This document shows, in pieces, positions 1-64,000 of a stretch of 64,000 bases of DNA. Location: the IMG/VR virus record IMGVR_UViG_3300021137_000001, positions 248,001 through 312,000 of that record; one strand, written 5' to 3'. How positions within the stretch are numbered: position 1 is the first letter of the stretch; every line of letters starts with the position of its first letter. The notes below the pieces were generated by a model. It did no database searches. It saw only the letters and a program-made list of their open reading frames with translations, and had not been told where the DNA came from. Made by a program: the position numbers and the translations under genes.

Positions 1-6
1 CAGGCA

Positions 7-1290
7 ATGGCAACAGCAACTACAACAGCAGAAAAGAAAAAAACAGTTACAGTAACTGATGCACGTATTGATGGTATAGTACGTGAAAAACTTATTACGG
101 CACGTATTGCGCTGTTACTTAAAGCGCCGTTTTTCGGTAACTTAGCGACACGTTTAAAACTTGTTAATGCTGATGAGTGGCTAGGTACTGCGGCTACAGA
201 CGGGCGTAACTTTTATTACAATAGTGAATTTGTAAACAGACTGCCGCAAAAGCAATTGGAGTTTTTGGTTGGGCATGAAGTGTTACACGTAGTTTACGAT
301 CACATGGGACGTAGACAAGATAGAGATGGGCAGTTGTATAACATTGCGGCAGATTACTGTGTTAACGCTGACTTAATTGATAGCAAGATTGGTGAGAAAA
401 TTACAGTTGTGCCTGTGTTGTATGATAGAAAATATGCGGGTATGAGTAGTGAGCAAGTGTACGATTTGCTGTTTGAAAACGCAGACAAAATTGATATGGC
501 TGAACTAATGAAACAAGTGCTTGATGAGCATTTGGATGAAGATGGTGACGGCGATGATGAAGGTGAGGGCGGCGAAGGAAACAAAGAAGGTAAAGGTGGT
601 AGCGGTCCGGACAAAATGACTAAGGAAGAACGCAAAGCATTGCGTGATGAAGTACGCGAAGCTATTTTAAATGCGGCAGAAGCGGCAGGTGCAGGTGGCG
701 TTCCGGCTGGTGTTAAACGTTTGATTAAAGACTTAACAAACCCACAATTAAACTGGCGTGAGTTGATTAGACAACAAGTGCAAAGTTTAGTTAAAAGTGA
801 CTTTACTTGGGCACGTCCAAATCGCAAGGGTCAACACATGGATGCAATTTTGCCGGGCAATAGCTTTGCAGAAACAATTGACGTTAGCGTTAGTATTGAT
901 GCGTCGGGTAGTATGAGTAGCGAAATGTTACATGATATCTTAAGTGAAGTTAAAGGTATTATGGAAGCGTTTGATGACTTTAAACTTGATGTATGGACAT
1001 TTGATACTAAAGTATACGGTTACGAAAAGTACACTCCAGATAACATTGATGATATCGATGATTATGAATTACAAGGTGGTGGCGGTACAGACTTTGAATG
1101 TAATTGGGACTTTATGCGTGAAAATGAACTTACGCCAAAATTGTTTATTATGTTTACAGATGGTTACCCGAATGGTGGTTGGGGCGATGCAGACTTTGTA
1201 GATACATTGTTTGTTATACATGGCACTACAAGTATCGAAGCTCCGTTCGGAATGACTGCTTATTATGATTTGTCTAAAGGAACTGACTAA
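7..1290 (+). CDS. DUF2201-like putative metallopeptidase fused to a C-terminal VWA domain
   Basis: HEXXH (GHEVLHVVYDH), acidic/Gly linker, MIDAS-like DASGSM, GGGTDF and MFTDG motifs. Confidence 0.85.
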   Translation: MATATTTAEKKKTVTVTDARIDGIVREKLITARIALLLKAPFFGNLATRLKLVNADEWLGTAATDGRNFYYNSEFVNRLPQKQLEFLVGHEVLHVVYDHMGRRQDRDGQLYNIAADYCVNADLIDSKIGEKITVVPVLYDRKYAGMSSEQVYDLLFENADKIDMAELMKQVLDEHLDEDGDGDDEGEGGEGNKEGKGGSGPDKMTKEERKALRDEVREAILNAAEAAGAGGVPAGVKRLIKDLTNPQLNWRELIRQQVQSLVKSDFTWARPNRKGQHMDAILPGNSFAETIDVSVSIDASGSMSSEMLHDILSEVKGIMEAFDDFKLDVWTFDTKVYGYEKYTPDNIDDIDDYELQGGGGTDFECNWDFMRENELTPKLFIMFTDGYPNGGWGDADFVDTLFVIHGTTSIEAPFGMTAYYDLSKGTD

Positions 1291-1595
1291 TGGCAATATA
1301 CGAAAGTTTTACACATACTCCGGCTGAGTATGCAGGTGCGCTAACCAATCAAACTCATGCCACACTTGATTGGTTAGTGAATAACAAGTATATCACCTCA
1401 GAACAATGGAATAAGTTAACTGGTACACTTGTAGTTACTGCGATTCAAAATAATAAAACTTGGGGCACAAAGCTATTGGAACGCTTCTTTAAAGAGGCTG
1501 AAACTAACACTTATGTATTTCCGCTTGCACAGTTAGATGAGTATGTTGCTCCGACTAAAGCCAAACCAACCAAACCAAAGTTAGAGATTGTATAA
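1290..1595 (+). CDS. hypothetical protein
   Basis: 101-aa ORF coupled to upstream stop (TAATG). Confidence 0.6.
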   Translation: MAIYESFTHTPAEYAGALTNQTHATLDWLVNNKYITSEQWNKLTGTLVVTAIQNNKTWGTKLLERFFKEAETNTYVFPLAQLDEYVAPTKAKPTKPKLEIV

Positions 1596-1753
1596 TGATT
1601 AGACTATTTGAATTTTTATGGCATGGTTGTTGGCATCGCTGGGAAGAAACAAAACAATATAAAGTTGTAGACAATGATGGCATTGATATTGGATTTGCAA
1701 TGATTCAACAATGTACAAAGTGTGGGTATGCTAAACGTACTGATTTATATTAG
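1595..1753 (+). CDS. small hypothetical protein (52 aa, CTKC motif)
   Basis: Read by hand: MIRLFEFLWHGCWHRWEE...CTKCGYAKRTDLY*; TAATG coupling to upstream gene; not in ORF track. Confidence 0.5.
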   Translation: MIRLFEFLWHGCWHRWEETKQYKVVDNDGIDIGFAMIQQCTKCGYAKRTDLY

Positions 1754-1782
1754 TTGACTTTTAGTTAAAGTTCATGTATAAT
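1754..1782 (+). promoter_or_regulatory. sigma70-type (early) promoter
   Basis: TTGACT (1754-59), 17-bp spacer, TATAAT (1777-82). Confidence 0.8.
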
Positions 1783-1810
1783 AGCTATATTGAAATTAGG
1801 AAAGCTGTAT

Positions 1811-2161
1811 ATGACAATTAACGCTTACATTTTTGCATGGGACAATACGGGCATTGACAGCATTATCCCAATTACGCAATATGAGCAACATGACCGCGAT
1901 AACACAATGCGCATACTAAACGATGAGCCAGTTGTACGTAATCCGTTGAATAGTATTGTGCAAGGGGTAATGCTTCGCGCTCGTTACAATGCACAACGTT
2001 GTTACGAGATTTACAGCGTAGATTGTTCAGTTGAGATGGACGAGGCTTGGTGGAGAGAACAGTGGGACAATGATCCGCAAGGGTGCGCTGATTTAGTGCG
2101 CGAACGTGGGAACAAACTGTACAGCGACCGTGCTAATAAAAGTAAACAAGTAATTAGTTAA
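1811..2161 (+). CDS. hypothetical protein
   Basis: ORF; ATG at 1811 after AGGAAAG preferred to the TTG at 1790. Confidence 0.65.
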   Translation: MTINAYIFAWDNTGIDSIIPITQYEQHDRDNTMRILNDEPVVRNPLNSIVQGVMLRARYNAQRCYEIYSVDCSVEMDEAWWREQWDNDPQGCADLVRERGNKLYSDRANKSKQVIS

Positions 2162-2170
2162 GGAAACGTA

Positions 2171-2377
2171 ATGAATGAGAAAATTGCTAAACTGATTAAA
2201 GAATCTAACTTAGAAGAATGTATCGATGATGCATACCTGATGCGTGATGATTGGCAACCCTTTATCGAATACTTTGCTGAGTTGATTGTTAAAGAATCCA
2301 TTAAAGTTATGATAGAAAATGATTATCACGGTGAATGGTTAGGCAAAAAGATTAAACAACATTTTGGAATTGAATAA
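2171..2377 (+). CDS. hypothetical protein
   Basis: 68-aa ORF preceded by AAGGA. Confidence 0.55.
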   Translation: MNEKIAKLIKESNLEECIDDAYLMRDDWQPFIEYFAELIVKESIKVMIENDYHGEWLGKKIKQHFGIE

Positions 2378-2814
2378 TGGCAACGAATTGGAATAAGTTA
2401 CAGCAAATTAAACGTGTAGAAATTACTGCAAATAAGATGGGCTTTGAGTTTGCTCCTGGGCGAGATACATGGTCAGATCAAGGCGGCGAATTAATTTATC
2501 TTGTGCCGCTCGATGATAAATTTCCACATTACAGTCGCGGGGCTGAAATTTTTTGTGGCACTATTGAAGACATTGATCTTTGGCTTAAAGGTATTGAGTG
2601 GGCACGTACTTACGATATGATGCTTAGAATTAGCAGTGATAAGAAACGTGACGAACGTGAGCAAGTCGAACGTAATCGCCAACTTATGAAAATGGTCAAG
2701 ACAGGTAAGAAAGTTGATGGTTCTTATGTTAGTATTGATAATACGTATTTTGGTCTTGATAATGCGTATGATGGTGAAGACGGCGGTGTTGATTATGATG
2801 CAATCCCATTTTAG
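2377..2814 (+). CDS. hypothetical protein
   Basis: 145-aa ORF coupled to upstream stop. Confidence 0.6.
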   Translation: MATNWNKLQQIKRVEITANKMGFEFAPGRDTWSDQGGELIYLVPLDDKFPHYSRGAEIFCGTIEDIDLWLKGIEWARTYDMMLRISSDKKRDEREQVERNRQLMKMVKTGKKVDGSYVSIDNTYFGLDNAYDGEDGGVDYDAIPF

Positions 2815-2823
2815 GAGAATGAT

Positions 2824-3318
2824 ATGAATTTAAAAGATTTTATGACGGTAATTGATTACAAAATCACAGAGGGCAGTGTGTATCAGTGGTCATGCTTCGG
2901 CGATAACGCTTACTCATTGGATAGCTGGAATGGCGAGCAAGAAGGGCATACTGTTACAGCATTGTTTGACACAAAGGATCAAACAATATATCAAATGATG
3001 GCATATGATTACATTGCGAATCGTGCGTATCGCTGGATGAACCCAGAGTTTGTTGATGCGTACAAAGCAGAATGTGCGAGTAGAAATAGCAACGATGAAG
3101 CATGGGAAGGTGTTGAGTATACTGACTTAGAAGTTGAAGAAGACTTTTTAGAAAAAGCACGTGGTATTGTTACAGGGGCAGAGTACGATACACGTATTCA
3201 AATTCCGTTAGACTTTGACAAAGAAACAACATTTCAACTTATGCAACTTGCGCACGAAGCAGACTTAACGCTTAATAAGTATGTTGAGAAAATTCTACGT
3301 GATATGTTAGGAGTATAA
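2824..3318 (+). CDS. hypothetical protein with possible C-terminal HicB-like ribbon-helix-helix domain
   Basis: AGGAG SD; C-terminus ...QLMQLAHEADLTLNKYVEKILR resembles RHH/HicB pattern. Confidence 0.5.
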   Translation: MNLKDFMTVIDYKITEGSVYQWSCFGDNAYSLDSWNGEQEGHTVTALFDTKDQTIYQMMAYDYIANRAYRWMNPEFVDAYKAECASRNSNDEAWEGVEYTDLEVEEDFLEKARGIVTGAEYDTRIQIPLDFDKETTFQLMQLAHEADLTLNKYVEKILRDMLGV

Positions 3319-3319
3319 A

Positions 3320-3484
3320 ATGAATCCAGATAAAAATGAATGGGGTGTATGGAAGATTATGTACAAGCATAGCCTGACTCCGAGCTTTATCGAAATGAAG
3401 AAAGATGCTGTCGAAGAACAGCTAAAGACTAGTAACTATGTCGAAGCTAATGCTGAACTTAGTCGTATTATGAAGTTGAAATGA
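3320..3484 (+). CDS. small hypothetical protein (54 aa)
   Basis: Read by hand: MNPDKNEWGVWK...IMKLK*; AGGAG SD; fills gap and overlaps next ATG (ATGA). Confidence 0.5.
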   Translation: MNPDKNEWGVWKIMYKHSLTPSFIEMKKDAVEEQLKTSNYVEANAELSRIMKLK

Positions 3485-3699
3485 TACAAGAATATAGTTG
3501 GGACATGCACCCAACAGATCCAATGATTATATTGTTTAAGCATAACGGCAATATTGTGCAACGTGTATTTCTTGGTGAAGCAATGGAACTGGCAGGTAAA
3601 ACTGCTGTAATGAAACATGTCAATATATGTAATAATACGCCATGGCACATTACGTGGAATGATGAAATGTGGACTGCACTAAAGGAACAACATGCTTAA
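3481..3699 (+). CDS. hypothetical protein
   Basis: 72-aa ORF in a coupled series. Confidence 0.5.
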   Translation: MIQEYSWDMHPTDPMIILFKHNGNIVQRVFLGEAMELAGKTAVMKHVNICNNTPWHITWNDEMWTALKEQHA

Positions 3700-3985
3700 A
3701 CACAATGAACCTAATCCTTTAAACATACACGGGCTACGACAAGTTAATCATTGTCCGCCACACTTCACTACGGTGTATTTTGACCTTAGTGTAACTGAAA
3801 AAGACTTAACTGATTGGCTTTACGAAAACTTAGAAGGACGTTTCTATAGCGGACAGGTCGACGTTAAGCAAGAGTCAGGTAAGTATGCACGACAACAATG
3901 TATTGCGTTTGAACAGTCCTCCGAAGCGAGCTATTTCGCGCTCTTCTTACCGCAGATCAACAAGGGTGAATATTTAGAGTTTTAG
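3692..3985 (+). CDS. hypothetical protein
   Basis: 97-aa ORF with AAGGA SD. Confidence 0.6.
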   Translation: MLKHNEPNPLNIHGLRQVNHCPPHFTTVYFDLSVTEKDLTDWLYENLEGRFYSGQVDVKQESGKYARQQCIAFEQSSEASYFALFLPQINKGEYLEF

Positions 3986-4002
3986 AAAATATTTCCACCT
4001 AA

Positions 4003-4036
4003 TCTCCTCATGGTAAATAACTGTGTCCCAAGGAGA
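4003..4036 (+). promoter_or_regulatory. late promoter TAAATA inside an SD-sequestering hairpin
   Basis: TCTCCT-ca-TGG (4003-13) pairs with CCA-AGGAGA (4028-36); TAAATA at 4014-19 in the loop. Confidence 0.6.
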
Positions 4037-4044
4037 ACTTTTTA

Positions 4045-4308
4045 ATGGCTAATACAGAAACAACCGTAGTAGAAGAACCAACGACTGCTGAACAAGCAGC
4101 ACCAGAACAAACCCCACCAAGTTTAGCGTTACAAGATTTAATTCTTGTTGCACAAATCATTCAACTTACATCAGCTCGCGGTGCTTTTAAAGCCGAAGAG
4201 TTGCAGAACGTTGGTGTACTTTATAACAAATTAATTGCATTTTTAGACAGCGTTGGTGCAATTACTAAGCAAGAAGAAACTGCTGCTCCGGAGAAACAAG
4301 ATGATTAA
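4045..4308 (+). CDS. hypothetical protein
   Basis: 87-aa ORF, strong SD AGGAGA. Confidence 0.7.
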   Translation: MANTETTVVEEPTTAEQAAPEQTPPSLALQDLILVAQIIQLTSARGAFKAEELQNVGVLYNKLIAFLDSVGAITKQEETAAPEKQDD

Positions 4309-4900
4309 TGAATTTAAACCAACTTGGCTTTATATTAAACAACATAAAGTCTCTGGTTTAAAATATTTCGGAAAAACAACTCGCGATCCCATTAAATATA
4401 ATGGGTCCGGTGTATACTGGAAAAGACATTTAATCACACACGGAAGTGAAATAACCACATTGTGGAGCCAATTATTTAATAATAAAGAATCACTAATCGA
4501 ATATGCACTTAACTTTTCACAAGAAAATAACATTGTCGATTCGACTGAATGGGCTAATCTTATTATCGAAAATGGATTAGATGGCGGCAATTTTCCAGGA
4601 GTTGGAAAAGGAAGAGTAATGTCCGAAGAAACAAAACAAAAATTAAGATTGGCTAATTTAGGAAAAAAGCAATCCAAAGAATCTGGTATTGCAAAATCCA
4701 TTGCATTAACTGGTAAATCATTAACCGAGCAACATAAAGCAAAGTTACGTAAAGAAAAACCATTGCGAACTGAATTGCATTCGATTGCAATATCAACTGC
4801 TAGAAAAGGTAAGCCATGGTCAGATGCAAGGCGCAGTTCGCAAGAAAGAAGAGATGTAGATAAAAGTAACTCAAATAATTTAAAGGAAAATATAGTATGA
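4301..4900 (+). CDS. GIY-YIG-like homing endonuclease with NUMOD3-like repeats
   Basis: LYIK..KYFGKT..YNGSG..W and ANL..ENGLDGG; tail repeats MSEETKQKLR / LTEQHKAKLR; start moved to ATG 4301 after GGAG. Confidence 0.75.
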   Translation: MINEFKPTWLYIKQHKVSGLKYFGKTTRDPIKYNGSGVYWKRHLITHGSEITTLWSQLFNNKESLIEYALNFSQENNIVDSTEWANLIIENGLDGGNFPGVGKGRVMSEETKQKLRLANLGKKQSKESGIAKSIALTGKSLTEQHKAKLRKEKPLRTELHSIAISTARKGKPWSDARRSSQERRDVDKSNSNNLKENIV

Positions 4901-5601
4901 TAAAACATGTCGGCAGACACAATAACAAGAGAGTTGTTATTGCATATAAGCAAGTTCCAGATGAAGATCATATGTGTTTGGTAATTTACAGTGAATCATT
5001 ACCAATGCGTATTCATGATGAAGTAATGAAAGTATTAGAAAGCGAAGTTGGTCAGCAGGCAAATGATTTTGCTGATGCACTATTCCGTCATACTATGGCA
5101 GATGGTGTTAATTGCTTAAATGCAATTCATCGTGGTGGTTTATTATCTAAGGTACCAACTAACCAAGTTATCGTAACACCAACTTCAGCTAGTTCAGTAC
5201 GCTTAGATGAGTTAAACACAATCCTTAACGAAATGGCTAAAGGTAAAGAAGCAACTGAAAAATTAGCCAATGTTGATGCAGGTCAACGTTTCGAAGGCAG
5301 AGATTTGGGCGAGCCAGCAAAAGCGGCAAGTGTAAATACAACTTCAGCTAGTGTTAATACAGATGGTGTACTATCTGACGCAGACATTGCTAATCAACGT
5401 ACAGCTCAAGCTAACAAGTTACGTGCAGATGCACAAGGCTTACTAGCAGAAGCAACACGTTTAGATAACGAAGCAAACGCACTTGCACCTAAGGTAACTA
5501 AGGCAAAAGTAACTAAGGCAAAAGCAACTACTACAGCAACAACTACACCTGCGAAGAAAACAAATGCCAGAAAACCTGCCACCAAAAAAGCCGCGGCGTA
5601 A
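4897..5601 (+). CDS. hypothetical protein with Ala/Lys/Thr-rich C-terminal tail
   Basis: 234-aa ORF; tail KVTKAKVTKAKATT...KKAAA. Confidence 0.7.
   Translation: MIKHVGRHNNKRVVIAYKQVPDEDHMCLVIYSESLPMRIHDEVMKVLESEVGQQANDFADALFRHTMADGVNCLNAIHRGGLLSKVPTNQVIVTPTSASSVRLDELNTILNEMAKGKEATEKLANVDAGQRFEGRDLGEPAKAASVNTTSASVNTDGVLSDADIANQRTAQANKLRADAQGLLAEATRLDNEANALAPKVTKAKVTKAKATTTATTTPAKKTNARKPATKKAAA
5494..5523 (+). repeat. 15-bp tandem repeat x2 (GTAACTAAGGCAAAA), in frame
   Basis: Copies at 5494-5508 and 5509-5523 encode VTKAK twice. Confidence 0.85.
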
Positions 5602-5917
5602 GCCGACTCCCGGTAAGAAACTTAATTTAAATATTAAGAAGCGTTGGCAAGATATTGTTAGAGGTGTTGATAAAAAGGAAGTACCAGTAGATGTGTTACA
5701 ACGTATTGTTGTTAAGCTAATCGATGGTACTGACCTTAGTATTGATATTAAGCAATTACTTGCAGACGGACAGCACCCTGATGACATTGAGGATTTACTC
5801 AATTCTAAGTTTGCTGACCTCGACGAGTTTATCGAAACAGTAGACTTCTTTATTGATATCGATAAAGTAGTTAACACAGTTCAGCCTGAGACAGACAAGG
5901 TACTTAAAAACCTATGA
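5564..5917 (+). CDS. hypothetical protein
   Basis: 117-aa ORF overlapping both neighbours. Confidence 0.65.
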   Translation: MPENLPPKKPRRKPTPGKKLNLNIKKRWQDIVRGVDKKEVPVDVLQRIVVKLIDGTDLSIDIKQLLADGQHPDDIEDLLNSKFADLDEFIETVDFFIDIDKVVNTVQPETDKVLKNL

Positions 5918-6417
5918 TTATATCAATACTTGCCAGCACCAATACAGGCGGTATTGGGAATAGGGGTACCTTACCTTGGCCCAAACATTCCGAAGATATG
6001 AAGTGGTTTAAAGACCACACAGAGAATCAAATTGTTGTTATGGGTCGCAATACTTGGGATGATCCTAAAATGCCAAAGCCACTACCTAATCGCATTAATT
6101 GTGTTGTTAGTAGTAAGCACGTAGCAACTAAGTATCAACATCAAGTACGTTGGATTCCTAGTAACCCCATAGAGAATATACTACAGTTACAGAAAGATAA
6201 CCCAACTAAAGATGTTTATATCATCGGTGGTAAACAGTTATACGAAGCAACAGAAAGCATTGTTGAGAAAATTTATCTTACACGTATCAAAGGTGCATGG
6301 TTTACAGACACACGTATTCAGTTAGATAGTATGCTTGCATGCTTTCAAATTAAATCTGTCAGACCCGGTGAGAACTGTACGTACGAAACGTGGGATAGAT
6401 CCTTCTTTTTCAATTGA
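5914..6417 (+). CDS. folA: dihydrofolate reductase
   Basis: GGIG..GTLPWP..SEDMKWFK, VVMGRNTW, LPNRINCV, IIGG, IYLTRI. Confidence 0.95.
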   Translation: MIISILASTNTGGIGNRGTLPWPKHSEDMKWFKDHTENQIVVMGRNTWDDPKMPKPLPNRINCVVSSKHVATKYQHQVRWIPSNPIENILQLQKDNPTKDVYIIGGKQLYEATESIVEKIYLTRIKGAWFTDTRIQLDSMLACFQIKSVRPGENCTYETWDRSFFFN

Positions 6418-6442
6418 CCTTTTGAACTAATTATGTTATAAT
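6414..6442 (+). promoter_or_regulatory. sigma70-type promoter with extended -10
   Basis: TTGACC (6414-19), 17-bp spacer, TG-n-TATAAT (6437-42); predicted +1 = 6449. Confidence 0.8.
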
Positions 6443-6448
6443 AGTATT

Positions 6449-7297
6449 ATGAAAACCTATCTCGATTCACTCAAATTTGTACTAGACAATGGTACAGTAA
6501 GACCAGACCGCACATCAACAGGTACTATCGGTGTGTTTGGTATGCAACAACGTTATGACCTGTCACAGTCCTTTCCTGCTATTACTACTAAAAAACTAGC
6601 ATGGAAGGCTGTTGTCTCTGAACTACTTTGGTTTATCGAAGGCTCCGGTGATGAGCGCAGGCTTGCAGAAATATTGCACAGCACACGTGACGAAAGTAAA
6701 CGTACAATCTGGACAGACAATGCATCATCTCCGTACTGGATACTTAAATCTAAATTTGCAGGTGATTTAGGTCGAGTGTATGGTGTACAGTGGCGACATT
6801 GGCAAACACCAGACGGAAAGGAAGTAGATCAACTAGCAGAACTTATCCACAATATCAAAACAGACCCACACGGACGACGTCATATATTAACTGCATGGAA
6901 TCCCGGAGAATTAAACTCTATGGCCCTGCCACCGTGTCACTGTTTTGCACAGTTTTATGTCAGTGCCGACAATAAGTTGTCGTGTCAATTATACCAGCGA
7001 TCATGCGATATGTTTTTGGGAAATCCCTTTAACATAGCATCCTACAGCCTGCTAACGCATATGATTGCGCAAGTGTGCGGACTTGGGGTAGGCGAATTCG
7101 TTCACGTTCTCGGTGATGCACACGTATATTTGAATCATGTCGATCAGGTAAATGAACAACTGCAACGTGAACCTTTACCTGCACCTCAACTTATTATTAA
7201 CACTGATGTAACTGATATCAATAACTTTACTATGAAGGACTTTGCACTCAATGGCTATGAATCACTCGCAAGCATTAAAGCACCGATGGCAATCTAA
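6449..7297 (+). CDS. thyA: thymidylate synthase
   Basis: DRTSTGT, TTKK, ELLWF, LGRVYGVQWR, ALPPCH, YQRSCD, PFNIASY, GDAHVY. Confidence 0.97.
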   Translation: MKTYLDSLKFVLDNGTVRPDRTSTGTIGVFGMQQRYDLSQSFPAITTKKLAWKAVVSELLWFIEGSGDERRLAEILHSTRDESKRTIWTDNASSPYWILKSKFAGDLGRVYGVQWRHWQTPDGKEVDQLAELIHNIKTDPHGRRHILTAWNPGELNSMALPPCHCFAQFYVSADNKLSCQLYQRSCDMFLGNPFNIASYSLLTHMIAQVCGLGVGEFVHVLGDAHVYLNHVDQVNEQLQREPLPAPQLIINTDVTDINNFTMKDFALNGYESLASIKAPMAI

Positions 7298-7577
7298 AGT
7301 AGCCGACACTCATCGGGTGCGGTTTTTTACAAAAATGATGGATATGAATGACGTTGTTAACTTGCACAACAATGAGATATTTTGGAAGGTTGCAGAAGAA
7401 TTTAAACTAACTCCGCAAGCACAATGGGTCGAGGATAATGACATTAAACTTGCATTTATGGAAGATGAAATATATTATGCATGGGGCAAGATGTGTCTTA
7501 TATACGGCGATATAACAGAACGACAATATGTAGATTATAGCTTACGTTTCTTTCAACATCAGACGGACTGGAAGTGA
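7242..7577 (+). CDS. hypothetical protein (true start probably downstream)
   Basis: ORF filling the gap after thyA; start uncertain. Confidence 0.45.
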   Translation: MHSMAMNHSQALKHRWQSKVADTHRVRFFTKMMDMNDVVNLHNNEIFWKVAEEFKLTPQAQWVEDNDIKLAFMEDEIYYAWGKMCLIYGDITERQYVDYSLRFFQHQTDWK

Positions 7578-7756
7578 ACGTTACTCAAGCAGAAGCATTA
7601 ATTATAGAATCATGTATTCAATCTATCAATGAGCATGATAGACTATTAGGCATTATTTCTGGCATGAAAGGCAATGCTAAGTTTGAAAAGGCTAAAGCAA
7701 TTATCAAAGCACAACGTAAACATTTTATTATGATAAAGAGTATATTCGAATCATGA
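7574..7756 (+). CDS. hypothetical protein
   Basis: 60-aa ORF with GTGA/ATGA coupling on both sides. Confidence 0.45.
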   Translation: MNVTQAEALIIESCIQSINEHDRLLGIISGMKGNAKFEKAKAIIKAQRKHFIMIKSIFES

Positions 7757-7995
7757 GAATAATTGCTCATCAGTTTGGACTCGGTGATGTCGAAGACCCA
7801 GAAGTATATGCAGCACAGCCAATATATGAATGGGAGCAAACTGAACAAGGTCGTTGGCTACATGAACATAGTTACAAACAGATGGAATGGAAGATTGCAA
7901 TCAATTATGATACTTATGGTTACAAAGTAATAATATCAGCTTGGTTAGCAGAGAAAGACTTAACATACTATACGTTAAAGTGGAGTAGTAAATGA
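7753..7995 (+). CDS. hypothetical protein
   Basis: 80-aa ORF, coupled on both sides. Confidence 0.6.
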   Translation: MRIIAHQFGLGDVEDPEVYAAQPIYEWEQTEQGRWLHEHSYKQMEWKIAINYDTYGYKVIISAWLAEKDLTYYTLKWSSK

Positions 7996-8990
7996 TAGCA
8001 AAAGATAAATTAACAGTATTTGTTGGAGACATCGATGATGAGTTAGCAACATCTGCTAAATTACACGATTCAGCAGCATACTTGGTAGATTTTGCTAATT
8101 ATAACAAACAGCATACCGGTACTTGTTATACTAGTATAGCCGACTTGCCGGGACTTGTGGAATTTTCTGCTATATTAAGACAAGCATCTACTATAATATA
8201 TGTGCAACCAGAAAAATGGAATAATAATGAAACTAACAAATATTCATCGAAATATTGGACTGAATATTATTTAAATGTTTTTTCGTTAGATAAAACTAAA
8301 GAAGTAATTAATTTTTCCGAATCTATTAAATATCAACCAACAAATTTATCGATTATGCTAAATCTATTAGATAGCAGAAAAGATGAGCTATCTCAAATAT
8401 TATGGGTAGCTGGATGTTCTGTCACATACGGAGTTGGTGTAACTACAGAACAACGATACGGAAATTTACTAGCAAAACAATTAAATTTGCCGCTACGTAC
8501 ATTGGGGCGAGAATCATCATCAATTTCATATGCAGCTGATCAAATATTGCGGTCCGATATTAAGCAAGGGGACACAGTAGTATGGGGAATAACCAATCAA
8601 CTAAGAATAACATATTATGATCCAGCTAATCTAGAGTTAACACATATTACTACTAGTAACTATATTAAAGATCGTGCGCTCGATAAAATAATTAAATTAG
8701 ATTTCTTAGATAATCCTACCTTAATTTATTCAGCCGTAATAGCCATATACCAGGTAATTAATTTCTGTCAGAAAATTGGAGCAAAATTACTACTTGCTGG
8801 ATTATTAGTTGAACCCAAGTTAGCAGCATATTTTATAAATTTACCGGAATATATACATTTGTATAATTTTTACGGAGTAACATCATCTACATTATTCTTA
8901 GACACTGGGTCAGATAATATACATCCTGGTCCATTAACTCATCAATGGTATGCTGATAAAATATTAAACAAATTAAAGGAATTAGAATGA
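7992..8990 (+). CDS. SGNH/GDSL-like hydrolase or acyltransferase domain protein
   Basis: GCSVTYG (block I-like) and DNIHPG (DxxH block V). Confidence 0.6.
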   Translation: MIAKDKLTVFVGDIDDELATSAKLHDSAAYLVDFANYNKQHTGTCYTSIADLPGLVEFSAILRQASTIIYVQPEKWNNNETNKYSSKYWTEYYLNVFSLDKTKEVINFSESIKYQPTNLSIMLNLLDSRKDELSQILWVAGCSVTYGVGVTTEQRYGNLLAKQLNLPLRTLGRESSSISYAADQILRSDIKQGDTVVWGITNQLRITYYDPANLELTHITTSNYIKDRALDKIIKLDFLDNPTLIYSAVIAIYQVINFCQKIGAKLLLAGLLVEPKLAAYFINLPEYIHLYNFYGVTSSTLFLDTGSDNIHPGPLTHQWYADKILNKLKELE

Positions 8991-9970
8991 GAATATTAAT
9001 TACAGGTGGTGCAGGGTTTATTGGTCATAATGTAACTCGCATATTGGAAGAACAAGGACATACGTGCTTTGTTGTTGATAGCTTTACTAACTACGGATTC
9101 ATCCCACAACAAGAGATTAAATTTCTTAGTAAGGCGCGACTACAGCGTTTTAACTCGCAAGTTATAACTGCTGATATACGTGACACCACACGTATGTATA
9201 ATTTGTTTAAAGAATTACAACCAGATACTGTTATTCATCTTGCTAGTTTCCCTCGACAAAAAGTAGTAAGTGATGATCCGATTGCTGGGTCGGAAGTTAT
9301 GACTACTGGATTGATTAACTTACTGGAATGTTCAAAGCATAGTGGCGTTAAAAAGTTTGTGTACATTAGTAGCAGTATGGTCTACGGTGAATTTACTGAA
9401 GGATTGTTTGATGGCATTAACGAATATGTTGATTGCAAACCAATCGGACAGTATGGCATTATGAAGTATATGGGTGAGAAACTTGTAGCCGATTATACTC
9501 GTCGTGGTTGCTTTGCGCATACTATCATTCGCCCAAGTGCTGTATACGGACCTTGGGATGTCGAGGACAGAGTTGTTAGTAAGTTTATGCTTGCGGCAAT
9601 GCGTGATGAAGTATTAAAAGTTAAAGGTGCTAACGAAGTGCTAGACTTTACATACGTTGAAGATACTGCAATGGGCATTGCTCAAGCCGCTGTAAGTGAT
9701 AATGCAAACAATAAAATATACAATATCACACGTTCATCAGAAGCAGAATATACATTACTCGATGCCGCTAAACTTGCTATTAGTATTACAGGCAAAGGTA
9801 GCATCGATGTACAAGATAAAGACATTGCGTTTCCGTCGCGTGGTAGATTAAGTATTACAAGTGCAGTCATGGACTTTGGTTACAATCCTAAGGTCAATGT
9901 CGAGGATGGCTTTGCTCGTTATCATGAGTGGTTTAGTACAACTCCGTTTTGGATTAAAAAATTAAAATGA
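8987..9970 (+). CDS. NAD-dependent NDP-sugar epimerase/dehydratase
   Basis: TGGAGFIG, SSSMVYG, YGIMK (YxxxK), RPSAVYGP, DFTYVED. Confidence 0.93.
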   Translation: MRILITGGAGFIGHNVTRILEEQGHTCFVVDSFTNYGFIPQQEIKFLSKARLQRFNSQVITADIRDTTRMYNLFKELQPDTVIHLASFPRQKVVSDDPIAGSEVMTTGLINLLECSKHSGVKKFVYISSSMVYGEFTEGLFDGINEYVDCKPIGQYGIMKYMGEKLVADYTRRGCFAHTIIRPSAVYGPWDVEDRVVSKFMLAAMRDEVLKVKGANEVLDFTYVEDTAMGIAQAAVSDNANNKIYNITRSSEAEYTLLDAAKLAISITGKGSIDVQDKDIAFPSRGRLSITSAVMDFGYNPKVNVEDGFARYHEWFSTTPFWIKKLK

Positions 9971-11058
9971 TTCCGTTCTTTGGCATAGATAGACAATACA
10001 AAAATCTTCGCGAGGAGATACTTGATATTACTAATATTGTATATACGAGCGGGCAAGTTCTCGACGGCACATATACTAAAACGTTTGAGCAGACTATTGC
10101 TAAAATGACAGAGCGTAAGTATGCCATCGCTGTTAATAGTTGCACACAGGCGCTTATCTTTGCATTAAGAGCTATTGATCACTATTCATTATTTCGTAAA
10201 AACAAAGTACTAATCCCAGCGCAAAGTTTTGCCGCTACAGTCAATGTTGTTATTGAGGCGGGCTTTGAGCCTGTGTTCTGCGACGTTGATGCTGTTACTG
10301 GATTAATTAATCTCGATTCAATTCCAGTTGAGCCCGATGATATTGCGGCGGTTATGTACGTTAACTTGTTTGGTAATATTATCGACTACGATAAGTTACA
10401 GACTTATGTTACATTCTTTAATCAACATAAGATACCTGTAATCGAAGATGCTGCGCAATCGTTCGGTGCTTACTATCGTGGCGTTCCGAGTGGCAAGTTA
10501 GGTGACATTAGTTGTTTAAGTTTTGACCCAACAAAAAATCTTCCCAACTATGGAAGTGGCGGTATGATATTGTTAGATGACCCAGAGATTGCAATGTTAT
10601 GCTACAACTGGAGAGATAACGGAAAGATATCCGAACATAGTCTGTCTGGTACTAACAGCAAGATGAGTGAAGTTGATTGTGCGCAGATGTTAATTAAGTT
10701 AAAGTACTTTGATGAGTGGCAACAACGTCGTAAGAACATTGCAGAATACTATACAGAAGAATTAGATGGTCCGATTAAGTTAATCCCAATCGATAGTAAA
10801 GTAGAACATGCTTGGCATAAGTTTGTTATACACTATCCAGAGCGATCACGTCTATTCTCAGACTTGCAATCAATGAATATTGAAACTAAGATACATTATG
10901 TTGCACCATTACATCTAATGTCGCTAATTGGTGGGTATGAGGTATTGACTGGTGCTGAAGAATTTAGTAAGACTTGTTTAAGTTTGCCAATCTATCCTGA
11001 GATGACTGACGCAGAAGTTGAAGCAGTTGTTGATGCTATTAAAGAGTGTACTTGGTAG
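9967..11058 (+). CDS. DegT/DnrJ/EryC1/StrS PLP-dependent sugar aminotransferase
   Basis: AVNSCT, EDAAQSFG, SFDPTKNL (PLP lysine), GSGG, LSLPIYP. Confidence 0.93.
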   Translation: MIPFFGIDRQYKNLREEILDITNIVYTSGQVLDGTYTKTFEQTIAKMTERKYAIAVNSCTQALIFALRAIDHYSLFRKNKVLIPAQSFAATVNVVIEAGFEPVFCDVDAVTGLINLDSIPVEPDDIAAVMYVNLFGNIIDYDKLQTYVTFFNQHKIPVIEDAAQSFGAYYRGVPSGKLGDISCLSFDPTKNLPNYGSGGMILLDDPEIAMLCYNWRDNGKISEHSLSGTNSKMSEVDCAQMLIKLKYFDEWQQRRKNIAEYYTEELDGPIKLIPIDSKVEHAWHKFVIHYPERSRLFSDLQSMNIETKIHYVAPLHLMSLIGGYEVLTGAEEFSKTCLSLPIYPEMTDAEVEAVVDAIKECTW

Positions 11059-12367
11059 CGTAATACTGTTTTAGCCAATCCCATTCAAACGTAAGCATTA
11101 GTTTATCAGCATTACCATCAACTTCATCGTAAAATACAATTGCATCTTCTGCGCCTTTAATGCTCCATTCTGCATTTGCGCCCACTGCTTCATGTAACCA
11201 TTCATCGAGTCTGTAATCACTTTCGATATTACCAGTCTTACGCACATCATCACGTAGTTTAATACACTCTCTAAACGCAGTGCGCCATGTTAGTTCTGGT
11301 GTAGTGTTATAATGCGCTATAGCACTTACTACAGGTACTACAGCGTGTGCTTTGCTTAATGTAAAGTCAAGTCCACTGTCGTTTGTATCAAGTACTAATT
11401 GTTTGTTGTATGCAATCACACCCATGTGCCCATACTCTAATCCGTTTACTGGATTCTTACTGTGGAATATGTAATGCTTGGGCTCTTGTAAATAATCGGG
11501 TTGCCATTCCCAGTTAAAGTCAGGAACAACTTCTAACTTAGCAAACACCGCAAAGAACCACGGCGTTGTACTAAGTTCAGCAGCCGCTTTATATGCTTCG
11601 ACTCGCCCATTAACATTTTGTACACGTTTAATTCGAGTAAAGGTGCGAGCCGGATGAGTTTTGCCAAATATTGAAGTTACTAAGTGCCGATACCACTTTT
11701 CTGCGTCCGGTTCGCCGTTGCTGATATAGATAATATCAAGCAATTCTGGCTTCAAATAGTCTAATTTCTGCTTCGAAACGTGTGGATAATCGTAGATTTG
11801 AGTTACTAAATGCCCCATAATATCGCGGGGTGCTAACGATACGTTATTGCTTGCATTGAATGAGTAAAACACACGGTCTTTCCATAGTGGTGCGTCAAAT
11901 TTAGTACGTGCATTAACCCAAACGTATGGAGTATCGAAGTTATATGCTTTAAGTTCAGCAGTTATGTTCTCACTTGCACATTCTACCATGGCCCATGGTA
12001 GACGCATAACTCCATCTACATGCCAGTTAATATCCTTATACCATTCCAACATCTCAACATCTTTTTGTTTGTTAAATTCAGCAACGTTAACAAGAAATGT
12101 ATCACCAAACTCTTGTGTGCCGCTTGCCCAACAGTGTAGTTGATATGCTTCCCATGGTGCTGGCCGGTAATCAAAGTCAAAGTCATAGTAACTACAGCAA
12201 CTACTAATTACCCAAGCGTATTGTGTTCTACAACGTGTAATACAGCGTTTTAACGTGTCTAAATGATTGTTGTAGTAACGTACAACTTTTGCGTGAGGAT
12301 ATAGTGTACATAGGTTCTGCACGTTTTCATCGTGCCCGCCCATATCCATAATGAATACATCAAACAC
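11039..12367 (-). CDS. two-domain GT-A-like protein, paralog of 24498-25400 but lacking DxD
   Basis: RV.NVNG...AYKAAA, NPVNGLEYG, WRTAFRE shared with the 24498 ORF. Confidence 0.6.
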   Translation of the reverse strand: MFDVFIMDMGGHDENVQNLCTLYPHAKVVRYYNNHLDTLKRCITRCRTQYAWVISSCCSYYDFDFDYRPAPWEAYQLHCWASGTQEFGDTFLVNVAEFNKQKDVEMLEWYKDINWHVDGVMRLPWAMVECASENITAELKAYNFDTPYVWVNARTKFDAPLWKDRVFYSFNASNNVSLAPRDIMGHLVTQIYDYPHVSKQKLDYLKPELLDIIYISNGEPDAEKWYRHLVTSIFGKTHPARTFTRIKRVQNVNGRVEAYKAAAELSTTPWFFAVFAKLEVVPDFNWEWQPDYLQEPKHYIFHSKNPVNGLEYGHMGVIAYNKQLVLDTNDSGLDFTLSKAHAVVPVVSAIAHYNTTPELTWRTAFRECIKLRDDVRKTGNIESDYRLDEWLHEAVGANAEWSIKGAEDAIVFYDEVDGNADKLMLTFEWDWLKQYYATKYTL

Positions 12368-12860
12368 TAACTTTCTCTACTGTTAATCCGCACTCTACTA
12401 GAAACGCAAGCCCTATTGTATCGCGATATGATTCAGCATAGTACACTTCTGTAATGCCAGCTTGATAAATTGTTTTTGCACAAGTCAAGCAAGGGCAATG
12501 AGTAACAAAGATTGCGGCTCCTTTGCCGCCGCCATTTAGTTTTGCAAGTTTTGCCACTGCGTTCGACTCTGCGTGAAGCACAGTTGATTTTGTTTTCAAT
12601 CTGTATCTGAGTTGGTCTGCGGCAACAAATGGCCACTGTGACTCTATTTCATCTGAGTCAAGCCAACCACCAGCATCTTGTGCCATGTATTCCGGTTCTT
12701 CGCATACGTTATCCCATCCGCTGGGTTGACCGTTGTATCCAATAGAGATAATTGCATCATCTTTAACAATAATTGCGCCAACTTGTAAGCGTACAGCACT
12801 TGAACATTCAGCATAATTGTATGCTGTTTTCATGTGCGCCAATTTCATTTTATGTTTCAT
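12360..12860 (-). CDS. cd: dCMP deaminase
   Basis: VGAIIV, GYNG, HAESNA, PCLTC zinc motifs. Confidence 0.93.
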   Translation of the reverse strand: MKHKMKLAHMKTAYNYAECSSAVRLQVGAIIVKDDAIISIGYNGQPSGWDNVCEEPEYMAQDAGGWLDSDEIESQWPFVAADQLRYRLKTKSTVLHAESNAVAKLAKLNGGGKGAAIFVTHCPCLTCAKTIYQAGITEVYYAESYRDTIGLAFLVECGLTVEKVSV

Positions 12861-13263
12861 TTATATCCTTAGCAATCATATCTGCCCAACGTTCAGCATC
12901 TTGTTCTGTTACACGTATATCGTATGACTCTGGTGGTTCAAATAGTCGGTTTGTATCTTCAAATCGCCCTTCATTAATTGTGTCAACCCATATAACATAG
13001 TCGGCATCAAATATATCACGTATCTCTTGAGTAGGTGCAACAAAGTCGCATATACTATGTTGCCACCCATCGAACGCATCCATTGCTGCAAGTTGACTCA
13101 TTCTACTTGCTTGTCGCAGTCTACCTTCTATGCTAAAGTCCATATCGTTAAATTGTTTTCTTATCTCATCTGCATTGTGCCAAGTTGCATTTAATCTTTT
13201 TTGCAATGCTTCTGCTAGTGTTGTTTTACCTGCACCCGGCAAGCCCATTATTAGTATGTTCAT
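12850..13263 (-). CDS. adenylylsulfate-kinase-like P-loop kinase (short)
   Basis: GLPGAGKTT; NADEIR..F...DFS.EGR.RQ resembles CysC; 137 aa. Confidence 0.7.
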   Translation of the reverse strand: MNILIMGLPGAGKTTLAEALQKRLNATWHNADEIRKQFNDMDFSIEGRLRQASRMSQLAAMDAFDGWQHSICDFVAPTQEIRDIFDADYVIWVDTINEGRFEDTNRLFEPPESYDIRVTEQDAERWADMIAKDINET

Positions 13264-14756
13264 GATAACACTTTAACTCCGTATAGTTCTTCAAATCGAT
13301 CTGCATCAGCACGATCATTTACCATTGGTTCACCACGTACATTTAAACTTGTATTAAGCAACATCGGGCAACCTGTCCAAGTGTACCATAAGCATAATAG
13401 TTCACGTATGCCACTACCATCTCGCGGCACTGTCTGTACACGACTTGTACCATCAACATGTATTATAGCAGGAAATTCATTGGGACGCAAGCACTTTGCA
13501 GTTGTTTGCATATACGGGCTAGATTTAAATCCGTTAGGCATTTCAAAATACTCATCAGCAAACTCCTCCAGTATTATAGGAGCGAATGGGCGAAACTGTT
13601 GTCTACGTTTAATTAAGTTTACAGCATCTTTAATGTCAGTGCCACGTGGGTCAGCTAATAAACTTCTATTACCTAATGCTCTAGGACCAAACTCTGCACG
13701 TCCACTAGCAACACCAACAATCTTATTTGCCATTAACTCGGATACAACATCGGTGCAAGGATAAGGGCCAGGAATATCATGCCCAAGAAAAGCATTAGTC
13801 CAATTAAGTTTCCCACCATGCGCTAATGCTGCCGCTCCAAGGCTGCTACCAGCATCACCAGGATTAGGCATAATCCAAATGTTATCAAAGTATTCTCCTA
13901 AATCTCTATTAGCACTACAGTTAAGCGCAACACCGCCAGAGTATACTAAATTACTGTTAGGTGCGAGCATACTTGCTTTATACATTATATTATGTATTAG
14001 TTCTTCAGTAAGTGTTTGTGCTGCATTAGCAATCTCAAAGTCATTCCATTTAACTTTCATATCATTAGCGGGCAGCCCAATATGTAGATTGTGTTTTAAT
14101 GTTAGATTAAACTCATTGTTAACTAGCCAATGAGAAAGTTGATCGCTTAATCGGTGTGTTTTTTTCTTTGCCCAGCCAGCCATGCCCATTAATATGTATT
14201 CTTCATCCAGTGGACGTAAACCAACTTCTTTAGTAAATGCACTATACATCAAGCCGATACTATGCGGATATTTTTGTCCCCATACCTTATTATATTGTGC
14301 CCGACCGTTTTTGTAATATGCACTCCATATGCTTATTGTATCCCATTCACCAATTGCATCAATTACAACCACAGTTGCATCATCAAATGTACTTGTTTGA
14401 AAGCCTGCAGCCGCATGTGATAGATGATGATTGTATGTACTAATTGGGAGATGATATATCGGAGAGTTGGGTACCATCTTTTTAAGCATACCACGTACAG
14501 TCCACGGCGTTTTTAATTCACTGTATTGTCCAGCATAAAGCTGACGTGTCTTCTTAACCCACGGTCTTTCATAGTATGCAATTTGATCGGGCGAGCCGTA
14601 TGTTAATGCATCTGCTATTAGCGCACTGTTTAAGTTTGCGTCATGTTTAATCAGGCTATAGCGTTCAGCATGACCTGCAAAGACAATATCATCGCCTTTG
14701 ATTAATGTTACTGCTGCGTCATGAAACCCAGCACTAATTCCTAATATGTTGTGCAT
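13260..14756 (-). CDS. carbamoyltransferase (NodU/CmcH family)
   Basis: GFHDAA, ERYS, HHLSHA, DAIGE, GGVALN, PGDAG, EFGPRALGNRS, FRPFAP, LLNTSLN. Confidence 0.95.
   Translation of the reverse strand: MHNILGISAGFHDAAVTLIKGDDIVFAGHAERYSLIKHDANLNSALIADALTYGSPDQIAYYERPWVKKTRQLYAGQYSELKTPWTVRGMLKKMVPNSPIYHLPISTYNHHLSHAAAGFQTSTFDDATVVVIDAIGEWDTISIWSAYYKNGRAQYNKVWGQKYPHSIGLMYSAFTKEVGLRPLDEEYILMGMAGWAKKKTHRLSDQLSHWLVNNEFNLTLKHNLHIGLPANDMKVKWNDFEIANAAQTLTEELIHNIMYKASMLAPNSNLVYSGGVALNCSANRDLGEYFDNIWIMPNPGDAGSSLGAAALAHGGKLNWTNAFLGHDIPGPYPCTDVVSELMANKIVGVASGRAEFGPRALGNRSLLADPRGTDIKDAVNLIKRRQQFRPFAPIILEEFADEYFEMPNGFKSSPYMQTTAKCLRPNEFPAIIHVDGTSRVQTVPRDGSGIRELLCLWYTWTGCPMLLNTSLNVRGEPMVNDRADADRFEELYGVKVLS
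14740..14750. repeat. 11-bp direct repeat CCTAATATGTT, copy 1 (core of a ~30-bp degenerate duplication)
   Basis: Identical to 15564-15574; the two copies flank the HNH gene. Confidence 0.8.
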
Positions 14757-14785
14757 TTTGATAAATAAATTTAAAGGTGATTAAC

Positions 14786-15568
14786 ATGATATTTATTGAA
14801 AACAAATATACTAAAATTTATTATAGCATAATTGATTCTGCAAAGTCAAGAACTTTATCGCAGGAAACATACACAGAAAAACATCACACAATTCCCAAAT
14901 CACTTGGGGGCGACAATTCAACAGAAAACTTAGCGTCCTTGACTGCAAGAGAGCATTTTATATGCCATTGGTTGCTAACTAAAATGACTTCGGGCACATC
15001 AAAGCGTTCAATGGTTTTTGCACTAAGAATGTTAAAGGCTATGTCCACTAAGCACCAAAGATATGAAAGTTGTGTTACTGCCAAAGTGTATGAATCTATT
15101 AGAAAAGAGCACTCTGTATACCTTAGTAATATGCTTAAAGGGAGAATTGTTAGCGACGAAACTAGACACAAAATGTCTATTGCGGCAAAGAAAAAGACGC
15201 AAAATTCTTTTAAAGGGCATTCTCACAGTGAAGAAACAAAGGCTGCAATTGGGGATGCTAATAGGGGCAAACAAAGAACTGCCGAACAAAAAGAAAAAAT
15301 GTCGGCAGCACTTAGAGACATGTCAGTGAATCGTAGAGAAAAATTATCAGTTTATAAAAAGAATCATCCATTAACTGAGGATTCACTGAACAAAATTCGT
15401 AAATTATATGTCGTTACATTTCCAAACTGTACTACTGAGCAGACTAATAATTTAGCAGAATTTTGTAAAAACCACAAACTAAGTTTACCAGCAATGCGTG
15501 ATCAGGTTGCTAAAGGTAAACAAGAACATCACAATGGATACTGTGTTAAATCCATCCCAAAGACCTAA
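14786..15568 (+). CDS. HNH homing endonuclease (Mob-like) with NUMOD3-like repeats, antisense to the operon
   Basis: EKHHTIPKSLGG.N...NL..LTAREHFICH; repeats SDETRHKMS, HSEETKAAIG; TAAATA at 14762 and SD AAGGTG upstream. Confidence 0.88.
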   Translation: MIFIENKYTKIYYSIIDSAKSRTLSQETYTEKHHTIPKSLGGDNSTENLASLTAREHFICHWLLTKMTSGTSKRSMVFALRMLKAMSTKHQRYESCVTAKVYESIRKEHSVYLSNMLKGRIVSDETRHKMSIAAKKKTQNSFKGHSHSEETKAAIGDANRGKQRTAEQKEKMSAALRDMSVNRREKLSVYKKNHPLTEDSLNKIRKLYVVTFPNCTTEQTNNLAEFCKNHKLSLPAMRDQVAKGKQEHHNGYCVKSIPKT

Positions 15569-16184
15569 TATGTTCATAAATTTTATCCGCTACTATTGCA
15601 TGCCCTTCTTCTAAAAAATGACCGCCCGATCCCTGGGGTGTGCCGTATGTCCATTCAGCCATAGTTCCGATTGGCCACCCTATAAAGTTCGCTGAATCAA
15701 TTTGGTCTCGAATCGGTGCAAACTCGTCCGACCAACGCAGCATAATATTGTTGCCATATGCATCGAGCATAAGCAATTTCTTGCCTTGTTGTCGCACATA
15801 AGATTGTAATAAAATTATATTTGTCAGATATTGCTTATACAAATATTTGTCATTGTAATGTATTGTAATGTATTTTAATAATTCTGTTCGGTATGCAAGG
15901 TCTTTAGTAAATGTTAGTCCACGATATCCGGGCCATGTATCAAATATTCCATGCTCATCAGCAAATTCAATACGTGCAAAATGACTCCATGCAACAATTA
16001 TTAAATCATAATCTGCTGCCTGTTCAACTATTGTCCGTACCATACTAGTATTTCCCACACCGGGTTTCCCTAAATTAGTTAACTCACATGATAATTTAGT
16101 TTGTAATACATACGGCCATGCTTGCTTAACATCCGTTAGTTCGTCACCATATGTAAAGCTATCACCAACTGTTAATACTCTCAC
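15546..16184 (-). CDS. SGNH/GDSL-like protein
   Basis: GDSFTYG, G.GN, GHFLEEGH. Confidence 0.75.
   Translation of the reverse strand: MRVLTVGDSFTYGDELTDVKQAWPYVLQTKLSCELTNLGKPGVGNTSMVRTIVEQAADYDLIIVAWSHFARIEFADEHGIFDTWPGYRGLTFTKDLAYRTELLKYITIHYNDKYLYKQYLTNIILLQSYVRQQGKKLLMLDAYGNNIMLRWSDEFAPIRDQIDSANFIGWPIGTMAEWTYGTPQGSGGHFLEEGHAIVADKIYEHIRSLGWI
15564..15574. repeat. 11-bp direct repeat CCTAATATGTT, copy 2
   Basis: Identical to 14740-14750. Confidence 0.8.
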
Positions 16185-16282
16185 TTGTAAATAAATGGAT
16201 CGCGCTTACGTAACTCTTTTAATTTCTTACGATAGCGTAATTCCATCTTGACACGATTAATTATGTTTAGTAACCAATTCAT
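16181..16282 (-). CDS. 33-aa basic peptide MNWLLNIINRVKMELRYRKKLKELRKRDPFIYK
   Basis: Read by hand; fills the 72-bp gap between the two SGNH genes; its TGA overlaps the GTG start of the next gene; not in ORF track. Confidence 0.6.
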   Translation of the reverse strand: MNWLLNIINRVKMELRYRKKLKELRKRDPFIYK

Positions 16283-16955
16283 TGAACTTCTCCGTTATTA
16301 ATGTTGCTGCGATTTTGTGTGCATCGTCGAGTGGATGTAGTTGTACTCCAACTTTATACTTATTTTCAACTGCCCATCGATGGAAGCCAATTGGTGCACG
16401 AGTTTCATTTTCCTGCATACTGGCGGCAAACCAAAACCAGTTTTCCCAATTAATTTGATTATATAAGTTATCTAGACCAGCATCTCGGCGCCGGATATAG
16501 TTTTCGTGTTGGTAGAAATGATTATCAGCAGTCATAAACATATATGGTATCTTGTTTATTATACAATACTGCTGTAGAAAGACTATTTCTTTGAGTATAG
16601 AGTAAATTTCATAGTATTCACTATCACCAGCATGTTTAAAATAACTTTCACTAAATTCTTTAGCGTTAGTATGCCAACTGTTTATACTAATCCACTCATC
16701 GTTAATTCTAAATTCAGCACGTTGTGGGTAAGTCCATTCAACTAACAAAAACTTATCATCCTCTATTTTACTTAACGCATCAATTGCCATTCTACTAATT
16801 GCATTATTGGCATTGCCAGGGTGTGCCGTGCAAACATACTCCATATTAGATTGTTGTGCTAACAATGCCGGAAAAGTTTGTTTGCTATAGACGGCCCGGC
16901 AGTCTGCAAGCTCACTACCCCATATATAACTATCCCCTGCAGCTACTAAAATCAT
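16257..16955 (-). CDS. SGNH/GDSL-like protein
   Basis: GDSYIWG, PGNAN, LHPLDDAH. Confidence 0.72.
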   Translation of the reverse strand: MILVAAGDSYIWGSELADCRAVYSKQTFPALLAQQSNMEYVCTAHPGNANNAISRMAIDALSKIEDDKFLLVEWTYPQRAEFRINDEWISINSWHTNAKEFSESYFKHAGDSEYYEIYSILKEIVFLQQYCIINKIPYMFMTADNHFYQHENYIRRRDAGLDNLYNQINWENWFWFAASMQENETRAPIGFHRWAVENKYKVGVQLHPLDDAHKIAATLITEKFNELVTKHN

Positions 16956-16960
16956 AAAAT

Positions 16961-18052
16961 TCAGGCGATCTGATCAATTTGTTGATCAGCATAATCACTG
17001 TCTGACCAATCATATTCATATGTAACTGATGCATCCTTGGTTCTTATACTGTACACATTTAGATGTTCGCCTAACTGCAACCAAATATTTTTATACTTGT
17101 CGTTGCCAAAACTTTTAATTAAATCAACTTGCCCAACTTGCGGATGACCGATGGTTAATGTCTTATCATCCGGATCAAATCCATTATTCGATAACCATTG
17201 TTTAAAATCTTGCAAGGTTTTTATTTGCCATTGATATTTTCCTGGATTGTTTGACCATTCGATATCAAAATCGCCGGCGGCTTCAGTTTGTGAACGTAAT
17301 GTAGTGGTAGTCAATTCATCGATTCTATGGTTAAGGGGATTAGCAACTTCGTCACGAAATACTTCAAAATGATGTTTGCCAACTGCTTTGTTAACTCCAG
17401 CATATACACCGCCTAGCGGACGATTTAAACTTTCAATACCGAACAGTTCGAAATCATTTTCATCTAATACAAATCTCGGTGCACTTAACCAACACATTAA
17501 TTGACTGGGTCTACGCCACTCTGGGGCATGAACAGCTTTACGCATGCTCAATATAAGAGATTCATATTCATGACATAATAAGTTTAATTGTCGAATATGC
17601 CATCGAACTCGGCTGTCTGCTCGGTTATAAAATTCAGACATGCGGCCGCTAACTCCTTGTAAATCTTCAAAATATCTATGCAGATGATTCATCTTATCAT
17701 GTACTACACCACCAATTTCTTCAGTACCGTTGATTACTCCAGGAGATATAGTATTTTCCACAGTAAAATGATCGTTAATCTGATATCCAAGATTTGCTTG
17801 ATTAATTGCCGCGATTGATAGATTAATTTGATTAGTTATATATTCTGCATTTCTGTCAGATTCAATAAATCCGTGAAAGCAATAATTTTTCTCAAGATGA
17901 TAGTTTTGTTTGATTAATGTATTAAGCGCCGATAGCCATTTACGACTAAGAGAGTTATCATATACATCAATGTATATAGTAAGTATGTCGTTAGTTTTGT
18001 TATTTTTTAGATCAATTTCAATTTGATCAAGCAATGTTTTTATACCACTCAT
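16961..18052 (-). CDS. hypothetical protein in the modification cluster
   Basis: 363-aa ORF, no recognisable motif. Confidence 0.7.
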   Translation of the reverse strand: MSGIKTLLDQIEIDLKNNKTNDILTIYIDVYDNSLSRKWLSALNTLIKQNYHLEKNYCFHGFIESDRNAEYITNQINLSIAAINQANLGYQINDHFTVENTISPGVINGTEEIGGVVHDKMNHLHRYFEDLQGVSGRMSEFYNRADSRVRWHIRQLNLLCHEYESLILSMRKAVHAPEWRRPSQLMCWLSAPRFVLDENDFELFGIESLNRPLGGVYAGVNKAVGKHHFEVFRDEVANPLNHRIDELTTTTLRSQTEAAGDFDIEWSNNPGKYQWQIKTLQDFKQWLSNNGFDPDDKTLTIGHPQVGQVDLIKSFGNDKYKNIWLQLGEHLNVYSIRTKDASVTYEYDWSDSDYADQQIDQIA

Positions 18053-19316
18053 ATACTGCTGGTCTCTCTTTTAATATGTCTGCTAGTGTAAGCGTATCAT
18101 TACGTATACTTTCTAATTGTAACACACGTTGCTTACCTTTGTCAAGCTCTTTCTTATATGTATCAGGCCATTGCTCGTCAAACGTTGGTCGTGATTTTAA
18201 CTGTACAAGTACATCTTGCATAGCGCCGGAAGTCTGTGGAATTAGTTCGTCTAACCATGGATGTAGTAAGTCGCGTGGTAGAGCAAGGGGACTAAGGATA
18301 ATGTCGGGGCTAAAGCTGAAAACAACTTTAGCCAAGATGTCTACATTTTCTTCTGAAGCAAGGTTGGTAATGTTGATGATTTCGAACATACCGGGCAATG
18401 TGAGAGTGAAGTCGATTCGCATTTGTCGACGATGAGTAGCTGTTTTAATTCCTTCACGGAAGTTTTCAAGCCATTGATTATAATCAAGTCCTGTTCTAAT
18501 ATATTCTCCAATTGCTCCCGTTCCATCAAGGCTGGCACAGATTTGCCAGTCGCGTAACCCAGATAAAATATCGCTGAAGAGATTGATACCACGATAGTTG
18601 ACGCGGCTAAGATTAGTATTGTACCTTGCGTAAGCATGCTTGCCATCTCCTAAATCAATAATGCGTTTCATATAACGCCAATGTTGTTCGTACATTAGTG
18701 GTTCACCACCAACCCAATATACTTCTTCAACTTGATGATTCTCGACTGCTTGAGCAAACTCCTGTTCTATTTGACTATCTTGAAATGCTGTGATCTCTTG
18801 TTTTACTTCTGGTTTCATCCAATTATTCTTTGGGTTGTTCCAATTAATCATATTATGTTGTCGTTGTTCAGTTTCCCAAGCACTCGATAACATATCTCCG
18901 CACATGCGACACTTAAAATTACATAAGTTACTAAATCTATAGTCCCAACTTACAGGGCGCATAGTTGTGTAACCTGTTGTATCTGTTGTCTCTTGTACTT
19001 GTAAATACTTATTACCAAACATAGAATCAAAATAACTACGGTAAACTGATGTGTTCAATAGCTTGTCATTACACACTTCGCATTCAGGAAGTGTTTCCCC
19101 TGCCATCATACGCCGACGTACTGACTTCATATGCTCACTGTTCCAGTGTTCATCTAAGGTAATTGGAATGTATTTGCCTGTGCCAGCTCGAGTATCGATA
19201 TACTGTTCAAAGTTTTGCGCAGGCTCGCGACTAGCACAGCATATACGTCTTTCAGTTTGTGGTGAAAGATATGTGTGACACCATGCGGCAAGGCAAAGTG
19301 TACTAGGCTTCAACAT
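18027..19316 (-). CDS. radical SAM protein with N-terminal SPASM/twitch-like Cys cluster (rSAM-5)
   Basis: CNFKCRMC, GGEP; N-terminal C..W.H...ICC ... CEVC. Confidence 0.9.
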   Translation of the reverse strand: MLKPSTLCLAAWCHTYLSPQTERRICCASREPAQNFEQYIDTRAGTGKYIPITLDEHWNSEHMKSVRRRMMAGETLPECEVCNDKLLNTSVYRSYFDSMFGNKYLQVQETTDTTGYTTMRPVSWDYRFSNLCNFKCRMCGDMLSSAWETEQRQHNMINWNNPKNNWMKPEVKQEITAFQDSQIEQEFAQAVENHQVEEVYWVGGEPLMYEQHWRYMKRIIDLGDGKHAYARYNTNLSRVNYRGINLFSDILSGLRDWQICASLDGTGAIGEYIRTGLDYNQWLENFREGIKTATHRRQMRIDFTLTLPGMFEIINITNLASEENVDILAKVVFSFSPDIILSPLALPRDLLHPWLDELIPQTSGAMQDVLVQLKSRPTFDEQWPDTYKKELDKGKQRVLQLESIRNDTLTLADILKERPAVYEWYKNIA

Positions 19317-20502
19317 AACCCATTGCTAATGCAATTTCCTTATGTGTTGTTAGCATCGATTCTTTTCTAAATTCATCAGTCTGTTGCATTTTACGTAAGA
19401 ATTCTGTGCCATCACTGCCGTTGCCATTTTCGATAAACTTAATGATACGCATAATTTCTGCTTTGTGTTTACTGCTAAACTCATGTGTGCGCAATCTATT
19501 AATAACAAGTTCTTTTGCGGCTGGTGTCATTCTAGCAATACACATGTGCCACGGGTCGTGTAACATATTAAAGTAAACATTATCAAATGTTTGTTGCGCA
19601 ATCCAATCACATATCTCGGGTAAGTAATAAACGTTTTGTATGTTTATTGTTGTACATAAATGTATAGTTAATTTCTTACTTCTTAGTTCAATAAACTTAG
19701 CTATGTTTGCTTGTACTTCGTCCCACTTAGCAAGATAGCGTTCATATTCAAAACGTGCGCCCATATTGTCTATACTAAATGCAATCTCAACGTGCTTAAA
19801 TTCTTTCCACACATCGGCAAAATCTGGGAAGACAGTGCCGTTTGTATTGTAATGTATTTCAATATCTTTACTATAACCATGCTCTACTGCATAACGCAAT
19901 AGTTCAAAGTGTTCTTTAATTAAGAATGGCTCACCTCCCGTAAATTCAAAGTATTTAATGTTTGGTAGCAGTGCTCGTAAGTTATCCCAAAATTGTGGAT
20001 TCTCACGCGGCCATGCGCCTTGCTTAAGAAATGTATATGCTAAATGGTCTTTCTTTTTAACTTCTGGTAAGTATGCCATTTCTTCTTGTGCCCACGGACT
20101 GCTACTCCAGCTACCGCATATACGACATTTAAGATTACAAATATTGCCGAGCTTTAAGTCAATGAACCAAAGTTGATCAGGGTTAGTATTACTAAAGTCA
20201 ACTTTATCATAGTATTCTTTAAGACGTATGCGACTGTTAATGCGCTTGCTTACTCTGCCTGCCGCCTCTTCGTCCCAACATCTTTTGCATGTTGCCGGTT
20301 GCTTACCAAGTAAAAACTCTTGACGCAGGTCTTGCATATATCCACTTTGATATATTTGTGTAAGTGTGTGTTTGTTTAAATCGTACTTGACACCAGCTGC
20401 ATCTGTTATCTCATCTATAGCAAGACAACAAGGTCGACTTGTACCAATTGGACTAGTTTCAATACTAATCCAAGGTAGCATGCATATTTTACTTGACAAC
20501 AT
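19303..20502 (-). CDS. radical SAM protein with N-terminal SPASM/twitch-like Cys cluster (rSAM-4)
   Basis: CNLKCRIC, TGGEP; CMLPW...PCC ... CKRCW. Confidence 0.9.
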   Translation of the reverse strand: MLSSKICMLPWISIETSPIGTSRPCCLAIDEITDAAGVKYDLNKHTLTQIYQSGYMQDLRQEFLLGKQPATCKRCWDEEAAGRVSKRINSRIRLKEYYDKVDFSNTNPDQLWFIDLKLGNICNLKCRICGSWSSSPWAQEEMAYLPEVKKKDHLAYTFLKQGAWPRENPQFWDNLRALLPNIKYFEFTGGEPFLIKEHFELLRYAVEHGYSKDIEIHYNTNGTVFPDFADVWKEFKHVEIAFSIDNMGARFEYERYLAKWDEVQANIAKFIELRSKKLTIHLCTTINIQNVYYLPEICDWIAQQTFDNVYFNMLHDPWHMCIARMTPAAKELVINRLRTHEFSSKHKAEIMRIIKFIENGNGSDGTEFLRKMQQTDEFRKESMLTTHKEIALAMGYVEA

Positions 20503-21802
20503 ATGATTTTAAATCTATAAACTCAGGGAATACCTGTCGGAATCTTTCGTTACGATAAATGTCCATTTGTTCGTTTACTCGAAAAAATTCACTCAATAAT
20601 TCACTCTTATCATCGGCATCCATAAAGTGCAATAAACTCTGATATCCATTGGTGGCACGTTTTAAATAATCAGAAGGTGCTAACCATTGTATATGTTCTT
20701 CTATTTTTTCCCTAGCCCGATCTTTATATACCTTAGGCAATACATCAATACGGTCGCGTTCGGATCCTTGTAGAATATTAATGTTCCAATCTTGTGGTTT
20801 AATAAATCCACGCTCAACCCAATCTCTATGGAAATCTGTGATGTGTAATATATTATAGATACTAACAGTAGGACTTATATAAAAGTCTACATTAGGACAT
20901 TTTTCAATCATGCGGCGGCGATTATTTTCAATGTCTGCCCACTTAGTACCTTTGCGTATATATTCGCCTCGTTCACCCATACCATCTAAACTAGCACCTA
21001 CACTAACACTATCAAATAACTGCCAATAATCTAATACATCTTCATTTTTAAGATTAAGTCTGCTAAAGTTTGTGTTGTATACTAATTTAACATCAAAGCG
21101 TTCTTGACGCACTAACTCTTTTAATACTTTATAATGTTCTTCCATGATAAGCGGTTCGCCACCGGCAAAGTAAATCTGATCAAGATACGGAATGTGTTGT
21201 AGCATTTGCACCCACATGTCGTTTTCTGTACGACCTGCAAACATAATTTGTGGGTGATTACGTGGACCAAACAGTTTAGTTTCTTCTGTGTACCAACTAC
21301 TGCTAAACAAACTTCCACACGTTCTGCAACTAAAGTTACATAGATTACTAAAGCGTACATCATAGTAACGTAGTTTAAAGTCCTCTACTGTGCCGTTTGC
21401 TAGTGTGTTATCAACTAATGCAATGTGTTGCCCAAAGTTTTTATTTGAACTGTTGCGCATACTCATAAAGCCACTTGCTTCTTGCTCGTAGCACTTAGTA
21501 CATTCTTTACACGATTTTTCTGTAAGCATGTTTGTACGCATAGTTTTATATGCATCATCATTCCATACTTCTTCCATTGTGTTTTGTTTGAAGTTACCAA
21601 TTGGGTAATCCATTTCGCCGAGACAACAAGGATATGCTCGTCCGTCTGGGAAGCCATGCATGTGTATCCACGGGATTATGCAAAATGTATCACTATCAAC
21701 TAATCTCGCAAGTTGATCTTTACGTAAATCATCTTCGCTTATATAAACTGGCTTACGTGTATGATAGTTATGATTCTTATAATATTCTGTTTCTTTTGTC
21801 AA
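20489..21802 (-). CDS. radical SAM protein with N-terminal SPASM/twitch-like Cys cluster (rSAM-3)
   Basis: CNFSCRTC, AGGEP; CIIPW.H...PCC ... CTKCY. Confidence 0.9.
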   Translation of the reverse strand: MTKETEYYKNHNYHTRKPVYISEDDLRKDQLARLVDSDTFCIIPWIHMHGFPDGRAYPCCLGEMDYPIGNFKQNTMEEVWNDDAYKTMRTNMLTEKSCKECTKCYEQEASGFMSMRNSSNKNFGQHIALVDNTLANGTVEDFKLRYYDVRFSNLCNFSCRTCGSLFSSSWYTEETKLFGPRNHPQIMFAGRTENDMWVQMLQHIPYLDQIYFAGGEPLIMEEHYKVLKELVRQERFDVKLVYNTNFSRLNLKNEDVLDYWQLFDSVSVGASLDGMGERGEYIRKGTKWADIENNRRRMIEKCPNVDFYISPTVSIYNILHITDFHRDWVERGFIKPQDWNINILQGSERDRIDVLPKVYKDRAREKIEEHIQWLAPSDYLKRATNGYQSLLHFMDADDKSELLSEFFRVNEQMDIYRNERFRQVFPEFIDLKSYVVK

Positions 21803-23133
21803 AGTGTGTTATACCAGTTAGTTAATTGTGTAAACGTGTATTTAAAGTCTTTACCTCGGCGTTGGTCGTATTGCTGATAAAAATTCTTAAAGTCTTGTAA
21901 TAAGTTGTTGTCAACTGTTGTATCTTGTTGTAAGTAATCAATCAAACGTTTAATATGTTCAAGTTCATGCTCGTGTAATGCACTATTCTTACTATTGTTA
22001 ACTAAAAATTCACTAAGCTCTTTACTATATATTGCACGTAGCTCAGCTGGTAGTATCATCGGACTTTGAAAACTAGGGAAGCGCAGTATGTTTAATGTAA
22101 ATGACAATGCTTCGCGGCCATACTTCTCTTTAAGCTTCATCATGTTGTATAAAAATTCACTAAGGCTCGGCAAGCATAATGCGTTGATAGTACACATGAC
22201 ATGTATGCTACGCACTTTTTTACTGTTAAGTAAGAATATTAAATTGCCAACCCATTGTTTCCATTCTAGTCCATCACGTATATACTCTGCATGTGTGCCC
22301 ATTGACTCATTGCTAGTGTAGATATCAAGTTCAATACCCTGTGTGCTATCGAGCAAGCGTTCAAGTATATCACGCTTAAAGCCAAGATTACTATTAATAG
22401 CAAGACGTGTAGTACTCGCGCCTTTGTGTGCTTTAAACCAATCGATTAAGCGCCACGTGTTATCTGACATTAGTGGTTCGCCGCCTGTAATGCGTAGCTC
22501 TTTTAATGTTTTATGTAGGTCTGTTTCCCACCATTTGAAGAATGCTTCCACATACGGATTAACTTCATTGAGTTTAAATAATTGACTGCTACTATGCTCG
22601 TGAGTAAAATGATTTCTGCCGTCTGAAACCAAATTGGTGTATGCCCCGTTCTGATGTATGTCTCTAACCCAACTAGTGCTAAAAGCAGGGTTGCAGTAAG
22701 AACAAGCAAACTGGCAAGTTCTGTCAAAGGCAATTTCCAAAGTTTGTAAGTTAACATCTTCGTTTGCAGGTAAATTGTATGCATCATCTAAGTCCTTATC
22801 GTTATAAATTACAGTCTTATATACACGGTCACTAACTGCATCTGTGCTCATGTCTTCTATCTTCCAGCAGTAATCACAGCCCGCAGGTCGTTCTCCTGCT
22901 TGCATTTGTCTACGCTGTTCTTTCTTTTGCGGAGTATTATGTATTGCGCTTGGATTTGTTTTAATTGCTTCTATATCAATTGCATGAGGCAATGGGTGAT
23001 GACAACTTGTAGTTTGTCCACTTCCTAACCATATAGTAGCGTTGTACCATTTTGCCGCGCAGAAGCTAGCGGACTTAATGTCAATCACTCTACGCTTATA
23101 TGCTAAATCTGTTTCGTTATTAATTTTCGGCAT
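21799..23133 (-). CDS. radical SAM protein with N-terminal Cys/His cluster (rSAM-2)
   Basis: CQFACSYC, TGGEP; CAAKW...SCHHP ... CDYCW. Confidence 0.9.
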   Translation of the reverse strand: MPKINNETDLAYKRRVIDIKSASFCAAKWYNATIWLGSGQTTSCHHPLPHAIDIEAIKTNPSAIHNTPQKKEQRRQMQAGERPAGCDYCWKIEDMSTDAVSDRVYKTVIYNDKDLDDAYNLPANEDVNLQTLEIAFDRTCQFACSYCNPAFSTSWVRDIHQNGAYTNLVSDGRNHFTHEHSSSQLFKLNEVNPYVEAFFKWWETDLHKTLKELRITGGEPLMSDNTWRLIDWFKAHKGASTTRLAINSNLGFKRDILERLLDSTQGIELDIYTSNESMGTHAEYIRDGLEWKQWVGNLIFLLNSKKVRSIHVMCTINALCLPSLSEFLYNMMKLKEKYGREALSFTLNILRFPSFQSPMILPAELRAIYSKELSEFLVNNSKNSALHEHELEHIKRLIDYLQQDTTVDNNLLQDFKNFYQQYDQRRGKDFKYTFTQLTNWYNTL

Positions 23134-24505
23134 GGTATTTACACTCCTGCCAAAAATCTTTCATTTGTGGGAATGTGTTCAAAAAGTTTAATCCTCTACG
23201 TTTATCGTATTCATTAAAAAATCTATAGAAGTCTGCACGTTGCGTTTTTAAATAGGTCGCATCTAAGTCAGCTCCTTGTTTCATCCAATCAAGATTACGT
23301 TCCATACGTTGTATCTCATAGTCTTTAAAGCCCTCAAAGTTATCAGCACGTTCGTCTGCTTGGTTTGTTCGCATAAATGTAACAACATCTTCTAATATGC
23401 GAACATAACTTGCTGGCAGTATTTGTAAACTTTGATATGTTGGGCTACGTAACAGTGGCGTGTCAAACCATACACGTTGATACGTTGAGCTAAACTTTTT
23501 ACGCATATTTAGAATTGATTCTAACAAGCGTTGCAGGCCAAGTATGTTTAAATTGTTCATTGTAATAATAAATGTTAAACTATTGCGATATGGAATATCC
23601 GTTAGGTATCGTTGAACATACGACCCACATCTATTCCAGTCTAATCCATCCCGTATATATTCAGCATGATCGGCAATGCCCGTATCTAAACTAACATACT
23701 GCATAAAGTGTTCAATGCGCTCGCCTTCGCATAGTTGTTTAACTTTATCTAGATACTTATTAAACAACGCGGGTTCAACACTAAAGTTACTTGTAACATC
23801 AACGTGCAAATCACTTTTCGGCAAAGCAAGTATGTAATCAAACACACGATGCGTATTCTTATCCATAAGCGGTTCGCCACCAGTCATTCTAAAGTGTTTT
23901 AGTTTAGGATATAGCTCAGGCCACCAGGCCCAGAATGCATCAACATAGGGGTTAGCTTCACGTACTGGGATTGGCTTACGTCGACCTTGAAAGTGCTCAG
24001 GTGCATTGTGCGGAGTACTTGTTGGGTATGCACCCCAACGATCAATATCTTTGCCCCACTCTGTTGAATACTGTGGACTGCAATATGAACAAGCTAAGTT
24101 ACAGCCATGACTGAAGTTTACTTCAACATAACTTGGCACAACATCTTGGTCCCATGGTGCATTTACTATCGCTTCATAGTGTTCAGCCGCCCATGGTTCA
24201 CCAGAACGATAGTGTCTGTCGCTTAGTTGCTTGTTATCTTCTGCACTCCAACAGTAACTACATTCTGCTGGGCGTGTTTGCTCTAGCATAAGTTTACGTT
24301 GCTGTTTCTTGTAGTCAGTATTGTGTAGCGCACCTGGATTGAATAACAATGGCGCACTATCAATCTCGTGCAACGGAGGGTGATAACAACTGTTAGTCAT
24401 GCCAGTTGTTAAATGCAAACTTACTTGTTGCCACTTAGCCAAGCAGAGTGCAGGTCCTAACTTGTCCTTCATTTCTTCTGCAGCTGACATAAAATTGCTA
24501 CTCAC
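23120..24505 (-). CDS. radical SAM protein with N-terminal Cys/His cluster (rSAM-1)
   Basis: CNLACSYC, TGGEP; CLAKW...SCYHP ... CSYCW. Confidence 0.9.
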   Translation of the reverse strand: MSSNFMSAAEEMKDKLGPALCLAKWQQVSLHLTTGMTNSCYHPPLHEIDSAPLLFNPGALHNTDYKKQQRKLMLEQTRPAECSYCWSAEDNKQLSDRHYRSGEPWAAEHYEAIVNAPWDQDVVPSYVEVNFSHGCNLACSYCSPQYSTEWGKDIDRWGAYPTSTPHNAPEHFQGRRKPIPVREANPYVDAFWAWWPELYPKLKHFRMTGGEPLMDKNTHRVFDYILALPKSDLHVDVTSNFSVEPALFNKYLDKVKQLCEGERIEHFMQYVSLDTGIADHAEYIRDGLDWNRCGSYVQRYLTDIPYRNSLTFIITMNNLNILGLQRLLESILNMRKKFSSTYQRVWFDTPLLRSPTYQSLQILPASYVRILEDVVTFMRTNQADERADNFEGFKDYEIQRMERNLDWMKQGADLDATYLKTQRADFYRFFNEYDKRRGLNFLNTFPQMKDFWQECKYHAEN

Positions 24506-25400
24506 GTGTCATTATGCCTGTGTTCTTAAATACGCTTTTGTAATGATGCTTAAAGAATCTGCTTTGGTCTGCATTTAATTGTGGTGCAGGTAGACCCAAT
24601 CGTAAATTTAACGAAAGCGACATTTCCCCGCATTCCTCGACTAAGTTGTACACTTTATGTTGATGCCATATTCTGTTTAGTGCATCAAAGTCTTGCACTT
24701 CTCTATAATCCCAATCTGTAATCATTGTCATGTATGTACCAAGTTTAGCACCATACATTGCCCAGTCGCCATTCTCTACATCCATACCTACATTGTGCCA
24801 TATGCTTAAATGATCATAGTTGCGATTGTGTACCCGTTTCTCAAACTCTTGCAGGCTTGGCTTAGTACCTCGAGCTAAACACATTTTAACACCTTCCCTA
24901 AAGCCTGCTCGCCACGCTTGATACGGAGTTGCGTTTGGATATGTTGTGCTGTAACAATCGTTCATACTCCAATAGCGTGGATCAAAACAAAACTCAACAG
25001 CGGTATCATCGTCACCGTTACTTGCTTCGTGAGTACGCATATTGTTGACAAAGTCTTTAGTCCAACAACTCATGCCGCCATTGCCGTACATTAGTCCGTT
25101 TATTTCGTTACGTGCTTTCCAGCGAAATACCACGTCACTGTTTGTGTTATCAAGTTGTAATTGTAAATTGAAAAATGCAGGATCGGGTATATTATCGCCA
25201 TCGATAAGAATGAATCTATCTGTATCCGATATCGCTGCGGCGGCTTTGTGCGCAGCGTCACTACCTTTGACTCCATCTACACGTTTGGCCCACGGTACCA
25301 TATTTTGTATCTTAATCCAATTTTGCTCTTTGTTTGGCTCATCGTATGTTAGCATCACACAATCTAAATCTGCAATATCAATTAGTGGCATAGTATTCAA
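24498..25400 (-). CDS. GT-A-like glycosyltransferase
   Basis: FILIDGDN (DxD), RVDGVKG..AAHKAAA, NGLMYG, WRAGFRE. Confidence 0.7.
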   Translation of the reverse strand: MNTMPLIDIADLDCVMLTYDEPNKEQNWIKIQNMVPWAKRVDGVKGSDAAHKAAAAISDTDRFILIDGDNIPDPAFFNLQLQLDNTNSDVVFRWKARNEINGLMYGNGGMSCWTKDFVNNMRTHEASNGDDDTAVEFCFDPRYWSMNDCYSTTYPNATPYQAWRAGFREGVKMCLARGTKPSLQEFEKRVHNRNYDHLSIWHNVGMDVENGDWAMYGAKLGTYMTMITDWDYREVQDFDALNRIWHQHKVYNLVEECGEMSLSLNLRLGLPAPQLNADQSRFFKHHYKSVFKNTGIMTRE

Positions 25401-25728
25401 TCTCGTTATAAGTATCAGTTGGTTCTAATATTAATCCTGCGTGTTTCTTTACTACAGCATAACCCTCAGAGCTACTGATTAATTGTACATGATAACCGGG
25501 ATTGTTGTCAATCTTTTTTAGTTTACCATCTTTAATTGTGTAGCAGAAGTAGTTGTCATATTCATCTTTGCTAACAACAATATACGTTGTATCGGATGGG
25601 TGATTTATCATTGTACACATCGTAATATGCCCATCTTCATAGTGTATTCTGTATTCTTTGACTTCTTCCACAGTGGGTTGCAACATTGCAAATGCTTCAG
25701 CTAATGTATCATTTGAGTTCATCTTCAT
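25378..25728 (-). CDS. hypothetical protein
   Basis: 116-aa ORF overlapping both neighbours. Confidence 0.6.
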   Translation of the reverse strand: MKMNSNDTLAEAFAMLQPTVEEVKEYRIHYEDGHITMCTMINHPSDTTYIVVSKDEYDNYFCYTIKDGKLKKIDNNPGYHVQLISSSEGYAVVKKHAGLILEPTDTYNEIEYYATN

Positions 25729-26563
25729 ATTCCTTAACTAAAGCATCTGTTATCCAACTCTTTTCATGATAGTGAATGGGATGATATTGATTTGTATTTG
25801 CTATACGTATCATCGGTAAATCTGTTTCGCACATTACTAATTCGGGCCATGGCGTACTTGTCCACTTGTTAATAGCAGGTTTCATATGTACAAAGTTAAT
25901 AAAATCTGCGCTGGGCAATGTACAATTTTCTATGCCCAAGATCTTTGCCGCTAGTGCATACACTACATCAGTAGTCGGATTATTATCGCGACAGTTAAGT
26001 AATACCTTATCGCGAATGTGCGCCCAGTTTCTAAATAGTTGTTCTGCTAGTGTAAAAAATTGGGTTGCTTCGCGTGTGTATCTAAAATACATTAGTCCAT
26101 TGTAGGTGTCGGGCAATTCATTATCGTCAAACAACTTTCTGTATTCACGTGATCGACTTAACTCTTGTTTATAATCTCTATAGCCAGTGCTTAATACAAT
26201 GTTCTTTAATCTAAAAGCGGTCCACCAGTGTGCAATACTTCTAGTGAATACAATATCACTTTCAAGTTTAATTGTTTCTTTGAATGGTGTGAGATAAAAT
26301 GCTTGCCATTCGTTACTTAACTTCCAAGCTTCGTCTACGGCTAAGTCATTCTCAATTGTAATTACATAATCAAACACTCGACGATGCTGTTCGGTTACTC
26401 GCGCTAGTGTATTCTTATCAACTGCAACTGCGTATAAGCTATTGGGCATTGTAAGTTTAATGCTCATTGCCTGCACGTAAGCAAGACGCAAATAATCGAC
26501 ATCTGCGGTGTTTTGCGCAATTGTCATAAAGCCTTGCTGTGCTTGATGGGGTGTTATTCGCAT
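25709..26563 (-). CDS. GT-like protein (DxD changed to ESD)
   Basis: FYLTPFKETIKLESD; paralogous to 26554-27315. Confidence 0.6.
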   Translation of the reverse strand: MRITPHQAQQGFMTIAQNTADVDYLRLAYVQAMSIKLTMPNSLYAVAVDKNTLARVTEQHRRVFDYVITIENDLAVDEAWKLSNEWQAFYLTPFKETIKLESDIVFTRSIAHWWTAFRLKNIVLSTGYRDYKQELSRSREYRKLFDDNELPDTYNGLMYFRYTREATQFFTLAEQLFRNWAHIRDKVLLNCRDNNPTTDVVYALAAKILGIENCTLPSADFINFVHMKPAINKWTSTPWPELVMCETDLPMIRIANTNQYHPIHYHEKSWITDALVKEYEDELK

Positions 26564-27315
26564 AAGGTATCTACCAATTTATCAAAGTCGGCACTTAATA
26601 AGTAATCTTTATCCATTATGTGTACGTTTTGCAGGGCAATGACATGTGCTATATTTTCTTCACGTATAATCATCTTTTCACCTGTTATTTCGATGTTTTT
26701 GACTAGTTTATCTATGGTTAGCATAGTAAAAGGGATACTTTGTGATAGGTCAGTAGTGTAACCACTAATAATATTGTTAGCAATTGCAAATGCGTAATCA
26801 TTGCGAAAGTTGCGTTCTCTAATGTGATACAACTTTTGATAATAAGCATAGTTACGTTCAATTCTGCCTACTAAGTCAAACAATGCTTTCGTTTTATCAG
26901 TGCGCTTAAATGTTATAGCAGTTGCCCACACATAATCTAAACTCATTTGCCCCATGTTGCCCGACATTGACATTGTAGGACTTTGATTGTGATGCATTAA
27001 CTTGTAATCAATTGTAGTGTCAAGTATGTTTAATAAACTCGTATCAAATTGTAAATAATCGCTATCAAGTAATATAGTTTCATCATACGGACTAAGTTCA
27101 TACGCACGATATCTACCACCGTTCTTCCATTGTGTTCCACCTGCGTGACCTGTTCTAAAGTTTTTAGCAGATGTAACGCCAGTATCTGTTATAATAGTAG
27201 TTGGTAGATTTAATGTGTGCTCAATCAGTCGTGCGGCTTGCTCAGCGATTTTAATGTAATCAACTGTATCTGTGTTAACAGCAAATAATATTACGCCCTT
27301 AGACTTTTCTTGCAC
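26554..27315 (-). CDS. GT-A-like glycosyltransferase
   Basis: YELSPYDETILLDSDY (DxD), RNDYAFAIA. Confidence 0.65.
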   Translation of the reverse strand: MQEKSKGVILFAVNTDTVDYIKIAEQAARLIEHTLNLPTTIITDTGVTSAKNFRTGHAGGTQWKNGGRYRAYELSPYDETILLDSDYLQFDTSLLNILDTTIDYKLMHHNQSPTMSMSGNMGQMSLDYVWATAITFKRTDKTKALFDLVGRIERNYAYYQKLYHIRERNFRNDYAFAIANNIISGYTTDLSQSIPFTMLTIDKLVKNIEITGEKMIIREENIAHVIALQNVHIMDKDYLLSADFDKLVDTLCE

Positions 27316-27616
27316 GTTTAAGTTCTTCGTGTTGTATATGCCACAAGTTCATTGCCTGCTGATAGTGTTGTGTGCATATATCTAAAAATTCCGATCGTTG
27401 CACAAAGATTGGGTTCTCGTACGTATCTTCTAAGTATAGCGCAACACTGGGCCATGTTGAGAGAAACGCAATAAGCTCTGGTGTTACCTTAAAGAGCCCA
27501 TTGTTATATGGTACGTGCAGATCTGTTTGCACTTTCTCTTTAAGTATACGTTTGTTTGTTTGATAATCCGTTGCTTGTTTAATTTGAGCAACTAGTTGAT
27601 TGATTTCTGTTGTCAT
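27299..27616 (-). CDS. hypothetical protein
   Basis: 105-aa ORF; first gene below the 70-bp cassette. Confidence 0.65.
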   Translation of the reverse strand: MTTEINQLVAQIKQATDYQTNKRILKEKVQTDLHVPYNNGLFKVTPELIAFLSTWPSVALYLEDTYENPIFVQRSEFLDICTQHYQQAMNLWHIQHEELKRARKV

Positions 27617-27631
27617 AATAGTAATTAGCCA

Positions 27632-27662
27632 TAAAAATAGGTAAGTGTTTATTCTTACCTAT
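27632..27662 (-). terminator. hairpin plus U-tract in repeat copy 1 (terminator or operator)
   Basis: Minus strand ATAGGTAAG-8 nt-CTTACCTAT then T-run; AT-rich 9-bp stem. Confidence 0.55.
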
Positions 27663-27691
27663 AGTGTACTACATTTATACGAGTATGTCAA
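27663..27691 (-). promoter_or_regulatory. sigma70-type promoter in repeat copy 1
   Basis: Minus strand TTGACA, 17-bp spacer, TACACT. Confidence 0.7.
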
Positions 27692-27694
27692 CTA

Positions 27695-28648
27695 TTATGC
27701 AACTACCGGAGTGCCCCATTGAGATACCAAATATGTTGTTTCTGGGTAAACAATATCAACTCGATGATTAAGTGTTACACTTAACACTGCGTTAAGAGCA
27801 TGAGTTGGTGCGTTTAAATATAAGTTAAAAGAAACTACTGCACCTTTATCACCATGCGCCGATACATTTTGCGCACTTGATAGCATTTGAATTTGTGCGT
27901 AATCCGTAGTATATGCGGCAGTTGTACTTGTAACTTGTATAAGAGACACTGCGCCCGTTGTAAGTCCTTGATACCCAATTGTAGTCGAATTAGTATTAAG
28001 CGTACCCCCTGTGCCAGTACGTCCGCCATTTGATGCGTTACGGAATGCGGTCATACCACCGACATTAGTTACTAGTAATGTAGATACATCGACGCTACGT
28101 GCAGTAGCATTATTAGTCGATGATATTATAACAAGATTCAATTGCCCGCCTGCATTAAAAAAGTAACGTGCAGCATCACCACTGGCAAATGTTACTGTTC
28201 TAGTGGCAAATACTGCGGCATACGCCACACCTGTTGCTGCCGAAATTACTGGGGAAAATGTAGCACCAGTAGTAGTTGCGCCTTGTGCAGTAAATGTTGA
28301 ACTGTTGGTGTTAATTGTTGTAACTGCGGTATTTAATGCGGCGCTATATGTAGCGGTTGCGCCAGATGTAAGGGTTGGTACGGAGATAGCAGCGGCAGCC
28401 CCACTCTGATGTTGTACACATACATTAAGTGCTGTTAATAATCCGCTCCATTGTGTTGCTGTTACAATGCCTGCAGCCGATATAGTATTGAGATTAGTAA
28501 CTACTTGCCCATAGCCAACTGCTCCGGAACCAACACCGAGTACGTAGGCAATATTAACTGGCGAGGTAGTATAAGTGCCCTGTGTACCACCCCATGCTAA
28601 TGCATTAAAATCGGCTGCTTGAATTGTTCCAGTTGATGCGTATGACAT
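27695..28648 (-). CDS. virion structural / fibre-like protein, paralog B
   Basis: Thr/Ala/Ser/Gly-rich; AWGGTQGTY, AARYFFNAGG and VYPE.TYL shared with paralog A. Confidence 0.7.
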   Translation of the reverse strand: MSYASTGTIQAADFNALAWGGTQGTYTTSPVNIAYVLGVGSGAVGYGQVVTNLNTISAAGIVTATQWSGLLTALNVCVQHQSGAAAAISVPTLTSGATATYSAALNTAVTTINTNSSTFTAQGATTTGATFSPVISAATGVAYAAVFATRTVTFASGDAARYFFNAGGQLNLVIISSTNNATARSVDVSTLLVTNVGGMTAFRNASNGGRTGTGGTLNTNSTTIGYQGLTTGAVSLIQVTSTTAAYTTDYAQIQMLSSAQNVSAHGDKGAVVSFNLYLNAPTHALNAVLSVTLNHRVDIVYPETTYLVSQWGTPVVA

Positions 28649-28705
28649 TTTCTATTAATTCCTTTACTGCAATATAATAATTACTTATCTTCAATGCATT
28701 GCATT

Positions 28706-28775
28706 CATAAAAATAGGTAAGTGTTTATTCTTACCTATAGTGTACTACATTTATATTAGTATGTCAACTATTATG
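28706..28775. repeat. 70-bp direct repeat, copy 2 (same promoter plus hairpin)
   Basis: 68/70 identical to 27630-27699; -35 at 28762-67, -10 at 28739-44 (minus strand). Confidence 0.95.
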
Positions 28776-29727
28776 TAATTGACACTGTACCCCATGAGTT
28801 AGTTGTTAAGTAGGTTGATTCTGGATAAACAACATCAATCTGGAAGTTTAACGTAGCATTAATTGTGTCGTCCCATGCATGATCGGCAACTACATAGCCC
28901 AATCTAAAAGCAACACCATATCCAGCTGCACCGTTAGTAGTGTCGGGATTGAAGCCATAAACTTGTAAATATGAATAATTGGCAGTATATGCCGCAGTAG
29001 TGTCAGTTACTTGTACTAGTGTATTTGCCACGCCTTGTACATTATTTCTATATCCATATGCTGTATTATTTGTATTCTGTGTAAGGCCAGTACCGCTGCG
29101 CCCAGCATTTGTTGTTTGACGAAATTGTGTTATTCCGCCGACTGCATTAATTACACGTACAAAACTTTGGCTTGACAAAGATCCATTAAGATCAGTTGCA
29201 GAAACGCGAACATTTAAATAGCCGCCTGCATTAAAGAAGTAACGTGCAGCTTGTGCACCTGATGAAAAAGTCGCAAAGTGATCAGTATATGAGTTTACCC
29301 CTGTTGTACTACCGGCACCTATGTTTGTAGTTGCAAGCGAACCAGTAGTTGTAGCACCTTGCGCTGTATATAATGCAGAATTTGTGTTAATTGTTGTTAC
29401 AGCCGTTGCCACTGTACTAAAGTAAGTAATTTTATTACCAGCAGTAATAGTCGGGCTCACTGTTAATTGTGCGCCTGCGCCACTTTGATGACCCAACGCA
29501 GCATTTAATGTTGTTAACAACCCGCTCCACTGTACCGCAGTAACAGTACCTGCTGCTGCAACTGTGTTAATGGCAGTAACAGACTGGCCGTAGCCCACTG
29601 CGCCAGAACCAACTCCCATAACATAAGCAATGTTAGTTGGGCTTGCTGTGTAAGTACCTTGTGTACCACCCCATGCTAAGTTATTATAATCCGTTGCTTG
29701 TATTAAGCCAGCTGATGCGTATGACAT
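28771..29727 (-). CDS. virion structural / fibre-like protein, paralog A
   Basis: Aligns end to end with 27695-28648. Confidence 0.7.
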   Translation of the reverse strand: MSYASAGLIQATDYNNLAWGGTQGTYTASPTNIAYVMGVGSGAVGYGQSVTAINTVAAAGTVTAVQWSGLLTTLNAALGHQSGAGAQLTVSPTITAGNKITYFSTVATAVTTINTNSALYTAQGATTTGSLATTNIGAGSTTGVNSYTDHFATFSSGAQAARYFFNAGGYLNVRVSATDLNGSLSSQSFVRVINAVGGITQFRQTTNAGRSGTGLTQNTNNTAYGYRNNVQGVANTLVQVTDTTAAYTANYSYLQVYGFNPDTTNGAAGYGVAFRLGYVVADHAWDDTINATLNFQIDVVYPESTYLTTNSWGTVSIT

Positions 29728-29738
29728 ATTTGTTATCC

Positions 29739-31229
29739 TTAACTATTTAATTTAACTATTGCTTCAACAGTGCCTTCGCCCATTGATGTTTTATTTTCTA
29801 ACGCACGACCAATAACATTAAATGCTGTCATTTCGCTACGTGTTGCAGCTCGAGCTAAACCACGACCTGCACTTACTAACCTATCACCCTTTTTAACAGT
29901 ACCAATTACACGAACTGGCACACGACCATTGACTGCAACTGGTGGGTGAGTAACATCGTTACCTGCTCCACCGTTCATTAAGAAGCCTGCTTTCATACTT
30001 ATCACTCCAAACACTGCCTCGCTTAAATCCTGAACCACGGCAGTGATTTCTTTAAGTCCGCCAAGTTCAACAACTGTTCCTGGTGTATATGATGCGTCTG
30101 ATTCAAAGCGTTCCGCTAAGTCAGCGTATAATGAAGTAGTCGATGTACCAATTAAGTTACCGTAGAATGTAGAAGCAATTGCGTTAACTGCATATACGTT
30201 AGCAAATTTAGTACCAGTTGCACCAATGTTAATTGTATTTGGGCTGTTTGGTAAGATTGTGTTTGATGCAATAGTAATACCTTGATTTAATGTATAACCA
30301 GTTACTGTTAAGTTACCAGTAACACTTGCTGTACCTTGTGTAATAAAATTACCCGGTAATGTAACTGCTGAAGTAGTACCGTTAATACCAATTGCTTTAG
30401 TACTAACCCCACCCATCTTAACCCATAAGTTCAAGTCGCCGTTATTGAAACTGTTAGTTAAACTAACTGCTCCGCCAGTAGAAACAATAGTTAAATCACT
30501 ACTTACTACCAATCCACCATTTACTGAAAGTTGATAGTTAGTACTTGTATTTTGATCATTACGTAAGTACGAACCGCCAGTAACACCATTGACTGTTAGT
30601 GCGTTACTTGCATCGCCTGTAAATTGTGCGCCAGTAAGTGTACTTGAACTAATTAAGTTCATACCAGGTTTAACTGTTGTAAATCCTGCAATTGATGTTT
30701 GTGGAGTAAATGTACTATCTTTACTTAGAATAGCAATTACGCTATTTGAAATATAAAATTTAACAACAACGTGACTAATTGAACTACTATCTAAAATAGT
30801 TTCAACTACTGCACCACTTGTTCCCGATGTTGCAGTGTATGATGGGCCAATTGTTACCCACGCACTACCGCTCCATACTTTAAGTTGAGCATTATTAGTG
30901 TCCCACCATAAGTCACCAGTCACTGGGCTAGTCGGCGAACTGCTAGAAGCAGCAGAACTACTAATTGGTTTCCATCCTGCAGAACCACCAGCATAAACTT
31001 TCAATACATTATTAGTACTATCGTACCAAAGTTGACCAGTTAATGCAGCACTTGGTGCAGTTGTATTAGAAAAGTTTTCAAGCAACTTAATATAGTTTTC
31101 ATTTAAGAAAATACCATAACCTGCATAGTTTTTACCGATTAAAGTTAAACTAGTTGTTGTGGAATTGACTGTTCCGTCTGCTATAGTTGCGAGTGTAACA
31201 CCTGCTGTTGTAGTTATTGTATATGACAT
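29739..31229 (-). CDS. tail fibre-like protein with C-terminal peptidase G2-like intramolecular chaperone domain
   Basis: N-terminal GKNYAGYG..LNEN..KLLENF, G.LWWD repeats; C-terminal YADLAE..PGTVV..GG..GRVPVRV.G...KGD.LV. Confidence 0.7.
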   Translation of the reverse strand: MSYTITTTAGVTLATIADGTVNSTTTSLTLIGKNYAGYGIFLNENYIKLLENFSNTTAPSAALTGQLWYDSTNNVLKVYAGGSAGWKPISSSAASSSSPTSPVTGDLWWDTNNAQLKVWSGSAWVTIGPSYTATSGTSGAVVETILDSSSISHVVVKFYISNSVIAILSKDSTFTPQTSIAGFTTVKPGMNLISSSTLTGAQFTGDASNALTVNGVTGGSYLRNDQNTSTNYQLSVNGGLVVSSDLTIVSTGGAVSLTNSFNNGDLNLWVKMGGVSTKAIGINGTTSAVTLPGNFITQGTASVTGNLTVTGYTLNQGITIASNTILPNSPNTINIGATGTKFANVYAVNAIASTFYGNLIGTSTTSLYADLAERFESDASYTPGTVVELGGLKEITAVVQDLSEAVFGVISMKAGFLMNGGAGNDVTHPPVAVNGRVPVRVIGTVKKGDRLVSAGRGLARAATRSEMTAFNVIGRALENKTSMGEGTVEAIVKLNS

Positions 31230-31249
31230 TATTATTACCTATTATATGT

Positions 31250-31255
31250 TATTTA
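31250..31255 (-). promoter_or_regulatory. late promoter upstream of 31229
   Basis: TAAATA-ACA-TATAAT-AGG. Confidence 0.6.
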
Positions 31256-31261
31256 TCTGCA

Positions 31262-32659
31262 TTAAGCCGTACGTTGAAACCAAAAGTCGCCATCATGTGA
31301 ACCGCTATCGTTAACACCTGCTTGCGGAGCATCGACACTAACAATCTTAGCACTACCACCCCACCATTGTCCTGCTGTTCCTACATATTCAGTTGTTGCT
31401 ACCGCAGCATTGCCTGCACTTGTATAATCTTGTGATTGTGTCACTGCTACTGCGCCATTTCTTAAATTTAAACCGCTTGCACTTGCAGTTGCAACACTAG
31501 TGCCATCAATTACTAAATTGGCACTACCTGTATCTACATCAAGTATTTCCAAATAGCTGTTGCCTTGGTATATTTTATTCTTTAAGAATCCAGAGTTATT
31601 AACTACGTATTCTGTTGTTGCTACTGTAGTATTAACTGTGCCAGCAAGTTGTGTTGGTGCTGTTAAATCGCCTGAGTAAGAACCAGTGCCAATAACATTC
31701 AATGCACCAGTTACTGTCGCACCGGCACCTAGTAATAAGCCGCCCGATAGCGTCGCACTTAAAAGCGAAGCAGTACCAGTTGCGCCATCAATACCAAATG
31801 CCAATGTATTAACTCCACCTACTGCCGCATAAAAGTTAATATCGCCATTTGTAATATTATTTTTAACACTAACATCGCCTGCTGTGGTTGTTGTAATTTG
31901 TAAGTTACTAGTAAGTCCGACAGTAATGCCACCGTTATTAACAATAGCAAGTGTACCTGTACTACTATTGTTAATATCTGTACGTAAGTAGTTAGTTGCA
32001 ATAACGCCACCTAAGTAACTAGCATTGTTAGCAGTACCCCAAAACGTTTCGCCTGAATGTATGTTATAGCCTGTTTGAATAGTTGCGTAGCCAGCAATCG
32101 GAGTAAGTGGAGTAAATTCACTGTCTTGACTGATAATGCCAGAACGTGTTCCACCTACGTACATTGAGACAACATCATGCATAGCTGTCGTTGTATCTTC
32201 AATTCGTTCCCAAATTGCGCCTGCCTTGCCATATACTTTGCTCCATGTTGGACCAACTAATTGCCAACCAGCAAGTGCATATGGTGTAGTACCATCGTAT
32301 ACGTACAATTGATTAGCATAAGTATCCCACCAAATGTCGCCAGCAATTGTAGTTACTGGGGCACCAAGTGTACTGCTATTTTGTGCAGTTGCACTACTGA
32401 TGATTTTAAAATATGTGCCGGTATATACTTTCAATAAACTATCGGCTGTATCCCACCATAATTGTCCGCTCAGTGGATTACTTGGGGAAATGTCATACGC
32501 AAAGTTTTCAGTTAGTTTAACTAAGTCATCAGTCATTATCTGACCGTAGTTACTATAGTTACGACCAACTAATGTTAAACTAGTATGCGACGTATCCACT
32601 GTACCATCTAAAATAGTACCAAGTGTTGTTCCGTTTGTTTTTCTTATTATATACGACAT
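31262..32659 (-). CDS. tail fibre-like / structural protein, N-terminal paralog of 29739-31229
   Basis: GRNYSNYG....LVKLTENFA, GQLWWD, GDIWWD; TTEYV repeats. Confidence 0.7.
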   Translation of the reverse strand: MSYIIRKTNGTTLGTILDGTVDTSHTSLTLVGRNYSNYGQIMTDDLVKLTENFAYDISPSNPLSGQLWWDTADSLLKVYTGTYFKIISSATAQNSSTLGAPVTTIAGDIWWDTYANQLYVYDGTTPYALAGWQLVGPTWSKVYGKAGAIWERIEDTTTAMHDVVSMYVGGTRSGIISQDSEFTPLTPIAGYATIQTGYNIHSGETFWGTANNASYLGGVIATNYLRTDINNSSTGTLAIVNNGGITVGLTSNLQITTTTAGDVSVKNNITNGDINFYAAVGGVNTLAFGIDGATGTASLLSATLSGGLLLGAGATVTGALNVIGTGSYSGDLTAPTQLAGTVNTTVATTEYVVNNSGFLKNKIYQGNSYLEILDVDTGSANLVIDGTSVATASASGLNLRNGAVAVTQSQDYTSAGNAAVATTEYVGTAGQWWGGSAKIVSVDAPQAGVNDSGSHDGDFWFQRTA

Positions 32660-32672
32660 TGTCTTTTCCTAG

Positions 32673-33335
32673 TTATACTGTAGTGCTTAAATTAGTCAGT
32701 GTTTGTATGCGCACTGTGTAATCAATTTGTATTAGTCTGTTTAGCGATTTTTGCACTGGGCTAAAAATCACGTGTGTTAGTAGTTTACCGAGTCCTTCGC
32801 CTGATGCATTAAATCCTTTTAAACCCAATTCGTCAAATACAAATTGTCCGTTTAAGTCTTGACTGTTATCAAACACTGCTTGCCCATTTGGTTCGCCATA
32901 GTCTAATAGACAGCTTATAATAATATCACTATAAATTTGTCCCGGTACGTGGGTAATTGAAATTTTATTTCTTAGTGGGTCGCCGTTTGCAGCATTAGTA
33001 TCATCTACAATTTTGTAGTATTGCGGACTATATAAATCAGCATTTTGTACGTTTGTGTTTGTTGGCAAGTATGTAATAACACCAGTTGGATCAACTGTAG
33101 TTCCGCCATTACCAAAATGCATCTCAGTAATAAAATTATTACCTTTGTTGCCTAAACTTGTAGCAATTGCTTCACTCATATTTTCATAATGAATGGCATT
33201 GCGTTTGTTTACAAACACTTCTTTAGTCTCAGGGTCAAATATTTTAATATGCCCTTGCACACTGATTCCGCCGCGTTCATCGGGTTGTTTAGCTGGCTGT
33301 GGTTTAATTATTGATTCTTGCATTTTTTTATCCAT
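32673..33335 (-). CDS. virion structural protein (baseplate/tail associated)
   Basis: Position; NAIHYEN, FDELGL, LLTHVIF.PV.KSLNR.I.IDYT. Confidence 0.65.
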   Translation of the reverse strand: MDKKMQESIIKPQPAKQPDERGGISVQGHIKIFDPETKEVFVNKRNAIHYENMSEAIATSLGNKGNNFITEMHFGNGGTTVDPTGVITYLPTNTNVQNADLYSPQYYKIVDDTNAANGDPLRNKISITHVPGQIYSDIIISCLLDYGEPNGQAVFDNSQDLNGQFVFDELGLKGFNASGEGLGKLLTHVIFSPVQKSLNRLIQIDYTVRIQTLTNLSTTV

Positions 33336-33378
33336 ATACTTATTTATTTCATTCCTTTACGACTACTAACAGTTATAG

Positions 33379-33384
33379 TATTTA
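33379..33384 (-). promoter_or_regulatory. late promoter upstream of 33335
   Basis: TAAATA-C-TATAAC; further TAAATA at 33341-46. Confidence 0.6.
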
Positions 33385-33392
33385 CCGTATAT

Positions 33393-36300
33393 TTAAGGTG
33401 CAATTAATGTAGCTGTACTATTTTTTAAGAATAATACTTGCGGTGTTATTGCTCCATTAAATCCAGTTCCGTCTGTTGCTGTTGTTGCACCATGATTTTG
33501 CCATACATTTGCAGTAATTAGCGTTACATTTGCAGCAATAGTTACTGTACCCGCAGTGCCAACTAATCCAGCTTTTGTCATACTTAATGGATATACATTT
33601 CCTGTACTTGTTCCATTAATTATCAACGCAGATCCAACCGTTGGGTTAGTAGTTATAGTTACTGGGTATACTCTGCTATCAACTCCGTTAATTGCAATGT
33701 TTCCAGCGCCAGTTACTAATTTAGCCATACTATTATAGCTTACTGCTATAGTATTAATAGTTGCACTATCACGGGTTACATATAAGTTAGCGCCAGTTAA
33801 TCCCTGGGTTACGATATCACCAGTTACCACAGTAACATTGCCACTTAATTTTACATCATTTTCTAAATATCTAAATGGGTTCGTAGAATTTGATGTAACT
33901 AATACTATATTAGTTGATGTGTTGACACTAGATATTGTTGCGCTTGCACCTAATATTGATTGTGTAATAACATCACCGATATTAGCAGTAATTCTGCTTG
34001 ATAAATCAAGATAATATGACACAGTATCAGTGACCGAATATGTTGTAGTGCCTAATGTCATTGTACTGTTAGCAGTTGCATTCGGAACAAGTTGTGACGT
34101 ACTTGCATCAACTACACGCAATCCACTTACATGCATTAATGGAGTACTTGTTCCTTGTGTACCGCGACGTATTTGCCCTAATGTATTCGCAATTAAATTA
34201 ATTGTGTAATATGTTATTCGTTCACCATTGATAAACACTACGCCCGGAGTTGCACCAGCAAGATTAGGCACAGACAATAGACTTGCATTAGTTACAATAA
34301 TAGTTGTATCACCAATATGCAAATTAGCCGCAAGTGTTGTCGAATGTGCAGTCGCAATACGTAAATAACTTTCTTCACGCATCATGTTACTAAACATTCT
34401 GTATCCGATTACATCAACATTGCCATTGATTTTAGTATATACTTGCATATCTAATGTATCAAATACAATGCCCGGGACTAATTCTTCTGGAGCATGACTT
34501 GAATATGTATCAACATACGCACCACCAACAACATCAATATCTTCTGCACGTGTGCCAAGAGCTAAATCGGTGTAATTGCTTTGTATCAATGAATCAACTG
34601 TTGCGTCAGATAACATCGGCAAGCCATCTGCAGCATATTGAATGTTGTCAAACATACCATTATCAAATGGTGTTGCACCACTAAAGCCCGGAGCTTGTTC
34701 AAAACCAAGTCCTTGTACTTGTACACCCGGATAATCAATACCACGCAATAATTGTTTTAAATCTCTTGCTGGCATAGTTGCACCTGGTTCGTAGTAGCCA
34801 GTGATACGATCATTTGCATTAGTAAAGTTCGATGCATTATAAACAGTATAATCATTCGAAATAAACGTAGAACCAGTTGTTATATTTGCATTAACTGTAA
34901 ACGCTTGACGTTTTGCTCCGGCCAATGTACCGATATGAGTTATGATATCACCAGCAGTGTAAGATGTGTTTGCTGCCCATTCTTTAACTGAACTAGTGTA
35001 ACTAATTCTATCAAATTTCAGTGTTGTATCAAAGCTTCTAACTTGATTATTTTTAAGTACAGCATACGCAGTTGCTGGTGTTGTATTACTACCATTAAGA
35101 ACTACTGTTGGCGTTGTATAATATCCACTACCATTTTTAATCATATCAATTCTAATCACTGCACCGGTATCATAGTTAATAATTGCACGTGCTGTTGCAC
35201 CAGTACCAACACCAACGATAGTAACAATTGGTTCAGCAGTATAACCACTACCTGCATTTTCAACTAAAATACTCTCAACACGATGATTTCTATTTGCATA
35301 CCATTGATCGTATGGTGCAGTTTGCCATAGTGCTTCATCTTTGGCAACTTGCTCACCACTCGGACTACGGAATACTTTCATATCTGTATCATAATATGCT
35401 GGTAAATCAAAGTCAGTTACGCTACCAGCAAATTCATCTGTACTATTATAGCTAATTAAATATTCACGCAATTTAGTTGCGTACGGTTTAACTTCTGTAA
35501 TATAGTCTTGATAATAAGTTTGATTATCCTTAATATAGTTAGGGTATTGTACTAATGAACGCAATTGATGTATTACACTAATGAAACTAGTTTTAAATAT
35601 CCAATCAACATATTTTTGTTCATTGAATAGATAGTTAACCATTACAAAGAATAGTTTATTAAATTCGGCAGCTAGCTCGCCGATGAATATATCTTCTCTG
35701 AGTGCAGTAAGAATCGAACGTATTTCAATATTTGGGTTTTGGTCGAATCTCTTAGACGAAAATCCTTGATTGCCAAATCCTAATTCATTATCAGCAAAAT
35801 TGCCAATTGATGTATCTAGTTGCACAGTTCCGTTTTGTATTCCAACAACACTAAAACTAAGATTACTGTTTACAACAATTAAACTCCAGCCATGACTCCC
35901 GCCATTGCTTACTCTGACAAGTATTTCGTTGCCCGGAGCAACTGATAATTTTAATGCATCAACTAGTGTAGGTACAACATATGTAATTTGATCAGCGATG
36001 CTATATCCCGCTGCATACCAATCAACATAATGCCAGTATAAATTAGTTTTGTAACTTTGTACTCTACTAATTTCCCATGTTTTGCTCATTGATAATTCGT
36101 ACACTACCCATAAATTATCTTGTGTAGTATCTTGATCTACTAATACTTTATAACCTGTAGCCAATGTTACTGTATCGATATATGCTAGCTCTGCATCTGT
36201 TGCAATTTTTTGGTCGTATTCACCAAGTTTAGCACTAGGTTGTGGCTCTGATGAATTTAACATAGTTAAATCATATTCACGTGCAATAGGCTTAGTTATT

Positions 36301-39300
36301 AATACACTGTTAACATAATCCACTAAATTAGTTAATGCAGGCATTCTGTCAGAGAATACTGATTGACGTGGTCTAGTCCCTAGTCCAAATCTATCAGCTA
36401 AACTAAGTGTTGGGTCTGGCACCACTGCACCCATTATATCAACTCCAGCCAAACTATCAATTAATTTATTGATAATTTTAGGAGATATTATACTATCTGC
36501 ATTGCCTTTTTGTACCAATTCATATTCACTATGAATAATATTAGTATTCTTAATTGTATTGTAGTCAAGATGCAATATAGTATTTTGCGAAGATAGATAC
36601 GGACTCACATTGTATACCGCAAGTGCATTGTCCTGTATAATCGCTGCGTATGGTATGCCTTGATTTTTAGGATTAGCAATTATATCTTGTACAGCAACAA
36701 TAGGTAATTTTCTAGTAGAATTATTAGGATCTACTGTTGTTTTATTTTTAACCCAATAGTAGTACTTGATACTAATAATATTAGTAACTGGATCTACAAA
36801 AACAAGTTCAACATACGCACTATTATCTGCATATTTTGGTATGCCATCTGCACCACTAGCAACATACGCACTTGGTAATACAGTGCTTTCTACCCACTCC
36901 AATACTTCAACAGTTGAGCCCGGGAATAAACGACCCCAGTTAATACTGCGATATGTTAATGTATCTTGCTCATAATCAATATAGCTAAGTTGTGTTAAAT
37001 CCCACCACACGTTACCAAGTTGATTACTACTCCAATATATGCTGTTGTTTAAACTTACTGCACTATTAGTACCGCGATTATATACTGCTGGGTCAAATCC
37101 AGTTTTGTATGATATTTCTTGATCTGCACGTCCAAGTATTTTACCTTTTGCTGGATCGATAAATTCCAATGAAGATAAAATAGTATTTGATAAATTGCTG
37201 TATACGTATATTCTGTTAATAGCTTCTACATCTACGGTTGGTTGTTGATATCTAATTAAATTCCATCCACGTGTATGTAATGGGTTTTCAAATAGATATA
37301 CAGACCCTGCATCAGTAAGTATAGTATCGTCACTTGGTGCACTTGCTATTATATAACCACCAACAACATCAATTGCACTACCAAATTTGTCGCCTATGTT
37401 TAAATCACCGGTATTAAGTTGTTGACAGAATGCATAACGACCCGGATGAGTAAACGCATCGCGTGGGTCATCGTATAATTCATAAATGTATACGCTACCA
37501 CTACCAACAATACTATCAAATAAACTAGTAGAATTATTATCAAATGTTGTTGCATCAGTATCTATAATTGTATATGTACGTGTTGTACCGCGTTCACTTG
37601 ATATTACAAGCATATATGCATTTGATGCTAATATTACTTTGCTGCCAAAGTATTCGCCTGGGGTATGATATGGGTTAACAATAATCTGCATCTCAGCAAA
37701 TATTTTCATGCCTGCAGCAGCGTAAACACCAGTTGCTCCAGATGGTTGTCCAGATAAAATACGCAATCTATTTTTAGCAACTGTCTTATCACTTAATAAT
37801 AGTAAGTAGCCATTTTCATTTGCAGCAGTTACACCAAGCAAGTTAGCAGCGTTGATATCATATACTAACGAATCCAATGATGACATTAATACCGGCGCCA
37901 ATGTAATTGGGTCTATATGATCGACATGCAATGGTTGTACTTCGATAGAGAAGTTATCTAAACGAATTGTATTGCCCGGAGTAAACACTGGGTTGTGTAC
38001 GTAACCAATATTTGTACCGTATAATCTTCCTCTATTATGGAATTTAAATACTGCTCCGGTATTGTACGCTGTTCCACTATTATAATACGGAGCACCCACA
38101 TAAATTGCACAATTATTAGAACAGATAGTTAGTGCTGTACCAAATTGTGCTTGCGCAACTGGTGCATCACCAGTTAATACTTCAAGTAAATTAAATTGAT
38201 TTACTTCAACAAATATTATTTGCCCAACTGCTGGCGGAGTAATGAATCGAATTGTATTTGTTCCAACCACAAAATAATCAGTTGTTTCAATATTATCGAT
38301 TGTTACTCTATGTACTGGCCCGATATTACTATCAGTGATATAATCCGAAGTACCAGTACTATTAAATGCTTCAATTACTCTATCGTAAACATAAACAGCA
38401 CCTGCATTAGTTAATCCGTTACTTGAATCAAGCGGAGCACCAACGCCAAGTTGCGCACCGTCCCAGCTTGCATCTAACGCACTACCAAAGTTACTACTAG
38501 CATTACCTGTTAATGTAGTTACTCGTGTGTAGTATGGTTGTTGAACAATAGAAATATCATTTTGTACAATATTTGCCGCAAATGTAACCACGTTGCCCAA
38601 CACGGTGTAATCGATGTTTGGGATATATGTTTTATTAGACGTTGTAATTAACAATGAGTTTGCATCATCGGCAACGTCCGGTGTGAATACTGTGTTAAGT
38701 GTGTTAGTTATAGATAACGAGCTCGATGCTAGTGCATATTTTGTTGAATCAATTCCATCAACTAAAATAGTAGCAGTAATATTACCAACAATAATGTTTG
38801 TTAAGCTGCTAACTTTAAGTGCGGCCCAATTAGTAACAGATTCTAATAGTACCACACTAGCATCCGACGATGTTTGCGTAATAATCGCACCAGCATTGGC
38901 AGTAATGTTACCACTTAGTGTTAGTATGGTTTGATCGTTAACTGATATAATTGTTTGTTGTTTAGAAACAAATTTATTCAAGCCGTAAACATAAACTTTA
39001 TTATTACCCGGTGCGCCGATATATAACCATGTTCCGTGCTCGTCAAACGCAATACTTGAACCAAATCTGTCGCCTGATACTATGTTGCCTACAATGACCT
39101 GCGCTCTATTAAAGCTAGTTGTTGCTACTGGGTTGCTATAAACATAAACATAACCAGTATTACTATTTCCACCCGGTGCACCAACTGCTAATAAATTAGT
39201 TGCAAAATCTATACTATGTCCGTACTCTCGTGTGTTTGCCGCATCCGGAGATATAGTAAATTGTTGGGTGAATTCGCCAGTGTGTCCTTTGGCAAATGTA

Positions 39301-42300
39301 CTTACTGTTCCTGTTGATGCAGATAGCGGCGTACCTGTAGCTGCAATTAACCCATCTGCGCTCATTCTTACACTAGTTCCGAATCCATCATTTGCAGTAT
39401 ATTCAGTTTGACCTTTAATTAAACTTTGTTTAATATTCCATGGGTGTGTCTTTTCATATACTTTCCATGTGTTAGTCGGAGTCTCCGCAGGTTGCCCCTG
39501 ACCGATAGTTGTAGCGGCATCGTCGTCGATCCATATCTTTTCACCTACATGCCATCCGTGTGGTGGAAGATAATTACGTGAATCTTCCATATACGTAAAG
39601 CGTAAGCTATCAAGTGAAAACAATAATCCGTTACCAGAGATTGTATCTAATTTTGATGTGTTGCCTGTGTACTTAACTAATATATTGTTAAGATCGACTA
39701 CTGTATCGACTTGATAGAAGCCATCAAATGCAGCATTAAAGTTGCGAGTCATAAACACATCACCAACAACAAATGCATGCGGTAATGCTGTTGTAAATGT
39801 TATATAGCCACCAAGCGAGTTAGAAACTAATATAGTTTGATTATTGGTTTCAGTTATTCTGTATATATTCCATTGTTGTGCAAAGTCTCTTGCGCACCAG
39901 ATAGTATACCCACTGCCCATTGTACTTAATCTATCATCTAAGTTTACAAAATTAGCAAGGTCGAATATAGTAGTATTAACATCGTCGATGTTTACATATC
40001 CTGCTCCGGGAATGTCATTGCTGTAATCACTATTATCATTTCTGTTTAATGCAATCTTGCCATTAAATTGCTCAGTTGATTTATACAATTGCGACTTATT
40101 AAATATTGTAACTCCGTTGCCGTCAATACTGTCTGCACCAGCGACAAATTGTGCTGTGGCAGGGTTAACACCAAATGCTTTTTCATCAAGTGCAATTTCT
40201 AAATACGGATTAGTGTCTAATGCACCATACTCGCCTACGCGAATTGCCCACTCTTCGTAAAATGTAATTGCACTGTTTAAATTATTAAATTCTGCACTAG
40301 TTAATTGATTAATTGCATTTGCAGAACCTTTTTGCTTAATAAAGCCTTTATATAATTCAATTTGTGTTGTATCACTTAGTCCGAGATCTGCTAAGTATTG
40401 GCGCGGTTTAAAGCCAATTAAACCATGACTGTATTTGATTTGATCTGCATCTTTAAAGTTTGTATACGAATCATAGTACGCTTGAGATTTAGTTGCAATC
40501 GTAGCAAAGTTTGGCAACAAGCCTTTTTTAAGTTCACTTGCAGCAATTGTTTTCCAATATGCAAATACAAATTCAATCGATGCTACAACATTCTGTAACG
40601 CAACATAATATTGATTTTTATATTGTACTAAGTCGCCTTTTAAGTAATCTTTACTACCGACCCACGCCGGCACATTACCAGAATTATACATAAAGCCCGG
40701 TGCACTTAAACTACCATCCCAGTCTGCTGTTTTTTGTCCAATTAGTTTTAATCTAAATTGTCTATTACCTAGCTCTGGTTTGTAGATAATGTCGTTAAAC
40801 ACTGTTGTATTATCAAATACTAATACGTGTTCGTATTGTACTAAGTTTAGTTCAGCATAACCAACAACTGCATCGTTAGTTAGTGTTAGTTTAAATGCGG
40901 TTGGGCTACGTAATACATTATAATTTACGTTCTTAACTAAGTTAAAGTTTTGATCTAATACTTTTGAACCGTATTGTGTATCTGTGATACCGTCTGTAAT
41001 TGCACCAATGGTAATAGCATTTAATACATTAGCAACTGGGCTCAATACAATAATACTACCTGTTGCCCAACCTTGTTGTGCCCAGAATAAAAATTCTTTA
41101 GCTGATAGTTTAAAGTTACGTAGTTCATTTAATGTTTCGTCCGTGTCATTAAATGTAAAGCCTTGTGCAACTAAATGTCTTTCGTAGCTAATTAAGAAAT
41201 CAGCTATTTGTTGTAGACTATTAAATTCATAACCATATGATACTGTTAGTTTTAAGTTTTGATAATCCTTGAATACAGTTACTGATTGATCTAATACAGT
41301 AATTTTGTATCCATTTGAATTAACAACACTAGGAATAATAGTGAAGTACGGGTTGGCTAAGTTATATCCACGTACACTATAGCCATTACTAGTTTTTTCA
41401 ATAATAACACTACTATATACTATTTTTTGTACAGGCGTCGATTTATACAAATGTACATTATAGTTTTCATTTGGAATAATAATGCTGTCATTTGTGCTTG
41501 TTGGTGAGCTTTGTTCTGCTAATACTTGCAGATATTTTTGATCACTGAACCCAGCCATTTTATATGCAAGATTAACTTGATAATTTTTCAGTAGCGGAGT
41601 AATAACAGTAGACGGATTAATGCCTTGACTAACTAAGTAATCTGCAATCCAATTTATATAGCCCGCTGTTCTAACTAATGTACCAGATGATGCGTCGCCA
41701 TTAAACGTCAATGACGTTTGCTTAATATGATCATTTGTGTCAGTTAGATATTGATTTAATACATAATTTCTTGTATAGCGTGAGTTATCCATTAACAAGC
41801 CAAAGTATCTGGCTGGTTTGGCTAAGGCAAGGGCTTGCTGTGCCGCAAATGCATAGTCACTACTATTACGCCATGCTGTTTCAACCGGCCCAAAATTCCC
41901 CATTGCCCATGCTGTTGCGGCACGAGATGAAGTAAAGTTTGCTGTCATAATTGCAGCAGGGCTTAATAAAAAGCCATTTACATCTACAGGAATAACAGTA
42001 GACAAACCAGGACGTGCAAAGTTAGTATCTACACCCACACGTATTCCGCTTCGGACCATTCCTGCTTCTAAGTCATCCCATAGTAATTTATTTCCACCAG
42101 TATATGGCGCAGGGCCGTATTCAGCTTCCCACCATAACGGCATCGCAGTAAAGCCTAGCATTTCCCACGGTGATGTATGCGGGCGAATTGTATCGTAATA
42201 ATATTCATAACATGCCTTCCAACTGCCCGGCAATGCTTCGCCATCTAGTCTATCAACGAAACGACTATAGTTCCATGTAAACGGATCATTGCTTTGGAAT

Positions 42301-45300
42301 GTATCGTTTACTGTATAATCAATTTTGTTATTGCCAATCCATATAAGAAAGCTCTTAGATATTAATTGATTCGCTTCAGCAAGTGAGTAATAACTATTTC
42401 TAAATTTGCCCGGAACAATTTCAAAGATATCTTGGTAACTACCGACATCCGGTAATTTAATATTGTTGTATATACGTTTTTCTAATTCCAGTAAGAAACT
42501 ATCTCTATAATCTTCAAACGCTGGTGTTATACTACCATCATGTCCACGTATAACATTAATCGGTGTGCGATAGGTATCATCTAAAAAGATTTCTGGGATA
42601 TAGCGTGGGAACAATCCTAGTTTAGTAGGAGTTTCTGGAATATAACATCCGTTTGTGTCTTGATATTCCACAAATTTAACAACGTCGCCTACTAGCAAAA
42701 TAACTGCGTCAGTGAATGTTATCCCTGGACGAGTGGTATCAAAGGTATAATCATTGATGGCTATTAATTGCACATCATTTAAGTAAACAAGTACAGCTAA
42801 GTTACTTAATATATATGTGTCAAATACATTAGTGATTTCATATGATCGAACTAACGGATCAAATATTGAATAGGTAACTGTGTTTTGCAATGTGCCAAAC
42901 GGAACCATGTCACTATAATACCATGGAAATGATTTATTTTTAATTTTGTTAATTTCAGTTATAATTAAATCAACACTTGCTATCGGGTCAGTTGGTTGTA
43001 TGCCAGTTAATGTCGCACTTAATTCTAAGAATTTATTTTTAAATCTTGCGTATTCTTGTTGTGCATAACGTGTTGCATCAATAAAGTTTGTGCTATCATT
43101 TAATAGAAATAATGCGGCATTAGATACAGGAGCGGCATGTTGTAGTATGTTTCCACCTTGCGCTGTAATCTCAATATCTCGAAGATTACTTTGTCCTAGT
43201 ATATCACCCGCCACTTCTGTACTGTTTTGACTTAGTGCAACTAAGTGATTTCTAATTTGCCCAAGTGTCAATGATGTTAAGTCAATATTTTGTGCATTTA
43301 AATCTAAGTTAGTAGGGACTTGATATTGACCCAATTTACTTACTTCGTAACTGTATACTAAAATATCAATTTTATCACTAAGTGCAGGCGCAGTTACTAA
43401 TGTCAATGCTCCGTTACTAATAGACCATTGTGTTGTTTTTAAATATGTATTATTTTTATAAACTTTAACGTGTGGAATAGTTGTTTCTGGTGCAATAGCA
43501 ACATCAATCTTAAATGGACTGTTAATACCATCATAGATGTAAGTGATTAATTGATATTGAGTAGTTGGCTCAACTACGGTTGCCCAGTTATTGCGTGGCG
43601 CAAGTGTATATCTGTCTACTATTTTTTGTACAAAACCCGTTGCAACTGCTGGAGTATGTGTTACTTGATCGACTACGTAATTATACGTATCGGCATCAAA
43701 ATAGTTAGAAAATTCAATGTCGCCTTGCGCTTGAAATGTTCTGTATTTTAATGGGAATTTAAGTACTGTATCTACTACTGTACTTGTACTTGTTCTGTTA
43801 TACCCAAATAGTTTAGTACCGGCAAAAGTACTACGTGGGTAAGTTGCAAAACTAGTACCCGCTAAGTCAAGTACATCAAACAACGGGTCTTGCTGTAATG
43901 CTATTTTTTGTTGACTTTCTAACCACTGTGCGCCATCGTACCACCATTGTGTTCCTTTGTAGGCACCTTCAGTTACAACTACAGTATCATAAATTTCAAT
44001 AGCACTATCGGCGGCTAAGTTTAAATTTACATATATAGGACCAGACGGAGTACCATTGATATCAACCGCTGTTTGTACTAAACTAAGCACGTAAATTTTA
44101 TTGCGTACTAGTGGGTCTATATCATTGGCAAATATTACTCTCATACCATCAACTAGAGTAACACCAAATGCAACTGTTAACACTTGTCCTTCTAATTCAT
44201 TAAATGCATCGCGTGTTGTTGTATCAAGTATAGTAATTGGTGTTTTGCCAATTCTGCCTGCATTAAATAATTGTATGTCTGCTTCGAACTGTACAATCGG
44301 ACGTTGAGCACGATGAGTTTGATCATATGTAACTTGTACATTATTATAGTCAGCAGTTGCATTAATTACGTCACGGTGAAACCAACGATTGTTACGTGAC
44401 CATGCATTTAAATCTTTACTTGCACGATTGATTGTAATATAGTTAGCATTAGGAATATTTCCCGGTAATCCAGTAGGATAGTTTAACGCTAGTTCATCAT
44501 TGTACAGCTCAGGAGTAACTAATAAAGTTACATCAACTAAGCGTATGCCAGATGGTGCGCCAACTCCTTCAACATAATATTCTTTATTTTGATATGTTGT
44601 TGGAGTAACATCAGTGCCAAACTTTACTTTTAATCCACTTGTAAAGATTATGCCATTAGGACTAGTATACGTGGTTTTTCCTAAAATGTCAACCTCAATA
44701 TCAATGTCCCATCCTGCAATATCAACAAGTTTAATTGTTCCATAAATTGCAGGGTTAACGCCATCTTGAAAGTATAATGTATTTTGTATACTTGATATTA
44801 CAGGAACGACATGCAAGAAGTCATCGTAGTCCTTAAAGAATTCTTTATTAGCATTCATAAGACCCGACTTGATGTATACTTTTTCATTAAGCAATACATC
44901 TTGTACATGCACCAATCGTATTAGTGGATCAAATGCAGCCGCATCAGTAAATTGTACACGCCACACACCAAAGCGTTGTGCATCTGGGATTATTGTTCCG
45001 GCATCGTACCCAGGTATAACTAAACTAGTATTTGGATCGATAACTTCAGGCATTGTCCATGCTGCTTCGCCTGCGTTTGTTAATAACTCTTGATTAACAA
45101 AAATCATTGTCTTACCATCAAGTTGACCTGTAAGACCAGCATACTGTGGATATAGTGCAATAAATTGACTTAGATATTGATTTTGTATTTCTGAGTATGC
45201 GATCGGAAGCGCATATTCTACATTAGCAACTACATTCATTAATACATATCTATCTTGTGCATTTGCTTGTGGTACATTAAATGTAACTGTGCCTGCTTCT

Positions 45301-45983
45301 GCCCCATTGTTAACAACACCAAATACATCGCGTGTACTGATTGTTGGGGTTGCATTCACTAAACCATCTACTCCCGGTTCAGTTTGTATCCAAAAGCCTG
45401 CGCCCATTTGATCTACATTAAATGTGTAGCTTCCGCCACGTGCAAGTGTTAGTGTGTTTTTTACTAATCCGCCTGTTGTAAAATCATAACGTGAAGTATT
45501 CCCATTACGAACAACGTCAAATGTTCGTGTTAACTCAACTCCACCAGTATTAACATCTACTGGGTCCGGGCCATTAGCAAGCCAATAGTATTGACTAAAG
45601 TTAACAAATTTATCAAATGATATTAGTGGAGCAAAACTATAGTATTCGCCGTCAAACATTCTGTTATGATTGCTGGCTAAACCACTATAGTAATCAATTT
45701 TATTTAATACATCAATATAGCTAGCAAAGAATGTAATTTCATTTTGTTCATCACGTACAACAATGCTTGGCTCAAGTTGATACTTTTGTCTTTCGGCTGA
45801 GCTCTCGATAACATAGCTATCTTTACTCTTATATGTAGGAGCAAACGTTCTTCCGATATAACCATATATGTTTCTTAAATTAGGTTCAGTTACTAACTGA
45901 TCTAACGTAGCAGACAAAAACTTATTGTTAGTGTCTGTTTGAAATATGGTAGGAAGAAAATTGGAGGTCTTTTTTGTCGCCAT
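33393..45983 (-). CDS. giant baseplate wedge / structural protein (4196 aa) with FG-GAP propeller
   Basis: Uninterrupted 12.6-kb ORF next to gp6-like gene; seven FG-GAP-like repeats; GSGY repeats. Confidence 0.8.
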   Translation of the reverse strand: MATKKTSNFLPTIFQTDTNNKFLSATLDQLVTEPNLRNIYGYIGRTFAPTYKSKDSYVIESSAERQKYQLEPSIVVRDEQNEITFFASYIDVLNKIDYYSGLASNHNRMFDGEYYSFAPLISFDKFVNFSQYYWLANGPDPVDVNTGGVELTRTFDVVRNGNTSRYDFTTGGLVKNTLTLARGGSYTFNVDQMGAGFWIQTEPGVDGLVNATPTISTRDVFGVVNNGAEAGTVTFNVPQANAQDRYVLMNVVANVEYALPIAYSEIQNQYLSQFIALYPQYAGLTGQLDGKTMIFVNQELLTNAGEAAWTMPEVIDPNTSLVIPGYDAGTIIPDAQRFGVWRVQFTDAAAFDPLIRLVHVQDVLLNEKVYIKSGLMNANKEFFKDYDDFLHVVPVISSIQNTLYFQDGVNPAIYGTIKLVDIAGWDIDIEVDILGKTTYTSPNGIIFTSGLKVKFGTDVTPTTYQNKEYYVEGVGAPSGIRLVDVTLLVTPELYNDELALNYPTGLPGNIPNANYITINRASKDLNAWSRNNRWFHRDVINATADYNNVQVTYDQTHRAQRPIVQFEADIQLFNAGRIGKTPITILDTTTRDAFNELEGQVLTVAFGVTLVDGMRVIFANDIDPLVRNKIYVLSLVQTAVDINGTPSGPIYVNLNLAADSAIEIYDTVVVTEGAYKGTQWWYDGAQWLESQQKIALQQDPLFDVLDLAGTSFATYPRSTFAGTKLFGYNRTSTSTVVDTVLKFPLKYRTFQAQGDIEFSNYFDADTYNYVVDQVTHTPAVATGFVQKIVDRYTLAPRNNWATVVEPTTQYQLITYIYDGINSPFKIDVAIAPETTIPHVKVYKNNTYLKTTQWSISNGALTLVTAPALSDKIDILVYSYEVSKLGQYQVPTNLDLNAQNIDLTSLTLGQIRNHLVALSQNSTEVAGDILGQSNLRDIEITAQGGNILQHAAPVSNAALFLLNDSTNFIDATRYAQQEYARFKNKFLELSATLTGIQPTDPIASVDLIITEINKIKNKSFPWYYSDMVPFGTLQNTVTYSIFDPLVRSYEITNVFDTYILSNLAVLVYLNDVQLIAINDYTFDTTRPGITFTDAVILLVGDVVKFVEYQDTNGCYIPETPTKLGLFPRYIPEIFLDDTYRTPINVIRGHDGSITPAFEDYRDSFLLELEKRIYNNIKLPDVGSYQDIFEIVPGKFRNSYYSLAEANQLISKSFLIWIGNNKIDYTVNDTFQSNDPFTWNYSRFVDRLDGEALPGSWKACYEYYYDTIRPHTSPWEMLGFTAMPLWWEAEYGPAPYTGGNKLLWDDLEAGMVRSGIRVGVDTNFARPGLSTVIPVDVNGFLLSPAAIMTANFTSSRAATAWAMGNFGPVETAWRNSSDYAFAAQQALALAKPARYFGLLMDNSRYTRNYVLNQYLTDTNDHIKQTSLTFNGDASSGTLVRTAGYINWIADYLVSQGINPSTVITPLLKNYQVNLAYKMAGFSDQKYLQVLAEQSSPTSTNDSIIIPNENYNVHLYKSTPVQKIVYSSVIIEKTSNGYSVRGYNLANPYFTIIPSVVNSNGYKITVLDQSVTVFKDYQNLKLTVSYGYEFNSLQQIADFLISYERHLVAQGFTFNDTDETLNELRNFKLSAKEFLFWAQQGWATGSIIVLSPVANVLNAITIGAITDGITDTQYGSKVLDQNFNLVKNVNYNVLRSPTAFKLTLTNDAVVGYAELNLVQYEHVLVFDNTTVFNDIIYKPELGNRQFRLKLIGQKTADWDGSLSAPGFMYNSGNVPAWVGSKDYLKGDLVQYKNQYYVALQNVVASIEFVFAYWKTIAASELKKGLLPNFATIATKSQAYYDSYTNFKDADQIKYSHGLIGFKPRQYLADLGLSDTTQIELYKGFIKQKGSANAINQLTSAEFNNLNSAITFYEEWAIRVGEYGALDTNPYLEIALDEKAFGVNPATAQFVAGADSIDGNGVTIFNKSQLYKSTEQFNGKIALNRNDNSDYSNDIPGAGYVNIDDVNTTIFDLANFVNLDDRLSTMGSGYTIWCARDFAQQWNIYRITETNNQTILVSNSLGGYITFTTALPHAFVVGDVFMTRNFNAAFDGFYQVDTVVDLNNILVKYTGNTSKLDTISGNGLLFSLDSLRFTYMEDSRNYLPPHGWHVGEKIWIDDDAATTIGQGQPAETPTNTWKVYEKTHPWNIKQSLIKGQTEYTANDGFGTSVRMSADGLIAATGTPLSASTGTVSTFAKGHTGEFTQQFTISPDAANTREYGHSIDFATNLLAVGAPGGNSNTGYVYVYSNPVATTSFNRAQVIVGNIVSGDRFGSSIAFDEHGTWLYIGAPGNNKVYVYGLNKFVSKQQTIISVNDQTILTLSGNITANAGAIITQTSSDASVVLLESVTNWAALKVSSLTNIIVGNITATILVDGIDSTKYALASSSLSITNTLNTVFTPDVADDANSLLITTSNKTYIPNIDYTVLGNVVTFAANIVQNDISIVQQPYYTRVTTLTGNASSNFGSALDASWDGAQLGVGAPLDSSNGLTNAGAVYVYDRVIEAFNSTGTSDYITDSNIGPVHRVTIDNIETTDYFVVGTNTIRFITPPAVGQIIFVEVNQFNLLEVLTGDAPVAQAQFGTALTICSNNCAIYVGAPYYNSGTAYNTGAVFKFHNRGRLYGTNIGYVHNPVFTPGNTIRLDNFSIEVQPLHVDHIDPITLAPVLMSSLDSLVYDINAANLLGVTAANENGYLLLLSDKTVAKNRLRILSGQPSGATGVYAAAGMKIFAEMQIIVNPYHTPGEYFGSKVILASNAYMLVISSERGTTRTYTIIDTDATTFDNNSTSLFDSIVGSGSVYIYELYDDPRDAFTHPGRYAFCQQLNTGDLNIGDKFGSAIDVVGGYIIASAPSDDTILTDAGSVYLFENPLHTRGWNLIRYQQPTVDVEAINRIYVYSNLSNTILSSLEFIDPAKGKILGRADQEISYKTGFDPAVYNRGTNSAVSLNNSIYWSSNQLGNVWWDLTQLSYIDYEQDTLTYRSINWGRLFPGSTVEVLEWVESTVLPSAYVASGADGIPKYADNSAYVELVFVDPVTNIISIKYYYWVKNKTTVDPNNSTRKLPIVAVQDIIANPKNQGIPYAAIIQDNALAVYNVSPYLSSQNTILHLDYNTIKNTNIIHSEYELVQKGNADSIISPKIINKLIDSLAGVDIMGAVVPDPTLSLADRFGLGTRPRQSVFSDRMPALTNLVDYVNSVLITKPIAREYDLTMLNSSEPQPSAKLGEYDQKIATDAELAYIDTVTLATGYKVLVDQDTTQDNLWVVYELSMSKTWEISRVQSYKTNLYWHYVDWYAAGYSIADQITYVVPTLVDALKLSVAPGNEILVRVSNGGSHGWSLIVVNSNLSFSVVGIQNGTVQLDTSIGNFADNELGFGNQGFSSKRFDQNPNIEIRSILTALREDIFIGELAAEFNKLFFVMVNYLFNEQKYVDWIFKTSFISVIHQLRSLVQYPNYIKDNQTYYQDYITEVKPYATKLREYLISYNSTDEFAGSVTDFDLPAYYDTDMKVFRSPSGEQVAKDEALWQTAPYDQWYANRNHRVESILVENAGSGYTAEPIVTIVGVGTGATARAIINYDTGAVIRIDMIKNGSGYYTTPTVVLNGSNTTPATAYAVLKNNQVRSFDTTLKFDRISYTSSVKEWAANTSYTAGDIITHIGTLAGAKRQAFTVNANITTGSTFISNDYTVYNASNFTNANDRITGYYEPGATMPARDLKQLLRGIDYPGVQVQGLGFEQAPGFSGATPFDNGMFDNIQYAADGLPMLSDATVDSLIQSNYTDLALGTRAEDIDVVGGAYVDTYSSHAPEELVPGIVFDTLDMQVYTKINGNVDVIGYRMFSNMMREESYLRIATAHSTTLAANLHIGDTTIIVTNASLLSVPNLAGATPGVVFINGERITYYTINLIANTLGQIRRGTQGTSTPLMHVSGLRVVDASTSQLVPNATANSTMTLGTTTYSVTDTVSYYLDLSSRITANIGDVITQSILGASATISSVNTSTNIVLVTSNSTNPFRYLENDVKLSGNVTVVTGDIVTQGLTGANLYVTRDSATINTIAVSYNSMAKLVTGAGNIAINGVDSRVYPVTITTNPTVGSALIINGTSTGNVYPLSMTKAGLVGTAGTVTIAANVTLITANVWQNHGATTATDGTGFNGAITPQVLFLKNSTATLIAP

Positions 45984-46009
45984 GTTGTTATAATCTCAAG
46001 TGTTATATG

Positions 46010-46015
46010 TATTTA
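46010..46015 (-). promoter_or_regulatory. late promoter upstream of the 4196-aa gene
   Basis: TAAATA-CA-TATAAC, overlapping the gp6 stop codon. Confidence 0.6.
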
Positions 46016-49000
46016 AGCCAGAACAGTTTGGTTGATTTGTGCCGCGGTAATTGCAGTAATTATTTGCACATTATCAACAGTTGCTGCACTAACAATAATT
46101 TCATTGTATTCTGCATTAATTTGTAGCAAGCTACCAAATGTACTAGTTGCACTAAATGGTACAATAGTTATACTTGCAATGTTTGGGGCAAGTACACTAT
46201 GCAAATATGCACTTAATTCACTGAAGTAAAACGTTTCGCCAAAGTCCCAGTTTGCAACATCAAAGTAACTATTAATAGCAGCAATTACACTGGTTTTAAT
46301 ATCATTATCACTAATAACAATACTTGGATTTTTAACTACTTTAAATGTTGCTTGCAATGCTATCGGGGCTTTTGCTCCGAAGATTGGTTTAAACTTAGCA
46401 GGGTTGTAAATAATTGTATCTGTTAAACTCTTATAATTTTCCAGTGTTCCGAACTCTATACCCAATGATTCTACGCTCGGAGCAGTCGGCTCGACTATTG
46501 TATTAGTCGAATCTTGAATCCATGCTGTGTAATCAGTTGAGTATTGTTTTGTTAACAAGTATAAGTCAATAATATTATTTGGGCTAGGATCAATACGACG
46601 ATAGTTTGGACTGTTGTGTCTATACTGGAAGTAAATGTCTTGTCTACCAGTCTTAGCGGTATAATCAGTAACTAGATTTAACACGTATGCTGAACCAGTT
46701 ACAGTTAACTGATAGAATGCATTATCAGGAGCAATATAAAATAATTGCCCAGATGCATATAATGTTGCAGATATTTGTGCATCTCGCAATGTTAAATAAG
46801 TGGCATTAACAAGCGCATTACTAACTGGAGTTTGTGTTACAAAATTATCATATCCATAAGTAGCTTGAAAATATACATATTTGTTTGTTGTATCAATCGA
46901 TGGATTAACAATTAACTCAAATAGTTCTGGGTTATCCGGAATGCCATTACTATCAGCATCAGGAAATGTTATTAAAATTTTATTTGGATTTTCGTATCCA
47001 TCAACTTCGATGATATTTTTATATATGTACCATGTATAATCCAATGCAAGCGGATTAGCATCATCTGGATTAGCATTTACTTTTAATACCTTAACTTGAT
47101 CGTGTACAGTAAGTCCAGTCTTTGGATCGAATACTTTAACTGTATTGTCAAAGTAAAAATTAGTTTCTTTTACACTTTCAAATATATAGTTTAATCCTTG
47201 ATAGTAAACTGTATATGTTTGTCCTACTGTTTGGAATCGAATTAACCAGCTTGCATCTAATCCTTGACCGCTAGTATCGCCTGTGTATGCTAGACTAAAA
47301 TTCCCAGTATTTAAATCACCAGGTAAAATTAATACCCAACTTGTAGTATTAATGTCATAACGTAGTCCAAAATCTTCATATGCTTGTATATAGCCTACCA
47401 TAGAATCTACTAGAGTAATCGGAAAATCAACGTTGAACACTGCATAAACTGTAGTGGCAATTGCACCTTCTGGAACAATTTCATTTAATACAAGTGGGCC
47501 ACTTCCGTTAGACAAGTTACCTGTGCCGCCATTTGTGCCATCACCAACTAATTGTTGAACAGCCGCATAGATATAATATTTGTCGCCAGACTTGCTCGGT
47601 GTTCCAACCCGAATAATATTTCTCGCGTCGAAATAATTGCCTAGTCCTGCACTAAATTTAATAATAGCACTTTGCTTAATATATTTGTTATTGTTTTCTA
47701 CTGCACCATCTACTTGTAATATTGACCCTGCTTGATTATATAAGTAACCAGTAGATCCGTTTGCTATAGTAGTCGAATAATGCCAGTATGCATCACTAAT
47801 AGTAATCGCAGGATATTGACTATAGAAAAACTGTAGTGTTTCTTGTGCAGCCGCAACTGGTTTAACTTGATTATAAATTGCTTTGTAAATATCATTTTTT
47901 GTGTTATAATCAAACGAGAACGTATTAACGAATGGGTCGCGATATAACATACCATCTTCTGCAAAGATGTTAGTACTTGAATATTTTCCAGTTGTATCAA
48001 TAACATCTAAGTAACGACTGATACCGCTTGATGTACGATTAACTGCTTTAACTTTAAGCACATTACTAAACAACGTATAAGGAAGAATATTGTAATCTTC
48101 GCCTGTAACCATACGATCTTGTGTGTAATATTGTTGTGGTGCTTTTTGACGTATTTCCTCAAGTGTTTCACGTGAGCTAGCATTAGCAACTGTATAATGT
48201 AAACTAGCACGAACCGTTAAAGTTTCAACTCTACCAGAACGACTTGTATAGTTAATAGGCATAATAACACCCTGCATTTCATTTGGTGTAATTTTATAGT
48301 CTGCGCCGTTACTTACTCTATAATATAATCTGTAATTACCTTGTGGAATGTTAGCAAAACTGCCATCACCAAATGTTAAATCAACTTGGTCATTTGCGCG
48401 AGTATTAACTTGATACACAGTCTTGCTAGTACTCTTATTATAGATAACATTTGTGTTACCGACTGATGGAACTTGTGTCCATAATGTGTGTGGTAATCCT
48501 TGTCCGTCTAAACTATATAGCCATAGATCAGTATTATTAACATTATCTACATTAACACTATACACACGATTTGGAGTGCTTTCTTGGAAAGTAAAGTCGA
48601 GTGTCTTTAATTCGCCTTGTTTAAAGTATGTGAAGAAGCCTGTGTTTGCACTTGAATTTCCTAAATTATCATTTTTGTATAACAAATTAAATGGCTGATT
48701 TGGGCGAGGAGCGATTTCATATATATAAGTTTTACCTGCACTAGTAGGGCTAGTCATTTCAAACTTAGAAGTTGTTCCTTCTATACTGGCTGCAAAACTA
48801 TAGGTTGCAATAATACTCGAAACTAAATTAACTTGATATTCATCATTTGTAATTCCATTAATAATTTGACTATTGCTTGGTTTCCCAATCATTTGATTTG
48901 ATATTAATCCTGCATTAATTACCGCAGTGAATTGTTCCTGCCAGTTATCGTTGCCACTGTCTGCCCATGAAATTACCAAGCCTGCTAAATTAATGCCGTT

Positions 49001-49396
49001 GCTATCGTAAACAGTTTCGGTTGTACTTACACTATTAATTTTTAAAAAGCCGCTTGATGGAATATTACGTTTAGGGTTATAGCTAATTAGTTTAGCAAGT
49101 TTAAGAATACTATCACGACGTTGTGCAGTATCCATAAAGTTTTCACGTGCGTTTAAATCGCCACGGAAAGCAAGCGATTGGCCTAAGAATGCAACTAAGT
49201 CAATTAATGCAATGAACTCACTTGATTCAATAAAGTCGTTAAAATCTTCTGGGTAGTATAAGCGTAAATAATCAATCATTGACTTACGAAGTGTTTCGTA
49301 GTCATAGCTCTGAAAGTCCGCATTACGGAAGGTTTGATACAGTTTAGTCCAGTCTTCTGCAACTAGTAAACCTGTTTGTCGTGTAGTAATAGCCAT
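46013..49396 (-). CDS. baseplate wedge subunit, T4 gp6-like
   Basis: N-terminal DFQSYDY..LR..MI.YL...YPEDFND, ENF..TAQRRDS...LA; RMVTGEDY; adjacent to gp25. Confidence 0.85.
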   Translation of the reverse strand: MAITTRQTGLLVAEDWTKLYQTFRNADFQSYDYETLRKSMIDYLRLYYPEDFNDFIESSEFIALIDLVAFLGQSLAFRGDLNARENFMDTAQRRDSILKLAKLISYNPKRNIPSSGFLKINSVSTTETVYDSNGINLAGLVISWADSGNDNWQEQFTAVINAGLISNQMIGKPSNSQIINGITNDEYQVNLVSSIIATYSFAASIEGTTSKFEMTSPTSAGKTYIYEIAPRPNQPFNLLYKNDNLGNSSANTGFFTYFKQGELKTLDFTFQESTPNRVYSVNVDNVNNTDLWLYSLDGQGLPHTLWTQVPSVGNTNVIYNKSTSKTVYQVNTRANDQVDLTFGDGSFANIPQGNYRLYYRVSNGADYKITPNEMQGVIMPINYTSRSGRVETLTVRASLHYTVANASSRETLEEIRQKAPQQYYTQDRMVTGEDYNILPYTLFSNVLKVKAVNRTSSGISRYLDVIDTTGKYSSTNIFAEDGMLYRDPFVNTFSFDYNTKNDIYKAIYNQVKPVAAAQETLQFFYSQYPAITISDAYWHYSTTIANGSTGYLYNQAGSILQVDGAVENNNKYIKQSAIIKFSAGLGNYFDARNIIRVGTPSKSGDKYYIYAAVQQLVGDGTNGGTGNLSNGSGPLVLNEIVPEGAIATTVYAVFNVDFPITLVDSMVGYIQAYEDFGLRYDINTTSWVLILPGDLNTGNFSLAYTGDTSGQGLDASWLIRFQTVGQTYTVYYQGLNYIFESVKETNFYFDNTVKVFDPKTGLTVHDQVKVLKVNANPDDANPLALDYTWYIYKNIIEVDGYENPNKILITFPDADSNGIPDNPELFELIVNPSIDTTNKYVYFQATYGYDNFVTQTPVSNALVNATYLTLRDAQISATLYASGQLFYIAPDNAFYQLTVTGSAYVLNLVTDYTAKTGRQDIYFQYRHNSPNYRRIDPSPNNIIDLYLLTKQYSTDYTAWIQDSTNTIVEPTAPSVESLGIEFGTLENYKSLTDTIIYNPAKFKPIFGAKAPIALQATFKVVKNPSIVISDNDIKTSVIAAINSYFDVANWDFGETFYFSELSAYLHSVLAPNIASITIVPFSATSTFGSLLQINAEYNEIIVSAATVDNVQIITAITAAQINQTVLA

Positions 49397-49416
49397 ACTA
49401 TTTCCCTGTTATAATG

Positions 49417-49426
49417 TATTTATTTA
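49417..49426 (-). promoter_or_regulatory. late promoter (tandem TAAATA) upstream of gp6-like gene
   Basis: TAAATAAATA-CAT-TATAAC-AGGG. Confidence 0.65.
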
Positions 49427-49446
49427 AGGAAAAAGTGCGCAGTTTA

Positions 49447-49824
49447 TTAGCGGGCAGTAAGTGTTCTACTTTGATTATCGAATCGAAGATTCATTAAATT
49501 AGTTTGATTCGTTTGTAAATATCGTAATTCAAGTTCAATTTGTATACCTGTTTCAAACTCTGTAATTACAATATTATCAATAGCAACCCGTGGATCGTAA
49601 CTAGCAATTGCTTTTACATCTGCTGCAATGGCACTTCTAAGCGATTCAGTAAATGGATCGTATAATACATTCCAGATAATAGTGCCAAAATTTGGATTCA
49701 TCAATTTCTCGCCCTTGCGAATTTGAAAGTGATTCATTAAGTCTTGTTTAACTAGCTCAAAGTCAGTTAGACGAAACTTTTTGTCGCGTCCAACAGTTGA
49801 GAAACCTTTATAGAATATAGCCAT
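49447..49824 (-). CDS. baseplate wedge subunit, gp25/GpW-like
   Basis: LVKQDL.N......GEK.MNP.FG..I...L, YDPRV. Confidence 0.88.
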   Translation of the reverse strand: MAIFYKGFSTVGRDKKFRLTDFELVKQDLMNHFQIRKGEKLMNPNFGTIIWNVLYDPFTESLRSAIAADVKAIASYDPRVAIDNIVITEFETGIQIELELRYLQTNQTNLMNLRFDNQSRTLTAR

Positions 49825-49832
49825 AATAATAT

Positions 49833-51968
49833 TTATCCTGCTCTAAGTGCTGCTACTTTTGGTGCCATAACTGCAACGGCATATTTTCCTTTTTGGAAGT
49901 AACTTTCGCCGGATGTGCCATTATTAATATCTGAACCAACTCCTGTACGTGCAAATGTATTTGCTCCACCGGCGCCTAACATATGAGCTGCCATTAGTAA
50001 TCCACCAATTTCTTCATTTGATGTAGAAGTTGTAATTGCTTTTTTAGATACTAATATGTTATAGTTAGATTTAGTAAAGTTAAAAATTGCCTGCTCTTGT
50101 ATTGCTGGAGTATTAAGAAACTTATCTCGACTTAGCCCGCCTAGCCACATTGCATCATTGCCCAAACTTGCAGTGCCTTTACAGTTACTACTAACAAAGC
50201 CAGCAGTTTGTAATGCAGCATAGCCCATCTGATACTTGCCTAAGAATCCGCATTGATTAATTGCCATATACCCTGCTTGTCCATTTTGTAAGCGTGGAGA
50301 ATATGACTGTGGTACTTTACAATCTACACTCATCGGAGTTGCACCACTACTTTCACTTTTGGCAATTTGCGCTAGCAAAGCAATTACTTCATCTTTGCTT
50401 AACGGTCCTATCACACCAAGTCCATCAGCATTAATTAATTGATCTCTAACATTCGTATCAGTTAGTGTACCCGACACTCCTTTTAACTTTTTATACGCCG
50501 GAGTAAAACTAGTATCTGGTGTGCCCGGTGGAGTTGATACCGGTGCTGTTTCTTCAGTAGCCCTACCTCCACGATTAAATGGTTCGTGAGTCGGTGCTAC
50601 AGATACAATGGTTGACAATTTTTCAGATTGAGTGTATAATCCAGTACTACTAAGCGCCACATCAGTTAAACTATTTGGAGTTATTGGTGTCGGTGCAGTA
50701 ACAGGTGCACCAGCAACTGAATTTTGAAGTATTGTTCCGTTTAGTACTAGTTTACCACTTGCATTTATCGATACCGTTGCTGCATCAATATTATATGCAC
50801 CACCCGATTTAAATTCTATTCCACTTGCGCCTACACTTAGTTTGCCAGTCGATAGTAGATTAATACCCGCCGCATTAATTTGTAATTTATTGCCTGCGTT
50901 TATGTTAATATTATTAGTTGCATTAAGATTGATATTAGTATCTGAATGAATATTAACAGTACCCTCACTTCTTACATTAAATCCAGCTTTTGAATATATA
51001 TGCACTTGCCCATCATTTGATAACTCGATCCAACTTGTTCCGTCACTGTGTGCAATATATAAAGTGTTTTGTATATCGTTCATCATTATCTGATGCCCAG
51101 TCGCAGTACGTAATCTAATTAACTGATCTTCGCCTGTTACACTTCCGTCATCCATGACAAATGTGTGACCTCCTCGACGAGTTGTGTATCTATAATCATC
51201 TTCAGTAAGCGTACCTGCATTTACTTTAGCTAGAAATGCTGCAGGATTATCGGCAGGATCATCATACGGGCGACCTGGGGTACTAATACCAAATACAGTA
51301 CTTGGACTTTCGCGTTGACTACTACTAGAAATTGTGCCGCGAGCAGTATCTCTATCTAGTCCTTGCTTTTTTAATATATCATATTGTGGTTCGTGAATTG
51401 GTTTAGGATTACTAAAAAAGTTTGACTTTTGAGCAATAATAGGATCATTTTCATTAAATTCAACTACCGGAGCATTTGTTCCAGGTTGATATGATTGTTT
51501 AGTTGCATCATTTGCTCCAGATAAATCAACATTGACGCTACTTGCCAATCCTGGTAACATAGTTCTGCTTATATGTGAGTTAACACACGCAATAAAGTAT
51601 CCACGCAATGGGTCGCCGCCAATAAACATTACAATAACTTCTATACCAACATCAGGCGGAACCATCCACATACCATATGTATGTGGTACATTTCTAAATT
51701 TGTTGTCAGTATTAGGTAATTTATTTGCTGTTTTTGCAATATCTGTTGTACCCATAAATGGGCTTGCATAACTTACAGTACGCCAATTTTGCGGTTCATC
51801 AGGATTACCACCAAAGTCCGGAATCCAAACTTGAAGCCTACCGCAGCGGGTTGGGTCAAGATTATTTTTTACAACCCCTATATACGGATGTGGGTCAACT
51901 CTGGTTGCAGCAGCTTCTTCTTTACGCAACTGTTTACTAACTTTATTACCGACTCTATGATCTAACAT
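49833..51968 (-). CDS. baseplate central spike (gp5/VgrG-like OB fold) with C-terminal lysozyme-like domain
   Basis: DP...GRLQVWIP, MWMVPPDVG..V.V.F..GD, GHTFVMDDG, RLRT..GHQI; C-terminal SES.G...N..G.LGKYQ. Confidence 0.8.
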   Translation of the reverse strand: MLDHRVGNKVSKQLRKEEAAATRVDPHPYIGVVKNNLDPTRCGRLQVWIPDFGGNPDEPQNWRTVSYASPFMGTTDIAKTANKLPNTDNKFRNVPHTYGMWMVPPDVGIEVIVMFIGGDPLRGYFIACVNSHISRTMLPGLASSVNVDLSGANDATKQSYQPGTNAPVVEFNENDPIIAQKSNFFSNPKPIHEPQYDILKKQGLDRDTARGTISSSSQRESPSTVFGISTPGRPYDDPADNPAAFLAKVNAGTLTEDDYRYTTRRGGHTFVMDDGSVTGEDQLIRLRTATGHQIMMNDIQNTLYIAHSDGTSWIELSNDGQVHIYSKAGFNVRSEGTVNIHSDTNINLNATNNININAGNKLQINAAGINLLSTGKLSVGASGIEFKSGGAYNIDAATVSINASGKLVLNGTILQNSVAGAPVTAPTPITPNSLTDVALSSTGLYTQSEKLSTIVSVAPTHEPFNRGGRATEETAPVSTPPGTPDTSFTPAYKKLKGVSGTLTDTNVRDQLINADGLGVIGPLSKDEVIALLAQIAKSESSGATPMSVDCKVPQSYSPRLQNGQAGYMAINQCGFLGKYQMGYAALQTAGFVSSNCKGTASLGNDAMWLGGLSRDKFLNTPAIQEQAIFNFTKSNYNILVSKKAITTSTSNEEIGGLLMAAHMLGAGGANTFARTGVGSDINNGTSGESYFQKGKYAVAVMAPKVAALRAG

Positions 51969-51987
51969 TATTTACTTCCTTATTTTA

Positions 51988-54900
51988 TTATGCCGCTCTT
52001 GAATATGCATCTAACGCATTAACATAAGTAGTCTGCGCGGCTTTGTTGGCTGTGTCTAATGAATTAAAATTTGACTGCGCAGCGGGTAACTGGGCTTGCA
52101 TTGCTGGCAGATCAGCTTGAAGTTGTGCCAAGTTTGTTGTTGCAGTTGCTTGGAGTCCTGCATTGATATTAGGATTAGTCAATTGAGTTTGATATCTTGC
52201 AATCCTCGACTGCGTATATTCAATATTACTTTGTAGTGTATTAAGTGAGTCTAACGCAGTATTTGCCGCTGCTTGTGCAGTATTTCTATCAGCAAGGGCC
52301 TGATCTGACAGGGCTTTTAGTGATAGTTTAGCATCACTCGGTGGAACCGGACTCGGCATGGCTATTGGTTCAGTAGTAGATGTAATTGCAGTTTCGGGTG
52401 CAGTAGAATCAACTTTAGCTAGTGCCTTTTCTTCTGCGGTTTGTGTCGGTGCTTCTTTGTCTACAGTCGGATTACTACCAGGTGCTTTATCGTCACCTGT
52501 TGTTTTAGCTGGCTGTGCAGTTGGCGGCGCATTAGTAGTATCAACAGGTGCAACAGCTCCTGCGACTTCAGTTCGCTCAACACTAACTGGTTTAGGTTTA
52601 TTCACATAATCGTACATCGTTTGTCGTGGTAAGCGTACTATGTTTAAGGTTTGTGTGAATTGTCCACCAGAAAATACACTATCGACAGTCAATACTTTAT
52701 ACATACCCGTAAATACACTTTGCTGATATTTTGATTCAAACTTCATTAACCCAGTTTCTTCGTCTATGTCTGACGGGGTTCTAAATGTTATTTGTATATA
52801 TACTTCGCCAGAATCCATTTCTAAGCTACCATTTGCAATAAGTCTTGAGTCAGGACCGGTATTGTCAACTTGTTCGGATGTTACTTCCATGTTAGGTGCA
52901 CGAAATACATCATCTTGTTTAATATATTGCGGATCGCCTATAATTTTCAATGTAACCCCAATCATATCTCCACTCCAACTAGAATACAATGATTGTTCAA
53001 CATCACTTGCAGCAATTTGATGTATACTCGTGTCGCCACCAGTGGCACGTGCCGCCGAGTTAGTAGTTTCGGGACGTTCTTTTTGTTTTTGTAACGCCGT
53101 CGGGTCTGCACTAGCACTATAATTTGCTGGATTATTTACTTGATCAGACGAATCAGTGGCGCCAGCAACTACTCCCATACTCCCTTTGTATGCGGTAGTT
53201 GCATTATAATACAATGCCTTAAATTCAACATTAAAGTCAAGTATATCATCATTTTTACCAGTATACCAATAATTGTGCTCTTTAACCGGAGATTCAATTA
53301 TGCCCTGAGGAGCAATTGATAATTTAGCATTATATATTTTATATGGAATTACATTGTATGTAATTGTTCTTGCCCATGTTCCTTTTATATCATCATAATC
53401 GCCTAATATTACAGATGGAACAATCTTAAACCATTTAAGCGGTTCGTTAAGTACTTTCTTCTTAGCATCGCCCCATTTTTTCATATCGCCAGCAAAATCC
53501 TCAGGTACCACTAGCTGATCCTGAATGTAATTACTGTTACGCATAACAAAGTTGATTACTTGATCGATACTAGTCCCAGTATTAATCGAAAATATTCTCG
53601 AATTATACGACATCGCCGCTGTTTCTGCACCAATATTACCTTTTCTAATATTTGCAGTGTCACGAACATTGCCCATCTGTGTATCTTTTGGACTTAATTT
53701 TTTCTCAAGTACAAGGGTCGAATTAGCGATATCAGGATGAAAATTAAATACATACTTGTCTGCATGTGTAATTTTATTTGTGTTAACCAATTCATCATTC
53801 CATGCGTTAATTGCACTTGCGTAAGATTTTACATCATATACTGGATCGTTTGCTATCGAATTAATACCAGCGGCACTTACTTTACTCATTAACGCAAGTC
53901 CAACAACTTCGTTTGTACCACCGTTTACAGTTAATGTTCCATTTGCTGCCTGAGTGTATGCTCCTGTTGCACCAACTACTTTTTCTCGTTCTGCGGCTAC
54001 ATCAGCAAATGATGTTTCTTTTTCATTGCCTTGAAACATTGATGCAACTGTACCTGCTGCAATTTCAAAGTGGGCAGGTGTCTGCACTGTTTGTACATCA
54101 TATGCAGAATGATTATATGCAGCGGCAGTTATATTATATTCGCTTCCTTTACTGGATGCTTTAATTTCCATTGTCAGAATACGAATCGGGATATGTTTAG
54201 TTTGTCCAGGAATAGCACCTATTATTTCTCCTGCATTATTAATTGCAAAGAAATCAATTTGCAACATATACGGTTGCTCTGTATAGTTTGGTGTTTTCAT
54301 TTCATCGGATGCACACATATCAATGATACGATTCAATAATGTCATTCCATATGGTTCCATTATGGAAAATGATATTTCAACTGCATTAGTCGCACGATTG
54401 TTATCATTCATACCAATGACTGTTTTCATATTAAGCTGTTCAAAGTAAAAATCTTCATTAAAAAATGAACTACGGACAAACTGGCTCGCGCCAACTGTGT
54501 TGTTGTATCTTCCTGCACTAGCAATAATCACCCGATTCGGAACATACGATTCTGGCTTTTTAACTATATCGTTATATTCTTTTTTTGTTAACATAGCAAG
54601 GCTAAGCCCGTATGTATATGAAGGGTAATCTAATAAAGGGTTAGGAATTGGTTTACTCTGATCAACTGTCGACTTTGGAGTAGTTTTTACTGCATCTGCA
54701 GCAGTTACTTCGGATGCCTTTGAAAAGTTTGGAGCAATGTCGTAATTATTAAGAGCTACTCCTGCACCTGCGGTATTAACTTTTAGATTAGTTTGCTCAC
54801 CGGCTGACAATGTGCTGTCTTCGGCTGGTGGTGCAGGAGGTGCCACAGTATTTTGTGTAGCAACTGTTGGTTCGGCCGTTGGCGGATCGTTTGCTACTTT

Positions 54901-55188
54901 ATTTGCTGCTGTATCCGATGTCACAACCGGTGCTTCTTGTAATTGCGTATTTAAGTCTGCGATTGCCAATCCTTGTCGACGCACAATATCAGAGGAATTT
55001 GCAATTTCTACTTGTAAATCTTCAGCATCTTGAAGTAAATTTGCTCGCATACTACTATTGCCGGGCGAGTTAGCTGCTATCACTTTTGCATCATACTGAC
55101 TTTGCAAACTTGCAAGAGTAGCTTGATTAGCTGAAAGATTTTGTTGAGCTATTGATATCTGTTGCTGTAATTGTGCTGCCGTTGCCAT
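51988..55188 (-). CDS. baseplate hub-like protein (gp27/VgrG-like) with coiled-coil termini
   Basis: Position; NPL..Y.SYTY, ISFSIMEPYG..L, LKIIGDP.YI, G.YKVL.V.S.FSGG.FTQ.L. Confidence 0.65.
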   Translation of the reverse strand: MATAAQLQQQISIAQQNLSANQATLASLQSQYDAKVIAANSPGNSSMRANLLQDAEDLQVEIANSSDIVRRQGLAIADLNTQLQEAPVVTSDTAANKVANDPPTAEPTVATQNTVAPPAPPAEDSTLSAGEQTNLKVNTAGAGVALNNYDIAPNFSKASEVTAADAVKTTPKSTVDQSKPIPNPLLDYPSYTYGLSLAMLTKKEYNDIVKKPESYVPNRVIIASAGRYNNTVGASQFVRSSFFNEDFYFEQLNMKTVIGMNDNNRATNAVEISFSIMEPYGMTLLNRIIDMCASDEMKTPNYTEQPYMLQIDFFAINNAGEIIGAIPGQTKHIPIRILTMEIKASSKGSEYNITAAAYNHSAYDVQTVQTPAHFEIAAGTVASMFQGNEKETSFADVAAEREKVVGATGAYTQAANGTLTVNGGTNEVVGLALMSKVSAAGINSIANDPVYDVKSYASAINAWNDELVNTNKITHADKYVFNFHPDIANSTLVLEKKLSPKDTQMGNVRDTANIRKGNIGAETAAMSYNSRIFSINTGTSIDQVINFVMRNSNYIQDQLVVPEDFAGDMKKWGDAKKKVLNEPLKWFKIVPSVILGDYDDIKGTWARTITYNVIPYKIYNAKLSIAPQGIIESPVKEHNYWYTGKNDDILDFNVEFKALYYNATTAYKGSMGVVAGATDSSDQVNNPANYSASADPTALQKQKERPETTNSAARATGGDTSIHQIAASDVEQSLYSSWSGDMIGVTLKIIGDPQYIKQDDVFRAPNMEVTSEQVDNTGPDSRLIANGSLEMDSGEVYIQITFRTPSDIDEETGLMKFESKYQQSVFTGMYKVLTVDSVFSGGQFTQTLNIVRLPRQTMYDYVNKPKPVSVERTEVAGAVAPVDTTNAPPTAQPAKTTGDDKAPGSNPTVDKEAPTQTAEEKALAKVDSTAPETAITSTTEPIAMPSPVPPSDAKLSLKALSDQALADRNTAQAAANTALDSLNTLQSNIEYTQSRIARYQTQLTNPNINAGLQATATTNLAQLQADLPAMQAQLPAAQSNFNSLDTANKAAQTTYVNALDAYSRAA

Positions 55189-55191
55189 TTA

Positions 55192-55497
55192 TTATAATCC
55201 TAATGCTGCGGTAATAGTTGCTTTTTTAGGAATATATATTGTTGTTCCCGGAACAAAATCAAATACTGGATCTTGTATTGTATTTGGATTACGCATGGCA
55301 AATACCCACCATAATGCACTATCACCATATAAGTCAAATGATAGCAGGTCTGGACGATATTTGTATATTGCGTCAATTTGATATACTACATCAGCCGGAT
55401 CAGCTGGAATATCCCTAAATGTTGTAATATCTAAAAAGAAACTGTAAGTCGATGTATCTGAATATGGACTAGTTTTACTGTATGTTACTGCGGCCAT
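55192..55497 (-). CDS. baseplate wedge gp53/LysM-like protein
   Basis: YRPDLLSFDLYGDSALWWVFA.RN ... PGTTIYIP. Confidence 0.85.
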   Translation of the reverse strand: MAAVTYSKTSPYSDTSTYSFFLDITTFRDIPADPADVVYQIDAIYKYRPDLLSFDLYGDSALWWVFAMRNPNTIQDPVFDFVPGTTIYIPKKATITAALGL

Positions 55498-56699
55498 TAT
55501 AGGAATCCTCCATAACCCAAATCTTTATCTTGTAGCAATCTACCTGCAGCAAACGAGTCAAGATTGAATCTATCATGCAGATTTTTACGACTGTATACTG
55601 GTTTTAATGTAATCGATATTGTACTTGTTGCAGGAACACGAGTCGATGTTGTTACTGATTTATATGCTGTTTTTGTTTTGTTTGCAACACTCATAGGAGT
55701 TTCGGGTGTAACTAATGATTCTGTTAACGTTGCTGTAGTAACTGGAATTTCTATATAATCTACCTCGTTAGGCAAAGTATGCGAAAAGTTACTAATTACA
55801 CACGGAATATGTGGGAAATAATGACTACCGTATCCATCTAAGAATACAATTGGTGGTGGGTTACCTGCATTAGCACCTTGTCCAAAAAACATTTTAGTGG
55901 CCGATCTAAAAAAGTATATTGCAGCAAGCAAGTATTTGCCCTCATCAATACCTTGAACTGTAAATTCACCAGAAATAGTAATATCGCTTACTTCACTGTT
56001 ATTATAGAATTGTTGCGGATAGTTACTATGAGTTGGAGTTGCTGGAGTGTAGTTTGCTACATGCGAAGTAGTAATGCTTGGTGTATAAGGGAAAATTACA
56101 CCGTTAGTATCTTTAAGTGGTGCCATAAGACTATTTGGATTAGGGCCAGTTTCTTTATAAAATATAGTCGACAGATCAGCTAAACTTATGCGAACTCTCC
56201 AATCATCGGATGCACCGGAGCTATCTCCTCCGGTTTGAGTTTGAAATGCAACTTGTGGTGCTGTCTTGGCATCACTTGCAGCTCCGCCATCCTTAAGTCC
56301 TGAAATTGCTTTACGTGCATCTGTTGATTCGTATGAGCCTGCATCTTTTGATGGATCATATCCGCCGTTAACTGATTCTTCTTGTCCGGGAATATATCCA
56401 CCACGTGTATCATATGTTCCAGCTAATGCACTGCCAGTTGTATAATCCTGACTAATTGCAGCCTGGCCGCCAATTGAATCAGTTCCTGTTAAATATGCAC
56501 TCGGGTTACTTGCATTGTATCCGCCACCACTACTTAATGCTTGCGCACCGTTATATCCGCCGGCAAAACTTGGCGCATACGCACCGGTATAGTTTTGCGG
56601 AGCATAAGGGTCGTAGCCACCATTGGTAGAATCAACTTGTCCGGGCACGTAACCACCTCTATTATCAAATATAGGTGCGTCTGTAGGATTTAGAGCCAT
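55497..56699 (-). CDS. tail tube initiator / baseplate-tube protein (gp48/gp54-like) with GGY-rich N-terminal extension
   Basis: GVIFPYTP.I, HSNY....Y, PPIVFL.GYG, PCVI.NFS..LP..VDYI; position next to LysM gene. Confidence 0.6.
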   Translation of the reverse strand: MALNPTDAPIFDNRGGYVPGQVDSTNGGYDPYAPQNYTGAYAPSFAGGYNGAQALSSGGGYNASNPSAYLTGTDSIGGQAAISQDYTTGSALAGTYDTRGGYIPGQEESVNGGYDPSKDAGSYESTDARKAISGLKDGGAASDAKTAPQVAFQTQTGGDSSGASDDWRVRISLADLSTIFYKETGPNPNSLMAPLKDTNGVIFPYTPSITTSHVANYTPATPTHSNYPQQFYNNSEVSDITISGEFTVQGIDEGKYLLAAIYFFRSATKMFFGQGANAGNPPPIVFLDGYGSHYFPHIPCVISNFSHTLPNEVDYIEIPVTTATLTESLVTPETPMSVANKTKTAYKSVTTSTRVPATSTISITLKPVYSRKNLHDRFNLDSFAAGRLLQDKDLGYGGFL

Positions 56700-56720
56700 A
56701 GTAAAACCTCTGTTATAGTG

Positions 56721-56726
56721 TATTTA
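56721..56726 (-). promoter_or_regulatory. late promoter TAAATA heading the structural operon
   Basis: TAAATA-CAC-TATAAC-AGAGG upstream of ATG 56699. Confidence 0.7.
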
Positions 56727-56771
56727 TTGTCGGAGAAATAGTAGCAGTTAAAGAATAACCAGATAAATAGG

Positions 56772-56800
56772 TTGTATAGCGCAATACTATATGTTATAAT
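56772..56800 (+). promoter_or_regulatory. sigma70-type promoter with extended -10
   Basis: TTGTAT (56772-77), 17-bp spacer, TG-n-TATAAT (56795-800). Confidence 0.75.
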
Positions 56801-56821
56801 AATTAAAAGGAATCTATTCAC

Positions 56822-56857
56822 ATCATAATAAGTAAAGTAAATTACCTAAATAGATAA
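56822..56857 (+). pseudogene. remnant 5' end of the gp55-like gene (..ISKVNYLNR*)
   Basis: Encodes KVNYLN, matching RVNYLN at the start of 57561; follows an orphan AAGGA. Confidence 0.6.
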
Positions 56858-56879
56858 ATATATAAAAGGTAATATAAAT

Positions 56880-57557
56880 ATGACAACTTATTATGTATAT
56901 GCATATATTCGTAGCAAAACTTCGCTAACTGCTAGCATCGGCACCCCGTATTATATAGGTAAAGGAATAGGGCAACGTGCGTTTACTAAACATAATTGTC
57001 CAGTTCCGATAGATAAAACAAATATTTTGTTTATTAAAGAAAATTTAACAGAAATTGACGCACATTTATTAGAAATACAGCTCATAGAACAATATGGGAG
57101 AAAAGATTTAGGCAACGGAATATTACATAATCAAACGAATGGCGGAGAAGGCATAAGCAATCCATCTAGCACTACTAGAGAAAAAATGGCGGCTGCTAAA
57201 AGAAATGAATCCGCTGATACTAGATTAAAACGATCAATTGCAGCAAAGAATAGAATCCGCACACCACTTAGCGATGAAACAAAACGTAAGATTAGCGAGG
57301 CTAATACAGGTAAAAAAAGAACAGACGATGCTAAATTAAAGCAGTCGGTTGCTAAGAAAGGTAGAACGTGGGAAGATATTTTTGGTATCGAAGAGGCAGC
57401 TAGAAGAAGGGATATACTTGCAAGTGACGAAGTTAAGTTAAAAATGAGTATAGCTGCGTGTAACAGAAGTGACGAAGGTGCCGCCAATATAGCTGAAGCA
57501 AATAGGAAAATTGGTATATTAAGAAAAGAAGCAAATAACAAATTAAAGGGTGTATAA
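56880..57557 (+). CDS. GIY-YIG homing endonuclease with NUMOD3-like repeats
   Basis: YYVYAY...PYYIGKG..R, E..LI..YGRKD, N.TNGGEG; SDETKRKIS repeats. Confidence 0.88.
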   Translation: MTTYYVYAYIRSKTSLTASIGTPYYIGKGIGQRAFTKHNCPVPIDKTNILFIKENLTEIDAHLLEIQLIEQYGRKDLGNGILHNQTNGGEGISNPSSTTREKMAAAKRNESADTRLKRSIAAKNRIRTPLSDETKRKISEANTGKKRTDDAKLKQSVAKKGRTWEDIFGIEEAARRRDILASDEVKLKMSIAACNRSDEGAANIAEANRKIGILRKEANNKLKGV

Positions 57558-57560
57558 TAT

Positions 57561-58460
57561 ATGGCAAGACGTGTGAACTATTTGAATAATAAAGACATTT
57601 TAAAAGAAATCGCTAAAAGTAAATTAACATATTGTAGTTTCATTAATAAAGATGTAACTATGTACGATGCTATTGTATTAAACGTAAGTGCAATTACTAA
57701 AAAATCCGTAGCAGAAGCCAGAGCAACAAGAGCAACAAGGCTTGCTAAAGAAGCACAAGAAGCTGAATTATTGCTCGGTAACAAACGCAAGTTAGATGAA
57801 TTTGCAATCCCAGTAGAAAATATCCCAGTAACAGACATTGTATTCCGTGTTATGACATGGGAACATATACCAATCGACGAAGTTAAACAGAAAAAATCCG
57901 ACGCTAAAGCACAAGAAGCGTACGACGAAGATTTGTTCGAAACTGAATACGATGAGCCTGCACCAGTTGTTAAAGTCAAAGGTGCTGTTAAGTACGTTAA
58001 ACTAAACTTTCCTCCTTTCTTTCATTATTCAGTAACCGAAGACTTAACTCCAATTGTTGTTGGTAAGAGTCACTGGAAAGGCGACTTTGAAACTGGCGGT
58101 TTTGTTAAAGATCATGGTAGCATGACGGCTAAGTTAGCTCATATGTTTGTTAAACTATGTGAACGCTATGCTACACGTAGTAACTGGCGTGGTTATACAT
58201 ACAATGACGAGATGCGTAGCCAAGCATTACTTCAATTAAGTCAAATTGGGCTACAGTTTGACGAAAGTAAATCAGACAATCCATTTGCTTATTATACAGC
58301 CGCAATTACAAACAGCTTTACTCGTGTATTAAACATCGAAAAGCGCAATCAAAATATTCGTGATGACATTTTAGAGATGAACAACTACGCACCAAGCTAT
58401 ACTCGACAGAATCAAGGCGGTAACTGGGGCGGTGGTGGTGGACACGGAGCCGACGAATAA
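57561..58460 (+). CDS. 55: late-transcription sigma factor, T4 gp55-like
   Basis: VNYLNNKD.L, NWRGYTY.DEM, FDESKSDNPFAYYT...NSF.R....EK; synteny with gp47/gp46. Confidence 0.9.
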   Translation: MARRVNYLNNKDILKEIAKSKLTYCSFINKDVTMYDAIVLNVSAITKKSVAEARATRATRLAKEAQEAELLLGNKRKLDEFAIPVENIPVTDIVFRVMTWEHIPIDEVKQKKSDAKAQEAYDEDLFETEYDEPAPVVKVKGAVKYVKLNFPPFFHYSVTEDLTPIVVGKSHWKGDFETGGFVKDHGSMTAKLAHMFVKLCERYATRSNWRGYTYNDEMRSQALLQLSQIGLQFDESKSDNPFAYYTAAITNSFTRVLNIEKRNQNIRDDILEMNNYAPSYTRQNQGGNWGGGGGHGADE

Positions 58461-58473
58461 CCGCAAATTATTT

Positions 58474-58525
58474 TATCTGCCAGTCGCCCATAACTAAATA
58501 CATTTACAGGGGATTGGCAGATATG
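58474..58525 (+). promoter_or_regulatory. late promoter inside SD/ATG-sequestering hairpin
   Basis: TATCTGCCAGTC-g-CCC pairs with GGG-GATTGGCAGATA; TAAATA at 58495-500 in the loop; ATG at 58523. Confidence 0.8.
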
Positions 58526-59185
58526 AAATACAAAAAAGATTACTATGGTTATGTATATGAATGGATAAATTCCACTAATAATATGAAATATATCGGATCG
58601 CATTACGGAGCAGTCGATGATTATTATAAAGGATCCGGCAAAGATTTTATGGTAGCATATAAAAATAACCCACAACACTTTACTATGAGAGTATTAGAAT
58701 ATGTTTCTGAAAACAATAAAAAATTAGTATTAGAAACAGAAAAAAAATGGCTTGATACAGTAGTAAATATTAAAGATGATCCAACATATTATAATCTCAA
58801 TAATGATGCGACAGGCGGATTTGGGTATTTAGATGAATCTCATATCGTTAAACGAGCAGAAACATTAAAGAAGAAACACGCTATCCACGGATTAAGTACC
58901 GAAGAAATACAATCATATAAGCAAAAAATACAAACCAGACTCGATAGAATAGCAACTACTGGGTTTACCGATAAAGAAAAAGAACAACATGCAAAATACG
59001 GAATTAAATTACAAGTCACCTTACCCTCAGGAGAAGTACGAATATATAATTCCATCGGGGCTGCCGAACGTGAGTTAAAACTTAACATTAAGTATGGATT
59101 AAAAATATGTGCCAAAAAACTTGACTTCAAAGGGTACATTCTAGTAAAATTAAATGAACCACTAATCGATTGTAGGAAAAAATGA
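58523..59185 (+). CDS. GIY-YIG (Seg-like) homing endonuclease
   Basis: GYVYEW.N..N.MKYIGSH, Y.GSG, E..WL, YYNLNN.A.GG; start moved to ATG 58523. Confidence 0.85.
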   Translation: MKYKKDYYGYVYEWINSTNNMKYIGSHYGAVDDYYKGSGKDFMVAYKNNPQHFTMRVLEYVSENNKKLVLETEKKWLDTVVNIKDDPTYYNLNNDATGGFGYLDESHIVKRAETLKKKHAIHGLSTEEIQSYKQKIQTRLDRIATTGFTDKEKEQHAKYGIKLQVTLPSGEVRIYNSIGAAERELKLNIKYGLKICAKKLDFKGYILVKLNEPLIDCRKK

Positions 59186-60195
59186 ATTTATTCAAAAAAG
59201 CTGCGGTATTTACAGATTTACATCTAGGACTAAAGTCAAATAGTACACAACATAATGAAGATTGCCTTGCGTACATTAAATGGTTTATTAGTAATGCAAA
59301 AAAAGAAGGGTGCGATGTTTGCTTTTTTCTTGGAGACTATCATAATAATCGAGCGGCAATTAATGTAGTCACGTTAAACTATAGCCTAACAGCGTTAGAG
59401 TTGTTGGGCAAAGCGTTTGACCGTGTTATCTTTATTCCGGGCAATCATGATTTATATTATCGTGACAAGCGTGATATACAATCTGCACAATGGGCAAAGC
59501 ATATTCCAAACATTGAGATTATTAATGATTTCTATCAAGAGGGTGATGTAAGCATTGTTCCGTGGCTAGTAGGAGATGATCATAAAAAGATACAAAAGAT
59601 CAATGCAAAGTATATGTTCGGGCACTTTGAGTTACCGGGCTATTATATGAATGCAATGGTGCAAATGCCAGAGCACGGTGAGATTAGACGTGAGGATTTT
59701 GGGCATATTGATCATGTGTACAGTGGGCATTTTCATAAACGTCAAACAGGTAAGAATATTACATATATTGGCAATGCGTTTCCACATAATTATGCAGATG
59801 CAGGTGATGATGAACGTGGTATGATGATACTTAACTGGGGAGAAGAGCCAACGTTTCATGCATGGCCTGATCAACCCAAGTATCGTGTATACACACTAAG
59901 CGACATTTTGCAAACTCCAGATACGTTGTTACAAAAAGGTATGCACTGTCGAGTAAACATCGACGTGGATATTTCATATGAAGAAGCAACATTTATTAAA
60001 GAAACTTTTGTAGGTACATATAATTTGCGTGAGCTTACATTAATTCCAGTAAAGCACACTGATATCGGCACAGATATTATGCTAGGCAATATTCAATTCG
60101 AAAGTATTGATACAATCGTGACAAGTCAACTAACAGCTATCAACAGTGAGCATTATAATCCAGCATTGTTATTAGACATCTATAGGAATTTATAA
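59182..60195 (+). CDS. 47: recombination endonuclease subunit, gp47/Mre11/SbcD-like
   Basis: DLH, GD, GNHD, GHFE, GHFH metallophosphoesterase motifs. Confidence 0.93.
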   Translation: MNLFKKAAVFTDLHLGLKSNSTQHNEDCLAYIKWFISNAKKEGCDVCFFLGDYHNNRAAINVVTLNYSLTALELLGKAFDRVIFIPGNHDLYYRDKRDIQSAQWAKHIPNIEIINDFYQEGDVSIVPWLVGDDHKKIQKINAKYMFGHFELPGYYMNAMVQMPEHGEIRREDFGHIDHVYSGHFHKRQTGKNITYIGNAFPHNYADAGDDERGMMILNWGEEPTFHAWPDQPKYRVYTLSDILQTPDTLLQKGMHCRVNIDVDISYEEATFIKETFVGTYNLRELTLIPVKHTDIGTDIMLGNIQFESIDTIVTSQLTAINSEHYNPALLLDIYRNL

Positions 60196-60231
60196 TTGTT
60201 TAAAATAAAAAATCTTACAGTTAACAGGTAA
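60196..60231 (+). pseudogene. remnant 5' end of gp46 (TTG-FKIKNLTVNR*)
   Basis: Matches MAFRIKNLTV at 60851; 14-bp exact repeat at 60205-18 and 60863-76; AGGAA 7 nt upstream. Confidence 0.7.
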
Positions 60232-60234
60232 ATG

Positions 60235-60242
60235 TATAAATA
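60235..60242 (+). promoter_or_regulatory. T4-consensus late promoter TATAAATA
   Basis: Exact consensus upstream of AGGAG and ATG 60261. Confidence 0.75.
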
Positions 60243-60260
60243 GTTATATAGGAGTAATAT

Positions 60261-60851
60261 ATGGCTAAAAGAAGAATATTTACAGAGGACGAATTGAATT
60301 TAATCATTGATTTACAACGGTCGGTTACTGAGATATGCTTACTAGTTAGTGCATCACATCCAACAATAACTAAGATCAGAAAAGAGGTAGGTATCGTTAC
60401 TATTAGAGGTAGGAGAGGTGGGTCTGTTGTTCCGTCTCAACGAAGAACTATTTACTGTGTATGCCAGAATGCGGCGTGTAAAAAAGAATTCGAATCAATA
60501 AAATCAACTCCTCGTAAATTTTGTAGCCACACGTGCCAACAACGAGCTGCAAATGTTGCTGCAAAAGGAATCGGTTCAAGAAAAATGCGTAACCCTAACA
60601 CTCCTGTATATAAAAAATATGCTAGAATAGTACATGGGATGAGTCATAAGATATATTTGTCAAACATAGCTATTATTAACCCTAATGGATATGTTAGAAC
60701 ATTATGCGGAGTTAAAGATGGATGGCAATTAGATCATATCATTCCTATTAAGGAATGTTTTGAAAGAAATATACCCCCAGAAGAGGCAGCTAGTATTAAT
60801 AATCTTAGGATGCTTCCATGGAAAGATAATTTAATGAGACAATATAAATAA
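60261..60851 (+). CDS. HNH homing endonuclease with N-terminal HTH-like and Cys-rich DNA-binding region
   Basis: C....C..EF......KFCS..CQ; C-terminal LDHIIP........NNL..L....N. Confidence 0.8.
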   Translation: MAKRRIFTEDELNLIIDLQRSVTEICLLVSASHPTITKIRKEVGIVTIRGRRGGSVVPSQRRTIYCVCQNAACKKEFESIKSTPRKFCSHTCQQRAANVAAKGIGSRKMRNPNTPVYKKYARIVHGMSHKIYLSNIAIINPNGYVRTLCGVKDGWQLDHIIPIKECFERNIPPEEAASINNLRMLPWKDNLMRQYK

Positions 60852-62623
60852 TGGCATTCCGTATAAAAAATCTTACCGTGAAAAATTTCATGAGTGTTGG
60901 TAATGCAACGCAAGCAGTGGACTTTGATCGCAATGATCTCACGTTAGTGCTTGGTGTCAATGTTGATTTAGGTGGTGACGACAGCGGCGCACGTAACGGC
61001 ACTGGTAAAACAACTATCATCAATGCGTTAAGCTACAGTTTGTTTGGGCAAGCGTTGACTAATATTAAACGTGATAACTTAATTAATAAAACTAATGGTA
61101 AGAACATGTTAGTCACAGTTGAGTTCGAACATAACGGGCAAGATTATAAGATTGAGCGTGGACGTAAGCCAAACGTAATGAAGTTTTACGTGGGTGATGA
61201 AGAAAAAGAAATTACAGACGAATCGCAAGGTGATAGCAGAGAAACGCAAGCTGAGATTGAGCGTATGTTAAGCATGAAGCATGATATGTTTAAACACATT
61301 GTTGCTCTTAACACGTACACTGAACCGTTCCTTAGTTTAAAGTCGGGTGATCAACGTGAGATCATCGAGCAGCTACTCGGTATTACTATGCTTAGTGAAA
61401 AGGCTGAGAATTTAAAAGAGTTGACTCGTGCTACAAAGGATGCAATTCAGCAAGAAGAATACAGTATTAAGGCGATTGCAGACGCAAACGGACGCATAAA
61501 AGAACAAATTGAGAGCTTAATTCGTCGACAAAATATGTGGACTACTAAGCACACAGATGATGCAGCAAAGTTAGAAAATGCGTTAGCAGAGTTGCATAAA
61601 ATTGATATTGAACAAGAACTTGCAGCACACACTGCGCTTACTGCATATAATCAACAGCGCAAAGACTTAGATGATTTGGGTAAAGCTATATTGCGTGGTG
61701 AGGCAGATATTGCTCGCGAACAAAAAACTATAGACAAAGTTACTAAAGAAATTGCCGATTTAGAAGCGCACACTTGCTATGCTTGCGGGCAACATTTTCA
61801 TGATGATAAACATGAGTCGGTATTAGCGGCTAAACGTGTTTCACTTGAAACCGCAACAAATCAATATTTGTCAGATCAATCACAGTTGCTTGCACTTACT
61901 GGTGCTAAGGCAGAAATTGGTGCCCTTGGTGCACAACCTCGAGTATATTATGATAAAGAAGCAGATGCATTCCATCATAAAGGTTCAATTACTAGTTTAG
62001 AAACACAGTTAGCAACTAAGAGTGCGGAAGTTGACCCATATGCTGAACAGATTGAAGAAATGACGCATACTGCTATGGCAGAAACTGATTTTACTACAAT
62101 GAATGAGCTCGTTAAGTTAAAGGAACATCAAGACTTCTTGTTAAAACTATTAACTAACAAAGATAGCTTTATCCGTAAGCGTATTATTGATCAGAACTTG
62201 TCGCATCTAAACGCAAGATTAAGTCAATACTTAGATCGCATCGGATTGCCACACACAGTAACGTTCTTAAATGATTTAAGCGTTGAAATTACAGAGCTTG
62301 GGCGCGAGTTAGACTTTGATAATTTATCACGTGGTGAACGTAATCGCTTGATCTTAAGTTTAAGCTGGGCGTTCCGTGATGTGTGGGAGAGTTTATACAA
62401 TCCGATTAACTTATTGTTTATTGATGAGCTTATTGATAGTGGCATGGACAGTAGCGGAGTTGAAAGTTCACTAGGCATACTTAAAAAGATGTCGCGTGAA
62501 CATGAGAAAAGTATTTGGCTTGTTTCGCACAAAGACGAACTTGCGGGTCGTGTAAACAATATCATGACTGTAACAAAAGAGAATGGGTTTACTACATACA
62601 GCACCGACGTTGAAGTAATTTAA
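60851..62623 (+). CDS. 46: recombination ATPase subunit, gp46/Rad50/SbcC-like
   Basis: NGTGKTT, coiled coil with CYAC zinc hook, LSRGE, LFIDE, SHK. Confidence 0.95.
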   Translation: MAFRIKNLTVKNFMSVGNATQAVDFDRNDLTLVLGVNVDLGGDDSGARNGTGKTTIINALSYSLFGQALTNIKRDNLINKTNGKNMLVTVEFEHNGQDYKIERGRKPNVMKFYVGDEEKEITDESQGDSRETQAEIERMLSMKHDMFKHIVALNTYTEPFLSLKSGDQREIIEQLLGITMLSEKAENLKELTRATKDAIQQEEYSIKAIADANGRIKEQIESLIRRQNMWTTKHTDDAAKLENALAELHKIDIEQELAAHTALTAYNQQRKDLDDLGKAILRGEADIAREQKTIDKVTKEIADLEAHTCYACGQHFHDDKHESVLAAKRVSLETATNQYLSDQSQLLALTGAKAEIGALGAQPRVYYDKEADAFHHKGSITSLETQLATKSAEVDPYAEQIEEMTHTAMAETDFTTMNELVKLKEHQDFLLKLLTNKDSFIRKRIIDQNLSHLNARLSQYLDRIGLPHTVTFLNDLSVEITELGRELDFDNLSRGERNRLILSLSWAFRDVWESLYNPINLLFIDELIDSGMDSSGVESSLGILKKMSREHEKSIWLVSHKDELAGRVNNIMTVTKENGFTTYSTDVEVI

Positions 62624-62647
62624 TTTTACCATCCACTACAGGGTGGT

Positions 62648-62661
62648 TAAATACATATAAC
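62648..62661 (+). promoter_or_regulatory. late promoter TAAATA-CA-TATAAC
   Basis: Upstream of AAGGAG and ATG 62679; preceded by small hairpin 62628-47. Confidence 0.65.
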
Positions 62662-62678
62662 AACAAGGAGAAGTAAAC

Positions 62679-62864
62679 ATGGCAATTCATGATGATATTT
62701 TAGCAGCAGTAGAATTATACGTTTCAGAATCAGAAAAATTTGAAGTTAAAGGTGTTAAAGCTGCAGCGGCACGTGCTCGCGGTGCATTAGGCGATTTAGG
62801 TAAGTTAACTAAAGCTCGTCGTGCAGAAATTCAAACCAAAAAGAACGAACTGTCCGCTAAGTAA
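62679..62864 (+). CDS. histone H1-like Hc1-family small basic protein
   Basis: KG.KAAAARAR.AL..L.KL.K.RR.EIQ..K pattern. Confidence 0.7.
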   Translation: MAIHDDILAAVELYVSESEKFEVKGVKAAAARARGALGDLGKLTKARRAEIQTKKNELSAK

Positions 62865-62873
62865 TAACGGAAA

Positions 62874-62958
62874 ATGCTGACATTTTGAATAAATAGTAGT
62901 GTAGTTCGCGGGTGTAGGAACCCCAACTACTCTAACATTGTAAAGGAATGTCAGCATG
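62874..62958 (+). promoter_or_regulatory. structured leader: 11-bp outer stem, late promoter and inner hairpin
   Basis: ATGCTGACATT (62874-84) is the reverse complement of AATGTCAGCAT (62947-57); TAAATA 62890-95; GTAGTT..GGGT/ACCC..AACTAC 62901-30. Confidence 0.8.
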
Positions 62959-63534
62959 AATATTTATTACGTATACCAGTACCTTAGAGAAAAGGATTCG
63001 TCTACTGCTCTAGCAGGTACACCATACTATATAGGAAAAGGTAAGAACAACCGAGCATATATAGGACACAATAATAGAATACCTTCAAATAAAGAATATA
63101 TTCAAATTATTAAAGATAATTTAACTGAACAAGAAGCAATGGACCTTGAAATTATGCTAATTAAAAAATATGGTCGTAAAGATTTAGTAACAGGTATTTT
63201 AATAAATCTTTCAAACGGCGGCGAAGGAGCAAGCGGATCTGTTCGTTCGCAAGAGCACAAGACACGTATATCTCAAGCACAAACAGGAAAAATTGTTTCA
63301 GATTCAACAAGAGAAAAATTAAGTAAGGCATTATCAGGTAAAAAACGATCAGATATTGCTAAGTTTAATATTAGCAAAGCACACATAGGTCAAGTTCCTT
63401 GGAATAAAAACATACAAATGACAGAAGAGTGGAAGGCAAAACGCCCTTGGCATAGTTGTGATATTTGTGGTATTCAATCCCAAAACCTTACTAATATTAA
63501 AAGATTTCACAATAGCAATTGTAAAAATAAATAG
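62956..63534 (+). CDS. GIY-YIG homing endonuclease with NUMOD3-like repeats (same subfamily as 56880)
   Basis: YYVYQY...PYYIGKG..R, KYGRKD...GIL.N.SNGGEG; C-terminal CDIC..HNSNC. Confidence 0.88.
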   Translation: MNIYYVYQYLREKDSSTALAGTPYYIGKGKNNRAYIGHNNRIPSNKEYIQIIKDNLTEQEAMDLEIMLIKKYGRKDLVTGILINLSNGGEGASGSVRSQEHKTRISQAQTGKIVSDSTREKLSKALSGKKRSDIAKFNISKAHIGQVPWNKNIQMTEEWKAKRPWHSCDICGIQSQNLTNIKRFHNSNCKNK

Positions 63535-63538
63535 CATT

Positions 63539-63991
63539 ATGGCATATGATAATCCCTGGATCTATAATGGTACAACTTTTGATTCAGGGGATATCGGTGA
63601 ATACTACGGCTTCATTTATAGAATAACTAATATCACTAACGGACACGATTATGTGGGCCGCAAATATTTTAAAACTATTAAAAAAAGACCACCACTAAAA
63701 GGTAAGAAGAACAAACGTTTAGAAACAATTGAAACTGATTGGAAAGACTATTGGGGTTCATCAAATCGTTTAGTAGCAGATATACTAGCACTAGGTAAAG
63801 AACAGTTTACCCGTGAAATTATACATTTATGTAAAAGTCGCGGTGAAACTAACTATATGGAAGCGCATTATCAATTTAAAGAAGAAGTACTGTTAAGGGA
63901 AGATAACTATAATGGTATTATACAACTTAAACTAGGTAAAAACTCCGTTAAAGATGTAAAAATTAATAAATCAGTTGACCAACGACACTAA
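63539..63991 (+). CDS. stand-alone GIY-YIG catalytic-domain protein (Seg-like, no DNA-binding tail)
   Basis: GFIYRITN....YVGRK, DWKDYWGSS, F.REII.LC, Y.E...QF...VL, YN; start moved to ATG 63539. Confidence 0.8.
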   Translation: MAYDNPWIYNGTTFDSGDIGEYYGFIYRITNITNGHDYVGRKYFKTIKKRPPLKGKKNKRLETIETDWKDYWGSSNRLVADILALGKEQFTREIIHLCKSRGETNYMEAHYQFKEEVLLREDNYNGIIQLKLGKNSVKDVKINKSVDQRH

Positions 63992-64000
63992 ACGTAATAC

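What the first reader, a model, noticed from the sequence alone, without database searches (positions are those of the whole stretch)
60184..60880. HNH gene inside the 5' end of gp46 with duplicated start
Seen: directly after the gp47 stop is SD AGGAA plus TTG TTT AAA ATA AAA AAT CTT ACA GTT AAC AGG TAA (MFKIKNLTVNR*). After the HNH gene, gp46 restarts ATG GCA TTC CGT ATA AAA AAT CTT ACC GTG (MAFRIKNLTV). There is a 14-bp exact core with synonymous differences on its flanks. A perfect TATAAATA follows the remnant. Inference: same insertion-with-start-replacement event as at gp55.
Basis: partly seen in the sequence, partly recalled or inferred. Interest (0 to 1): 0.72.

Follow-up and report, generated by a model that had tools for sequence, protein, structure and literature searches.

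The report
HNH cassette that replaces gp46's start
A selfish HNH nuclease gene sits about ten codons inside the phage's essential gp46 (Rad50/SbcC-like) gene and carries its own replacement start for that gene, leaving the old start as an 11-codon stub; the same layout recurs in many uncultured phages and shows how a mobile nuclease gene can invade coding sequence without an intron or intein.

Summary
A gp46 5' stub (60196-60231, TTG start) directly follows the gp47 stop. Next come TATAAATA (60235-60242), a 196-aa HNH-like ORF (60261-60851), and a full gp46 that restarts in a TAATG overlap with the HNH stop. The 18/20 repeat with a 14-nt exact core was reached by 0 and 1 of 3000 shuffles.

Comparative data decide the reading:
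- HNH-free relatives have one gp46 start, at the position of the stub.
- This HNH family (at least 303 protein clusters) lies directly upstream of gp46 almost wherever flanks are visible, in phages with gp46 25-100% identical.
- 20 of 25 distinct full-length loci carry a clear stub plus restart. None of 33 loci with other inserts does.
- A 711-nt tract (60184-60894) is identical in a genome whose flanks differ by about 12%, and a third background holds the same cassette.
- HNH and gp46 identities are uncorrelated.
- Decayed HNH copies exist, and lake metagenomes hold both forms.

It is a free-standing homing-endonuclease cassette inserted in coding sequence, with a portable replacement 5' end. 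The nearest precedent found is fungal mitochondrial mobile ORFs that replace gene 3' ends. Cleavage, immunity and promoter use are inferred, not shown.

The parts
59182..60195 (+). gp47 (Mre11/SbcD-like nuclease subunit). Its last 12 nt (60184-60195) lie inside the laterally transferred identical tract.
   Evidence: Pfam Metallophos E 5.5e-9. Relatives align end to end.
60184..60188 (+). AGGAA, a Shine-Dalgarno-like stretch for the native gp46 start, inside gp47 codons AGG AAT.
   Evidence: Read from the sequence. An AGG is kept at this place in the HNH-free relatives closest to the window (L008, L009: TAT AGG CAY YTA TAA); others have AGA or other codons.
60196..60231 (+). Stub of the original gp46 5' end: TTG start plus 10 codons and TAA (MFKIKNLTVNR*). 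Bases 60196-60224 derive from gp46. From 60225 on the sequence belongs to the cassette.
   Evidence: Same start position and sequence as HNH-free junctions L008, L009, L032 and L033. 26 of 26 identical to the gp46 5' end of L004 and L005. Repeat statistics.
60225..60260 (+). Left end of the cassette: in-frame TAA (60229-60231), TATAAATA (60235-60242, T4-type late-promoter consensus) and AGGAG (60250-60254).
   Evidence: A GGTAAATAC or TATAAATAC-like motif is kept at this place in other HNH loci, and L094 shares a 15-nt stretch spanning TATAAATA. In the genome the motif clusters 0-37 nt upstream of ORF starts.
60261..60851 (+). 196-aa HNH-like homing endonuclease: N-terminal helix-turn-helix, C4 zinc ribbon, C-terminal HNH domain.
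   Evidence: PHROG 5104 E 5e-20 and PHROG 1271 'HNH endonuclease' E 3e-6. Pfam HNH E 0.03, below its cut-off. Invariant C68, C73, C88, C92, D158, H159, N181, N190 in 50 sequences. AF2 model with pLDDT 86. Residues 112-196 match the Gme HNH nicking endonuclease 4h9d at Z 5.5, and residues 1-45 match HTH domains.
60851..60882 (+). Cassette-borne replacement 5' end of gp46: a new ATG overlapping the HNH stop, an extra Ala codon, and codons up to the break.
   Evidence: Lies inside the 711-nt identical tract. 21 of 26 identical to the closest native alleles, against 26 of 26 for the stub. An extra second codon and GTG for Val are enriched in HNH-linked copies.
60851..62623 (+). gp46 (Rad50/SbcC-like ATPase subunit), an intact 590-aa ORF.
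   Evidence: Pfam AAA_23 and SMC_N. Full-length alignment to relatives.
60184..60894 (+). Tract with no differences from L084, and none from 60202 to 60894 in L107, inside flanks about 12% diverged. This is the unit that moved recently.
56822..57563 (+). Parallel case at gp55: decayed gp55 5' stub (56822-56857, start codon lost), GIY-YIG gene (56880-57557), restarted gp55 ATG at 57561.
   Evidence: comparison with HEG-free L180. PHROG 314 homing endonuclease.

Best explanation
The region 60225-60882 is a free-standing homing-endonuclease cassette that sits inside the coding sequence of gp46, after codon 9 plus two bases. It is not in an intergenic spacer.

The cassette has four parts in order:
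1. A stop codon in the gp46 frame, which closes the stranded old start as an 11-codon ORF.
2. A T4-type late-promoter motif and a ribosome-binding site.
3. The gene for a 196-aa site-specific HNH nuclease with HTH and zinc-ribbon DNA-binding modules.
4. A surrogate gp46 start (a new ATG overlapping the HNH stop, plus about 10 codons), so the essential gp46 stays a single intact ORF.

Inferred mechanism. In a mixed infection with an HNH-free relative, the nuclease cuts or nicks the intact gp47/gp46 junction near the conserved gp46 codons 8-12. Repair then copies the cassette from the HNH-carrying genome. The left homology arm is the gp47 3' end plus the stub. The right arm is gp46 from about codon 10 onward.

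The carrier is probably immune because the site is split in the left copy and altered in the right copy (ACC GTG for ACA GTT, plus an extra codon).

Over time the gene decays by internal deletions, but its last 30-47 codons persist because they now form the translation-start region of gp46.

Shown here: the anatomy, site fidelity, recent lateral transfer, discordant phylogeny, decay series and natural presence/absence polymorphism. Inferred: nuclease activity, the cut site, immunity, and the timing of expression.
For: 1. Native state. 31 HNH-free loci have one gp46 start abutting or overlapping the gp47 stop. L008, L009, L032 and L033 read TAA TTG TTT AAA AT(A/C) AAA, exactly like the stub.
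2. Site fidelity. In 17 viral and 70 metagenome loci found with the HNH protein, and in 4 further proteins looked up by contig, the HNH lies directly upstream of gp46 almost wherever that flank is visible. gp47 lies upstream, usually adjacent. This holds in phages whose gp46 is 25-100% identical to the window's. The family has at least 303 clusters at 90% identity.
3. Architecture. 20 of 25 distinct full-length loci have a stub scoring above every one of 33 control loci that carry other inserts at the same junction (Mann-Whitney p = 2e-9; sequences).
4. Mobility. There are no mismatches over 60184-60894 against L084, within flanks at about 12% divergence. L107 is a third background with the same cassette. 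HNH and gp46 pairwise identities are uncorrelated (rho 0.11 over 253 pairs), with pairs such as HNH 100% and gp46 84%, or HNH 49% and gp46 69%.
5. Life cycle. Truncated HNH remnants occur in L098, L162, L165-L168, L171-L175 and L061. L077's 32-nt spacer looks by eye like the HNH 3' end of L061 (not tested).
6. Polymorphism. Contigs of two lake metagenomes join 60193 or 60197 directly to 60863 (summed depth about 22 in one run, 12 in the other), beside HNH-carrying contigs (depth 12 and 8). Flank depth is 30-90.
7. Native versus foreign copy. The stub matches the closest relatives' gp46 start at 26 of 26 positions and the working copy at 21 of 26.
8. Nuclease identity.
9. No intron: no Rfam match in 56000-64000.
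Against: - No biochemical evidence exists. Cleavage, its position and immunity are all inferred.
- Pfam HNH is below its gathering score (E 0.03). The structural match is modest (Z 5.5).
- In several loci both copies share lineage-specific residues (L094 FKKI, L105 IHVKNL, L085 NIT). So the working copy is not always visibly foreign. This needs either donors from the same lineage or later homogenisation with HNH-free relatives.
- The stub stays an open frame with an in-frame stop in most lineages, which could mean it has a use of its own.
- A 296-aa subfamily with the same nuclease domain sits at the same junction without a stub (L095, L139-L148).
- One fragment (L170) lies upstream of a gp47-like gene.
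Confidence: 0.85

Rival explanations
1. The stub is more than a relic. It may be a working control element of the cassette. Because it keeps the left half of the homing site right beside the late promoter, the HNH protein could bind it and repress its own transcription, as I-TevI does at an operator resembling its homing site. Alternatively, as an 11-codon ORF coupled to the gp47 stop, it could relay ribosomes from gp47 to the HNH and on to gp46.
For: - The stub ends 10 nt before TATAAATA.
- The frame stays open with an in-frame stop 1-4 codons past the break in most lineages, including two with 6-nt insertions that keep the frame (L099, L105).
- The I-TevI precedent has 15 of 20 identity between operator and homing site, overlapping the late promoter (Edgell et al. 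2010, PMC2988022).
- In HNH-free relatives the gp46 start is coupled to the gp47 stop (TAATG, ATGA, TAA TTG).
Against: - Stubs drift at positions that are conserved in real gp46: K to S in L012, V to G in L085, K to L in L089.
- Some stubs have decayed or fused with the HNH frame (L103, L121, L128, L130).
- The gp55 stub has lost its start codon (ATC).
- The 296-aa subfamily works at the same junction without a stub.
- The RNA fold around the ribosome-binding site is no stronger than shuffles (z = -1.09).
- Retention is already explained, because the stub is the left homology arm.
Confidence: 0.2
2. The duplication is made afresh at each insertion, as a target-site duplication from a widely staggered cut or from microhomology-mediated repair. 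On this view it is not carried as part of the cassette.
For: The left and right copies within a locus often share lineage-specific residues (L094, L105, L085, L101).
Against: - In three diverged backgrounds both copies lie inside one identical tract. The two copies differ from each other at the same positions in all three, so they moved as a unit.
- The right copy overlaps the HNH reading frame by up to 17 nt (L093, L096).
- The right copy has an extra codon that the left copy lacks.
- A 29-nt stagger is not known to me for HNH enzymes (own knowledge).
Confidence: 0.08
3. The HNH protein is not selfish. It is a fixed accessory nuclease of the gp46/gp47 complex, and that is why it is always encoded between the two subunits.
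For: The position between the two subunit genes is invariant across very distant phages.
Against: - It is absent from 64 of the roughly 80 closest relatives.
- The cassette is 100% identical in backgrounds that differ by about 12%.
- Its identity is uncorrelated with gp46 identity.
- There are many truncated copies.
- It is polymorphic within single lake samples.
Confidence: 0.04
4. The repeat is a chance match in AT-rich sequence, or an assembly artefact.
For: The region is AT-rich, and the repeat is only 20 nt long.
Against: - Shuffle test: 0 and 1 of 3000 reached the observed values.
- The same structure appears in independent assemblies from other samples (L002, L082, L083, L084, L107).
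- The stub matches the HNH-free junction of relatives.
Confidence: 0.01

Closest known systems
Mobile endonuclease ORFs (mORFs) of fungal mitochondria that carry a duplicated gene end: Allomyces macrogynus atp6, and Glomus atp6, atp9, cox2 and nad3 (Beaudet et al. 2013, PMC3630166)
   Same: - An endonuclease ORF inserted in a protein-coding gene brings a foreign copy of the gene's end, which becomes the expressed one.
- The native end is left behind as an unused remnant.
- The remnant resembles close relatives, while the inserted copy differs mainly by synonymous changes.
   Different: - There it is the 3' end, often fused in frame with the ORF. The nucleases are LAGLIDADG or GIY-YIG, and the setting is organelle genomes.
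- Here it is the 5' end with a new start codon in a stop/start overlap. The nuclease is HNH (GIY-YIG at gp55), and the setting is a virulent jumbo phage.
- The duplicated piece here is only about 30 nt.
Free-standing homing endonucleases of T4-like phages (mob and seg genes; review by Edgell et al. 2010, PMC2988022)
   Same: - A small nuclease gene next to an essential, conserved DNA-metabolism gene.
- Sporadic among relatives.
- A late-promoter motif.
- Start/stop overlaps with neighbouring genes.
- Spread with co-conversion of flanking sequence.
   Different: The T4 examples described in that review sit between genes. The review has no occurrence of 'duplicat' in its text. Here the insertion point is inside the target ORF, and the cassette repairs the gene it interrupts.
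HEG insertions that split a gene: Aeh1 nrdA-mobE 'genes in pieces' and the T4 mobA / gene 60 bypass cassette (cited in PMC2988022; details from own knowledge)
   Same: A free-standing nuclease gene that has entered a coding sequence, together with a device that keeps the host function.
   Different: Those cases leave two polypeptides or need ribosomal bypassing. Here gp46 stays one ordinary ORF, because the lost codons are supplied again.
I-TevI autorepression through an operator that resembles its homing site (PMC2988022)
   Same: A partial copy of the homing site lies next to the late promoter of the nuclease gene.
   Different: No binding or repression has been tested here. The copy is explained by the insertion geometry alone.
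Related nuclease domain in cultured T4-like phages (Sinorhizobium phiM12, Serratia X20, Providencia PSTRCR_121), in 'hypothetical' genes downstream of the tail sheath gene gp18, directly before the tail tube gene gp19 in X20 and PSTRCR_121
   Same: The C-terminal domain is 33-51% identical over residues 58-194 of the query, depending on the phage. The proteins are the same size class. X20 has TATAAATA upstream.
   Different: They have different N-terminal DNA-binding parts and a different target. The insertion is plainly intergenic, with no stub of the downstream gene.

Membership tests
Free-standing homing endonuclease gene, HNH class | HNH (beta-beta-alpha-metal) catalytic motif | tested here: met
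   D158, H159, N181 and N190 are invariant in 50 homologues. PHROG 1271 'HNH endonuclease' E 2.8e-6. Residues 112-196 match the Gme HNH nicking endonuclease 4h9d at Z 5.5. Some homologues are named McrA by JGI. Weak point: Pfam HNH scores E 0.03, 14.9 bits against a cut-off of 21.4.
Free-standing homing endonuclease gene, HNH class | Present or absent among close relatives at one fixed genomic site | tested here: met
   31 loci have an uninterrupted junction, 33 carry other inserts, and 25 distinct loci have a full-length HNH and 16 a partial one, all at gp47|gp46. Both forms occur in the same lake metagenomes.
Free-standing homing endonuclease gene, HNH class | Lateral spread together with flanking sequence (co-conversion tract) | tested here: met
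   A 711-nt tract has no differences inside flanks about 12% diverged, and a third background holds the same cassette. HNH and gp46 identities are uncorrelated.
Free-standing homing endonuclease gene, HNH class | The protein cleaves or nicks the HEG-less allele at or near the insertion site | not testable with these tools
   Needs an enzyme assay. Only the break position (after GTT AA, 60224) and the short co-conversion flanks point to a nearby cut.
Free-standing homing endonuclease gene, HNH class | The carrier allele is resistant to its own nuclease | not testable with these tools
   Suggestive only. The left copy lacks the right half of the site. The right copy uses GTG for Val in 23 of 46 HNH-linked alleles, against 5 of 67 HNH-free alleles, and TCN for Ser in 17 of 46 against 1 of 67. 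These counts are confounded by relatedness.
Gene-end-replacing mobile ORF (fungal mitochondrial mORF type) | Endonuclease ORF inserted within a coding gene and carrying a duplicate of the gene's end that takes over | tested here: met
   The break is inside gp46 codon 10. The duplicate (60851-82) is continuous with the intact 590-aa ORF.
Gene-end-replacing mobile ORF (fungal mitochondrial mORF type) | The native end is left as a remnant that resembles close relatives more than the inserted copy does | tested here: met
   The stub is 26 of 26 identical to L004 and L005, and the working copy 21 of 26.
Gene-end-replacing mobile ORF (fungal mitochondrial mORF type) | Replacement of the 3' (C-terminal) end, with the ORF downstream of or fused to the gene | tested here: not met
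   Here the 5' end and the start codon are replaced, and the ORF lies upstream of the gene. So it works like an mORF but is the mirror image, and the proteins are unrelated.
Intron- or intein-encoded homing endonuclease | The nuclease ORF is embedded in a self-splicing intron or an intein | tested here: not met
   No Rfam family matches at E up to 1 in 56000-64000. gp46 is complete from its new ATG. The HNH is a separate ORF with its own ribosome-binding site.
Genes-in-pieces HEG insertion (Aeh1 nrdA-mobE type) | The host gene is split into two separately translated functional parts | tested here: not met
   The stub encodes only 11 residues, which the full-length gp46 encodes again.

The most novel reading that the evidence does not exclude
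Replacing a gene's 5' end may be a general, so far undescribed way for phage homing endonucleases to colonise coding sequence.

Two unrelated nuclease families use it in this one genome: HNH at gp46 and GIY-YIG at gp55. Both begin their cassette the same way, with AG(A/G) TAA AT(A/G) TATAAA, which is a stop in the host frame followed by a late-promoter motif.

On this reading the stranded half-site beside the promoter serves as an operator for autorepression. The 3' end of the nuclease gene has also become the obligatory translation start region of an essential gene, so the phage cannot fully lose the element even after the nuclease itself decays.
Probability: 0.25. Interest if true: 0.8.

Novelty: new variant of a known kind. 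Interest (0 to 1): 0.65.

Why it matters
Homing endonuclease genes are thought to survive in coding sequence only by hiding in introns or inteins. Otherwise they are expected to stay between genes. Here a free-standing nuclease gene enters an essential ORF and mends it with a carried copy of the first ten codons and a new start.

- This widens the set of sites open to such elements to the conserved 5' ends of essential genes.
- It explains short orphan ORFs and odd 'duplicated starts' that annotation pipelines will miscall.
- It shows how a decayed element can stay locked in place as the new translation start region of its host gene.
- The target is the Mre11/Rad50-like nuclease pair, which T4-type phages are thought to use to process the very breaks that homing depends on (PMC2988022 lists gp46/gp47 as possible homing exonucleases).
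- The family is abundant in lake and marine jumbo and T4-like phages, and is polymorphic within single samples. It is therefore a natural marker for recombination and gene flow in uncultured phage populations.

Tried and rejected
- Near-identity DNA search of cultured phages found nothing. The closest cultured gp46 is below 50% identical (PA5oct group). No cultured phage has this HNH at 80% coverage or more, so I found no laboratory system.
- Foldseek of the whole AF2 model against PDB and Swiss-Prot matched only the N-terminal HTH, at E above 0.05, because the model is three loosely linked domains with pTM 0.48. A profile search of PDB sequences found only a zinc-ribbon resemblance to eS31 (E 0.0014).
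- I looked for an RNA hairpin hiding the ribosome-binding site, as in some T4 nuclease genes. The fold is no better than shuffles (z = -1.09).
- Nucleotide-level scoring of stub against working copy within each locus separated HNH loci from controls poorly, because the copies differ by synonymous changes. Protein-level scoring worked.
Frame translation and the HEG-free relative L180 then showed the stub.
- A possible third case is a gp47 5' stub after the gp55 stop, ahead of the GIY-YIG gene at 58514-59185. It rests on a short GCAAATT..ATTT match to L084 and stays unresolved.
- Per-position base differences between HNH-linked and HNH-free alleles are confounded by relatedness. I use them only as a lead for the immunity positions.

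Full report
**Setting**

The window is bases 248001-312000 of a 329,321-bp uncultured phage genome with terminal repeats, from a freshwater metagenome. The local gene order is:
- a GIY-YIG gene (56880-57557);
- gp55, the late sigma factor (57561-58460);
- a second GIY-YIG gene (58514-59185);
- gp47, Metallophos (59182-60195);
- a 196-aa ORF (60261-60851);
- gp46, AAA_23/SMC_N (60851-62623).

The nearest cultured relatives of gp46 are jumbo phages of the PA5oct group, at under 50% identity.

**Checking the observation**

- The TTG mini-ORF 60196-60231 (MFKIKNLTVNR*) starts directly after the gp47 TAA.
- TATAAATA is at 60235-60242, and AGGAG at 60250-60254.
- gp46 starts with an ATG that shares one base with the HNH stop (TAATG) and reads MAFRIKNLTVKN.
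- The direct repeat is 60205-60224 versus 60863-60882, 18 of 20 identical with a 14-nt exact core. That core occurs only at these two places in the window.
- Of 3000 dinucleotide-preserving shuffles of the gp47-HNH spacer, none reached 18/20 and one reached a 14-nt run.

Not all flanking differences are synonymous. K becomes R, and one Ala codon is added.

**What relatives without the insert look like**

A search with gp46 returned 80 related loci. In 31 distinct loci the gp47 stop abuts or overlaps the gp46 start (TAATG, ATGA or TAA TTG), and there is one copy only.

Four of them (L008, L009, L032, L033) read TAA TTG TTT AAA AT(A/C) AAA. This is the window's mini-ORF at its native place. The mini-ORF is therefore the original gp46 start.

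Homology ends after GTT AA (60224). Native alleles continue A AAC TTT ATG AGY, while the window continues C AGG TAA.

The 26 nt after the start codon of the stub are identical to the genuine gp46 5' end of the closest relatives L004 and L005. The working copy matches at only 21 of 26.

Another 33 loci carry unrelated inserts of 0.7-4.3 kb at the same junction, but no stub. The junction is an insertion hotspot, and the stub is specific to the HNH gene.

**The HNH family and its site**

- The protein has at least 303 homologous clusters at 90% identity, almost all about 197 aa and unnamed. A few are called McrA.
- I found loci with the HNH protein in viral contigs (17), in metagenomes (70), and by contig look-up for four further proteins.
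- The gene lies directly upstream of gp46 almost wherever that flank is visible. gp47 lies upstream, usually adjacent. This includes marine phages whose gp46 is only 25-30% identical to the window's. L170 is a possible exception.
- In 20 of 25 distinct full-length loci, a gp46-like stub follows the gp47 stop and scores above all 33 control loci (Mann-Whitney p = 2e-9).
- Where another gene has entered between gp47 and the HNH (L133), the stub still lies directly upstream of the HNH.
- The break is always just before or within the conserved K-N-F codons. It is followed within one to four codons by a stop that is usually part of a GGTAAATAC or TATAAATAC motif.
- gp46 always restarts at or inside the end of the HNH frame, with overlaps of up to 17 nt.

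**Evidence that it moves**

- Against L084 the window aligns without gaps over 3.4 kb with 394 mismatches. None of them falls in 60184-60894.
- L107 is a third background (gp46 86% identical by tblastn) with the same cassette, identical over 60202-60894.
- Over 253 pairs of loci, HNH identity and gp46 identity are uncorrelated (rho 0.11), with discordance in both directions.
- Contigs of two lake metagenomes join 60193 or 60197 directly to 60863, which is an HNH-free junction, beside HNH-carrying contigs. Depth over the HNH is a fraction of the depth over the flanks. This comes from contigs, so it shows presence only.

**Decay**

Many loci keep only the last 22-48 codons of the HNH between gp47 and gp46 (L098, L162, L165-L168, L171-L175).
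- In L171 the stub is fused straight to the IKECFEK motif.
- L061 keeps about 80 nt behind a different inserted gene.
- The 32-nt spacer of L077 looks like the very end of the gene.

The retained piece contains the sequence just upstream of the restarted gp46. That plausibly explains why it survives.

**What the protein is**

- The alignment of 50 homologues has an invariant C4 set (C68, C73, C88, C92), and D158-H159, N181 and N190.
- The AF2 model (pLDDT 86) has an N-terminal three-helix domain, a zinc ribbon, and a C-terminal domain.
- The best structural match of residues 112-196 is the Gme HNH nicking endonuclease (Z 5.5), and residues 1-45 match HTH domains.
- PHROG 1271 'HNH endonuclease' scores E 3e-6. 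Pfam HNH is sub-threshold.
- The same nuclease domain, with other N-terminal parts, occurs in cultured T4-like phages downstream of the tail sheath gene gp18. It sits directly before the tail tube gene gp19 in X20 and PSTRCR_121. The insertion there is ordinary and intergenic, with no stub.

**Promoter motif**

- TATAAATA occurs 3 times in the window against 12.1 expected, and 34 times in the genome against about 57 expected.
- Yet 14 of the 23 plus-strand copies lie 0-35 nt upstream of an ORF start.
- At least eight of the gene-proximal copies precede genes that look like HNH or GIY-YIG nucleases.
- L094, whose HNH is 42% identical, shares a 15-nt stretch spanning the motif.

Together with the gp55 homologue, this supports a T4-type late promoter. 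No transcript data were examined.

**The gp55 parallel**

HEG-free L180 (gp55 98% identical) reads AAAAGGAATCTATTCAC ATG GCA CGT AAA GTC AAC TAT TTA AAT AAT AAA. The window has the same 17 nt followed by ATC ATA ATA AGT AAA GTA AAT TAC CTA AAT AGA TAA (56822-56857). Then come the GIY-YIG gene and a restarted gp55.

The same solution is therefore used by an unrelated nuclease family. Its cassette begins with nearly the same AG(A/G) TAA AT(A/G) TATAAA.

**Interpretation**

The best reading is a homing-endonuclease cassette that inserts in coding sequence and carries a replacement 5' end.
- The stub is the left flank of the target site. It serves as the left homology arm for further spread.
- Stubs drift at positions that are conserved in real gp46, and some have decayed. 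A function for the peptide is therefore unlikely.
- A regulatory use, as an operator or a translational relay, is not excluded.
- No intron is present.

**Comparison with what is known**

The closest precedent I could find is the mobile ORFs of fungal mitochondria that bring a foreign C-terminal gene end (PMC3630166). The present case is the 5' mirror image, in phages.

The T4 mobile-element review (PMC2988022) and a survey of phage nuclease genes (PMC10448857) do not describe such duplications. My literature search was limited to the held library.

Noticed in passing
window 56822-57563: A GIY-YIG nuclease gene (56880-57557) is inserted in the 5' end of gp55. A decayed gp55 stub (K V N Y L N, start codon lost) lies after the native Shine-Dalgarno stretch, and gp55 restarts at 57561. 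HEG-free L180 shows the native state.
   Followed up: yes
window 58461-59185, compared with L084:783-843: The second GIY-YIG gene, between gp55 and gp47, is absent from L084, which has a 60-nt spacer instead. The window's spacer after the gp55 stop contains GCAAATTATTTTA, resembling the gp47 start of L084, followed by AAC TAA ATA C. This may be a third stub. The match is too short to call.
   Followed up: partly
whole genome G000; window 56873, 60235, 60843: TATAAATA is under-represented (34 copies against about 57 expected), yet concentrated just upstream of ORF starts. At least eight of those ORFs look like HNH or GIY-YIG nuclease genes. Four have the motif only 6 nt before the ATG, which would give near-leaderless late transcripts if it is a T4-type late promoter.
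   Followed up: partly
L003, L006, L007, L013-L015, L017, L021-L026, L030, L031 and others (gp47|gp46 junction): About a third of related loci carry other, unrelated inserts of 0.7-4.3 kb exactly between the gp47 stop and the gp46 start. Several inserted genes reuse the overlapping start position. The junction is a general hotspot for gene insertion.
   Followed up: partly
L095, L097, L139, L140, L142, L145, L146, L148, L155: A 296-aa subfamily has the same C-terminal nuclease domain but a different, longer N-terminal part. It sits at the same junction without a gp46 stub. L155 has a 6-codon stub.
   Followed up: partly
L171:1495-1545, L168, L098: Independent internal deletions of the HNH gene all keep its last 30-47 codons. 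In L171 the gp46 stub is fused directly to the IKECFEK motif, which suggests deletion through a short shared AAA-rich stretch.
   Followed up: no
L176, L177, L178 (phiM12, PSTRCR_121, X20): Cultured T4-like phages carry an unannotated gene with a related nuclease domain downstream of the tail sheath gene (directly before the tail tube gene in X20 and PSTRCR_121). It is probably an undescribed homing endonuclease family, and X20 has TATAAATA upstream of it.
   Followed up: partly
G000:C1:99896-100129 (outside the window): A 78-aa ORF behind a TATAAATA motif begins MANHESMVKGTTVYVKNDNVEQAMRKFKK. From memory this looks like ribosomal protein bS21. I did not test it.
   Followed up: no
window 62956-63534 and 63458-63991: Two more GIY-YIG-like ORFs lie downstream of gp46, and their frames overlap by about 77 nt. 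This 8-kb stretch holds at least five nuclease-like genes.
   Followed up: no
L099:3090-3135: In one HNH-linked allele the conserved Val of the gp46 start (LTVKNF) is Cys (TGT). This is a non-synonymous change at the position next to the break, and possibly a target-site escape change.
   Followed up: no

Follow-up and report, generated by a model that had tools for sequence, protein, structure and literature searches.

A conserved structured cassette with a predicted antisense RNA precedes homing-endonuclease genes of uncultured freshwater giant phages

Why should a free-standing homing-endonuclease gene (HEG) of a giant phage be preceded by two nested RNA hairpins, and which transcript do they belong to? 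The question arose at a GIY-YIG-type HEG in a 64,000-nt stretch (hereafter, the window) comprising bases 248001-312000 of IMGVR_UViG_3300021137_000001, a complete 329,321-bp virus record with terminal repeats that comes from freshwater metagenomes. A preliminary description, made from the sequence alone, had proposed that an 11-bp outer stem with two additional G-U pairs, which covers part of the Shine-Dalgarno (SD) sequence and the ATG and has TAAATA just inside its 5' arm, serves as an early/late switch. The bulged inner hairpin was left unexplained by that model and could, it was suggested, be a stabiliser, an autoregulatory protein site or part of a mobile HEG leader module. The nearest cultured relative by gp46 is Pseudomonas phage PA5oct at only 50% amino acid identity, which makes this a distant T4-like jumbo phage, and a blastn search of the region against GenBank phages found nothing.

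The structures that had been described are indeed there. Folding of positions 62865-62975 with RNAfold gave a 13-bp outer stem (11 Watson-Crick and two U.G pairs) that covers GGA of the SD and AU of the ATG, with a minimum free energy of -34.7 kcal/mol (z = -4.68; none of 200 shuffles folded as well). The energy of the duplex between the upstream arm and the TIR was -18.5 kcal/mol, as compared with -8.6 +/- 2.3 for shuffled sequences (0/200). The inner hairpin is formed exactly as described, with basal arms GTAGTT and AACTAC, a c-G-c segment opposite a single C, apical arms GGGT and ACCC and the loop gtagga. Its 30-nt sequence is unique in the window. The features of the region are listed in Table 1.

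Table 1. Features of the HEG leader and of the surrounding genes (window coordinates)
Position	Strand	Feature	Remarks
56880-57557		HEG	Endonuclease-like ORF
57561-58460		gp55-like late sigma	phrog_12791, E = 4e-79; T4 gp55, E = 1.5e-5
58514-59185		HEG	Endonuclease-like ORF
59182-60195		gp47
60261-60851		HNH endonuclease
60851-62623	+	gp46
62679-62864	+	61-aa ORF	No PHROG match; 3' end differs from that of the HEG-less relative
62835-63537	.	Extent of the mobile cassette (leader plus HEG)	Absent from a relative
62874-62886	+	5' arm of the copy-specific outer stem	Pairs with 62945-62957 in read-through sense RNA
62889-62895	+	Sense late-promoter heptamer ATAAATA for the HEG	Complement forms the UAUUUAU part of the antisense U-rich tail
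62889-62900	-	U-rich tail after hairpin 2	ACUACUAUUUAU here; ACUUUUAUUUAU in most relatives
62901-62930	-	Hairpin 2 (the inner hairpin), proposed terminator hairpin of the antisense RNA	10 pairs, two conserved single-G bulges on the antisense strand; predicted sense TSS at g62901
62932-62954	-	Hairpin 1 of the antisense RNA	CUGACAUU / CCUUUAC / AAUGUUAG; loop and 5' arm carry the complement of the HEG SD
62955	-	Predicted antisense transcription start	G opposite c62955, 5 nt downstream of the antisense heptamer and 1 nt before hairpin 1; inference only
62956-63534	+	GIY-YIG-type HEG (192 aa)	phrog_314 homing endonuclease, E = 2.5e-18; tblastn hits to Seg-like and intron endonucleases
62961-62967	-	Antisense late-promoter heptamer	TATTTAT on the + strand, HEG codons 2-5
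63539-63991		Further GIY-YIG-like ORF	ATAAATA exactly 5 nt before the ATG (63527-63541)

Is this leader a peculiarity of one gene? Searches of the genome with blastn, nhmmer and a covariance model each found eight further copies and nothing else above noise, and each copy stands in front of a nuclease ORF (several GIY-YIG subfamilies and one HNH-like ORF). The nine copies share ATAAATA followed by a 5-nt spacer, a 6-bp basal stem, a CRC/C internal loop, a 4-bp apical stem with a variable loop, CTCTAAC, a short hairpin around the SD and CAGC-ATG. Of the 15 pairs, 13 show compensatory changes and 95.6% of the cells are paired, a level that none of 500 shuffles reached and that compares with 24-43% in slid controls. 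RNAalifold predicted the same structure without guidance. Absence of conservation or covariation of the inner hairpin, which had been named beforehand as the observation that would speak against the motif, was clearly not what we found. The outer stem behaves differently: it is strong only in the window copy, borderline in one other copy and absent from the remaining seven. Of 115 leaders from IMG/VR, three show significant complementarity between the upstream region and the TIR (z < -2.5), with no excess among the cassettes co-oriented with their upstream gene, and we rejected the outer stem as a general early/late switch. The core block gp55-gp47-gp46 is interleaved with five endonuclease-like ORFs, only one of which carries the structured leader, while the others have a plain late promoter plus SD.

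The roughly 80-nt module is widespread in freshwater giant phages, with well over 150 copies in IMG/VR contigs. Two exact-pattern scans of IMG/VR followed by covariance-model searches gave 94 hits (53 distinct) and at least 88 hits (85 distinct), respectively. Five phage genomes of 210-525 kb (four estimated to be complete, one 69%) hold 13, 2, 4, 1 and 7 copies, whereas the model found no element in T4, PA5oct, Phosso, Atu_ph07 or S-SRM01. A comparison of positions 62000-64000, both strands, with Rfam 15 (cmscan, E <= 10) returned only an irrelevant weak hit at 63239-63385. The ORFs downstream of the leaders form 76 clusters at 50% identity and carry NUMOD3, GIY-YIG, SegE-type, four HNH Pfam families and a TnsA-like nuclease domain; 40 of the 76 match the PHROG homing-endonuclease family 314. 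One leader, on the IMG/VR contig L129 (1276-2610), precedes a 445-aa ORF. One member of the scanned set matches a head-closure PHROG (E = 3e-59); that this member is the 445-aa ORF is only a guess, and it could be a fusion or a mis-joined frame. Several leaders (L023:2538-2627, L042:10935-10964, L073:8298-8363, L087:4841-5059 and L026:825-1058) are followed by truncated ORFs of 10-78 aa, apparently decaying HEGs, so that the RNA module outlives the nuclease gene.

The leader and the HEG also travel together. A contig from a metatranscriptome library, belonging to a relative, joins 62834 to 63538 with 36 other letters between them, so that leader and HEG are absent as a unit. DNA contigs of three other metagenomes share 62725-63717 at about 95% identity while their flanks fall below the 85% threshold, which is the signature of recent homing with co-conversion. 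A 63.7-kb contig of a pond metagenome, which shares the same segment at about 95% identity with much more diverged flanks, has 1946 extra letters between gp46 and the 61-aa gene (window 62618-62725), indicating another insertion site and a co-conversion tract.

The ATAAATA heptamer has the distribution expected of a late promoter. It occurs 71 times in the 7% of the genome that is intergenic but only 31 and 24 times inside genes in the sense and antisense orientations, respectively, which is the strongest intergenic bias and the lowest genic count of all 21 permutations of its letters. In the leaders it is invariant or nearly so. It lies 25-31 nt or exactly 12 nt before many start codons, including those of baseplate-wedge and virion genes, and in at least ten genes it is exactly 5 nt before the ATG, for example at the ORF at 63539 and a baseplate-wedge gene (window loci 63527-63541, and 32673-33335 and 49447-49824, both on the minus strand). 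This fits a start about 6 nt after the motif, as for T4 TATAAATA (for gene e, PMC3014915), and implies leaderless late mRNAs. With that spacing, the HEG mRNA would begin at the first paired base of the inner hairpin.

Which strand, then, carries the selected structure? Conservation runs past the start codon: CAGC-N5-TATTTAT is present in most leaders, and TATTTAT, the reverse complement of the promoter heptamer, keeps its distance to CAGC rather than its reading frame when the ATG is displaced by one or two bases. In a data set not selected for it, this antisense heptamer is exact in 45 of 62 leaders and has one mismatch in 12 more, while about five lack a recognizable one. In 44 leaders encoding M-x-I-Y, the third base of codon 2 is T in all 44, Ile is ATT in 42 and Tyr is TAT in 43, as compared with genome usage of 38%, 57% and 66% (p = 3e-19, 9e-9 and 3e-7, respectively). 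About half of all genic-antisense ATAAATA in the genome sit at HEG 5' ends. The position six nucleotides after the antisense heptamer is G in 90% of the leaders, a spacing that matches both that between the sense promoter and hairpin 2 and that of ATAAATA-N5-ATG in front of at least ten other genes.

Both strands were then folded. The inner hairpin is more stable as its complement in 42 of 54 sequences (although in the window copy the sense version is slightly more stable, -11.4 against -10.0 kcal/mol), and the SD-region hairpin is more stable as its complement in 59 of 59 sequences (-6.9 against -2.3 kcal/mol; Wilcoxon p = 2e-11). All five basal-stem mismatches are A.C in the sense reading and none is G.U. 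In a plain MAFFT alignment of 59 sequences read antisense, 96.2% of the cells are paired, hairpin 2 has no unpaired cell and includes 36 G.U pairs, and hairpin 1 contains a G.U pair conserved in 55 of 59. In the independent second IMG/VR set (85 sequences, which unlike the MAFFT alignment were aligned to the model), 99.3% of the cells are paired, with a covariation score of 0.70 against 0.21 for shuffles and 345 cells with changes on both sides. In this set, hairpin 2 is 99.9% paired, with compensatory changes in all 10 pairs and 37 G.U pairs against one non-pair, and five of the eight pairs of hairpin 1 show compensatory changes. The pair formed by the R of CRC, read antisense, is GC in 57, GU in 20 and AU in 8 sequences, with no A.C; we rely on the second set for this pair because the first search pattern required CC and fixed some hairpin positions. 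Sequences within the family are related, so that these counts do not represent independent events. A sense-strand model with an SD hairpin was our own initial reading and was abandoned after these tests: wobble pairs in the two hairpins exist on only one strand, and the RNA under structural selection is therefore the complement of the HEG leader. The two single-nucleotide bulges (sense C-R-C, window 62907-62909; antisense G bulges either side of one pair) and the single A linker between the hairpins are invariant although the neighbouring stems vary, for which we have found no explanation.

On the antisense strand the order is heptamer, 5-nt spacer, G, hairpin 1 with the anti-SD, the A linker, hairpin 2 and the tail. 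At least five U in an 8-nt window 0-2 nt after the stem were found in 136 of 147 leaders on this strand, against 4 of 147 on the sense strand, and the sense spacer is A-rich (0.58/0.53/0.58) as compared with ordinary late promoters (0.29/0.29/0.34), which means U on the antisense strand. However, the tail begins with AC and its U-richness is partly forced by the sense promoter, the base of hairpin 2 is A/U-rich, which is unusual for strong intrinsic terminators, and a simple terminator scan, which does not handle bulged stems, did not call it in the window copy.

Taken together, we consider it somewhat more likely than not (probability about 0.55) that the region is one copy of a portable control cassette in which two late promoters, facing each other about 70 bp apart, produce the HEG mRNA and a 65-80-nt cis-antisense RNA. 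This RNA would start 1 nt before the start codon, present the anti-SD sequence CUCCUU/CCUU in hairpin 1 and end in the U-rich tail of what looks like an intrinsic terminator. Being fully complementary to the HEG 5'UTR, it would, together with head-on transcription, hold HEG translation down, with pairing perhaps nucleated by the complementary hairpin loops. Because the leaders are alike, the RNA could probably act across all copies in the genome, as IS10 RNA-OUT does on RNA-IN. Antisense RNAs of one copy can pair with the leaders of the other eight far better than shuffled controls (-50 against -19 kcal/mol), so that inhibition in trans between copies is plausible. In the window copy, the outer stem would additionally silence read-through transcripts from the co-oriented upstream genes, the order of gp46, the 61-aa ORF and the HEG being compatible with such read-through; its two U.G pairs are wobble pairs in the sense strand, consistent with sense-strand function. 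The analysis shows the repetition, conservation and covariation of the module, the strand asymmetry of its wobble pairs, nucleotide-level selection on the second heptamer, the promoter-like genomic distribution of the heptamer, the presence of a gp55-type sigma, the HEG specificity and the presence or absence of the cassette as a unit, whereas the firing of either heptamer, the transcript start and end points and any regulatory effect are inferred from sequence, as the only RNA-library sequences of relatives are unstranded contigs. The preliminary interpretation is thus partly supported: the outer stem with its internal late promoter is a plausible but copy-specific switch and the inner hairpin does belong to a mobile HEG leader module, but the hairpin is not best read as a stabiliser or protein site of the HEG mRNA and most likely functions on the other strand.

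The most serious alternative, though we regard it as unlikely, dispenses with a dedicated small RNA and sees the hairpins and U tail as a terminator or insulator that stops or stabilises transcripts of flanking genes running backwards through the HEG, just before the next gene's own promoter. Most cassettes are opposed to their neighbours (26/47 and 70/115 in two samples, roughly 60-70%), and 7 of the 9 copies in the genome are single minus-strand genes inside plus-strand blocks, so the structured strand is transcribed anyway and a dedicated promoter is not strictly required. In four antisense-oriented copies (c237, c158, c246 and c142; genome positions 237490-237560, 159030-159080, 246540-246600 and 142600-142660), near-consensus sigma-70 promoters (TTGACT/TTGACA-N17-TATAAT) on the flanking-gene strand lie immediately beyond the leader, giving a terminator-like hairpin followed by an early promoter, as in PeSLs. 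This view, which may coexist with the small-RNA role, explains neither hairpin 1 with its anti-SD loop nor the conservation of ATAAATA at a fixed 5-nt distance from the G before hairpin 1, and the cassettes co-oriented with their neighbours (30/115, including the window copy) keep the full element.

The remaining possibilities appear improbable. A function in the HEG mRNA itself, as an ompA-type 5'-terminal stabiliser or the operator of an RNA-binding repressor, with the SD hairpin throttling translation, would fit the predicted late TSS, which would give the mRNA a base-paired 5' end, and the conserved bulges could be a protein site; however, every non-Watson-Crick variant in both hairpins is A.C in the sense reading and G.U in the antisense one, the sense SD hairpin is weak, and autoregulation by the HEG protein was rejected because the module serves unrelated nucleases. 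A purely DNA-level recombination module, allowing unrelated ORFs to be swapped behind the same leader, is suggested by the shared leader and first four codons (M-x-I-Y) of GIY-YIG, HNH and TnsA-like ORFs, by the presence or absence of the cassette as a unit and by the PeSL precedent (PMC4122927), but recombination needs sequence identity rather than base pairing, the stems vary freely while staying paired and the loops are unconserved, so that this could be a second function but not the only one. Finally, the heptamers are exact reverse complements and AUAAAUA pairs with UAUUUAU in the minimum free energy folds of copies c237 and c158, which might close a three-way junction in long transcripts of either strand as a generic version of the outer stem. 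We rejected this helix for lack of covariation: seven A-U pairs closing a multiloop are marginal in energy, variant heptamers (ATAAGTA, CTAAATA) are compensated in only two near-identical leaders, and both arms are invariant while the real helices covary, which argues that the heptamers are read as promoters.

Free-standing HEGs are the most common selfish elements of large phages, and their control is known only from a few T4-type cases, all based on sense-strand hairpins. A conserved, multi-copy antisense RNA shared by unrelated HEG families would be a new layer of control, a rare example of a phage late promoter used to make a regulatory RNA and a compact case of promoter/terminator overprinting. 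In its boldest form, which we consider slightly less likely than not, this would be a previously undescribed, abundant family of small antisense RNAs made from gp55-type late promoters embedded in the first codons of HEGs, with sense promoter, antisense terminator tail, 5'UTR and antisense promoter overlaid in about 80 bp; captured by at least three unrelated nuclease superfamilies, it would give giant phages copy-number-dependent, IS10-like restraint over their resident selfish nucleases. The analysis also yields a covariance model for a new RNA family and a sharp definition of the late promoter (ATAAATA, start 6 nt downstream) in an uncultured phage lineage, and shows that a hairpin seen in a leader can belong to the other strand and that wobble asymmetry settles which.

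The cassette can be compared with several known systems. The window copy has exactly the design of the RBS-sequestering hairpins with internal late promoters of T4 gene e, I-TevI and Aeh1 mobE (PMC3014915), in which the 5' arm lies upstream of a TATAAATA-like late promoter and pairs with the SD/AUG, so that only late transcripts are translatable, and it likewise involves a HEG in a T4-like phage that encodes gp55; that stem, however, is not conserved in the family, whose conserved part is the two hairpins between promoter and start codon, selected on the other strand. The PeSL/PmSL cassettes of T4-like phages (PMC2839356, PMC4122927) are also short promoter plus stem-loop modules scattered through a genome, found at indel boundaries and associated with gene shuffling, but PeSLs carry sigma-70 early (or Mot middle) promoters and a simple G/C stem, whereas this module carries two convergent late heptamers and two covarying hairpins, is tied to HEGs and has sigma-70-like promoters only outside its conserved part, next to some copies. 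Among phage cis-antisense RNAs, CfrI of S-PM2 (PMC2984593) overlaps a HEG in a T4-like cyanophage but is about 225 nt long and single-copy; P22 sar covers the RBS of ant from a promoter convergent with Pant, and lambda oop is likewise transcribed opposite to a phage gene. None of these has any sequence or structure relation to the present multi-copy family. A further parallel is the control of IS10/Tn10 by RNA-OUT and RNA-IN, where a mobile element restrains its own transposase through an opposed promoter inside the 5' end of the gene, which makes a roughly 70-nt stable stem-loop RNA complementary to the SD/start region that can act in trans on other copies (multicopy inhibition). The cassette described here differs in that its predicted promoters are of the phage late (gp55) type, its predicted RNA has two hairpins plus a U tail that reuses the complement of the sense promoter, and it serves many unrelated nuclease genes.
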